A DNA stretch of 64,000 nucleotides from NCBI GenBank assembly GCA_002104905.1, contig MCFE01000028.1, forward strand, positions 163,862-227,861. The letters are read 5' to 3'. Position numbers and translations under genes: made by a program. Below the pieces are notes generated by a model. It did not search any database. It had not been told where the DNA came from and saw nothing but the letters and a program-made list of their open reading frames with translations. The stretch comes from Basidiobolus meristosporus CBS 931.73. Lineage: Eukaryota > Fungi > Basidiobolomycota. Positions 1-64,000 of the stretch are shown here, piece by piece (the first letter of the stretch is position 1; every line of letters begins with the position of its first letter).

Positions 1-180
1 CAGCCCCAAGCTTTGCACACATTTTCTTGGGACCTTTTGTAACCTATTCTATGTGTTTGGCATGCTAAGACTATGTAAAAGTATAAATACTACTTTTACA
101 TTCAATAAATCATTAAGTGAAAACCACATAATCTACTTGTTCTCCCAGTCACTTCCAATATCTCCAAGACTCTTACAACA
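1..180 (+). mobile_element. Ty1/copia LTR, 3' part (cut by window edge)
   Basis: Near-identical to 861-1040; ends TCTTACAACA at 180 like the complete LTR. Confidence 0.85.
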
Positions 181-394
181 CTACAAACATGTAGAATTGG
201 TCAAGAAAAATTCCAAGAGCATATGTGCAAAGTTTGGGGCTGTTTGGACAACTTTGAGAATTTTCATGTTCTGGGTAAATACTCCAAGTAAATCCTGACA
301 AGGAATTTGGTCAGTATTCCCCAGGATTGGAAGGTAATGATCTAAGTGACTAAGTTGGGTGAATATTTAGGTGGAATTACAAATTTTTACAACA
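181..394 (-). mobile_element. Ty1/copia LTR, 5' part, inverted
   Basis: Reverse complement begins TGTTGTAAAAATTTGTAATTCCACC and follows the 692-910 LTR sequence. Confidence 0.85.
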
Positions 395-557
395 ATTTCA
401 TATGTGGATCTATAAAGAATAACTTAGTTAGCTTAGTTCACTGTCTTTCAGATGAAATGATTGCAAACATATTTACCAAACCATTAGCTAGAGACAAGTG
501 TGAATGTCTTAAGTCAAAACTAGGACCAGTCAGTACAAACATTTAGCTGAGTGGGAG
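395..557 (+). mobile_element. Ty1/copia pol C-terminus (RNase H end) plus polypurine tract
   Basis: Translates as FICGSIKNNLVSLVHCLSDEMIANIFTKPLARDK, matching the copia HFIRD...MIADIFTKPL motif; stop at 546, then GAGTGGGAG directly before TGTTG at 558. Confidence 0.85.
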
Positions 558-1228
558 TGTTGTACGAATTTGTAATTCCACCCAAATATTCACCTAACTT
601 AGTCACTTGGAATACTACCTTCAAATCCTAGAGAATACTGACCAAATTCCTTGTTGGGATTTACTCAGAATATTTTCACCATAGTATCAGGTGTTGTAAA
701 AATTTGTAATTCCACCTAAATATTTGCCTAACTTAGTCACTTAGATCATTACCCTCAAATCCTAGAGAATACTGACCAAATTCCTTGTTGGGATTTACTT
801 AGAATATTTTCACCAAAATACCAGGTACCCAGAACATGAAAATTCTCAAAGTTGTCCAAACAGCCCCAAACTTTGCACACATGTTCTTGGGACCTTCCTT
901 AACCTATTCTACGTGTTTGTAATGCCAAGACCAGGTAAAAGTATAAATACTACTTTTACATTCAATAAATCATTAAGTGAAAACTACATAATCTACCTGT
1001 TCTCCCAGTCACTTCCAATATCTCCAAGACTCTTACAACATCAGGTACCCCAAACATGAAAATTCTCAAAGTTGTCCAAGCAGTTCCAAACTTTGCACAC
1101 ATGTTCTTGGGACCTTCCTAAACATATTCTACATGCTGTTATGCCAAGACCATGTAAAAGTATAAATACTACTTTTACACTCAGTAAATCATTAAGTGAA
1201 TATCACATAATATACTTGTCCTCCAACA
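558..1228 (+). mobile_element. Copia 3' LTR interrupted by a same-family solo LTR
   Basis: Starts TGTTG (558), is broken at 691, resumes at 1046 with the matching next LTR segment and ends CAACA (1224-1228). Confidence 0.8.
692..1040 (+). mobile_element. Complete 349-bp copia solo LTR with 5-bp TSD
   Basis: TGTTG...CAACA termini; TCAGG at 687-691 and again at 1041-1045. Confidence 0.9.
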
Positions 1229-1916
1229 ACAGGATCTCCTGGCATTAAATACTGGAATGATCACTTCTAAGTGGATAATGAGTAGCTAGCTATTATTGCA
1301 ATATCAGGGTGTGGAAAGGTGTGGCCAAATAGAAATATTTCAGCCATCTATGATGCACAAATAATAAGCATAGGCCATCCAATAGTAGTACAGGCATCAT
1401 TGTGGGAATGTTAGGGGATAGTTGATATACCACTACAACCCTATGATGCCAGTTATCATACAGGTCTTTCCTCAATTCTTTGCAACACATCTCTAACTTT
1501 GGTTTTACAAGCTTCAGGGAGAAATATTGATTTGTGTTTAGACTGTATAGTCTGAAATTGGTACAGATGGGAGCTTGGAAGGGGTTTAGTCAATATAGTA
1601 TACTAAGTATAGTATCAAGAGAGTAGTGCAACAGTAGGGCATTAGTGCGAAGCAAAAGTAGGTCCACCTTGAAATTTCCATTAGCTAAGAGCAAGGCATA
1701 TTGACCCAAGAAAACAACAAGTAGCACCATAGGATGGGCGACAGGAATCCTTTAATGATATCAGCAGAATTTGATTGCGTGGCATACGGATCCCAAACTG
1801 TTTGAGTTTGGTTGGGATTCTTTTAATCGCTTGCCTCATTTTGCTGTAGTGCCGCTTCAGAACAGTTAGATTTTATTTTCCGGAGTTTCGGAAGACCACG
1901 CTTCATCACCATGGTG

Positions 1917-1924
1917 TATAAATA
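1917..1924 (+). promoter_or_regulatory. Candidate TATA box of the PLA2-like gene
   Basis: TATAAATA about 45 nt upstream of ATG 1969. Confidence 0.45.
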
Positions 1925-1968
1925 ACCAGCAGTCAGGATAGTTCCTAGTGGAGAATTGCTCGCTAACC

Positions 1969-2436
1969 ATGCTCCTCCGTACTATAGCACTGATGCTGGT
2001 CATAGGCTCTGGATCATGTGAGCCCCACCTCGGGATGCGTTACGATGCCACTCCTCCGCCCAGCTGTGTGGACGACAAGCTGGGCAACCACACGGTAAGC
2101 GAACACAATGCCTGCGACTCCATAGTCAAGACATACCCAATGTATGAGCCGTGTTGTGTGAAGCATCGCGAATGCTACAGCAAGTGCGGACCGACAGAAA
2201 CAAAAGAAGGCTGTGACAATGAGTTTCGATTCTGCCTGCAGCAGACTTGTGGGGCTGGAAAGCGAAAGTTCGTTCGTAGCAGGTGCAACACTGGCTGGTC
2301 TTGGTTCGGGCCTGGGATGAACAGCCACAGAGTGGCGGAGTCTTCTGATTTCAGTTGTAAAGAATACGCAGCCAAACAGGCGCAATCTTGCCATGACAGT
2401 GATCCCGCCGAGCCCTCCCCGATCTCGGAAGAATGA
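1969..2436 (+). CDS. Secreted Cys-rich group XII-like phospholipase A2 homolog, probably catalytically inactive
   Basis: Signal peptide MLLRTIALMLVIGSGSC; CCVKHRECYSKCG...CDNEFRFCLQQTC and CKEYAAKQAQSC match the PLA2G12 pattern (CCxxHDxCY...CDxxFxxCL); intronless. Confidence 0.75.
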   Translation: MLLRTIALMLVIGSGSCEPHLGMRYDATPPPSCVDDKLGNHTVSEHNACDSIVKTYPMYEPCCVKHRECYSKCGPTETKEGCDNEFRFCLQQTCGAGKRKFVRSRCNTGWSWFGPGMNSHRVAESSDFSCKEYAAKQAQSCHDSDPAEPSPISEE

Positions 2437-2462
2437 TTTTGCGTCGAGTGATTAATCTACTC

Positions 2463-2563
2463 AGTGATTGATCTATTTAATGGAGCCAAGTGATTAATCT
2501 ATTTAATGGAGCCAAGTGATTGATCTATTTAATGGAGCCAAGTGATTAATCTATTTAATGGAG
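2463..2563 (+). repeat. 26-bp tandem repeat, about 3.9 copies
   Basis: AGTGATT(G/A)ATCTATTTAATGGAGCCA at 2463, 2489, 2515 and 2541 (partial). Confidence 0.95.
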
Positions 2564-2933
2564 TGGCTGCAGAGTCATGAGCAGCAAGAAATTAATATGA
2601 ACCCCAATAAAACCTTGCATCGAACCTTGCATTGTCCACTTCGCCATCTCCACACTGCCTGAATTGAGGAATGAATTTGGAACATCACGCTCTTTGGCCA
2701 CTGATATGGCGATCTCGGCTCGATACGGTAGTGCAATTTAGCCATCTTTACCCACGGGAGAGGTGGTACATTGAGGTGGATGGAAATTTCGATTTATTTA
2801 CAGGTGGAGAATGACTGAACCATCTCCAAATCAAAAATTTTACAGCTTAAGATTACTTGGTGACTCTGCCAAATAACTACTTGGTGACTATGCCAGATAG
2901 GAGAACGAAAAAGGAATGGGTTTGGGCTGCACC

Positions 2934-3970
2934 TCAGCGGATAAGGCAGGTGCGGTATGTGTCGATGGTGATTTCCTTGTAGGAGGGTAGTTTCGGAGCG
3001 ACGCTTTCCTCTACTGGTGTGTAGACGGGCAAACTCTCATCCTCCTGTCGTTTATGAGTGATCTCAATATTGAACGTGATGTAGCCACACTCGATCTTCC
3101 CATTGATGTCAAATCCCACCAATACGATGACTTCATGACTGGTCTGAATATACTTGGTTGAGCATCCTGGCTGAAAAATGTCATTTTTGGGCAATCGGAC
3201 ATTGAACAGGAATTCGCTACAGCTAACTGCTTGGTTGCTAATCTCGCGCCACTGCTGAGTTTTCTTCGAGTTTTCTTCTCCCAAGCTGACGTTTTGAACC
3301 AATCTGAATGCCACCCGGCGGACTTTCACCTTTTCCTTCAGAGGAAGAACCTTGACATGTAATGGTACGACTTCCCCTAGGGTGTAGTTCCTCTTGGGCG
3401 CTTGGATACTAACGCTGGCCGCGGACTTGTACACCTGAGTAATGTGAAGCGACTCATCATGGATGTCTGCACCCACTGAACGAAGGAATCTTTTGACGAG
3501 TACGGGCTTTTGGATACGGATATCGCAAAGAATATGAGGCCGCTCGATAGTGGCTTTGAGGCGGTAGGTTATTTGACCAAATTGAGTCACTACAGTCTCA
3601 GGAAGATGGCCTGGGAATCGGTATTCGAATTCAAAGGCATTTTTCCCAACGGCAAGAGAGTAAGTCGAGTTTGGCTCGATAAGCGTCAACGTGTCGTCCA
3701 GTATTATTTTGTTGGTGCCGTCAGAGTGACCTTTAGAGAAATTCGAGTTAGTCGATGTAAGGGACGGATCCTCGTTGTGTCGTGCATACCTGACTCCCGT
3801 ATAATCTGAGCTCTTCCTTCAAGTCTCAATTGGATGGATTTGATCTTGGTCACCTTTTTCACATCCAAAATTAGTGCGCCTCGGAAGGCAACGCCAGCAG
3901 CCTCAGAGGGACTCCCATGCAGTATGATTGCAGGCTTCTCCAGGAGAATCTCACAACACGAAGATTTCAT
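2934..3970 (-). CDS. Alpha-arrestin (arrestin N/C domains, PY motifs), 2 exons
   Basis: FRGALILDVKKVTKIKSIQLRLEG, FEFEYRFPGHLPET...ITYRLKATIERP; C-terminal LPVY and LPSY; GT-AG intron about 3731-3789. Confidence 0.85.
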
Positions 3971-5046
3971 GATAGTTGTCGCGGACAGTTATGATTAATG
4001 AACAGAAACCGTCTCGCAGATACTTGGGCTATATATACGGCGGCTGGTCAAGGACTGAACGACTCGGTTAAATGCATTCCACCATTTAAAGGAATCCCAT
4101 ATCCATGAAGATCCACCTCCCCTAGACTGCTTCGCAGACAGCAGATGCCAATCATCTGAGACTTCTGAATGCCGAATATAGGGCTTGTATTAGGTTATTG
4201 GCAACAAGCCAAGGTGGGATCGGTTTAAATGATTACCAGATAAACTTTTGGCCAGAATAGTCCAGATGTTGGGCATATTTGGGCTGCATGTGATGAGTGA
4301 TATCATGTGTATTCTTAGATAAGCTTGATGACATTTTGGCATCTGCCACTGCTGGCATCGCTTTTCAATACTGACAAACAGCTTCACCATTGGACGCTGC
4401 GAAAAGTGGGTATTACTTATTGCCGTTCTACAGAGCACCCTGATCAACCGCTCCCACGCTTTGAATCCTCTGTTGCTTATGATGGATAGCAACGACCATA
4501 TGTCAGATGAAGTCCCAAAGTGACATACCCGCCATTGTCACCGTGAAGGAGTTGAGTGGGTTCCCGTTAACCTTAAGCAGCGGAGATTGACCACTTCAAA
4601 TGGCAGTAGTCCATAGTAAGCCAGCCGTTTTAGATAAACTCTTGCCTTAAGAGCTGGGCAGCGTGTAACGGGAAGCGGTAGTTTGTTGGCTGCTTTTGGC
4701 CCACTGGATTCTTCATTTGGCAGGTCGGATTGGAAATGGCCTGTTTCACACCATTTCTATTTTCTGTTACAGCATCGACCGATTCTAGACGAAGGATAAC
4801 ATGAATGTTCCTTACTAATCATTGGAGTCCGCACGTTTGTGTAAGCTTGAATTTCAGTTTGCTAGCTCTGGAGAATCACCCACAAATTGAATCTTGATCT
4901 CCAAGACGAATCAGTAGATTCGATTTTTGGACCTTAGATCTGTTGCCGCAGTAAGGTGCCAAATTCAACATACCTGCTGTATGTTCTGTGAGGGATTGCT
5001 TACCTGTGTATAGCATATGATCTGTAAAACTTAGATTCCATGTACA

Positions 5047-7312
5047 ATGTCTGACTTCAACAAATTCAAGCTTCCAAGTAAAAGCACCCAAAAGCCACAA
5101 CCGAGACGTAAGACTCCATTGAGATCTGGGTTTGAACATCAGGAAGAGGAAAGCCCAACCCGGCCCCGATTTCTTTCCAAATTTAATGTATCCTCGTCCA
5201 TTTTTGATAGTATAGGTATTTTACGATTCAGAGCGCCTTCGAAATGCTTTGTAGCAGCTCACTAGATAAACCATGCAATTTAATATTTTAGACAAGTTTA
5301 ATTCGGAAACAAACGTAGAGAAAAGTGGGATAATTGAAGAGGACAACCTTACCGGATCGCAAGCCCCAATCTCATCTCCTTCCAGAAATGCTGTCAGTTT
5401 CGCTGCATTTGTTCGTAGAGATCCGCTTCAGATCCAGCCTTCTACTGTGAAACGCGCTAGCGATGAGGGTGCTTCTAAGGAGGAAAATGGCACGCACATT
5501 GATAAACATTTATCCAGAAAGCAAATGTTGGAAGGTGCCCAATAATCACTTTATTTCACGATGATTAAGCCTGCTTATGTCTTTTGGAATATGGTAGAAT
5601 TGAACCCGACCAGCCTTGTCGACATAGCTGTTAATACTGTTAGCCCAGACAAACACAAGAAACCAGCTTGGCGAGGTATTTGTTACTGGCACGACACTTC
5701 ATCCCATAGATAAGAAATGAACCTCATGCCCCCGCAGATAATGCTTTCTCTGGATCCTATACACCACCTAATCGATATATCTTCGGGAGTCCAAAGAACG
5801 ATAGACTCCCAGAGAATTGGCTAAGTCTCTCGGATGGTACATTTTTTACCCGCCTATACACACTAGCAGAACGCTAACAATGCAAATTTATTGGTCAGAC
5901 CCATCGGTGTACCCTTTTTTGACCAAGAGAGACTCATTTGGCAGGAAAGCAGGTACAAGTGACCCAACACACATGTCGGATTGCCATGTCAGTCCGGCTT
6001 CAAAATATCGATTTAATATCAAGCAAATCATCGAGAACGAATCCTCTCGGGGGCTCAAGGTATCTAAGTGGTATTATGGTTAAACTGCATGCTTTCGTTG
6101 AATGACTTTGGAAATGCCCTGCGTAAACTATTAGGAGGAGATCGAAGATTTCGTTGATAACTCGCAGGTACGTTTGAATTCCTATTAATAGATATAGCAA
6201 CGCATCTCTATATTTGCTCATTGTTTTACGGAACCTCGCTCTGACTAATGCCTCTCAGTTAAGTAATTGGGGAGAGGGATGTCCAGCTACCGAGGTTCAT
6301 ATGTCAACTGATCCTTCCGATAATGTATGTTGCCCTTCATTTCAGCCCTTTATCAGCACCCCGAATCTGACGCGGGCTCGATTCTTTAGCTTGACCAAGA
6401 TTGCTCAGCTTCTTCCTATTTGTCTGATGTCGAAGCTCCCCAATCCCCGGTCCATCCCGGGACATCAGCACAAACCCCGGGAGGTGGGTCGGCTTGTACT
6501 ACCAACGTTTGTACAACTGAATCCCATCCCATTAGTGGAAATATCTCCATAATGGAATTGGCACAAAACCCCAATTTCCTGAGCCATACGCGTAACTCCC
6601 ATGATATGCCACTAGTAAGTCCGATGCAATGGCTTAATGGGGTGAAGATCCCAACCGCGTTGACGACCAGCACCAACGATCACCAGAGGAAGCGCAAGTA
6701 CATGATGAGGTAAGGTGAGTTTCGTGTACAGTCAAATCCCTGACTCGTGTTTACAATCTTGCCTGGCTAGGGGCGGATATGAGGAGCGACTTGTGAACCT
6801 CTTGATCCGAGAAAAATCCGACCACGCAATATGGGCACACGGCCTACGACGTGAAGGTATGGCATGGCTTGATGAAATCATCGCTAGATTCTCACGTCTT
6901 GATTATAGATAACCACACAGCCACCGAACGCAATCCGTCACTTTATGTAGAAGTGTACCATGTGAAGGAAACCTATGGATCCATTATCTGTCGCTGTAGA
7001 CTGCTTCCTTTGGATGCCATTAACGAGAAAGCCACGCACATTGATTTGCCCCCATTGGAGGATGAGTTTATTGATATACTGCTTTGTATGGAGCTCGATC
7101 CCAGTCACAGCACCCTCGCTTCTCGTCACTCGACACAGCCAGATCACGCAATTCATGTGGGAGATCTGCTGAAGATATACAAGCCTTATCAGGAGTTTAC
7201 GTTCGGTTCATCAAGTATACTGGACGACTGGGAAATCCCTCGAAATGGGCTGATCGTTACTCGATTCGTGGTTCGCAGCTCCGATGTTTCGGATAGAGAT
7301 AAACCCATTTGA
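5047..7312 (+). CDS. Multi-exon protein with a SPIDR (DUF4502)-like C-terminal region
   Basis: Spliced exons (intron 6710-6770) give RKRKYMMRGGYEERLVNLLIREKSDHAIWAH...LYVEVYHV...GDLLKIYKPYQEF...LIVTRF, resembling recalled SPIDR motifs. Upstream low-complexity exons are assumed to belong to the same gene. Confidence 0.5.
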
Positions 7313-8693
7313 AGTCAGTTGAAAGTTAGAACGTTGTACTTATCAAGCAACCTCGTGTGACTTATCCGCGAGTTGTCAAGAATAGCAGTGTAGTGTACGA
7401 GATTTGTCTATGGGTGGATGCAGCCGGTGATAGGCCAAACCAAAAATGTCAACTTTAATCTTAATACTCTAGATATCGGTGCGTGCAAATCCTGAACCAC
7501 CCTGGCAAACCTCGTGTTTTGTTTGCATCCTTGCTGATCTCGAGGCTCACATCGCTGCTGTTGATAGGGAGTATGAAAAGGGTTAGAAAACTAGTATTAC
7601 AAACCATTACTTTAGGCTTTGTTACGAGAATTCACCAATACGTGAATGGGGACAAATAAACCTCAACAAAACATGCTATCTGTTGTCTGACATTTCGTTG
7701 CTGCTGTAAACCATTTCATCACACCAAGTTGTTTTTATACTTGATCCCACACACGGCCAACTTGAAGATCTCCGCCTTTTCAATACTACACATTCTGAGT
7801 CAATATTTAGTATGTGGGTAGCAATGCTCATCACAAGAGTGCATTATGAAGTTACATAGCATTATCAATCCTAGAAATGTGTTGTAGAATTGCACTTCAT
7901 CACATACTTACTCATCCCATCCTTTCCTTATTGGAATAGCACCTACCTTGTCACATACTTGCTCATCTTTATTTGAGTGGTTGACCTAGAAATTAGCTCT
8001 TTGAATTCATACTATGTGAGAATAACTTGGAGCAGTAAGAGGGATGAGAAAAGGTAGGGACAATAGCAAAGAAGAATAAAATCCAGGGTTGAAATATACA
8101 ATAGTCATTTCCAAGGTTAAGCAATCTACCAACAATCCAATGATTGAAAATGAGGATAAAAATAAACAAATGAATTTAGCAGAAAATATGCACAAGTAGT
8201 TGGTTACAAGCCGAAACGAATAAAATGAACAAGGGGGAGCCTAAATGCATCAATTGCATAGATAGATCCATAGACGATGTGCTAATATCCACCAGCAATG
8301 AGAAGCATAGATTGAGAACCCTTCGCCAATTTCCACGTTTGTTGGAGTTCATTTGTCTTACCTTCGTGGGACATCTCGGGGACGCAAGTTATATTTAGAA
8401 AACCGGACCCAATGCAAATCCTTTTCAATATTGGCAGTTACATCAACAAACCTGAATTGCCACCTGAGTTGCCACCTCTCTTAATCTAGATTAAGTTGGT
8501 TGATTTGACCTAAACCAATTGGAAATGGGCAGCATGACAGTACAACGCCAACTTCATCAGCTTCACATGCGGTATTCCAAGTCAAAAAAATTTTCCTACC
8601 CATTGGCCTCCGTTCCTACTAATTGCTATAAGCCATCGTATTTTGGACAGCGCCCTTTGTCCAATTTCCTCGTATTTTGCTTTCGTTTGTAAG

Positions 8694-10270
8694 ATGTTTG
8701 AGAGGTTTCGGTTTGGAAAACAGTCCGGTTACGTATCAGAGGAGGCGTTAAACAATCTCCGCTTCTACAAATATGCTGCGGAAGACAAGTCCTACATCAG
8801 CCATTACATTCTTCGCCACTACTGGAATTATGTGGTCGAGTTGTTTCCACTATGGATGGCGTCAGTATTGTGCTTCCCTCACCGAAACCCGTCAAGCCTT
8901 TTCTAATCCTCGCTCACTTTAGGCCAAATTTGATAACTTTGTGCGGGCTAGGCTTTGTCGTCATTAATTTCATATGTGTTCTAATCTACACACCCGACCT
9001 CGAGACACCCGCCCCTTCTTGGGTCTACTTCAGGTAGAGTTAGACTCCAAACATTATGAACGCTCCTCATTCTAAGTGTATATCTTAGTTTTGCCTTGGG
9101 GATCTGGCTTTATTCAACCTTTGACAATGTCGATGGTAAACAGGCTCGTCGAACTGGCACCTCTTCTCCTCTTGGCGAACTCTTTGACCATGGCTGCGAC
9201 GCGCTCAACTGTTCTATTGGTGGGATAGTCCAAGCAGCCGGATTAGGACTAGGGTTCAGTTGGTACACCGTTCTGATCACCGCTATGAGTATGTATTGGG
9301 TTTTCCTCTCTCACTGGGTCTTTGCAAGTAACACTTCAACGTCGACAACTATAGCCACCATTCCTTTCTATCTATCCACTTGGGAGGAATATCATACCGG
9401 AGTTTTGTACCTCGGCGTAGTTAACGGACCTACCGAGGGTCTCATAATATCTTGTCTTACAATGATCCTAACCGGAATCTACGGTACAAACTGTATTTGG
9501 TCCTTAGAATAAGCATTCTTGGGTCTAACGCTTATATTAGGCCCCCAAATGTGGAGAACTTCTATTCATGATATCTTGGGTAACTCCACACCTGGGTTCA
9601 TTCCGGAGAGCGCCATTCTTCTTGATGCGGTCTTTGTCGTTATGTACGCCTTGTTGTTTGTAGCTGTTGCCCCAGCAAGGTAGGTCACCCCCAGACGCCT
9701 ACTGATGATTTGGTGATTTACACTTCATATACATAGTTTCATCGCTGTTTACAAGACATGCCAGAGCAAATACCAGGACTACACCACCGCCTTAACTCAA
9801 CTGCTCCCCATGACAGTGTACCTGGCCAGCACCTATTTGTGGCTTGCGTCGCCTTACTCGTATATACTGGAGAACCACTTGATCCTTTTCATTCTGACCA
9901 TAGGAATCGTGTTCGGACGTATGGCCACCAAGATCATCCTGTCCCACGTTACTAAGAGCAGATTTCCTATGTACACAGTATTAATGCTGCCGATCGTAGT
10001 TGGCGCACTGCTGACCAATATACCTTATGTCCTTGGAATGTAAGTTTACTTTGGACGCTTGTTGCACCTTGTGCATCTTACTCAACTGTTCTCGTGAACG
10101 ATAGGCAACCACTCCTTGGCCCAGTCACCGAGCTGTGGTATCTGATCCTGTTCTTCATCTTCTCCGCTGCTGCCTACACCAACTGGGCTCTGTTAGTGAT
10201 CGACAGCTTCTGCACACATCTTGGAATCAGTTGTCTAACGATCACCAGCAGACCCTACAACAGACTGTGA
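8694..10270 (+). CDS. Choline/ethanolamine phosphotransferase (CDP-alcohol phosphatidyltransferase, CPT1/EPT1 family)
   Basis: DNVDGKQARRTGTSSPLGELFDHGCD CDP-alcohol motif; YKYAAEDKS and STWEEYHTG motifs; multiple introns. Confidence 0.93.
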
Positions 10271-10607
10271 AAATAGAAAAGCGATTACATCTGTTGCGCC
10301 CACAGACGGATGTTGTACCAACAATATTTATTTTGTCACTAACCCAGCCCAGTCTACTAATAATCTCGTCAAGTCAATAAAGTCCATTTCCATGTCCGAA
10401 TGCAATCAACTGAACCACTGGCTATCGCCGAGGATCCCTGGATTCGGCTTTTTTTTAGCCAAATTTTTTTTGGCATTTTTTTTTCTTTTTGACTGGGTAA
10501 ACGAGGCGGATTCGGGGTGGTGGTGAATGAATAGACACCAAGCGTGGACATCCCAAAATACTTCGGTGGAAATAGTTCGTTCGTACTCTCGTTAATAATA
10601 ATACGCC

Positions 10608-11189
10608 ATGACAAATCCTCTGGAGCAATTGGCCAACACAAACACCTGCGGTTCCCTCATTTTCTGCAAGGAATGCGGAAACCTTCTGGACATGTTGGGT
10701 GACAACGACATCATTGTATGCGGCATGTGTGGACTCACCCAGAAGACTGACGGTGGGACTTGACCTTCCTTAACCATTGCTAGAAGTCTGGTTTCTGACG
10801 TAGTGTTTTTGCTTAGCTTTCGGCGACTTTGAGGTGATCACACGTAGTAGTGAGCACGCTTTCCCTTCAGCCCTGAAAAACAAGCGCTCTCTGGTTCAGC
10901 AGCAACCCAAGAAGCGTGAAGCCGCAGCCACGGTACTTTCCCCCTGCTAACACGAAAAATGCCCACCAGCAACTAACCCTCCGCTCCAACAACAGATCAA
11001 AGAGAAATGTCCCAAGTGTGGTGCGCCCGAAATGTCCTTCCATACCATGCAGCTTCGTTCGGCTGATGAAGGACAGACCGTTTTCTACAACTGTACGAAA
11101 TGCGGGTATGTAGCCAATAGTGCCTCCTCATGTTCAGTGGTTTCTGACGCTTTCTTTCCTCTAGTTACAAATACTCCATCAACAGTTAA
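10608..11189 (+). CDS. RPA12: RNA polymerase I subunit A12.2
   Basis: N-terminal FCKECGNLL...CGMC zinc ribbon; C-terminal CPKCG...[20 protein letters not shown]; spliced. Confidence 0.92.
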
Positions 11190-11464
11190 TTCTCTGGGCG
11201 TCCGATGGTTTTCCTACTTTATTTCTCGGGTGTTGCGGGATCACTGGTTCCGTTAGACGATTTCATTTGATTGCAATGTATAGACAACGAAAAGTATTCT
11301 GAATAAATCTTGCCGACATACTTCCTCTCTACAAATGAGTCGATGGTGTATTTATTCAATTCTAATTGGAAGTAATATAATGTACGTCATTACAGTTACA
11401 GTAAACGGGGCTTTGATGGGCGGTGGTCAATGAGGTTTATGGGTGGTTCGTCAAGAGGAGGAGA

Positions 11465-12341
11465 TCACTGATGCTTGGACTTCTTCTTGGCGCTCTTCTC
11501 TTTCTTGGGCTTCTTGGATTTTTGGGGAGTCGAAGGTGTACTCTCAACCTCGGCAATCTCCCTCTTCTCCCCTAAAACGCGGGTCAGTATTGAGGTTGAC
11601 GCCGTGCGAAATGGATGGCATTCCTACCTGTGTCGAAGCCATAGGGTTTGAATCGCATTTTAAGTCCTTCGGGGTGGGCGCGTGGGACGTATTCACGGTC
11701 ACGAATGGTGGTGGCAACTTCGGTCGAGTCAGGGATATCGACTTTCTGAACGAGATTGAGCTTGCGAGCGAACTTGGTAGGGGCTAATCAACAATAAATC
11801 TTGCTTGAGAACCCAGTATTCCACTGCCAATGCGACTTCCTAACGATCCTTACCGCTAGTGTACTTGCTTCCCTTGGCACCGTTAGGCAACAGACAGTAC
11901 ATGGCGTCCATCTCTTGACCGCCTCTGGAGTTGGATTTTTCGTTATCCTCCAGGACTTCAAAGAGCTCGTATTCCCGCTCGGCAGCAGCCTTCAAACTGC
12001 CGATTTTCTTCTCCTTCCCTTCGGGGAGTTTGATCTTAAGGCCGTTCAGTTGCTCTGCAGAAATCTTTCGAGAAGTCAATCGGACTAAATCACTTGAACT
12101 ACCGAGAAGTACCCTTCAAACTTACATCGAGTGGAACACGAATCAACCACAGTTCTTTGTCGTCGCCGATCTCTGACAGTTGGAACGGGGTTTCCTGGGT
12201 GAATTTGGCCAAGGCGAAATCTTCGGGTGGTTGATATTCCCTAGGAAGCAATTCACGTTGGTTTAGTCAAGTTTCTAGCCTCCAGGGCTGGCCGACAAAC
12301 GGGTGCCGGACACCGGCCCGAACTTGGGGAAATGCTTACAT
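11465..12341 (-). CDS. RPA34: RNA polymerase I subunit A34.5-like
   Basis: Exons give EYQPPEDF...KELWLIRVPLD, LNGLKIKL, HPEGLKMRFKPYGFDT and a Lys-rich tail (KSKKPKKEKSAKKKSKHQ*). Confidence 0.75.
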
Positions 12342-12734
12342 GTTGTCTAGTGGACCTTCTCTATCTGGAGTACTTGGGGAAATAAAACAAAAATAAAAAG
12401 GTTACCCACATATTTGGGAATGGTACGAATTTGTTGGTTAAGCAGGGTTTTTTTCATCCCGATTTTTTTTTCTTACACATTCAGTCACAAAAGTCGTCTA
12501 AGTTATGCAAATTGCCGAATGGTCGAGTGTTGCTTGGTAGCGAAACATTTATGTGGTCTTTGGGTGGAGTTCTAGTTGGAACCTATTGTATGTATGGGTC
12601 ATTATGGCGGTAGGAGAGACTTATGTAAGTGTGAGGAAACCAAGAAAAATAGGACAATAATTGAACAGGTGAATGATGTGGTTACAAAAAGTGCACTGAG
12701 GTCACAAATATGATAGGGAGAAGCGCATCACGGC

Positions 12735-14974
<2,240 letters not shown>

Positions 14975-15358
14975 TGCTAAGGCCAACTAATCAAAAAGAA
15001 ACTTCACGCCAGCAAGCAAAATAAACCGAAAAGAAAAGTATGTTGTGCAGATGGAAGCTGTGGGAACCGAACGTCGCGCTGAACAGTAGACACTTGTGTA
15101 AAGTGAACCAAACTCTATGAAATCCATTTATCATAGGTGACAATATAAGCCAAAATCAGGGAATCGGAAGATTCGCCTGGTTTGCGCACCCAGAGTACAA
15201 ATTTTGTGGCAACCATATCTCCCACTCCTGACTCCCAACCTGTCCAGATCCCAGTAGGTTCAAAAAGGAAAAAAAGTCGCATTCCAGTTTCAAAAAAAAA
15301 AAAATTCCCTGAAAATAATAAAGTGGTATCGGTGTTCGATTGAGGATTTCCCTTGTGA

Positions 15359-16677
<1,319 letters not shown>

Positions 16678-16919
16678 TGCTTTATTTACTTTGTTGAGTT
16701 TGATTGTTCCTCCTCTCAACCCACTGTATTAATTGTAAATAAACGACCTACCCTTTGCTATGTTAGACCAGGTTGATTGCTTGAAAGGGGGTCAGATTTC
16801 GATTATGATTAATTGCATCCCACCGATTGTGCGATTATGCGATTGAACGAATGGTCTATATAATTGGTGTGAATGGCGGTTACGATGGTGCTTCAGGAAT
16901 ACCTCTTTCCCTCAGAACA

Positions 16920-17801
16920 ATGGAGTTGCCGCTGATTCAATATAAACGCTCAGAATACATCGAGACGGTATGCTAAGACGTGATTCCCTCCAATTACCCT
17001 CCCGCCACGTATTTACTGATGATGCGCAACGTAGGATACTGGAAATAAAGTCAGCCGAAAGTCGGTTATCTGTGGCAGTCAAAATATTATTCTTGGAGGA
17101 AAAGTAGGAATGCTTTGGGGATAGCAGAATCCCGAATCCAAACTATGTACTAAGATGACAACTGACCTAGACAATCATCCAAACAAACTGCGTGATTCGC
17201 GGTGATCTAAGGAGAACCGGCGGTGGCCACGCGGTGGTAGTAGCCATCGGGAGATACTGCCTGCTTTCCCAAGGCTCGGTCATCCGTCCTCCTTATAAGA
17301 CATACAAAGGGTACGAAGCGGTGTACATTGTATTTGGTGGTGCAATATCTTAGCGTTTGAAAACCACAGGATTTTCAGCTACTATCCGATGAAGATTGGT
17401 GACCACGTATCTATCGGCGAAGGCAGCATTATCGAAGCAGCAACCATTGGATCCTACGTACACATTGGCAAGAACTGTATAATTGTAAATATACGTAATC
17501 AAGGCAACCGTGTATGCTATCCATCCACTGACCAGAATGGCTGCCATTCTAGGGACGCTTTGCCATCATCAAGGATTGCTGCAAGATAGAGGATAACACG
17601 GTGATTCCGCCCAACACCGTGGTTCCCTCGTTTTCTGTCTATTCCGGATCGCCAGGTTTGTGGACCATCTTTGATGTGGGGGCAACCTTAGGCTAACGGG
17701 CCATTTTAGGAGTATTTGTTGACGAGCTGCCGGAGTCCACTCAAGAGATGTTTGAGGCCCGAACCAAAGATTATTACTCAAAGTTTACTCCAGGAGAATA
17801 G
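16920..17801 (+). CDS. DCTN5: Dynactin subunit p25
   Basis: Exons: [32 protein letters not shown]...[38 protein letters not shown]. Confidence 0.9.
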
Positions 17802-18167
17802 GCGGAGGGAATGGTCTGTGAAATCCCTCGTTGCTTTCTGCGAGGCGGAGGATGTTCTTGTAATCTACCTAATTTTAATCACTATATTCTGGAATAAAGC
17901 GCCTTGCTTATATTGCCAAATTGGCCAACCCAACGAAAAACAAACCATCCTCGAACACCCGAGTCATAGAGCATCTGAAAAAATTCGACACTTGCGATTG
18001 GTAGAGCAGATTTCTACAAATTGCCACATGTCAGATTGTGTGCCTTCCTCTTTTCTGCATTCTCATCCGTTTCCTCACGAGTGGTTAGTATCTGAGCAGC
18101 ATTCAGTTGAATCCATCAAACAACGAATACTTACTTACACCTTACTTCGCAGGGATAGTATTTCAAA

Positions 18168-18737
18168 ATGAAGGATATCTACAAGGAAGAAGAACTCACC
18201 ATCCCTGAGGGCGTTACTGTTGACGTCAAGGCCAGAGTTGTCCGTGTCAAGGGTCCCCGTGGTACTCTCAGCAAGGACTTCCACCATGTCAACATGGATA
18301 TCAAGAAGATCAGCGCCACCAAGATCCGCCTTGTTATCTGGCACGGTGCCCGCAAGCATGTTGCTTGCCTTCGTACTATTCGCTCCCTCATCCAAAACAT
18401 GATCACCGGTGTTACCAAGGGATTCCTTTACAAGATGCGCTTTGTATATGCCCATTTCCCCATCAACGTTAACATCACTGATGACGGTAAATTCGTCGAA
18501 ATCCGTAACTTCTTGGGTGAGAAGGTTATCCGCAAGGTTCAAATGCTTGAGGGTGTTACCATCCAGCACTCCGAGAGCCAAAAGGACGAGATCATCCTCC
18601 AAGGTAACTCTCTCGAGAACGTCTCTCAATCCGCCGCTTCTATCCAGCAATCTACCCTTGCCAAGAACAAGGATATCCGTAAGTTCTTGGATGGTATCTA
18701 CGTTTCTGAGAAGACCAACGTCGTTCTCGAGGACTAA
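18168..18737 (+). CDS. RPL9: 60S ribosomal protein L9 (uL6)
   Basis: Complete 189-aa ORF with [18 protein letters not shown] and [15 protein letters not shown]. Confidence 0.97.
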
Positions 18738-18987
18738 ACCCAATATTAGAGTGAAGTTTGGAAACTATCATTTGGTACTCCTGATGAAAAATAATCACAT
18801 CCTTCCTTTATAAATATACAACTCATTGAATAAACTAGTATGAGTGAATGTCACATCGTTTGTCCAATCAGAACCCGGGCTGAGTCTACATATGGTGACT
18901 CTTTTGGGTGATGTCAATGCTATTCGTCATGGATTGTTTATATTCTGGTGGCCTTATTGTTGTTTCTTGGTTGCCTTTCCCTTCGAC

Positions 18988-21356
18988 ATGGCTGAAGATA
19001 TACCTACCCAGAGCAACTTCGACCCGCTAAGCAGGGTCAATACTACCACCACACTAAGTTTCCTTAGGTATCACAGGGATCAGTTGGCTGGGAAGCCGGT
19101 GAATTATTATGCTGACTATGTTCTAGTCTTCAAGTATAACACTCCAGCCTCGAAAGCCACCTCAGAAGAGCGTCAGAAAGATGAGCAGCAAGCAATCTTA
19201 AGCTTTGAAAAGCTTACTACCAAACTTCGTAAAGCTGGTTTGGAATTCGAAGCCAGAAAAGGATCTTCGGGGAAACTTCTGCTGTTTATTATGTGTCCGG
19301 TGGCAAGAGTGAAGCAGGAGCTTGAAAACTCTAGGTACTTTATCATGTATGTCGGTATCATGGTGATCCCTTTCTTATCCTTTTGTTCCATAGAGTCCAA
19401 GATTGGCTTTCAGGCGTTAGTGTGTCGCCTGTTGAAAGAGGTGGTAGTATTGCTCGTTCTCTCAGCGAAAAAAGCGCTGATCTTACCGATTCCGAGCGCC
19501 TTCGCTTGGTCCATCGTATTATAGTGGGCGCTGAAGAGGACGGGTGTGCTGGGCTTGATCCTGAAAGTGTAGACGAAGTTGATGCGTTATTTCCCATTCA
19601 TGATCGCAAGTATAACAAGGTAGCTTATACATAGTATACATTGAGATGAATCTTCCACTAGACAATATTGGCTTGAACTTTCAGAAATGGCTTAAAAAAT
19701 GGTCTACATCATGGCGAATCAAACAGGACGACTTACAGGACTTACGAAACCATTTCGGTGAAACGGTACTCTTACTTTCCCTGTTGTTGTGTGATCAAAC
19801 CATTGACAATTTATCGTGCACTTCAGATTGCTTTTTATTTCGAATTTCTCCAGTACTATTTCTTCTCGTTGGCTATTCCAACCGCCGCCGGCATGCTTGC
19901 TTACTTCATGAACGGTGAATTCTCCATCGTGTTCTCTGCTTTTACTGTTGGTTGGGGAGTCGTGTTTTTGGAGTTATGGAAACGACGTGAACGTGAATTG
20001 GCCATTTGGTGGAATGTTAGAAACTGCTCCAAAGTAGAGCAGCGTAGATCAGCATACGTCCCTTCTAGCACCGTGCGGGACTCAATCACCGGCGAGACTA
20101 TTTATTACACTCCTCTATGGGAGTCGTGGGGCAAAAGAGCAGCTACCATCCCCGTTATTATCTTGGGAGGACTGTTGTTTTCATTGGTAGTTGGTATAGT
20201 TTTTGCTGTGGAGGTATTCCTTAACGAGCTTTATCAAGGACCATTCCACGAGTACTTGGTCCTGTTCCCAGTCATACTTTATTCTGCCAGTATCCCATAT
20301 CTCAGCCAAGTGTATACGGATTTGGCGCGCAAACTCAACGACTTCGAAAACCACGAAACCGACTCTGAGTATAATGCCTTTTTAACCTACAAAGTGTGCT
20401 TGGTGAACTTCCTGGTTGGATTTCTGTCAATCTTCTTGGTCGCGTGGGTGTACATCCCCCAAAAGGAGAGGTTAGAACAACTGATTGTTAGCACCTCTTC
20501 CATCAAAACTGTCCACAGCAGCGTTGGACCGGAGAGACTCCAGGCACAACTTATGTACTTCGTGTTGACTGCTCAGGCGATCAGCTTTGCTACAGAAGTG
20601 ATAGTCCCCATAGCAACCAGATATGCAGCCACCAAGGCCCAGAGCATCAAGGAGAAAGTCATCAAAACGTCTACTAGCGAAGAACAAGATGAGTTTGTCC
20701 GTGAAGACGAAAAAGATTTTATCAGCAGAATCATCTCAGAAAGCAAACTACCACAATACGATGTTTATGAGGATTATGCTGAGATGGTCACCCAGTTTGG
20801 CTACGTTACCCTGTTCTCCACCATTTGGACTTTAACCCCACTAGCCGCATTTGTTAACAACTGGGTTGAGATGAGATCAGACGCAGCCAAAATATGTATC
20901 AATACCAGGCGCCCCATTCCCAGCCGAACGGATACCATCGGCCCATGGCTAGATAATCTAAGCATACTCACCTGGTTATCGTCGTTGACTAACACTGTTC
21001 TCGTTTACCAATTCCGCCATTGGAATCAGCAAGTGAACCATGACTCGTACTCGTACACCCATCGAGTGATCTACGGGATTGTAATTGCAGTATTGGCGGA
21101 GCACACTTTCTTCCTGTTTAGACATTTTATTAGAGTTGTCGTGAAATCGGTTCCCAGTTGGGTCGACGAAATAGTCCGGAAAGAGGAATACGAAATGAAG
21201 CAAGAGATCCTGAAGTCTAGTCAAACTGCCGTCAACCAAGCAGGTGCAAGTCAGGTCGCCGCTGAGGCTAACACCGAAACCCCTGTTCCATATGGTTTCC
21301 AACAAGCAGTGGATATTGGCATTTCCGAGATCCAAGGTTCCTTCAAGAATTCTTGA
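18988..21356 (+). CDS. Anoctamin/TMEM16 channel-scramblase
   Basis: LRNHFGE, IAFYFEFLQYY, ENHETDSEY, YDVYEDYAEMVTQFGY, NNWVEMRSDAAKI...RPIPSRTDTIGPW. Confidence 0.92.
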
Positions 21357-21753
21357 AACAACAACTACCTCAATTTGCTTCCTACAATAAAGCCTTACAA
21401 ATGCTCCTCTCAGGGCTTTTGAAAATCAGACAAATGAATATGCTGGGTAAAGCTCATGGTTTCCTCTCCCTCATATGGATGTCGCCACCTTTGAGTTGTC
21501 AATGATGAATGATTGATTTTGGATTAATATACATATATGTAGTTTTGATATTGACTACATACACTAGATGATATTCAACCTTCCGCAATATGCTCAACAA
21601 ATCATCATTTCCGGAGGGAAAAATTTGTCCTACAAATGGAGAAGTGGAATAATTCTCGGTTCAAGTTAATTAGAATAATTTCTGGTGAGTAATCAAGGAG
21701 CATCTTTGTGGTATTCTTTACATTGGAGTGCTTCCTACATCGTGTTTCACACC

Positions 21754-24675
21754 ATGAACCAATTCCAAAGTACCCGCCAGCTACTAAGAGGGGCATCCCG
21801 TCTTACTAGTAGAAGTCTTGGGTCTCTAAATCGGACTTTCCCCTCTCGGTTGCCCACAAAACTCTCCTTGGAAACCAGATATTCGAAGTTCCATTCTTTG
21901 TCGAGACAATTCTCAAAGCCTACTATACCCATAGAGCCTATATGTGTTCCGATCCCCGACATTTCAAAGACTAGTGAGAGTAAGCCTTACGAAAAGGAAG
22001 AAGGTCAGCGTCAAGTGTTCTCCAACTCCGCCCCGGACGACAAACCAAATGAAGGGAACGATCCACACGATGCTAATTCTCGGACTAGGGGTCGTCGTAC
22101 CCGTAAAATTAAAGACAAAAAAGCCAGCGGAGAATACACTCCGAGCATTCCTTCAGATTTCGTTCAGTTGAGGTATAAAAGCTTGGACAAGAATGAGTCC
22201 GATTTCTCAACCCTGTTGTATCCATTATCGGAAACCGTGAAGCAGGAAATGATTCTTGCTATTCAAGCTGCGTTGATACCTTCGCCTCAAGACTCTTCCG
22301 CTCAGGGACGCCGCAGTAATATTTTACTCGAATGCTCAGCTCCTGGGGCTTCAACTTACCTTGATGGTCTGGTTGAATGCTCTGCAAAAGAGCTCGGAGC
22401 AGATGTCCTCTCCTTTGATATCCACGATTTGATGGTCATGACTAATGACATATTTTCACGTACTAATGGTTCGTCGAATTCATTTTTCATTTATTGCCAG
22501 CTGTCACTTGTTCTAATACTTTGTATGTATAGTTAACCCTTGGCCAATCTTTCCCAGTAATTCCTCGATGATGTCTTCTTTTCCTGGCTCCCCATACGTC
22601 TCTAGTGATTCGTATGGACAAGATGATGATGAGGATGATGATATGGATGACGAAGACGATGGCTGGCAAGACAACGGTAAGCCAGGCGTACTAGTTATGG
22701 GCCAAGGTGAACCGTTTGGATCGATCGGCGAAGCATACAAGCAGAAATTAGAAGAGAAATTCGACCGTTTCTTTACCTCTTTGCTTTCGACCCCAGCCAA
22801 TGTAGCTGGTGAATCTAGACCATTGATTGTTCATTTCAAGGATTTTTCACATCTCGGAAACTCCCGGTTTTCTGTCATCGTCTTGAAATCTCTGATGGAA
22901 GTTGCACAGAAGGAGCGCCAGAAAGGACGACGCATAGTAGTTGTTGGTGGAGTAACACCGTCACTTTTGAACCCAATACCCGATGCAAAGAATCAATTGG
23001 TTCAAGACATCTCCTCTGTGGTGATGCAGCTGGTAGAGCGCGCGTCATATATTCCTAATTTCTACCAGATATCAATACCCACCCCGGAGGTCCCAAAGGC
23101 CTTAGGGGATGCGGAAAGCGGAAAGGATGACCACAAGTGGAAGCAAGAGCATCAAAGCGATAGAGAAAGATCCATTCATGAAATCAACATCAAGAACATA
23201 ATCAGTCTGTGCATCCGCAAAGGTGCCTCGTTGAATTACTATGACTATCAAAATTTCGGGGAGAACCTTTGGGATTTGGACGGTATTCGCCAGGAGGTTT
23301 GGAGCTTTGAGAAGGTTCACAGATTGACCACAGTAGCTATCGGCAGGGCTAGTATCGATCAACAAGATGCTGAAGTCAGCAATGTCCAATTGGAGCTGAG
23401 CCACTTCCAACAGGCTCTACAAGTTGTGAACACCAACCTTGGGCTTCGACCTGATAGCCTTACTGGCAGACTACAAAAAGAAAGTGAAGTGAACGACCCA
23501 TTCCGAAAGAACATATCCAAAGAGGACTGCAACTCCTATGAGAAGCGTATGCTTAGCTGTGTAGTAGATGCGCAATCCATTACCTCTGGATTCTCGGATA
23601 TTTGTACGAACTCGTCAACCATTCAAACTCTGCAGACATTGATTACTCTTCCATTGTTGCGGCCTCACCTCTTTGCCAGAGGTGTCTTAGCTCGACACTA
23701 TATTTCTGGACTCCTGCTCTTTGGTCCTCCTGGTACCGGTAAGACATTGCTTGCGAAAGCTGTAGCCAAGGAAAGCGGAAGCAACGTGTTGGAGATCAAG
23801 GGAAGCGATGTGTACAATAAGTATGTAGGGGAGGGAGAAAAGAACGTGAAGGTAGGATCTGCACTTTTTTGCAAAGCATAGGAACATACTGACTGAAGCC
23901 CCTTTTACAGGCCATTTTCTCCTTAGCGCGCAAACTATCACCATGTGTAGTATTTATCGACGAGGTTGATGCGCTCTTTTCTTCCCGCAGGAGTGATTCG
24001 AATGGCTCAGGAAAACGCGAGATCATCAATCAATTCATGGTCGAATGGGACGGACTGACTTCCAAAAACTCGGGAGTAATCATCATGGCAGCCACCAACA
24101 GACCATTTGACTTGGATGACGCAGTACTTCGAAGAATGCCTCGTAGAATTCTTGGTATGGTGTGGTCATTACAGATGATTTAGTTTCATTTCTAATCTAG
24201 TCGCTGTTTAGTCGACCTTCCCCAGCAGAAAGAACGTGAACAAATCCTTAAACTTCACTTGCGTGAAGAAACGTTGGATCCTTCGGTAGATATCAGTAAA
24301 ATTGCCCAGCAAACCTCGCTCTACTCAGGATCGGATTTGAAGAATGTATGCATCAGCGCGGCGTTGAACGCAGTGAAAGACTCTATCGCAAAGGAGATTA
24401 GCGCCAAACATTCGATAGACCCTAGCAAGCCCCTGGATTTATCTCTGTTGAGCAAATCTGATTTCTCGGAGGAAATCCAGCGGCCACTTTCACAAGCCGA
24501 CTTCGACAACGCTTTACTCCAAGTGGCTCCAAGTTGCTCGGACGAAATGCAGAGTGTGTTGGAATTACGCAAATGGGACAAGACCTATGGGGACGGCGCC
24601 AAGGCCCGAAACAAGAAGGCAAGCTATGGCTTCGGGATGGCTGACATACCTCTCGTCGCAGCTCAACAGAACTAA
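21754..24675 (+). CDS. Large AAA+ ATPase (Msp1/ATAD1-related long form), probable mitochondrial presequence
   Basis: Arg/Ser-rich N-terminus; degenerate first AAA module; intact [17 protein letters not shown] and [19 protein letters not shown]. Confidence 0.88.
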
Positions 24676-25015
24676 AAGACCCCGCTGGGGCCAACAGCTT
24701 TTTATATGATATGTGTCGACACATTCTGCATACACACCAACCATGCATATTAGGAATTGACTCACAAAATGTCCTATAGATACATCAATTGCTAATATTC
24801 TTCTCTGCATTCTATTTCACAATTTACACCGACATTCCTTCGAATTAACCATATGATCGTATTAAAATTGAACCCTCCGTGTACTTTTGAATGTGTTGAA
24901 TATGTACCAGTGCCCAACCATTGGTCTAATCCATCCCATCCAGAGAATAGGAAAATAAAGATGTGATTGCTTTAATCCATTGTATATATCTACATGAAGT
25001 GGGTGTGCGCCGATA

Positions 25016-25909
25016 TCACGTAAAGTATTTCAAGGGTAGGCTCAAGCCGACCGATGGCCCTATAAGGTTGATGTACATTGGGATATAGTCTTCAACCAGC
25101 AGCTCCTCCCCAGCAACTTCCCTCATGACATTGGCAGTCTCGCAAGGATGCAGCCTATAGAACGGAGTCCTCAAGATCGGATGCTCCTGAATATGCGGAG
25201 TTCAGCCAACTATATACTACGATAGATTCCGTTTGCTTACCATACAAGTCAAACCGCCGCCGAACTCGACCTTTCGAAGGTCATCTCGCAAATGGACGGA
25301 GGTCAACTGAAGGATTTGAGAATCCATCAAGTAACTTCCCTCTAAATGGTAGTTAGCACTAGAATGGGACGACAGCAGACCTCAGATAAGATACCATCGT
25401 TCCAACCACGCACAAATATCTCTGGAACTTGGTATGCTGCCGAGTACAATATATTGTATTCCAGGTTCCAGCGTGATTTCCCCTCTTCGCTATTCGCCAC
25501 TGTGTGTCGCGCGTTAGTGTTGACTTTGATGAACAACGCGCCGAGTCCCGTCACCTACCAAAGCAGCCTGCGTCTTCCTCCTCCAACTCCAACTCGGGAA
25601 ACTCGGCCAACTCCTGGCTGGCGACTTCGGAAGGGATGCACACGGATTTCCGATGCTCCAAGTAGCCGATCTTTACATACGGTTCCTGGCACGGGACTGG
25701 AGTAAGTAAGCGGGAATTGGGAAAGCAGTGGGGTTCTTCAAAAGTATTGGTGACAGGCCCCGCACTGGAACAGTGGAGAAAAGGGGCAGGGGATTGTAGA
25801 TACTCACACTTTGCTCTCTCCATCTCCAAGAACCATCACCTAGCTTCTTCGAACAAGCCAGGAATTCCTTGCAGGCAAGCTCGAATTGGCACCTGGTTAG
25901 AGCGATCAT
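25016..25909 (-). CDS. ATG10: Autophagy E2-like enzyme Atg10
   Basis: LTRCQFELACKEFL...WRW, LEYNILYSAAYQVPEIF, EHPILRTPFYRLHPCET (catalytic HPC), IGPSVGL. Confidence 0.85.
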
Positions 25910-26154
25910 GCAGGCCAAATGCCGGCCAATCGGCCCATATAGACCAAGACCAAAATCCCGGGTGAACTGACTGCATATCCTGGCCAAGAATCAGTTTATT
26001 AATACTTCTTGATATTATAAGAATGATCATGCATGGGTCAATATCGTAAACTGACATAAACTTAGAGAAACCAGGGGATGGAGCCGCAGCAGGTTGCCAC
26101 GAGACCCACAATGGTGGCTGATGGAAATGGAACAAAGCGAAAGTGGTGCGGGGT

Positions 26155-26198
26155 GGAGGGGAAAGGGAAGGGAAAGGGAAAGGGGAAGGGGAAGAGGA
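26155..26198 (+). repeat. 44-nt pure purine tract (GGGAA/GGGAAA units)
   Basis: GGAGGGGAAAGGGAAGGGAAAGGGAAAGGGGAAGGGGAAGAGGA. Confidence 0.9.
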
Positions 26199-26264
26199 TG
26201 AAAACTAAATGAGATGTGTCGAAGTGCAATAATATACAACTATTGTTGATCTTGGGCATGCTGG

Positions 26265-27329
26265 TTACAGAAGAGTTTCCCCGAGTGCGCTGCGGGAAAG
26301 AGAACAGCCAACGGCGACGGTTTGGTACAAACTGGCTTCATCGCCGAGGGCAGGGTTCACCTCGACAATATCGGTGGCCACAAGACAGCCGGTCTCGTAC
26401 AAGGCTTCGCAGATATAGTGACCCTCGCGGAAGGTCAACCCACCACGAACTGGAGTGCCGGTGCTGGGAGCAACGCTAGGGTCGAGGGCATCAACATCGA
26501 AGCTCAAATGAATGGGGCGGTCGAGGTTGGGGTTGACGTGTTCGAGAGCCTTCTTCACGACCTCTCCGATCCCGTACTTGTCCACCTCGTGCATCGAGAA
26601 GGCCTTGATGTTGTACTTCTTGAGGATCTCCTTCTCGGCGTCGTCGACGTCACGCAAACCGATGTAGACAAGACGATCGGTTGCGAGGGCAGGCTTGACC
26701 CACTCAAACTCTGGGGCCTCCGAGGCAATGCCTGTCACGAAGGACAAGGGGCAGCCATGCAAGTTACCAGTCTCAGTGGTCTCGGGTGTGTTGATATCCT
26801 GTCGTGGCAAGGGAATATAAGTAAGAGAAACGAAACAGTACTGCTTGACCGTAACCAACTTACAGCGTGAGCATCGACCCAGATAACGCAAGCATCAGGA
26901 TAGGCAGCCAGGGTACCCGAGACGGTTCCGATGCCAAGACTGTGATCGCCACCAAGAGTCAGAACGAAATGACCCTTCTTGGCTTGGGCCTCAACCACCT
27001 CGGACACTGCCTTGGTGACGCGAGATACATAGCGAGGGTTCTTCATGTTCCCGATATCAGGATCGGACTCGGGGCGCAAATGCTCAAAACTTCCAACCTC
27101 ACCCGAGAAATCCACACCCCAACCAAGCTCTTTGATCTGATCAATAATTCCAAATTCCAAAAGGCGAATCGGGCCCTCATCGACGCCATCCTTCGGCTGA
27201 AATCAATTGGGTTAGAGGGGGGTGTCCAGAGTACAGGGGGACCTCGGCCGAGCATACCTGACCACCGCTGAAGGGAACCGGGACGACGGCAACAGTTCTG
27301 GACTTCGAAACGAATTTATTCTCAATCAT
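26265..27329 (-). CDS. CAR1: Arginase
   Basis: PFSGGQ, LGGDHSLGIG, WVDAHADINTP, GNLHGCP, YIGLRDVD, SFDVDALDPSVAPSTGTPVRGG. Confidence 0.95.
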
Positions 27330-28650
27330 CTTGGGGAAGCGCAGAAAGTAAGAGTGAAAAAAAAGCCTCGATGGTTTTGGGAAACTCGAAGCTCGCTTTT
27401 AAGCGAAAACCATGGAGGGATGGATCTATACAAGGCCCAACTTCGTAACCAATAATAGCAATGTATCTTGGGCCCTTAAATGCCACATCAAGAAGTCCAC
27501 TGCAAAATTTTAGCCCTAGGGTCCAATTAGAATCCTCTTCTGCAGATTAGCAATGGTTATCAGATTGATTCTGAGCGACCGCCTAATAAGGAGGTTCGTT
27601 AAAACTCTGCTCTATTTAGTCGAGCAGGTACGATGTCTGTCGCGGCCTATCGTTTTAAACTTTCCCTCTATTCCAGTTCAGTGTTTGCTGATTAATCCAG
27701 GTGGCCGGGCGGACAGTGGAAAATTCTCCCACGAAGTTCCCCTGAAATCCTGTCATTTTTGGCCTAATAGGGCCATAGACATGGGTGGGTTGGGACTGGC
27801 GATCAGAGTGCTCACCTGTGAATTGCTTTTGGGCTTACTCGAAGGTGATGTAATCGAGGTACCGAGGATAAGCATGCAGCTGATGAATGCCACATGACGC
27901 TGAGGTCCAAGGGACACTATTCGGATCGAGTTTGTCGAGAAGCTATACTTGGTACCCAGCGATGGAATAGAGCCACATCCACATGCCGGGATGGTGGTAC
28001 AGAATTTCATATTCCCATGGTGTCTTGGGGGTGGGATTGGCCCGTTCCCGCGGATGGAAGATGTGACATACCATGGCAGTGCCCATTCGTTGCTTTCACC
28101 TCGAATTACCGCTTGTCAAGGTCATGGTTTGTTGATCAGTACTAGAAAAACCAATCTGATAACTCTGAATCCAAATGGAGAAAATCCAATATCTCGCATG
28201 TTGGTGCAACATTCCTTTGGATCCATCCCTCCCACTGTCCTACCAACAGCGCAGCGCGGTTAAGTTATGCCACCTGGCCTTGTTGATTAGTAAGTTGCGT
28301 AAACTGTTTGATGTTAGTAAGCTGCTTAAATCTCCCAATAGAGTTTGATTTCGTCTAGTCTAGAATGCTGACATAATTAGTCAAGCAGTGCATGCGATTC
28401 TTTAGCCCCTTTTATTAGCTGGCTTCAATCCAGCTAGACCCACATTGCAAGCTAAACAACCACCTTTTAGCGTCTTTTCGTAAGGTCGGCACTCCCCGTT
28501 CTTCTGGCTGCGCATTCGTATTTTAAACCGTGCTCTATTGAGGCCGTCAAGTCGTGTTTGATTCGGTTGGTTTATAGTGAGATATTGTAGATCCGCCTCT
28601 GTCGCTTGAAATTTTCGCCAACTAAAGAGCGCTCACACCCAGTTCCGAAA

Positions 28651-29747
<1,097 letters not shown>

Positions 29748-30032
29748 AGTTATGCCTAGTCGGTATTCATCCTGAACGATCGGTGTGCGCGCACCCCATT
29801 GGGACCACGCATCGAAATCATGTCAATGGTCACTGCAGACATTGTGTCTTGATATAGAATTGCTCGCTACTGTCTAGTAGGGTACTTGGGCACCTTTATT
29901 CATCATTGACATATTCACTTTTGTACTATTGTTAATGAAAATGATTAAAAAATATGCGTATTCGCCATAGGAATTCAAGTAAATGTGGGGAGGTTGTGTT
30001 GGAAAGTGAATCGACTTCGGTGGCCTGTATGT

Positions 30033-31257
30033 TTACTCTTTTTGGGCGGAGCTTTCAGCAGAAGTTTCCTTGGACTTGCCTTTGTCCTCTGGTTCCTTCT
30101 CCACCTCGGTCTTGTATTCAAATAGCTTCTTGAGCTCGCCATTCTTGACGGCAAGGATCACTGGGGCCAAGCCGCAAGCGGGGGAGAGGTAAAGCAGAGC
30201 GGGTTGGGCGGCTTGGAAAGTATGCATCACAACAAAGGTCGTCAATAGTCCAACTACGTAGGCAATGAAGCATGCGTTGAAGTAGGGAGTGGGGTAGTCT
30301 TTGATTTTCAAATACTCCTTGGGCACATCCTTCTTGGCGCTGGCACGCTCCAAGGCTAAAGCATGATCAAAACGCAAGCACAAAGCAACGAAAATACCGG
30401 GAATAACAATATCACCAAGGCCAAGCATGGTGAATTTGGGTGCGGCCGCAGTGAATAATTCGAAAACAGATCTTGGGAAGGTAACCTTAATGGGGGCATC
30501 AAAGTTCACGGCGACAGATACCATCACCTCAGTTCCGAACACCCAGAAGATGTCATAGAAGAACAAACCACCAAGGAGAATTAGTCCAGTACGGAAGGAG
30601 TCCAAATTGATCAACCGAATGGCACTCATGGCAAAGGCGATTCCATAAATGTTGGAGGCGATCCAGTTCTTAGTGGCCACGTAGTAAATGGTCAAAAGAA
30701 AAGACCCAATGAACGCACCGATGTGAATGTTGGAGAATCGCAAATGGTACAGCTCTAAACGTTCGATGGAGGTTATTGCTATTCATCAGGGATTCTCTCA
30801 TAAACCCTTACTAACCTTTCGCCTGCTTGGTAAGATGAATGTGGTAGGAAGGCAGCTTGAGTTTGGTTACGGTTTTGAACAAAGTGGCGGAGAAAGATGT
30901 GACCGCGGTGCAGCCCATGATAGCGAAGTAGGCTGTAATCAAATAATTGACATACTCCTTGTTCAAGAATTTGAACACCAGGTACATGGAAAATAGGGTG
31001 ATGGAACCGTAGATTGGGAACATCTTGGCGTCTTCGGAGGACAGCACTTCGGCTACTTCTTCGGTTTCAGAGTCAGATTCGTACTCCTCGCTCTTTGTGG
31101 TCTTTTTTTCCTGTAGTACGGGGTTAAAGGATGCGCGACTTTATGGATTCATAGCTTGACTTACCTTCTTGGGTTTGGGAAGTGCGCTGTAAGAGCCCAT
31201 ATAGATGGGGGTTACTGCCATTAAACCCAAGGCAGCATAGGCAACGAAAATGCTCAT
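30033..31257 (-). CDS. Signal peptide peptidase (A22B, HM13-like)
   Basis: FFYDIFWVFGT, MLGLGDIVIPG and QPALLYL motifs. Confidence 0.93.
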
Positions 31258-31618
31258 AGTGTCAGTCCTGAGAGGTTAGTTCTGCCGATGGGCGTTGAGA
31301 GGTTGGTTCAAAAGTCAAGAGTGGTCTCTAGTAGACTGATAGGGTCAAGAATAAGTGTCAAAGCCACCAAATAAAGAAGAAAACGAACCAGGAGACAACC
31401 AATCACACACGATACGAAGATCAACAAAATTATATGAGGAGGGGTTCACTGGACAATTAGAAAAGGGGTTGAGGAGCTTTTCCATCCTGTAAATGCATAA
31501 CACGTCAGGTCAAATTATGAGTCTGATCATTCCTATTTGAAGATGATAGCATTGACACTCTTTGTGGTCTCAAATCACGTGAAATATGTATTTAGGACTT
31601 GGCTTAACCTCACAAATC

Positions 31619-32434
31619 ATGATTTTACTTGAAGCACTTTCTTTTCATATCAAATATCATTACTTTGGACTCACGTTCCACGAAACACAACTCACTGGTT
31701 CCGAGAATAAAGAGCAGTTGTCGGATTCTAGGAAGCCGCCGTTTCTTAAAGAATGGTTTCAAAGATATACTGGCTTTTCGCACGTATGTTTCGCCTCTTT
31801 CGATTGTATCGATCTGGAAGGTGTGCAGCTTTGTGCAGGTGGATGGGTTAGTTTACAACGGGAGAAGAGGGTTGGTAGTATAAATATATACCTCTCCTTC
31901 TATCACACTGTACAAGGCTAGGGTACCTCGCAGTGTATCTACTGCACTTAGTTGACACAACTTATTAACCGTGGCCATATGAGCTTTTTCAAGCAGAGCG
32001 GCATTCAAATTGTTGATACTCTCCAAGTATATCTCGGTACAGCTGGTCATGAAATTCTCAACTATGAGCAGGAGTCGTTTGTCATTAAGCTGGTGTATGC
32101 CGGTAACGTGATGCGAATACGGACAAAGCTGCAGCGGAAGGTATACGACCTTTACATCGTGGGTTATTTGGTTTAGGGAGAGGTTTGATAGCCCAGAAGG
32201 ATGTGAGCGTTGCGAAAACCCCAGCCAAGGAGCCGAAGAATCGTCGTTTGCGTAGAGCAAGGCAAAGAGAGTTGCTAAAATACGAATTGAGTCAGTTGGT
32301 GCTCAGCATCATGGTACTGTTATGCAAGACTTGCCATTCTCGTCAATCTCGGGGATGAGGGTATGGTGTAGTCTATGTTTCAACGGATTGTTAACATCAG
32401 AAAATCCATGGGAAATATAATCTATGGATACCAT
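31619..32434 (-). pseudogene. Fragment of a giant uncharacterised fungal protein family
   Basis: Exon-like frames IHQLNDKRLLLIV...RGTLALYSVIEGE|LHTFQID...IRQLLFILGTSELCFVERESKVMIFD resemble recalled Glomeromycota/Agaricomycete giant proteins; 5' exon phases do not join cleanly. Confidence 0.35.
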
Positions 32435-32922
32435 GTGGAAGGTTGAAAGTTAAGAAAGACGTTCAAGGCAACGAAATGGCAACGATATGTCAAGTCTCAT
32501 CAATCCTTTTAACCCTCAGTCAACGCGGAACCCATCTAAGCCTTCGTTGCGTTATCCTGCTCTCAACTAGTAATTGATGAGTTGGAATTGTTAATCTGAT
32601 TTCCACTGATTAGTGAGACAATCTCACGGATTCAATTGAACACATTAAAATTAAACCAATGCAACGAAGCTATGCAGCCATTCCCAAGACATCATCCATT
32701 GAACATGCCACGGTTTAACCGTTGCAACTGCTTATAAGATCATTCAAGATCATCGAAAATTTTTCCGCATTTAGTTATGTATCTTTTCGATCTGTAAGCG
32801 GAAAAATCCTCGATGAAATTGCTCTTCTAATTTGGGCTATTTTTCATTTTCGATATTAGAAAGCAGTTCGAACTACTCTGTTGATATTTGGTTGCTTTTA
32901 CTAGTACTAACCTTGAAACAAG

Positions 32923-33900
32923 ATGGATGATATCGCTCAGGCTTTGGCAGTCTCAGATGCCGATCAACTTTGCATCAGCAACGATCCCCTTCACCCTTCC
33001 AATCTGATTCCCGAACTCTGTCGCCAATTCTACACTCTGGGTTGGGTTACTGGGACTGGGTAATTTTCCTTTGCGAATGGTAGATTCTGTTAGGATACTC
33101 TTGATTTACATACATACTTTTCTCTGTACTTTGCTATAGTGGTGGAATCAGTATTCGTGATGGGTGAGTGCAACTTACTGTCCTTTTCAACAAGTCTGGT
33201 ATTAATTTTCCCAGCGAGTTGGTTTACATCGCCCCCTCGGGTGTTCAAAAAGAACGCATACAAGCTCAAGATCTTTTTGTATTGGCATTTACTACTAGAC
33301 AGCTTCTTCGTGCCCCACCGGTGTACAAGCCTTCTGCTTGCACACCTTTGTTTTACAATGCCTACACAATGAGAAATGCCGGAGCTTGCATTCACACACA
33401 CTCCCAATCAGCCGTTATGGCTACGCTACTGTTCCCAGGAGAGACTTTTGAAATCACTCATCAAGAGATGATCAAGGGTATCAGACGTGGCTCCTCGAAA
33501 ACCAACTTCAGATATTTCGACACACTTGTCGTACCCATCGTCGAAAATACTCCCGAGGAAGAAGATCTTACAGAGCGAATGGCCCAGGTGAGATTTTCCT
33601 CGTTATCGAGCGCGCCTATCAAATCAAAAGTAACCATTATTCCCGCGTGCCAGGCTATCATGAAATATCCGGAAACTAACGCCGTACTGGTTCGTCGCCA
33701 CGGTGTATATGTATGGGGAGGTCAGCAAAATCACACCTTCAATTTCATTTAGCCTTTTTCTAACGTTTCGCCCCCATCTAGAAACCTGGGAAAAGGCCAA
33801 GTCCATGTCGGAGTGCTATGATTATCTTTTTGAGATTGCAGTGAAGATGAAGGCAGTGGGAATTGAACCCAACCAAAAGCCAGCCAATTCCCCATATTAG
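32923..33900 (+). CDS. MDE1: Methylthioribulose-1-phosphate dehydratase (methionine salvage)
   Basis: [55 protein letters not shown]. Confidence 0.95.
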
Positions 33901-34270
33901 TTAGCTCATTGACTGTCTAATGATTAAATCTCCACCCTGTTGCCATTGACCCAGCGCAATCTTACCATTTCAGGAAATACAAGCAGTCGATTCGGACCAG
34001 AGGTACAACAATTATTGAAGCGGTGTCGTTTAGGCTAGATTGAGCATGCCAAGTGCAAGGTTACAGAATGTGGTTGGAATCAAAGTAATATAATCTCGGG
34101 CAGAAATCCGGTTCATTGTCGAATTATTTGGTGATGCATTAGCAGGGAATTCGTGGTTGTAGTTCGCGTAGCCACGATCTTAGGCGGAGTTAGGAAGCCT
34201 AGACTGCTTGTGTAATGATCAGGGAGTGTCTAGACTTGTGTGGAGATTTGGATATTTATTATTGCTAGCG

Positions 34271-35404
34271 TTAATGTAGAAGCTTTCTAGCTTGTCTATG
34301 ATCGTTATAATTACGGACCAATCGACTTTGCGGTCCGAATGTTGGCATGGTGATAAATTCCCAGAGGACTTGAAACCATGATTCATGGTAGCTGATGGTG
34401 TTGTAGAATTCGGGTGCTGTTGCACGAACGGCTGGAAGTTTGGACCAAGCGACCTATAATCGATTGTTCAATAACTGAGCGAGTGTATTTCTCTGAAACC
34501 GTTGTGAACTCACCTTTGTGAAATCATGATGCTCGTTGTGATATCCAATGTTCAGCGTAAGCTTGTTCATACTACCATAGTAGGAGTAGGTTTCCTGACC
34601 ATCCTCCCATGTGTAATGTTCCTGAATAAAGTGGGCGGCAGCTGGATTGATACTGTAGCCCCACCATAAAGATAGTATCATGTAGAGAAAGCCCCTCGGT
34701 CCGCATACAAACCAGATACAGACGTCAGTGCCAATTGTGAACAGAATATTCACAATCTCCCAAAATGAAGGGCTCTTTCCCATGGCAAGACCGCGAACAA
34801 CGTACATAACGGGAAAGATCAAAAGCCAAAGAATCTTCAACAGGGTGTTACCACGAACCAGATGAATCTCCCAGTCTAGGGGCAGGTCTGGGTCCTTCCC
34901 CAACACTCCCTGGAATGTATGGTGCTCGAGATGGTAGCGGCGAAATGACTGAGCAATTGGGACCGGGATCCCGAGATTGACGAAGAGACCAAGCAAACGG
35001 TTGACCAAAAGTGATTCATGCGTAAGGGCATGCGAGCACTCGTGGATGATAGAGCCGAAAGTTTGGGTAAGGGTTCCTCCGACTGCATAAGAGAAGAAGA
35101 CCATGGTCCAGTTCCAGTCAAGGAGAACTCGACCAAATAGGTAGGCGCAAAGCAAATGGATGGACACGGTTAAAAAAGTCACCCACTTGGTACTCCTATC
35201 TATCCCGTAGAGCTTCATGATTTCCGGATGCTTTTCTAGAATGGCTCTCTTGCGCTTGAAATGAGGTTCGTCCATATCGTCCCTTGCAAAATCGTCATCG
35301 GTATATGGGATCGACCGTTTCCAATCACCAATGTAAAGGGGGTGGCGGCGGTCTGAGCGCACCGAACGTTTGGATGGTTCTGTCGGCTCGGCAAAAGGGG
35401 GCAT
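34271..35404 (-). CDS. Sphingolipid delta-4 desaturase/hydroxylase family (DES1/DEGS-like)
   Basis: EPHFKRKRAILEKHPEI; His boxes HECSH, HLEHH and HNEHH; last exon VAWSKLPAVRATAPEFY. Confidence 0.88.
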
Positions 35405-35978
35405 AATTTCTTGAGGATATGTGCGGATAGTATGTTTGAAAGACACCTGCCGCAAGATTTTATACATGCCTGTCAGCGGTCTAGATGCTTCATGGAAGTG
35501 AGGTGTGTGGATTGTAACCGGTGATACTAGAGTGGAGTGGATTTGATTAGGGAAAGGTCACACATTGGCCACTTGAGTTGGTAGTAGCACTATGGCTAGA
35601 CTGCACCGTGCATCGAATTATTTATGATTGATGAAGTAGGGAAGCAAATGGGAAACGTCAACCAAACAAACGCATTAGTAAAGTCGAGTGATTTCGATTT
35701 GTTTTGTCAATTTCAACATTGCATCATTCGACCTTAGCAACGCAACCTCATACGTGGTGTCAAAGTTGATATCTCTTATATTGCCAACATTGGTTATGGA
35801 GTGTTTAGGTTACATGCATGGATGAGATTTAGACTGCGAAAAATGGCTTTTCATTGCTCTACACGCTTCCGGTGGTTTACATAAAAGCGCTGAGCAAAAA
35901 GCCCTCTCTCCTTGTAAACCCTCTCCTACCTCAACTTAACCCAAACATAATCTTGTAACCTTCTAAATCTAACTCACC

Positions 35979-37715
35979 ATGGGTCAAGAACAAAGCGCTT
36001 TTTCCTCCAACCACTCTTTTCCCAAGGCAGTTTCGCAGGGCTCTGCCACCACCTCGTCGTCGCTTAAACGGCTGGAGCCCAAGCTAACACCACTGGAGGT
36101 GGCCTCGATAAATCAGGTTTATCAACAACTCAAGAGTATCGATCGGAACGAAGCAGAGCTCATAACTGAGGAAGCGTTCCAGGTAATATGCAATCCACTA
36201 TTCATGGAGAAATTCATCGCATACTCAATGTGTAATCGCCATTCCAATTTGTAGCAATACCTTGGATTGCCTGAAAATATGCTGATCGGAAAGATATTAT
36301 ATCGTTCATTTGTACAGCTTCCGTATCTTGCAAATTATGAGGAAATCCACGAAAACGCTACCCTCAACTATTCTCTATTGCTCTACTCCATCAGATTTTA
36401 CTGCGGAGAAGGTCAGTCGCTGGAGGTTTTCCTCTCAAGCGATCCAGCTCCTATACAGAGCATGCCGGCAAAGCTTCTCTTCAAGTCGCTCGGTAATATT
36501 CCTGCTGGTGGAAGCGCGGGCGGAATAAGCGTTGCATGCCAGGATCTATTGGAGCTGTGTAAAGGAATCCTATGGATACTCAAGGCTCATTACCTAACCT
36601 TACTTGCACCCAACGCAGCGTTGAACGAACTAGTCGTTGACGAAAAACCTCTAATCAGCATTGTTCAACAAATGGCAATTATCGAACGGGAATCCCGAGG
36701 ACTTCCTAAGGGTTCTTTTTCGGACGGGTTGCCGGGGGAGGATATTTCATGGTCAACCTTCAAGGATTTTGTTCAGCGAAGTGCACCAGCAATGTTCAAA
36801 ATACTCGAGAGATTTATTTACACCAGGTTTTGCATGAATGGTGCCAGTGGTAAAGATATGGCCCCATCCAGGTGGGTTTTGGCGGGAGTGGAGGATATGT
36901 TGCCAAAGATAGACCTGCAATCTAACCTCCTAAAAATTGAGGATTGGGGCCTTTTAACTTGGCTACTGCCAGATTCTCGTGGGCGTAGCTGGGATGTTTT
37001 ATATTCCGGAAGTAGACACGGGTTCAGTATCAGTTACCTGGAGGCCAAGGTATTCAAATATTCAGCACCCACCTGTTTACTTATCAAAGGGTATCCAACT
37101 GTAACCCGACGACTCTCCAGAAATCGATTCCTGAAAGTGGCCCATGATCCCGGGGCAGCGGAACAAGAGTTGATACTAGGAGCCTACATATCTGAGCCCT
37201 GGAAATTTTCCCGCGGCTTTTGGGGAACCGCAGATTGCAGATTGTTTGAGTTAGGGCCAGTCTACGAAGTGTTTCCAGTGACCGGAAACAGTGATACTTA
37301 TGCATATTGTCATCGGAGCAATGGGATTGGGTTTGGTGGAAGAATCAATGAGTTTCGTTTACATATCAAACCGGATTTCCTGACTGGCACATACAGCAAT
37401 GACCCATTACATGGGACATGGTCTTATAAGTTATCAGCAACAAGGGCCGATTTCGATATAACTTTCCAGATTGAAGACATCGAAGTCATCGGTATGGGCG
37501 GCGAAGTAGCCAGGGAGCAACAGATCATTGAATGGCTATATGAAGAGCAGGAAAGAGCGCGACCTGGTTACACCAACTCACATTCCTCCGAGCATACCAG
37601 ACGGCTTCTTGAGCAGGCGGGGATTTTGGAGCATTCCAAGAAATTGGACGCATTCCGAACCCGGCGAAGCTTCGGATTGAAGAAAAAACCCTCGCGGTAT
37701 ACACCTTACAGGTAG
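35979..37715 (+). CDS. TLDc-domain protein (Rtc5/MEAK7-like)
   Basis: MGQEQS myristoylation-like start; LYSGSRHGFS, LGAYISEPW, GIGFGG and IEDIEVIGMG TLDc motifs. Confidence 0.82.
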
Positions 37716-38184
37716 TATTGACTGGTCGTGGCAATGTACACATGTAAATAAAGCCACTAGACAGTAATAAGCTCCACGAAATATGCGTCGTTTTGTTGAT
37801 GGGCACTTATCAACGCGTTGGTATTTTGCCATCCTAATGAAACATAGGAATTTAATGCATAATCGTCATGCAAGCGTACATTTCTCCATGATGTGCGTGT
37901 GGTTCAAATTCGTGGAAATTACGGGGAAGGCACTCTAGTCAGATTATATGGATACGAATATCCCCGATTCTACGTTTCCGGGACTATTGCACAGAAGCCG
38001 ACTCTAAACAATGAACATTGTGCGCCTGCGATTTAATCCCAAGCTCTCCTTTCTGATGTGGAGTGCGTTACCAAGGTGGAGATGATATCAATCGTAAAAT
38101 AACAATACATGAGATGCATGCTTATCTAGTCTATATAAGCCCCATCGAGCAGTAGTCAGGAGTATCTACCCTACAATACAATCG

Positions 38185-39752
38185 ATGATAGACCGCACAT
38201 CCACAGAGAACACCGCGACTTCCCTGGATCCCGAACTAGTATTGTATATGAATGAGAACCCCAACCAAGAGAATGAAGAGCTAGTGCTTTTCGGGGACGC
38301 GAGGAAATCCCCCCTCAACTCAAGCCAGGAATCGGTAGCAGTCAATCTTGAGATGCTCGATCAATTTCTTCGCAACAATTACAAAGGAGACGGCAAAATT
38401 CCATCGAAAGAAACCGACCAGGAACGCCTCATCAAGGTTTCTCGATTTTCCTTCCACCCTTAGGGCTTCCTATCTAACCGACAAGTTGACCAGAAACGAT
38501 ACGACCCTAGGTTCGTTTTCTACTCGCAAGATACGGGGTTGCTGAAAGGTGACACGTTAGAAGATATAGCCTCTGAGAAGGCATCCCTGACCGATCTTTT
38601 GGCCAAAGAAAACTACTGGCTGGATGTTACAGACCCTACGGAGTCTGAGTTAACATGGCTAGGCAAGGTAGATTGATCCACTCCCCCATTGATATGATGG
38701 CACTGTACATATCCTTCACATCTAGCTCTTTACCCTCCATCCCCTCACCATTGAAGACATCCAGTCACGAGAGCTTCGCGAAAAGTGCGAATCATTCCGC
38801 AACTATTATTTCGTGACCATTCAAACCCTTGACATTGATGAGGCCGCCCTCCATTTCAATATCTACAGTATTGTTATGAGCACCTCCATATTAACGGTTT
38901 GATTCCATTCCACACCTCACCCCTTCCTGGCCCTAACCGTAGAACTCTCGCAGATTCATTACAACCAATGCCACCACTCAGAGACCGTGCTTCGACGTTT
39001 CAATGAACTGAAAGGGCACGTGGAATTCACGCCCGGTACAGTCAGGAGATAGCAATCGTAGTGTCAGGAGTTCCGACTAACCTGTTCGCAACATTAGATT
39101 GGATCAACTACGCTATTATGGACACGGTGGTGGATGACTTCATACTCCAATGGAAACGGCTAGAGGCCCTGGCGGAATCCACGGATGAATTGGTATTCAA
39201 TCACCGGAAATCCGATGAAACCGATCTTCTGAAACAGATTGGGTCTGCGAGGAAGGCTATCTCGGGATTTCTTCGGATCCTAAAGCCTAAAGCATATGTG
39301 GTTCGATCGGTTCAGAAGCGAATCGAGACTTTGAAGGCCAACCCGAACGGACTTGAGATCTCGTTGTATCTGGGAGATATTCAAGGTACTTGGCAATGCC
39401 TTGAGGCCTAGGCACACCCACTAACGACAAATCCTCAGATCACATCTTGACTACTCTCCAGAGCGCGACCCACTACGAGAAGATCCTCTCCAGGGCACAT
39501 TCCAACCATCTGGCGCAGATATCTATTGAAATCACCCAAACTGGCAATAAGCTAAACGAGATTGTAACTAAACTCAGTGTGATCGCCACAATCCTCGTTC
39601 CATTAAATCTCATCACTGGTTTATGGGGAATGAATGTGGTAGTGCCTGGAGGAGAGGAGCCAAATTTGATCTGGTTCCTCTCCATAGTTGGGTTCATGGT
39701 TGTTTACTTCATTCTGAGCGGGCTGTACTTCCGAAGCCAAAACATCATCTAG
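38185..39752 (+). CDS. CorA-family Mg2+ transporter (Alr1/Mnr2-like)
   Basis: WLDVTDP, HPLTIEDI, ELFRNYYFV-like segment, PLNLITGLWGMNVVVPG followed by a TM helix. Confidence 0.9.
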
Positions 39753-39793
39753 AGCACTGTACTTCCGAAGTCAAAACATCATCTAGAGCACTG
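39723..39793 (+). repeat. 34-bp tandem duplication spanning the CorA stop codon
   Basis: CTGTACTTCCGAAG(C/T)CAAAACATCATCTAGAGCA twice (39723, 39757). Confidence 0.9.
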
Positions 39794-40117
39794 GATATGT
39801 AATTGTATATTCTTCGTAGATTAGACTTCCTGGTTGGAACCGGGCAAGAGAACTGAGAATTTGTATATACCAAACTGGCTGCTAATAGAAAGACGACCGG
39901 GGAGTCGATGCACACCCAAGCTATTATAGACACGAGAGATACTTGGTTTACTCTGCACCACATAAATAATGAACACTAAACTGCACACATGTTTACGCAT
40001 CCCAATCTGTGAGGAAAGCCGATAACCCTGTAGATCAGTTGTATTAACTTTTAATGCTTCAAAGACTCGACAAACAGGAAATTAGAGACAAGTCAACACA
40101 ACACAAAGACTTCGGCT

Positions 40118-40918
40118 TTAGACAAACCCAGGTGTCAAGTCGAAGGGAGTGAGCTTATCGCTCTGGTAATTCAACATGAACCCAACATGAGGGACCACGT
40201 TCCAGTGAACGCTGATATTCCCGATTTGGCCTTGTCTGTAGCAAAGTAACTTAGCATCACGCAACTGAACTACACATAAGGATGGGTGACTCGACTTACT
40301 CAAAGCGCGGGTTGATATCCATGAAGGCGTATTTGTTTTTGTATCCGCGAAGTTTGAATTTGGCGTCGTCGGCCGACTGGATGATGCGGTCCCACAAGAC
40401 GATTTGATTTACACCCTGATAAAAGGGTTAGCCAGAGGAATGCAAGGAAGTACCTTCGAACGTTACTTTACATATTTGCTGCTTTCGTACTCAGCTACCA
40501 CGTAGACAAATAGTTGTTTGGTGTTCCAACGGAATAATGAGCTGAGATCTGACCACCTAGTTAGCACTTTCAAGTGGATAAACTTATTCGGCTGAAACGA
40601 TTATCTACCAGCTTCCAAATCGAACTTTAGAAAGACATAGTCGGCGGGGGGACTGTGATAGTACTCTAAGAAACGGTCACCATAACGCCCATGTTGTCTA
40701 AGGAAAAAGTCGCGAGTGAGAAAACTGGAAAGAAACCCGGGCAAAGCAGCCACACCATCTGCTTATACCACTTACATTTTGGCGGTTCGAATAGATACTT
40801 CAGCTACTGGTGACGTAGCTTGGAACGGGGTAAAGACGGCCACTGCACCTAGCAGCACAAAGAACACGCTCAGAGTAAATGCGCCTACAGCACTCAAACG
40901 TTGAATGATATTGTACAT
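40118..40918 (-). CDS. SPC3: Signal peptidase complex subunit Spc3/SPC22
   Basis: MYNIIQRLSAVG...; PLFNWNTKQLFVYVVAEY; VNQIVLWDRII; HWNVVPHVG. Confidence 0.88.
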
Positions 40919-41174
40919 ATTTGACAAATCGGTGCTCAGTGAATGGGGAGATACTAGTCAACACTCTGACAAGCGTCTGCACTTTTCAAGTCAAAATGCA
41001 AGGAAACTGAGAGGATTAATTATGGTAACAAAATTCAATGCTGGTAAATTGCCCTACCAACGACGTCCACGCTGCTTTCGATTTCATGATGCAAGCACAA
41101 TTCCATATTCTGATTTAGGGGTTTGTAGCATCACCCTAAGCTCCTTCAAACTAAACCTATTTATTTGGAGACGC

Positions 41175-41218
41175 TTTAATTGTGGTTTAATCGTGGTTTA
41201 ATTGTGGTTTAATTGTGA
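41175..41218 (+). repeat. 11-bp tandem repeat x4
   Basis: TTTAAT(T/C)GTG(G/A) four times, just downstream of the CHS7 stop. Confidence 0.85.
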
Positions 41219-41275
41219 TTTAAATACAGGGTTGCAATTTGATTAATTATTGTGCTTGTAGATATCCTTGGGAAG

Positions 41276-42450
41276 TTAAGCATAACTATATCCCTTCTTA
41301 TCAACACTCCAATCAGGAAGCGACGGTGAACCCACGCTAAACTCCAAATCCTCCCGGGTGATGGAATCCCAGTATTTGTAAAGCATCATTACAGCAAGAA
41401 GGGTACAAAGAGCCCCGAAAAATACTCCATCGATATAATGATCAGCGAGCTTGCACAAGCTATTGGAAGCAGTGTAAAGAATCAATTGGCCAATGCAGAA
41501 GAACAAAGTGGCGGAGAGTAGACAACCTATTCCAACCATCATAATAAAATATCAGCCATCACACCACGCATATCAAGATGAGCAATAGCCTTACCAAGGG
41601 CCCAACGATCCCTCATGATCTTCAAGAGAAATATCAGCTGGGATATTAGATAGAGTAGAATGCAGGCTCCATTGAAGACAAAGTAGAAAAACCACAGAAT
41701 CGTTTGGTATGTGCGATGATTAGGCGACTCGAAGGTGAAGATTGATATAGTGAGCACGCCAGCGATCACTGCCATGGTGGAGATGCAAAATGCCTAGATA
41801 GTGCTAGGCTTTAGCAAACCAGAAGTGAACAGGATTTTGAGATGGATTACCCATAGTGACTTTTTGGTCCCGTCTTCGAAGAATTGGAAACTAATCAATC
41901 CATTTATAAATAGACACCATATGGTTCCAGAGATCAACCCCATTTGGAGAGCGGCAATCCACTGAAAATTTTCGCCGTAAGTACGATAATGCAGAGCCAG
42001 ACAGGATGATTCTTACAGGATAAACGGGTGATGCTATGGGAATGCTGCTGGAGATGAGGAGGATCTCGGTAAGCGTGGAAAGAAAGTAGAGGCCAAAAAA
42101 CATGGCCATTTCTTTGCGACCTGTTAACCAACCAGTTTAGCACCAACCTGTGGCATTGAATTAGCCGGCCAATTTACCAACTGCTGTATACTTGGTTTTT
42201 ACGTGATAGATCATAATAAGGGTCATAATCATAGCAGCTCCATATACCACGTTGGCAGCTAGTTAACAGGTTAGAGAAATAACCAGGGTGCAACAAACCT
42301 ATAGCAGTTACCAGTCTCAAACATGATGGCGCTCCCTAGGTTAGCTGAGCGTGCGAAGCATGTCGCGCTAATCCCTACACCATCCGGCCCCAATAACGGA
42401 CACTGAGTTAGTGTAACTTGGCGACAAATGCTCTTAAAACTTGTATCCAT
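41276..42450 (-). CDS. CHS7: Chitin synthase export chaperone
   Basis: FKSICRQVTLTQCPLL...CFARS; LYLISQLIF; DRWALG; HYIDGVFFGALCTLLAVMMLYKYWDSITREDLEFSVG. Confidence 0.92.
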
Positions 42451-43638
42451 CTCCCGTGAAAAGGAGTAGAAACTTGTACGGGTAGGCTTATATACTGCCT
42501 CTGTCGATGATTCTTTCCCTCTGCATATGACTTAAAAGGGAAGTTGAATTATTTATAACAATGCCCATAACAATACCCACAACAATGCCTTCGAAGCTTG
42601 TCCAATTTGGGAAACGAAAAGATCGGAACACGCCTCTGCGTTATCATGCTACAGGCCAACTTTATTCTGATTAGAATACTTGTGAGATGATTTGCTGGGT
42701 TGCGCAGTGTTTCTATATTCAGTGGAGAGCACTCGAATGATCGAGGCTGTGGTATGGTGACGGTCACATGATTGCCCGTGTGAAACACTACCTCTAGACC
42801 GGAGAATTCCATCGCTTTACTTTTGCGGCTAGATGATCAATAGATGGCGTATGATAAATATCCAAGCAATTTAAGCAAGAAGCTGACACCAGCTATGTAT
42901 TGAAGCGCCAAGTATCGGCCAGGCGATCAACTAGTTGAATATGTTGATCAAAACTGGTTGGATCAATCCACATAAGATTTGGATGGCTTAAGAGCGATAC
43001 GGCATGACAGGCCGCCCCTATGTACGTGATTTTGGGGAGATGGATCACTACAAATAAGCACCATTGACGAGTAGAATGAGTGGGGCTTATAAACAGCGGT
43101 ATCATCCCCACCTCTCTCGAATCTAAAGAATTGCCACTATGCAGCTGCCAAGCCGCAATTCGCTCTTGTCGTGAAGCAAATGACAGTGGCTCCAGACGCT
43201 CTATGCAATCGTCACCCGAGTTTCTGTATCCGTCGGAAGAGATACCGACCACATTTGCGAAACATTGTTCAACTCAGGTGCGAATTACGCCGGAATATGG
43301 AATTCACCAATTTGTTAGTTCGTTCCATATTAAATACTAGATTGGTCTACTGCGATGCCTATATAAAGATAATATTGATTAAGGCCTACCATATTAGGAA
43401 ATGATGAAATAAGATTTCCATTTTCCATCGCCCCACTTCTGTACATATTTCTATAACCGATCGTTCATTCATCTGACCCACCGTTAACCAGAATTCCTGA
43501 GTATCCAATAGATCATGTGACTTCCAGTCATCGTAAGACCACGACTTGGGAGCTATAAGTAGGTCAGATCTGTAGAACCCAAACATCATTTTCATATCTA
43601 AACAACAATTCCCAACTCCTTTGGAGAAGATCCTTGCT

Positions 43639-44467
43639 ATGTTCCATACCTCCAACAAAAGCCATACCGCCATCAGTAGGCAAACCGCCGTGGATGGATT
43701 ATTAGGTAGGTCTCGAGTATCAATTGCGTGCGACCAAGACACCCGCTAATCTTTTTGTAGATGCTGCATCAATTATAGTGGATTCGATCTGGCCAGATGG
43801 TCAGCACAAATTCGACGCTGAAGTCTTGCCACTCAGAGATTTCATCAAAGAGACCATTCGTCGCTCCAAAAGTACATTCTCGGTGCTTCAGGTCGCACTG
43901 CTCTACCTGATCCGCATCAAGGGTGCCCTTGCGAAGCATATTAGCCACGGCACCATCCCCGACTTTACAAAGTGTGGGCGCAGAATGTTCATCGCCTCGC
44001 TGATTCTTGCTACCAAATACCTACAAGATAAGAACTACATGAACCGTGCCTGGGCCAAAATTATGGGGGTTAAGGTTGCCGAAATCAACCATATCGAGAA
44101 GATCTTTTTACAGCTGATCGATTATCAACTCTATGTGCCTCTGGCCACATTCTCACAGTGGTGCAATCTGCTGTTGAGCTTCGCAAACAAACCTCGCAAC
44201 ACCACTCCATCATCCCCCATGACCTATTTAAATCTTGCGCCTCAAGTTGCACTGAAATCTTCCAAGCAATCATCTCGCTTCAGCCCTTATCCATCCCCTA
44301 CCGGAACGCCATGCCCGAGCACTCCACGCCGGTTTTCAGTTGACGCACACCAACAAATCGTCACTCCTCAAGAATCACCAATTAGTTGCGCACATTCGCC
44401 AATCAACAATAAGGCCATCAGTCAATTATCAATTGCTTACATAGTGAACCCTACTGACCTCTTTTGA
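43639..44467 (+). CDS. Pho85-type cyclin (Pcl5/Clg1-like)
   Basis: FIKETIRRSKSTFSVLQVALLYL, CGRRMFIASLILATKYLQDKNYMNRAWAKI; ATG 43639 with intron 43706-43760 inferred. Confidence 0.85.
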
Positions 44468-44879
44468 TGCTCTGAACCGAATCATTTTCAAGCAGATTGA
44501 TTGTCGCATAAAAGCGATCACCTCATCTTTCATGTACAAACAACAATCTCACTGTATTATACCCACACATATAGACTTCCATATCTTGTATATCATCGAG
44601 GGCGGGTGAATAAAGTGCCCACCGTTTCTGTTGCATATGATGACGGTGCTAGTATTACTGCTAATGAAGTGTTGTCAAGTTGAGATCTGTGTCCGGTAAC
44701 AACTGCGATGAATGGTAATATTATTTTATGACCAATCATGATGTTTACTGTCATGGACTCCTTTGACCAATCAAGATCAATGGGCTTTCGGCTTGTTTGT
44801 ACTTAGGGGGTTCTCGATAACAGAGCGGAGTATTGGCACGATCTGCATACCATCGTTTTGAACCTGAGTGTTACAGCTA

Positions 44880-46618
44880 ATGGGGAAACTTAGTAGCCTT
44901 GTAACGCTTATCACAGTAGGAGCCTTCGTGCTTTATGTCGGAAATGCTGTGACTCAAATATTCTACTTGTTCTACCCTACGTTTCAAGTCCCTTTCTTGT
45001 CAACGCCAATAACAGCCGAAAAATACCATAAGCAGTACTGGCCACCAGACAAAACCTTCGACATATCAGTCTACACATCAACCAAACAGAGATTCCAGTT
45101 TTTCAAAAGCGCCAAGCCTATATGGAAGCTTGAAGGCCTTAGGTATGAGGATTCCGAGCGAACCGAAGAACTCAGTGTGAGGTTGCCCAGCTCGACCCGA
45201 AACAATGGGACTCTCTACGGCCACATATTCGTACACAGCTCTAATTCTTCCCCTGATCCATCTTCCCCCAACTTCGACCCTCTGAATTTCTCGCGAACGG
45301 TCTCGCTGACGAAATACGCCCCTAAATTGTTAAACAACACCAGGAATCTACTTTCAGCAAAACAAGAGGAGGATCCAGTATTTGAAACTTCAGAAGGGCC
45401 TATTATAGCTCACTGGAAGCCTAATCTGTATATTGAATTGGTGATTGATCGTACAGAGTATCCTTTCAACCACATCCCTAACGACATTATAGGCCAAATG
45501 TTGTTTATATCCTCCGATTATCTACCCATTCTCTCCGTCAATGAGATAGGTCTTCGTAGAGAACAGTTGGTGCCCATCGAAGCCAAAGGGAATGCGGTTC
45601 TGCGCATGCCCCTGAAGCTTAGCTTCCAACGGGTCAGCCTTGGCATGTTCCGGTTACATCAAATGCTTGGAAATTCCTTGGACCAAATGTCATCTCCCGA
45701 GTCACTCTTGAAAGTCTCGGAAAAAGAAATCGACAATCTCCGCCAGATGTTCTTTGAAGTGAACCCCACTCTGCTGGCAGTGACCATGATGGCATCCATG
45801 CTTCACCTTTTATTTGACTTTTTGGCCTTCAAGTCAGATATATCCCACTGGCGTGCTAAGCAAACTATGGAGGGAATCTCTCGCAGCTCTATAGCTATGA
45901 GTGCAATCACTCAGATCATGATCGTTTTGTACCTGTGGGACAAAAAGAAGGACACCAGTATCTTGATATTGGGCGGTGCTGTGGTCTCCACTCTGGGTTT
46001 GTGTTTTACTGGAAAGACCGGTGTGTATTGAGGGTAGATCTAATCTTTTAATGTCTAGTTGAGCTGTGGAAAGTCATCAAAGTCTACAAACTGAATCTTT
46101 CCTGGAAGGGATTCCAAGTCGAGGAAAACAAAGCCCTTACCAAAGACGAGGAAATCAGCCGGGAAATCGACAGGACGGTCATCTACTACATCACCATCTT
46201 ATGTATCCCTATCTCCATCGCGTATGCTGGCTATTCGCTTATCTTCTGGGAGCACAAGAGCTTCTACTCATGGTCGTTGGATGCCTTGATGGCGGCCGTA
46301 TACCTGTTAGGCTTGTAAGTTGATTTTATGGCTCTATCGATAATGATGGCGTAGTGACGATTTTCTAGTATCAATATGACCCCGCAAATCTTCCTGAACT
46401 ATCGATTGAAGTCAGTCGAGGCGCTTCCGATCAACGCATTCCTATTCAAGGCCATCAACACCTTCGTGGACGACTTGTTTGCACTGGTGATTCCCATGCC
46501 TACGCTGACCCGGCTGAGCGCATTCAGAGATGACCTGGTGTTTTTTGTATTGATGTACCAGTGGTGGATTTATCCCAAGCGTGGCAGTGGTCAAGAAGAG
46601 AAGAAGAAGGCCGAATAG
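44880..46618 (+). CDS. CLPTM1-family ER membrane protein
   Basis: RNNGTLYGHIF, LLFDFLAFKSDISHW, MTPQIFLNYRLKSVEALP, INTFVDDLFA. Confidence 0.9.
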
Positions 46619-46679
46619 TCATGTCGAACTTGGTTCTATTTTATATTTAGTTGTAGATCGTCTAGCCTAGTCAATAAAT

Positions 46680-47780
46680 TCACAACCGAAGTTGCCTTAA
46701 TTTTGGAAGTGGTTTCTCGCATTTTTGGCGAAACACACCCAACGGATAGGAGGTCGACTGGATCCAGTTGTAACACTCTTTACTAAGCCCGATGTCTTCT
46801 ATCAAGCTCACCAAAAACTCGATGGGCTCCGGGATAAACGCTAGTAGGGACTGTATGGAGCTATCGTTCCATGGGCCAATCTTTCTATGCATTAGCATGG
46901 CAAACGCCATCTGGACATGCTCAGCAAATCCTGCAGTCATCAGCTCAGGCCATTCTTGTTGGATCAGGTCCAACATGGTGGTTATACCGTCGTTGGTTCC
47001 GTAATGAACCAGCAGGTTTCTCAAGGTTTTGTCACTGGGTATTCTACACAGCCCCTGTTCTTGTAGGAAATGAAGCTTATCAGTGACTCTACGTGTCGAA
47101 TCTCTATCGGGGTTGAGCTTCAGTAGATAGGTCAAAATGTCTTGGTCAGCCTCTCTAATATATACATTATGCAGTAGCATCGACAAACCAATCTTTGTGG
47201 GTGGAAATAAAAGACTGAGAAAGTAGTAGCCAACGTACAGGCTCGTGGAGATCTCGTCGTGCGAGACATCACGATAGTACAGCTTCAAGCTGTCGACAGT
47301 TGGCAGTATACCGTAGCTTGTGATCAACTGCTTGACCTGGCCCGCACCTTGGAGCTGGCACGAAATCAGTTGACTATACTCCTGACCATAGATGCAATCG
47401 GAATGGTACCGATTTGGCGGGAACCGACGAAGCCCATCCTCTAGTATGCCCGTAATGTCGGAAGTTGCAATGGATTTAGGGAGCTCTTGGAGTTTGGTCA
47501 ACATAAGGACAATCTCGTGGACGTAAACCTGAAAGAACCAAACATTTGGGACTGCACCGCGCCCCAATAGGCCGTGGTAGATATCCAGAGTCAGCAAATG
47601 CGGGTAGTGATACGCCACCTTCCACAGGTCTTCTTTCCCAATTAAATTGTACAGCGCATTAATGATCACGTTGTGACATGTCCCCAACCTCATGAGCCTT
47701 TTGTTGATGCTGGCGTAGAGTGGTGGATACTCCAGGTATTCCAAGATAGTTATCAGCACGTCGTCTGGCAAATGATCCAT
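46680..47780 (-). CDS. Intronless protein with an N-terminal F-box-like motif
   Basis: MDHLPDDVLITILEYL...INKRL; rest of the 366-aa protein unrecognised. Confidence 0.6.
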   Translation of the reverse strand: MDHLPDDVLITILEYLEYPPLYASINKRLMRLGTCHNVIINALYNLIGKEDLWKVAYHYPHLLTLDIYHGLLGRGAVPNVWFFQVYVHEIVLMLTKLQELPKSIATSDITGILEDGLRRFPPNRYHSDCIYGQEYSQLISCQLQGAGQVKQLITSYGILPTVDSLKLYYRDVSHDEISTSLYVGYYFLSLLFPPTKIGLSMLLHNVYIREADQDILTYLLKLNPDRDSTRRVTDKLHFLQEQGLCRIPSDKTLRNLLVHYGTNDGITTMLDLIQQEWPELMTAGFAEHVQMAFAMLMHRKIGPWNDSSIQSLLAFIPEPIEFLVSLIEDIGLSKECYNWIQSTSYPLGVFRQKCEKPLPKLRQLRL

Positions 47781-48270
47781 GGTGTCAGGAGGGTGAGCAA
47801 GGATGGGATGGCTGGTGGATTGGCTTTCCATGTACATAGACACAGAATGATTGTGCCGCAACCAATGTACTTATAGATGATTGTGTCGTGACCCAGGCAA
47901 TCGAAACTAGCCTTCATGCGACTAAATCACCTCCCTCCCCACCCCCACGCATCTCGAGTACTCGTTTTTTAGTCTAGTCGTTTGCACTGTTAACCTACTC
48001 CACCCCAAGGCAGGGGATTTATTTAATACACCACTCTGCAGATCTTTCATTTTATTATCTGCTCGCAATCGACCTGGGAGTCATGATTGTTGATTTAGTG
48101 AATGGTTAATCTATCATCGATGATTACGAAATTGCCCATGATTGATTCCCACTAGGAATCGTGAAAAAACTTGCCAATTGGGTCAGAAAAAAAAATTCCC
48201 GCCTTTGGTATAACTTGACAAAACCAGCCTCTACACTGTGGCTAACGCCTTGAATTGCTGTTCAGTAGAA

Positions 48271-50758
48271 ATGGAAGGGGTCATTGAATTATTCCAAAAA
48301 ATCGGGCTGACCGAACAGAGAGCCAAAGATACCGCCAAGAACAAGAAATTGGCCCCCACTTTGGAAAAAACTATTCAGGAAGCGGGTGTTGAGAACGGTT
48401 GCGACAAGAACATTGGTGCCCTCCTTTATACTCTAGCCTCCACCTTGAACAAGGAGGCCACCCCTTACCTTGGCTATCTGGCCCAGGCTGTGAATGCTGG
48501 AAAGCTTAATTCGGCCGAGCAAATCGCCGCCGCCATCGAGTACGTCGGCGACCTCAAAACTCCCGAGATTAACGAGCAAGAGTTCAACGAGCATTGCGGA
48601 GTGGGTGTGGTGATTACTCCCGAACAGGTCCAACGAAAGGTTACCCAGGAAATCGAGAAGAACAAGGAGAAAATCGTCAACGATAGATACCGTTGCCTTG
48701 GCATCACTCTAAGCACCATCAAGCAAAACCCCGAACTCAGATGGGCCAATGGCGCTTTGGTTAAGGATGAGGTGGAAAAGCAATTCTTGGCTCTTCTCGG
48801 TCCTAGAGATGAACGTGATCAAGTTACAAAGGGCAAGAAGAAGGAGAAGCAAGCTAAGCCTAGCTCTGGTATGTTGCTGCCTAACGCCGTTTCGGAGATC
48901 TATGGGGTGTATTAACTTGTTTGCTCTTTTAGACAAGAAGGCAGCCGCAGCCCCAGTAAAGAAAGACCCTAACAGTATTTTCTTCGAGGGTGAGCTCTCC
49001 AGACTCCACAAGCCCGGAGGTAACAAGCAAATCAAGGACGAATTAATGGTGGAGCACTTGAAGGCTACCGGCGGCAAGGTTGTCACTCGTTTCCCACCCG
49101 AGCCTAACGGCTTCCTCCATATCGGTCACGCCAAGGCCATCAACATCAACTTCGGTTATGCCGATGCTCACAAGGGTATCTGCTACCTTCGTTACGATGA
49201 TACAAACCCTGAAGCTGAGGAGGAGCAATACTTTGTTTCCATCCTTGAGACTGTCAAGTGGCTTGGATTTACTCCATACCAGATTACCTACTCTTCGGAC
49301 TATTTCCAAAGACTTTATGAGCTTGCCGTGTTCATGATCAAGAAAGGTTTGGCCTATGTCTGCTATTGCACTGGTGAGGAGATCTTTGCTCAGCGTGGTG
49401 GAGCTGAGAAGGGACCACGTTTCGAATGCCCCCATCGCGACCGCCCCATCGAGGAGTCGCTTGCGGAATTCGAGAAGATGAAGCAAGGCCAGTACAAAGA
49501 AGGTGAGGCTATTCTCCGTATGAAGATGAACATGCAAGATGGCAACCCACAATTCTGGGACCTTGTTGCCTATCGTATCCTGTACACCCCACATCACCGT
49601 ACCGGATCTGAGTGGTGCATCTATCCTACATACGATTTCACTCACTGCTTGGTTGATTCGTTCGAGAACATCACTCACTCTCTTTGCACCACCGAGTTCA
49701 CCCAATCCAGACCCTCGTACTTCTGGTTGTGTGATGCTGTTGAGGTCTACAAGCCAGTTCAGTGGGAATACGGACGTCTCAATGTTACCAACACCGTATT
49801 GTCCAAGCGTAAGGTATTGAAGTTGGTCGAGCTGGGCCACGTCCATGATTGGGATGATCCTAGACTGTTCACTCTTGCTGCTATCCGTCGCCGTGGTGTC
49901 CCACCGGAGGCTATTAATGTGTTTGTTCGTGAGCTGGGAGTTACCACCTCTCAATCCACCATCGACGTTGCCCGTTTGGATAATCATATCCGTGATCACC
50001 TTAACGAGACTGTTCCTCGTGTGATGGCACTTCTCGAACCCCTCAAGGTTACTCTTACCAACCTTCCTGAAGATTACCTTGAAACCATCACCGTCCCCAA
50101 TAAGCCTAGGGATCCCAAGCTTGGAGAGCACACCGTTCCATTCACAAGAACCGTTTACATCGATAGAAGCGACTTCAGAGAACAAGATTCCGCCGACTAC
50201 TTCCGTCTTGCCCCAGGAAAGGCCGTGGGTCTCTTGCATGTCAAATACCCCATCTCTTGCCAAGAGGTTGTCAAGGATGATGCAGGCAATGTCGTCGAAC
50301 TCATCTGTCGCTACGACAACGAAGGCGAGTTCAAGAAGCCCAAAACATATATTCAATGGGTTGCCGAATCCCCTGCTCACAACTCACCTGTCAAGATCGA
50401 TGAGATTAGACTCTATGAGAAATTGTTCTTCCACGCCAATCCTCAAGACAAGACTGCGGTCCCTGAGGGCTGGTTGAGCGACATCAACCCTAACTCACTC
50501 CAAGTGCTCCGCGGAGCAATTGTGGAGGTCGGCATCTGGGACATCATCAAGCGGTGGTATGAGCAGGCTGTTGCCAAGCAACAGGTCGATCGCATCGAAG
50601 ATATCCGTTTCCAGTTGGTCCGTATTGGCTACTTCTGCTTTGACAAGGATAGCCAGTTCAACGAGGAAGAATTCAAGAAGGACCCCACAAAGGGATTCAA
50701 ATCACTTGTTCTCAATCGTACTGTGACCTTGAAAGAAGATTCCAAGAAAGAAAATTAA
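48271..50758 (+). CDS. GLN4: Glutaminyl-tRNA synthetase
   Basis: Eukaryotic N-terminal domain; RFPPEPNGFLHIGHAK, LRYDDTNP, IYPTYDFTHC, VLSKRK; one intron near 48869-48931. Confidence 0.97.
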
Positions 50759-51743
50759 GTAGCCCAGTGGTTTGGCATTATGCCAAAGACATGTGGTTAG
50801 TTTAGTAAATAATTGGTGGCTCCATATCGCTTCAAAAACTCGTCTTCATTATTTTGTCTTTGCCATGGCTTAATTGATCGAATACCCGGGACGTTCGTAT
50901 CTCTCAATCTTGGCGATATAATTAAATGAAACAATATACAATAGTATCGATTAGGTAACATACATATCAGAAATGTCAACCGAATGTTCGGTACTGTGAT
51001 GGTGTCTGACTGTATAAATCACTTTAACTGACACCAACATCACTACTGAAGAATGGTTCACAGGAATCCACTTGCTTAAAATCACTTGAAACGTGTTCTG
51101 AATTTCCAAAATGGGTTGTTGGTTATATCCTTCACGCGGATGTTGATCGGAAAGGCATTTCGATTGGACCACCAAGCACAGAAGTTCTGTATTGGAAGCT
51201 GGCCTTTCCTACTATAGATAAAACCCAAAGCCACCTGCCATTAGTGGACTATCAGAGGATGTAAGTGGTTTAGAACAGGCCTGGATATGATATGGCTTCA
51301 TGTCAACTCATAACCAGCTAATTTTTCTTTTTCATTGGCCATATACGAGTGGTCCTCAACTGGGAAATCTTTCTCTCTCTAGTACAGTTATCTTCGACAC
51401 CCAAGATCTTGCTTGGTCGTTCACGCAACCATAGTTACGTTCTAGAAACTTTAATAGATCCCGATAACTAACTGAAAGTGTTTCGGACTATTGTAGCCTC
51501 TAGATTCTGAGCGGATACACACAGATTTACTTTTCACCTTTTTGGATGGAATATTAGTGACTCGAGCAGGAGGCAGTGTCTGTCATTCTGTAAAGTTTCT
51601 AATCTGTAGCATTAAGCATTGTCTCTTACGAACAAGTCACGACTCTCTTTTACTTCCACAGCAGCGATATATACAGCGATATTCGATATCCCACTCACTT
51701 TAAACACATCCTTCTTCGCTCCTATACCTTTGAACACACAGTC

Positions 51744-52957
51744 ATGCTCAAGCTTACCCTTCCCTGGCTCAGCTTGCCCCTTCTAATATCACCTTTACAA
51801 CTAGAGCAGCCTAACTGTCTAAGTCTAAACCAGTCGACCTTCTGTCGCGGAGCTTTCAGGAATTATTCTCTCTCTGATGATGCTTGGATATACGGCAAGC
51901 GATTCGCCAACATCGATGGATTTGATTATATTGCAAACACATATTTCGGATCATACGCCGATAGATGGAACATCAACAAAAAGTTCGATTGCGGAGATAA
52001 CCCGGGCTGGAGTGGAGATTTTGAGCCCCCCTATCGAGCCAGCTACGAATGCATGACTCTTCTGGACAAGTATCCGTCGATGTCCTGCAACATAGATCGC
52101 CCAGTTCCCCGCCTCTGTAGATCAGCTTGCCTAGCATACACCGATGGTTGGGCAATGGTAATCAGAAATCAAACAGAGTGTTCGATTACTCTAGACAAAA
52201 TGGCCCAAATCATAGACGGCATGAAGGCTGAGTGCGAGGCGTATCCATTCAACGGGCAGGAGGGAGATTGCATTACAGGAATGGAGGATCAACCAAACAC
52301 CTGCGGTAAGTGCGCTCGCAAGAAGGTTAACCACGAACTGTCACTGAAATAGGGCTTTCACATTACACAGGTTACATATTACCAGAGCAAAAGTATTCGA
52401 TGTGCGCGTATTGTAAGATGTACAACACGACATGTTGTCAGTCGCCTGCGACGCTATCTTGTTATGAAAATCCCGTCAGGAGAAGCCATCACATCAGCAC
52501 GGCGGCACTGGTTTGTTCGATTGTGTTCGGATGTCTGGGTGGTATCAGTCTAGTTGCGCTGGGATTTTTCCTATACAGAAGAAGAAAACCATCCGAACAA
52601 CCGGTAGAAGATCCCACTCCGAGTAAAGAGATTTCCATACCAGAGCTACAAGATTCCACAGCCCATTTGAATGATACAAGGCCTTCCGTGTGTGAATATG
52701 TATGTGAATACCCATACAATCCAGCGTTGCCGGATGAGCTCGCACTACAGGTGGGTGACGTGTTGGCGATAATGTGGATGTTTAACGACGGCTGGGCGGT
52801 GGGCAAAAATTTGACTCGAGGTGGAGAGGGTGCGTTCCCTATGGCTTGCGTGACAACGTTGCAGGTGGAGAATCTGGATAATTCCAACGTTTCAACCATC
52901 TCAAATCGAATCCCGCGACGAATCTCCTCCAAACGAAGTTCCAACAGGTCACTGTAA
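51744..52957 (+). CDS. Single-pass membrane protein: Cys-rich ectodomain, TM helix, cytoplasmic SH3
   Basis: Signal peptide; many Cys (YRASYEC...RLCRSAC); TM LVCSIVFGCLGGISLVALGFFLY then RRRK; SH3 YPYNPALPDELALQVGD...DGWAVG...EGAFPMACV; one intron. Confidence 0.85.
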
Positions 52958-53517
52958 ACACGACTACAACCATAGACTCCACATACTCCAACTGACTTAG
53001 AAGCTAGAACTGTTCTATCCCCATATGTGCCAAGTGCATTTGCTTTACCCTGCACTCTCCTCATTTGCTCACCTTTTCTCTATAAATATTCTCAAAGATT
53101 GTTCACAACCACTCATTTGCGATGTACTATTTCAACATAATTTGTTCAGCGGGGCAAGTTGTGGGCGTTGCCGAAAAGTAAATTCTATCAGAAGCACTGG
53201 TAAACATATTTTTGGTGATTATGATTTATACTTGGCGTAACAGCTATTTATTTCTCCGCTTTGTCAACGGCGTTCCGTACAGCCGGATTCAAGGACAAAT
53301 GTCAATTGGGGGTTCCAGACGGGATACTTGTTCTGCTGCTCCAGTCAGTCAACATGATCATGTGATTGGATAGGAAATATTGCCACATCAGCATGAACCC
53401 TAAGTATTATCAGTTTCTATTAAGGGCAACGAGAGTGATAGATTGTACCTAAGCACTCTCCTCTGTCCGTAGTAGAACCATACTTGGTTGCCCGAAAGTA
53501 AACCGGATTTCTCTAAT

Positions 53518-54119
53518 ATGACCAAATCTCAACCTGGAGGCAATCCAACTGCGAGCAACTCGTTAGACCAAAGTAGGTGCTGTTGTCTGCTTTTCGGAAA
53601 GTCTGCTCTAAACCTTCCTGTTTCCCACAGACCTTGTAAAAAGCGACGCCCTGGAACTGAGGGACGACCTTGAGGTTACAGAACCGAGCCACAGGCACAA
53701 AGTCAGTAGCTTGAGCGTTCCCTTAATCCGCGTGGCCACTAATCCTCCATTTATGTAGGTCGATACATCATCTACCTCTGGTGAAGCGATAGGTAAATTT
53801 CAATACCTCAGTAACACATAGAAGAGATAACACTAACCATAACCTATATATAGGCTTAAAGATCCGAGATTTCGCGTTCAAAGATACAGATCCTAGGCAC
53901 TGGGGAGAAAAGGGAGAAGATACAGACGCAGCGAGTCAAGGACTGTCCAAGGCTATAGCGCTTTATGATTTTGAGGCAGAGAATCCCAGTGAATTAAGCT
54001 TCATGCAAGATGACATACTCACTATACAACAAAAGCAATGCGCGGGCTGGCTAGTTGGATTCAAAGTAGAAGACAAAGTTGGTCTGATACCAGAAAGCTT
54101 TGTACGAATTATCAATTGA
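53518..54119 (+). CDS. Small SH3 adaptor, Nbp2/Skb5-like (only partly visible in ORF track)
   Basis: Four exons join to ...LKIRDFAFKDTDPRHWG...AIALYDFEAENPSELSF...GWLVG...GLIPESFV*. Confidence 0.75.
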
Positions 54120-54436
54120 ACAGCTACGACATATCGATGAAGTTTGCAATAGATTATGCCAATGCATCCTAATATGTCTCTTCTTCGGTACACGCGGATA
54201 CAACACATGCATCAGCCCTTTCTTCTTACTATAGATCACGTCCGATAGTGCTCACTCTCACCCACCTCCAATATTTGCCATACATATTTTGAGAATATAA
54301 ATGGTCAACATCTCTAGCTGCAATCCGTATTATACAATCACAGTTTATTACAATATTGATCAGTCAGCTTCTCTGTACATTGATGAAAATGCATTGGTTT
54401 TTGAAAATTATATTGGGTTGTTGTCAGCAGTTGGAG

Positions 54437-56051
54437 TTATTGCTTATAGTCTATGTTCTTACTTTCCACATCCATTTTCGGCTTTCTCTCGCCTCTTAGC
54501 GGATGATGGATCAGTTCAGGCGAGAACTTCGCGTTAATACACCTGCTTGTAAAGGTGACAGTGATACCGGCGATTGAGATGAGAACGTGGCAAATGCCCA
54601 GAAGAAGGAATGGCGCGCCGTACATCCAGACGTCGAAGAGGTAGCCTCCCAATTTCGAAACGATGACGATTGCAACGGCGCCAAAGAAACTGTAAGCACT
54701 GGCCACACTGCCGCGGATCTCCGGTCGGACGTACGGCCCATTCACGATGGCCATACCAGTGATGATCATACCAATTTGGCCAACTCCAATAAAGCAGGCC
54801 CACACAAGATTGATTTTGTTGTATGGGGAGAGGGTGAAGGCGAAAGGCAAACATCCAATCGCTCCTATCACGCCTCCGATGGAAGTGACAATCGCCTTAT
54901 TCATATGCTCACTCATGATACCATAAAATGGTGCGGCGATAAGTGACCATGTTTGGGCCATTCCAGTCAAAACCTCCGCTTGACCTTACTGTTACTGCAA
55001 GTCCTGTCATAACACTGACCTAAATCACTGAAATACTGCTGGACCCAAAGTGCAACGAAAGTCGAGAAGATAACGGTATCAGCACGAGCCTAGCGAGAGA
55101 GAGATGAAGTTAATCCAACCAAATTCTCTAAGACAATCCTGACGCATTATCCTACCACAAAGCTTGTAGCGAAACCAAGGGCAACTCTGGGATCTTTACC
55201 CGCCTTGAAGCCCTTCAATAAATGCTTGAAATGTTTGCTTGGAAGTAGCTCTGAGTAATTCCCCTTCTTAAACCTGATCCCAAATCCACTGCCCTCTTCG
55301 TTGACTCGAGGCAGAGTGAAGAAGAACACCAGTGCCACAAACATCGTGCATCCACCAATGATTCCAAACCCATATTGCACAGCTAGAAGTTCGTCTCGAT
55401 GAGCCACTTTGTACAGCTTGGTGGGAACGTCCATAAGGAAGAAGGCTGAGAACACGGCACCTAGTGATGACGAGCATTTGGGATTAATAAATGAGCCCCA
55501 TAATGCAGTACAGAAACACTATTCTTACCAAGCCCAGAGCAAAGACCGGTTATCCCAGAGACACGGCCACCACTCTCAACTAGGATATCTCCTAGCATGG
55601 CGGTCATCATCGAAGTTGTTCCACTGGTTCCAACCGAGAAGAGCAGGCGTAGTAAGAGTAGTTGAGGATAAACATTTTTCGCTAGTGGGTATAAAGCGAC
55701 AGAGAGGCCAACCAAGAAGAAAGCAAAGGAGTATACAGGGCGTCTACCAATTCTGTCTGACAACGGACCCCAGACAATCACCATGACAATAGCAAGCAGC
55801 TCGTCATAGAGTGCAAGGGAGCCTGTAGTATTGCCATGGCTATTTTGTTTATTATTCTCGCCTAGGAAGTAAAGGATCGATGATTGACCAGCGCTTAGAA
55901 ATACGATGAGGGCAATGGCAGCGAATACAGCCACCAAGAACGAGAAGAAATTCACGTGGGAAACCTTTGGGTTGACGTGAAATAGCCAAAACACCGTTCT
56001 CATCTCCTTCCTAGGCTCGTCAATCTCCGTGGAGGAATCATTCTTCATCAT
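54437..56051 (-). CDS. Major facilitator superfamily transporter
   Basis: WGPLSDRIGRRPVY motif A, second GIMSEHMNK repeat, multiple TM helices, several introns. Confidence 0.9.
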
Positions 56052-57929
56052 CTTGAGGGTATCTCCGATATGAGGAACTGAAATATGGGGAGGGTTGTAC
56101 GTGAACTCGAGGGGTGGTGAGGCTCTTTTTAAATGGGAGAAGAAAAATAAACTTTTGCAGATCTGACAATATAGAAATGCCATTGATGTGATGACCACAT
56201 ACTCCGTTTTCGCCGAGAATCTGATAAATTCTGTTGTTTTCATTGATCAGATTACTTTCGTGTAACATGTTTCATACCATCACTAATCAAATATTCCATA
56301 GAATAAGAGGTGCGTAACAACCATCCTTAACCGTTGGAAATGTAGATTATTAGCTGTGAAAATCTTCATCACCCATGCTCAGAATGTCCATGCAACTAAA
56401 ATCCAAAAGAAGTGTTTGTCCTACACTAGCCTGGTTAACCACACATACGATTTAGCCCTCATCCAATAAAAGCCTCTACTCATCTGATAACTCCCGCTTC
56501 CAACACTCGCGAAAAGGGCCGAAGCTATGAACCGCTTCTTGAAATGTGAAGGGCTCCCTGTTCGACATATCTGCGATGGTTAGGCTCTCCAAAATCTCTA
56601 CCATCCAGTATCATTGAAGGATCTGATAACCTGCCCCAAAGTAAAGGTGGACTTAAGATTAGATGATCAGATAAGCAGAGGCATTTATAATGTCATACAT
56701 TCTCAACCATAAGTTTATCAATGCTATTCTCATACATTCCCTTTTTGTCAAAATTCCGAGATTTATTCCCTAAAGGATAACACTCTCGGGTGAATTTTGG
56801 AAGGCCCAGATTGGCGTACAAGGAATCTGATAATTTATTAATTTGGGTCAAGTATGGAGCGGAGGGGAAGTGAATGGGCTGAAGGGGAAATATGTACTGA
56901 AGAATGATGTAGTCATACCAAGTCAATATCCTGTTAAAATGGAAACTTAATATTATCCATGTTTCTACAACTGCTCATATAAAAATATCAAACATTTTCT
57001 AACTCTGACCTTTGTGCAACGTATAGGGCGATGAACAGGGCCTCCAGAAAAAGGTAAAATATACGCTTAATTGGTCCACAGTTGATTTCCATCAGATAAC
57101 TATGACTGATTTTTGTTATCGAATTTGTGGTGACAGAAAGATGTTATCAGATATGCTTATGTTGGCAGGGATATTTCAAACCCAAGTGGTTAACGGGGTT
57201 TTGAGCATCACATACTTGTAATCTCAACAGCGACAAGCATCACCAGAGCGCATAGTCGAGATTAGAAAGGCGTTTGCCGACAATCAGCCTTCAGGTTGAT
57301 GTTGTAAGTACCTAATACGCAACTTGGAGCAATCGTTGTTCATTACGTAAGCATCGTCAATTTGATGGTGGTGTAGTCTTACCAATGGATTTATGAACAG
57401 CTTACCACGATGTAACAATGCTGATACACTGAATACACTCCAGTGTTGGTGCTTTCCTTGTTTTCCTAGCGCCTAACCCTATCGCTTAGGATAGTACACG
57501 GTGTTTATGAGAATGAAAAGTGGAAAACACTATCTATTTTATCTGATCTCCCGGTGCATTTTGATGATCATAATGGTGAATAGTAGTAGTATCCACTATT
57601 GTGCGTACTTATAATAATAAAAGCAATAGCGCGATCTTTATGAAATTAAACGTAATACTGAACATAGTACATCGGGGATTATGGCTTGCAGGGATACAGC
57701 TACTTACACAACTTCACTAAAAGTATACGAGAGAACAGCATGGTTGTTGAGGGTTATAAATATTAGCAATATCCAATACAAACTCTTGCATCTAAGGAGA
57801 TGCTAGCATTCAGGAATGTTTAGTACAGATCATTTTAGCGCTTGATCAGCTTGACTCATTCAAGTTCATACAGGTATGTGTATGTCAACTGGGTATTATC
57901 AGCATCATTGAGATCTACCCAGTGACAAG

Positions 57930-58230
57930 CACCAATGGGTGAAATCATTATTTAAAATCATAAATAACAAAGTAAGGTTATAAAACATATATCTGGAATT
58001 CTGCAAGTTAACAAGATGGACTTGGACTTTGCTGTTTCCCAAATATCTTCAATATCAAAATCAAGGGGAGAATGAAGGAAAACTGCTTGGCTTAGGGGGT
58101 AACAATCACCAACAGGTGAAATCATTATTTCAATAACTGAAGATAAAGAAGGCAAGTGCTACACAGGTAGCTTTTTTACCAGTGAATAAATTGAAGGTTA
58201 GGGGGGAGACAGTCACCAACAGGTGAAATC
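57930..58230. repeat. Three copies of a short hairpin motif downstream of the LINE ORF
   Basis: CACCAATGGGTGAAATC (57930), TCACCAACAGGTGAAATC (58106, 58213). Confidence 0.75.
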
Positions 58231-58260
58231 TTTGTTTCAGTTAAAACAAAGAAGCCAGCG

Positions 58261-60040
58261 CTACTGTTGTAGCTTTGATACAAGAGTGTGTAGCTGAGGG
58301 GAATTTGTAGGTAAGTTAACAAGAAGTGATGATAGTTCTTCAGTGCTCAAGACACTGTTCAGTGGGAAGGGGGGTAGCAAGAGGGGTAAGAATGATCTGT
58401 GAACAACATTAATGAGGGGAATATGATAAGAATTGATATTCATCATAAAGGGAGTGTGCTGCTTCAGATATTGCTGCCAAAGGTCTTTCAAGTACTTCAG
58501 GTAGGCCAGCTTGGGTTTCTTTGACTGCAGAATATAGTGAGCAAACTTCTTGACTTCAGGATCTCCAAGTATAGTTCTCCAGCAGGAGCCAGGTGTAGTG
58601 TGGTGTGTTCTCCTCCAGGCCTTGATTAGTGGGTGTTGCAGTGGTGAAGTTGGAGATATCAACTGGTTTTAAGGTAGAGTAGTCTGATCTTGTAGGGCAT
58701 AAACCCAAAAGCACCAAGAATAGCATGTCTGTAGGGGCATTCAGGCAGATAAGGCACTGGGGATGTAATGCACCACACTGCAAACTTGTCAAGCTTAGTG
58801 CAGTCTCAAGAGGTAAGAGAGAGAAGTGGTAAGCCAAATTCCAGGACAGGGAAGACAAACTGCTTCAGTGGAAGGAGGCAGCTGAGAGCTGAAGTTGTAG
58901 GAGGAGTAACAGCCATTAGCTTGTGGAGTGCTTGTCTTGCCAGGATAATTCTCTTCTTCAGGTGTGCTCCAGAGTCTAGTCCTGTAGGAAGGAAAGGAAA
59001 GCCAAGATATGTAGCAGAAACATGAGCAGGTAGAGTGCAGTTGTCTAAGTTGATAGGACAACCCAAAGGTACTGTCTTTGCAATGGAAAGCTGGAGATTA
59101 TTCTTCTGCAGATACTGGTGGATTGACTGGGAGTCTTGTTGCACATTGGAGGAGGATATTCTGATGTCATCAGCAAAGAGAGTAACCAGGCAGTCAGCAG
59201 AGAGTCTTGGGAAGTCATTCAGGAAAATGGCAAACAGTATAGGACCAGCACAGAGACTTGAACCACTCCATTAGGAACTGAGAACACTGGTGATTGCTCA
59301 CTTGGGTGCAGAGTTCTTGCTTGTGGATCCAGAAACAGAGACCTGACAAGGAGGGTGAGAGATGTAATGGAGAAGCATTGCAACTTGGACCAAAGCAGAT
59401 TTCTGTCAACTGAATCAAAGGCCTTAGTAATATCAAACAGAACAGAGGGATACTTGCACTGGAGAGAGTGATCTTGACTGAGAGTGACTTCATATTCCAA
59501 GGAGAGGCCAGGAATAAAGCTAAATTGTGCAGGGTAAAACTTGAGGGAGTCAGAGTAGAGCTCCTGATCAATCAGAAGCTCAAACACCTTTCTGCAGGTG
59601 GGCAGCAGAGATATTGGCCTGTGGGAGCAGGGGTCCAGGTGCTTTCCTTTACCCTTGTACAGTGGCAGAACATTTGCAAAGGACCATTCCTCAGGAGTAG
59701 AAGGCTGGGCTGAGCATTGCTGAAGCAGTGGAATCAGAAGAGCAGATATGGCCTTGGTACTAGTTGTCAGAAGCTCATAGGAGATTGTGTCCACACCTGG
59801 AGCAGTAGAGTTAGGAAGCCTCCTGAGCACATTATGGATTCTCTCTTGATCAAGTGCAAGTGGGATTGGCAGAGTCTTGAAGTTGGGATGAAAGCCAGGA
59901 GTTGAGTACTGCTTTGTAGAGAAGAAGATGTTAGCCAGCTGCTCTGTTGAAGGTAACTCCCTGGAAGAGGGCCTCATTGCCCTGTAGAGTCTTGACACTG
60001 TTCTTGTTATAGAGTTGGAAGATTTAGGGTGTAGGTGTTA
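58261..60040 (-). mobile_element. Degenerate non-LTR (LINE-type) retrotransposon, RT and thumb only
   Basis: TAPGVDTISYELL, RPISLLPTCRKVFE, DITKAFDSVD, GVVQ, FADD, YLGFPF, PVLEFGLPL; frameshifts and TGA stops; no endonuclease seen. Confidence 0.88.
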
Positions 60041-60339
60041 TAGTAAGGGCTAGGAAAAGGTTAGAAGAGCAGGGGGTCTGGGGGATGCAGTCCCCTAGAG
60101 AATAAAAAAGCAGGGGGTTTGGGGGATGCAATCCCCCATACTGCTCCCATACTCTTTAAATTCCCGTTGGATTACTTTTCTCTCATTCTTGGTTCTGGTC
60201 CCTTAGGGTTAGAATTCCTCCTCCTAACCCTTATCACCCTAACCATAAATATTTTTACCCTACAATTGGCACATTGTCTGCTCATACGGTGGGCATGTCT
60301 GGGCCAATATTTATCTCCCTATACTGTCCATACGCTCTG

Positions 60340-61036
60340 TGTTGTATCCAAGAGAAAGTGTAATAAAACTCTTGAATGGTTTAACTGAACCAAAGGGACA
60401 ATTAAGTGCAGAATCTTAGAATTGTCAGAGAGTGGCGGAAATATTAGCAGAAAAATTCTGTTCTAATATTGGTCTTGGATATAGCTGGGTTGGCTATAAA
60501 GGCAATGATATTTGTTTGCTAGGCAGGCTAGGCTTGGTGTTCTTTGGAGTGCTAGATATACTAGGCTTGGATAGAAACTAGAACGGAATTGTTGGATTCT
60601 TATTTTTGCTGAGACAGAATCTTAATTTCGTTGAGACACACACTAAGCCAAAAGGTTCAGTACACTTTATTTATACTTTTCTGATCAAGTTGAATTAGTA
60701 AGTGCCAAGGGACTGGATTGATTGAAATCAATTTGGGTGTTCATAGGTGCATAAGATAAATGAAAATTACATCATCAATCAACTGATGTCTTGGCAATTG
60801 CACAGTGGTTGGATAGATCTCAGATGACTAATCACCTGGGAAGGCTTGGCAGATAGGTTGATAACATGATGACCATTTGAAAATAGATCAGGTGTGATAG
60901 CTAAAAATAGATTCTGAGGTGGGATCAAATAAATTGTAACTGGGATTTGTTATGTTTGGGTTAGGGAAAATCAGTTAGGGTACTAGATTTTCAAACGGAG
61001 TAAAATTGGCTAAGTTTTAAATGTTGATGCACAACA
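60340..61036 (-). mobile_element. 3' LTR of the Ty3/gypsy element
   Basis: Minus strand starts TGTTGT right after the pol stop and purine tract GGAAGGAAGTGA; proposed end ACAACA at 60340 (6-bp inverted termini); TATAAATAAA inside. The distal end is less certain. Confidence 0.65.
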
Positions 61037-63738
61037 TCACTTCCTTCCAGAAGAGGAGTTTTTTGATACCTTCTGGGTTCCTCTGCGGCTCCAATACTGA
61101 TCAATAATGGCAACATCATCAAAGTTGGTGTAAGGTTCCCAGGTGTTGTGTTTGGCATCATAGCCTTTCCACTTGACTAAATAAAGACAATTTGGTTCTT
61201 CTCCATCATGGTCCACAATAGCTTCCACTTCATAGGATTCCAAAGTTACTGGGTCTTGAGAAATGAGTTTGAGTGAAGAAGGTGGAAAGTTTTTGGGTAG
61301 CAGTGCTCCAGTGTTATCCTGAAGTACATAAGATCCTCCAGTAGTGCGTCTGACAACCTTGAATGGTCCTTCATACTTGGGGTCAAGCTTAGATTGCCGG
61401 ATTGGATCTAGAGTCATGACATATGACCCATCTGGGAAGCTGCTGTTCCTGTGTCTTGAGGCGTACGTTGAAGTCATCTTTTGCTGAGAGGCCTTACTTC
61501 TGGCACTGATAGCAGGGTAGACAATGTTGGTAAGGTGCTCAAGCCGGTTCTTTAGCTTAACTGTATTCAAACTTGCTAACTCTGTATTCTGGTAGTCTCC
61601 AAAGTGGTTGTATCTTCTTCCAAACATCAAGGAAAATGGGGTTGATCCATGTAGAGCGGCAATTTTGGTGTTGATAGCATACTGTACAGTTGGAATGTAC
61701 TTGTCCCAATTCTTCTTGATACCTTTGATAGATTTCCTGATGATGTTCACTGAGGTCTGAACATGTCTTTCAGCCAGTCCATTAGCTTTGGGATGATATG
61801 GAGTGATCAGACAATGATCAATGGTGCTATTCTGGCAAAGGGCTTTGATCACGTGATTCACAAATTCTGTTCCATTATCCGATTGAACGACCTTAGGGAA
61901 TCCAAAAAGGCAGAAGAGCTTGAATAGTTCTTGTGCAATAGTGGCCGCATACTTGTCTGGGATGGCTTTGAGGAAGACAAATCGTGTGCAGACATCCACA
62001 ATTACAAAGAGGTAGTGATTACCATCATCACTAGTGGTGAAAGGTCCAGCTAGATCAATTGCAATATGATCCATAGGAAGGCTTGCATGGATGGGGCTCA
62101 AAGGGTGAAATCCATGGCGGCTGATATTGTAAAGTTGACATTCTCTGCACAACTTGACAAATTCTAAGCAGTCAACTTTGATATTTGGCCAGTGATATCC
62201 ATCAGAGTGTAGCTTCTTCATAAGTGTGTCAGCTCCAAAGTGGCCAAGTAAATGACTCCTCTGTATCAATGTTTTCCTTTGTTCTTCAGGTGGGATTTTC
62301 CAAGTTGCTGAATCCAGTTGAGGAATTATTTTGGAAGTTGTAGAGAGTTTACTGATTACATCAGTAATCACGTGTCCCTCCCAAGGTGAAGTTGGAAAAA
62401 GTCTTGACAGATGGTCAGGAAGGATGTTGAGAATTCCTGGGCGATGAATAACTGTATATTCATAATCAAGTAGAGTATCAAGCCAGTTGGTAAGCATTGG
62501 AGTCAGAGTCTTCGGAGTGTGGATATAGACAAGGGCTTGGTGGTCAGTGTACAAGGTAAAAGGATTACCCCATAGATACTGATGAAACTTCTTCAAGGCA
62601 AAGACTATGGCAAGTAGCTCCTTCTTGGTAGCAGAGTAGTTTCTCTCAGCAGGTTGTAGGGACCTGGCTTGGAAAGAGATCCAGTGAGGCGGATTTTGGT
62701 CTTCATCTTGATAGAGGACTGCCCCTAACCCAACATTAGATGCATCTGTAGCAACAACAAAGGACTTAGTAAAGTCTGGGTAGGATAAGGTGGGTGCTTG
62801 TGGAAGCAGTTGGCAGAGTGACTCAAAGGCTTGGTCATGAGTCTTGTTCCAGGCTGAGGTGAGATCAGAGCTATGGCGTAATGCATCTAATGGGGCACTC
62901 AATGAGGACATGAGTGGTATGTGTTCCCTGAAATAGTTGAATACTCCAAGATAATGTTGAAGTTGCTTGGCGCTAGTGGGTTTTGGCCATTCTGGGATAT
63001 TGACCAGTTTGAAAGGATCTAATTGGTGGCCAGCTGGTGTGACTATAAATCCAAGTAGATTGATTTTGAGGCGGGCAAAACTGCACTTTTCAGCATTGAG
63101 AATCAGTCCAGCAGTTGTCAGTCTGTTGATTACATCAGTGACATGGGTTGCATGATCATCACGGTTAGTGGAGAATATGATGACATCATCAACAAATACC
63201 AATGCGTATGGTGCATTCTTGAGTATTATAGTCATGACTCTCTGAAACTTGCTGGTAAGTGTCTTTAGGCCAAAGGGAGCTCCCTGAAACATCCATTGCA
63301 TATTATTCCAAGTAAAGGCAGTCTTATGCTGATGATCAGGATGGATCTGGAATTGGTGATATGCATCCTTCAAGTCCAACTTGGAGAATACTTTTGCTCC
63401 TGATAGTGCGGAAAAGATATCTTAGATTCTTCGAATTGGAAACTTGTCATCTTGGAGAAGCTTGTTCAGAGGTCTGGGGTCCAAACAGGGTCTCTTCAGG
63501 GTTAGATTTCCATCAGCATCTTTCTTTGGTGCAAGCGTCAAAGGGCTGTTGAATGTTGTGTTGACAGGGGCTTGAGTGATAATTCCATTGTCAGCCCATT
63601 TTTGGACTATCTCATCAACTAAGTGTTGACATGAATGCGGAATTGGGTATTGCCTCCTCCATGTTGACTCACCAGGTGGGGTCTCTAGTGTAACAATGGA
63701 CTCTGGGATGGTGCAGAAGCTGTTCCTTGGGTTTAGGG
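61037..63738 (-). mobile_element. Ty3/gypsy chromovirus pol (RT-RNaseH-integrase-chromodomain), 5' part lost
   Basis: LDLKDAYHQ, FVDD, TDASNVG, HHCC, IDLAG/SDNGTEF/AERHV DDE, YEGPF, YEVEAIVDH...YLVKWKGY...TWEP; the frame continues upstream of the 780-aa ORF through one TAA (63422-63424) to the telomere. Confidence 0.96.
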
Positions 63739-64000
63739 CTAGGGTTAGGGTTAGGGTTAGGGTAGGGTTAGGGTTAGGGTTAGGGTTAGGGTTAGGGTTA
63801 GGGTTAGGGTTAGGGTTAGGTTAGGGTTAGGGTTAGGGTTAGGGTTAGGGTTAGGGTTAGGGTTAGGGTTAGGGTTAGGGTTAGGGTTAGGGTTAGGGTT
63901 AGGGTTAGGGTTAGGGTTAGGGTTAGGGTTAGGGTTAGGGTTAGGGTTAGGGTTAGGGTTAGGGTTAGGGTTAGGGTTAGGGTTAGGGTTAGGGTTAGGG
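63732..64000 (+). repeat. Telomere (TTAGGG)n
   Basis: About 44 repeats to the window end; proximal variants TTTAGGG, CTAGGG, TAGGG (63763) and TTAGG (63816). Confidence 0.98.

Follow-up and report, generated by a model that had tools for sequence, protein, structure and literature searches.

The closest described counterpart of the chromosome end reported here is the healing of broken ends in Magnaporthe/Pyricularia oryzae, in which telomeres are added to truncated rDNA and to truncated copies of the retroelement MoTeR (Rahnama et al. 2020, PMC7367193; Rahnama et al. 2021, PMC8381367). In Magnaporthe oryzae, 19 of 24 de novo telomeres grew from seeds of 1-4 nt, in-register seeds of 1-7 nt were present in 17 of 23 truncated MoTeRs, and the junctions without a seed mostly end in C (5 of 6; PMC7367193). 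Healing at short seeds, including those of truncated retrotransposons, is already known in fungi from this work on Magnaporthe, and by this measure the event described below is an ordinary one.

We analysed a stretch of 64,000 nt from Basidiobolus meristosporus (hereafter the window). Both this fungus and Magnaporthe have TTAGGG telomeres, and in both cases telomere repeats directly follow a 5'-truncated retroelement or other internal sequence, the join lying at a short telomere-like seed that is in register. One reading of our junction, GGGC followed by TAGGG, would also resemble the seedless Magnaporthe junctions that end in C. However, the present case concerns an early-diverging fungus and, in place of a telomere-specific non-LTR element, an LTR chromovirus, and its seed is 9-12 nt long with one extra T, compared with 1-7 nt in Magnaporthe. 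Moreover, the Magnaporthe junctions come with time-series and read data, whereas ours is known from the assembled sequence alone.

A second comparison is offered by the SiRTAs of Saccharomyces cerevisiae (PMC10055226, PMC7018233), which likewise are internal telomere-like tracts, oriented so that the centromere-containing fragment is stabilised, and serve as telomerase substrates after a distal break. What defines SiRTAs is their recurrent use and their binding of Cdc13, whereas we describe a single event from its sequence only, and the tract here lies inside a mobile element and is not conserved among the relatives of that element. With the chromoviruses (MAGGY and Tcn1-like elements; PMC2864245) our element shares the order RT, RNase H, integrase and C-terminal chromodomain, and its position in repeat-rich terminal chromatin is as expected if the chromodomain guides integration to heterochromatin; unlike intact chromoviruses, it has no 5' LTR, gag or protease and carries one premature stop. 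Telomere-specific retrotransposons (HeT-A/TART, SART and MoTeR) have their 3' ends joined to telomere repeats through end-priming and not through integrase; the gypsy element shows no such stub at its three candidate LTR ends, among which the true one is not fixed.

From these comparisons and the evidence below, the chromosome end was probably made by terminal truncation followed by healing at a seed encoded by the element. If so, it is a further clean instance of a broken chromosome healed at a telomere-like seed, in an early-diverging fungus.

The terminal array and the truncated pol gene

The features at the distal end of the window are:

63740 to 64000, plus strand: terminal telomere array, TAGGG and then TTAGGG units, with one-base-short units at 63763 and 63816
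63425 to 63739, minus strand: 5'-truncated pol, comprising the protease-RT linker and the start of RT (residues 453-557 of the relative P0002, see below)
63422 to 63424, minus strand: the lone in-frame TAA of pol, in the N-terminal part of RT
61040 to 63421, minus strand: remaining pol, with RT, RNase H, integrase zinc finger, integrase core and C-terminal chromodomain

Tandem Repeats Finder, run on the 64,000-nt window, reports a TTAGGG array of period 6 at 63733-64000 (45 copies, 97% matches), which makes up the final 268 bases up to the last base (64000); about 44 TTAGGG units lie between roughly 63740 and the window end. Read unit by unit, the array begins with CCTTGGG, TTTAGGG (63732) and CTAGGG (63739), followed by three TTAGGG, one TAGGG without one T (63763), eight TTAGGG, one TTAGG without one G (63816) and 29 perfect units. 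This order agrees with the preliminary description, in which a near-telomeric seed grades into TTAGGG with two slipped repeats. The G-rich strand runs 5' to 3' toward the end, the polarity of a right-hand telomere.

It is distinctly unlikely that the join is an artefact (a chimeric read or a repeat mis-assembly) or that the array is an interstitial TTAGGG tract beyond which the contig continues. The gypsy element is a repeat, a type of sequence prone to mis-joining, the two one-base slips look like long-read errors, and the boundary of a window is no proof of a contig end. On the other hand, the polarity of the array suits a right end, a stack of retroelements lies directly proximal, and a random chimera would not land exactly on a rare telomere-like seed.

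The array abuts the pol gene of a Ty3/gypsy chromovirus on the minus strand, encoding RT, RNase H, integrase and a chromodomain. Its frame contains a 780-aa ORF (61037-63379, minus strand, stop codon 61037-61039) and is interrupted by the single in-frame TAA at 63422-63424 with zero frameshifts, and the copy is therefore young. The stop was not read through, and the pieces on either side of it were searched separately. In the 794-aa piece, Pfam identifies RVT_1 (from profile position 63), RT_RNaseH(_2), Integrase_H2C2, rve and Chromo, in this order; the chromodomain (PF00385 Chromo, residues 730-779, E = 5.6e-14) is C-terminal to the integrase, and the domain set thus places the element among the Ty3/gypsy chromoviruses.

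The best full-length relative is a 1370-aa protein from a metagenome contig (P0002 on contig L002), which comprises gag (22-105), a zinc knuckle (213-228), protease (300-389) and RT (from 539), followed by RNase H, integrase and chromodomain. A tblastn search of the window with this protein gave one alignment (residues 453-1370 against 63739-61043, 56% identity), and residues 1-452 have no match anywhere in the window. The cut thus falls between protease and RT, gag, zinc knuckle and protease are gone, and the truncation point is read directly from this alignment: relative to the intact form, the element is cut abruptly. Neither a 5' LTR nor gag, zinc knuckle or protease was found in the window, which bears out the preliminary description that these parts, with the exception of the zinc knuckle that it did not name, are missing and that the cut lies upstream of RT.

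The minus-strand codons CTA GCC CTA AAC CCA AGG AAC AGC TTC TGC next to the array are in the pol frame. We rejected the open frame running into the repeats as evidence, since CCCTAA repeats are stop-free in two of three frames and such continuity is expected by chance.

The best matches in a word-based protein search have identities of 56% (794-aa pol piece), 76% (106-aa N-terminal piece) and 61% (150-aa C-terminal piece), where the 76% match belongs to B. ranarum and spans 58% of the 106-aa N-terminal query. The proteins closest to pol are from Mucoromycota and Basidiobolus, and no copy of the same family was present among the relatives from the three protein searches (pol, N-terminal and C-terminal pieces). 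Such affinities, in a chromovirus with intact domains, led us to reject a human origin of the sequence, and the B. ranarum match independently supports the genus. Within the window the gypsy element and its LTR match only themselves, with no second copy of either. Exact-pattern scans of the metagenome contigs, with a junction-adjacent pattern and a conserved RT pattern, were blank, and the fungus is probably not in that collection.

The junction seed and the element/telomere boundary

The seed and the codons at the corresponding site of two relatives are as follows:

63728 to 63739, plus strand: junction seed TGGGTTTAGGGC, antisense of the pol codons GCC CTA AAC CCA (A-L-N-P), putatively derived from the element
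Window: CTA GCC CTA AAC CCA AGG AAC AGC, encoding L A L N P R N S
P0002: AAT GCC TTG ATA CCT AAG AAT AGT, encoding N A L I P K N S
B. ranarum: AAC CAG ATA ATC CAA AAG AAT AGC, encoding N Q I I Q K N S

The tblastn alignment with the full-length relative begins exactly at 63739. The closest relative at this site is a fragment from B. ranarum (P0125 on contig L001; 76% protein and 74% DNA identity), and the blastn alignment to its contig begins at TAAACCCA, which is plus-strand position 63735. Homology to the relatives hence extends to 63735-63739, within the string GGGTTTAGGGC, and a short telomere-like seed of the truncated sequence is found at the junction, with homology that reaches into TGGGTTTAGGGC to an uncertain exact extent.

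The residues N-A-L-I-P-K-N-S-F-C of the full-length relative correspond to A-L-N-P-R-N-S-F-C in the window, and the Ala codon GCC is identical in both. An Asn four residues ahead of the Pro is invariant in 68 of 68 relatives. In an ungapped alignment, the window has the telomere-type CTA in place of this Asn, and the Ala is the only match to the consensus of the 68 relatives; according to this reading, 63739 in the Ala codon would be the last position of the element, and TAGGG at 63740 would open the telomere. MAFFT prefers to open a gap of three codons and pair the Asn of the window with the invariant one, an alignment that would make L-A-L-N native and put the join at about 63742, in register after ...GGGCTAG. 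By a third reading, only ...CCTTGGG could be native, with TTTAGGG and CTAGGG as degenerate repeats, but this fits the nucleotide alignment to B. ranarum less well. The boundary between element and telomere may accordingly be placed within 63736-63742 and no finer.

Comparison with these relatives, which are 56-76% identical, suggests that a seed was native to the element. At least TGGGTTTAG is quite probably the element's own, and TGGGTTTAGGGC(TAG) possibly belongs to it as well.

The rarity of such a tract was counted directly. The junction 10-mer GGGTTTAGGG differs from the telomere repeat by no more than one edit, and 10-mers this close to it start at 32 of about 63,700 plus-strand positions (about 5e-4), compared with 7-25 positions in shuffled sequence. 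The chance that a random junction falls on a stretch of this kind is of the order of 5e-4 to 3e-3, and the seed therefore probably guided the join.

The same relatives speak to a wider claim of the preliminary description, that these elements, if the seed is conserved in the family, act as portable telomere-addition sites. This claim is unsupported, as neither B. ranarum (L001) nor the metagenome relative (L002) has the seed in its corresponding codons. A SiRTA-like hotspot would have its seed conserved among copies of the element, and such conservation is seen neither in the two nearest reachable relatives nor in the consensus of the 68, whose residues at the site (N-x-x-I-P) do not encode the seed.

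The 3' LTR and the proximal retroelement stack

Proximal to pol, the following features were recognised:

61040 to 61048, minus strand: polypurine tract GGAAGGAAG, directly ahead of the LTR start
60784 to 61039, minus strand: 3' LTR, minimal extent; the start is supported by the metagenome relative and the end is putative
60961 to 60980, minus strand: telomere-like CCCTAAC-N7-CCCTAACCC within the LTR, which reads GGGTTAGGG and GTTAGGG on the plus strand
60203 to 60783, minus strand: non-coding unit with a hairpin-like GGGTTAG...CTAACCC end and then TAA; its putative 5' limit hinges on the LTR end
60024 to 60202, minus strand: short unit with two 41-nt tandem repeats (60062-60136) and a CCCTAA end, joined to the 5'-truncated LINE
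58202 to 60023, minus strand: non-LTR (LINE) element, 5'-truncated and frameshifted, with an RT domain and a 3' tail of a C-run then TAA
57918 to 58201, minus strand: two short units (57918-58094 and 58095-58201) in the proximal part of the stack, with the same 38-nt 3' tail as the LINE

The metagenome relative L002 has the same arrangement of a purine run followed by TGATGTT, and the 3' LTR is therefore taken to start at 61039. Its end may be ACATCA at 60784, which gives a 6-nt terminal inverted repeat and an LTR of about 256 bp, or CAACA at 60590 or 60340; a second LTR is absent from the contig of the relative. That the polypurine tract and LTR start are present as in L002 suggests a copy integrated in the usual way.

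Between 57.9 and 60.2 kb, retroelement units on the minus strand form a one-way stack, and the gypsy element is distal to it. The LINE has its RT domain at 59219-59998. Its 38-nt 3' tail, a C-run then TAA, is common to three units (57918-57955, 58095-58132 and 58202-58239), while two further units have CCCTAA ends (60024-60029 and 60203-60208). Proximal to the stack, at 54.4-56.1 kb, is a unique MFS gene. Exact telomere-like 9-mers are almost confined to the terminal 6.5 kb of the window. What lies outermost beneath the cap is not a LINE but an LTR retrotransposon cut in the middle of a gene. The unit at 60203-60783 is probably the retroelement that received the gypsy insertion.

The orientation of these elements raises the question whether the gypsy copy arrived in the same manner as the stack, with the LINE reverse transcriptase copying gypsy RNA onto a G-overhang and telomerase then capping the 5'-truncated copy. 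Like all stack units, the gypsy element has its sense strand on the minus strand, its 3' end proximal and its 5' truncation distal, although a common orientation amounts to a 50% coincidence. Its sense strand has CCCUAA-type motifs in U3 and pol, among them the CCCTAAC-N7-CCCTAACCC of the LTR, and the LTR motifs have the same orientation as the junction seed. Exact telomere-like 8-mers with G on the plus strand occur at three sites in the gypsy piece of about 3 kb, compared with about 0.27 expected, but this enrichment was noticed post hoc. Moreover, the polypurine tract and LTR start are intact, at least 170 nt of sequence continue past the CCCTAA motifs without a junction of the stack type, and at each of the three candidate LTR ends (60784, 60590 and 60340), among which the true end is not fixed, the sequence goes on without a telomere stub. 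Truncation at the seed also fits the healing of a break better than a random 5' truncation, and we regard addition through RNA as very improbable.

To an even broader proposal we give very little credence: that the sense-strand CCCUAA-type motifs of this chromovirus family (one in pol and two in U3) would be recurrent telomere-addition sites, or would lead to RNA being copied onto ends by the LINE machinery. Repeated use of the same pol or LTR motif at several ends would, if true, be notable.

Proposed history of the chromosome end

The anatomy of the end, with the array on a cut pol gene and the stack proximal to it, is directly visible, and from it we infer an order of events. Chromodomains direct integration to heterochromatin. 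The gypsy element is distal to the telomere-tailed LINE/SINE stack, and hence probably was in terminal heterochromatin before the end was lost. In a first step, then, a chromodomain-bearing Ty3/gypsy element would have integrated into the terminal LINE/SINE stack, antisense to the plus strand. Judging from the anatomy, a break or erosion would subsequently have removed everything distal to the protease-RT point. By our estimate, about 2.4 kb of the element would have gone, with the 5' LTR, gag and protease in it, as would anything beyond. As the relatives suggest, the exposed 3' end would have borne the near-telomeric TGGGTTTAG(GGC) of the element, which could have base-paired with the template of telomerase or attracted proteins that bind chromosome ends. 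The chromosome end would in this way have taken in an LTR element, lost sequence and been re-capped.

A break healed by telomerase at a retrotransposon seed was the main proposal of the preliminary description. The part that stands is a truncation in pol with a seed that is likely native, given the homology of the relatives into the seed and the rarity of the 10-mer; the part assigned to telomerase holds less firmly, as recombinational capture would leave the same sequence. In such a capture, the broken pol end would anneal through the seed to another telomere or an interstitial repeat and be copied by break-induced replication, with telomerase not priming on the seed. The seed microhomology would equally allow strand invasion, a donor with degenerate basal repeats could account for TTTAGGG and CTAGGG, the off-consensus units at the base, and break-induced replication at naked ends is known beside healing in Magnaporthe (PMC7367193). 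However, break-induced replication would have had about ten nt of imperfect homology to start from, which is very little for this process, and the rest of the array is nearly perfect, so that capture seems unlikely. In the healing that we favour, telomerase would have extended the seed-bearing end to the full-length TTAGGG array of at least 44 units.

State of the gypsy pol copy

The pol reading frame of the terminal gypsy element, a 5'-truncated Ty3/gypsy chromovirus on the minus strand, is interrupted by a single in-frame TAA (63422-63424) and is otherwise open over about 900 codons. The gypsy copy is young, yet already inactive.

Telomere-like motifs within the gypsy element

Exact telomere-like 8-mers with the C-rich strand on the sense strand of the element were found at three sites along its approximately 3 kb, against about 0.27 expected, and a single telomere-like 9-mer lies in the opposite orientation at 62723 (62722-62733). 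The occurrence of such motifs in both the LTR and pol may be due to chance, or may be a property of the chromovirus family.

The sense strand of the LTR carries CCCTAAC-N7-CCCTAACCC at 60961-60980, and a second antisense AGGGTTAG is located within pol at about 63498 (63497-63504).

Nested insertion in a related chromovirus

In the metagenome contig L002, which holds a full-length relative, the chromovirus sits within the RNase H region of a different gypsy element (5270-5408; translation ...FTILTDHQALTWL...), and nested insertion into other transposons therefore occurs in this clade.

Host genes and retroelement units proximal to the gypsy element

The last host genes ahead of the repeat zone are:

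48749-50758, glutaminyl-tRNA-synthetase-like ORF, 669 aa
54437-56060, minus strand, multi-exon MFS transporter (Pfam MFS_1)

Between these genes and the retroelement stack lies an AT-rich stretch (56-58 kb; GC 0.39). The stack itself (57918-60023) consists of units that run one way, all on the minus strand. Three of the units, among them a 5'-truncated and frameshifted LINE with an RT domain, have in common a 38-nt 3' tail, in which a TCACC..GGTGA hairpin is followed by a C-run and TAA. Two more units, at 60024-60262, end in CCCTAA; their tails differ, and one of these features is found in each:

60062-60136, two 41-nt tandem repeats, each with the hairpin GGGGGATGCAnTCCCC
60199-60258, head-to-head telomere-like palindrome, TTAGGGTTAG..CTAACCCTTATCACCCTAACC
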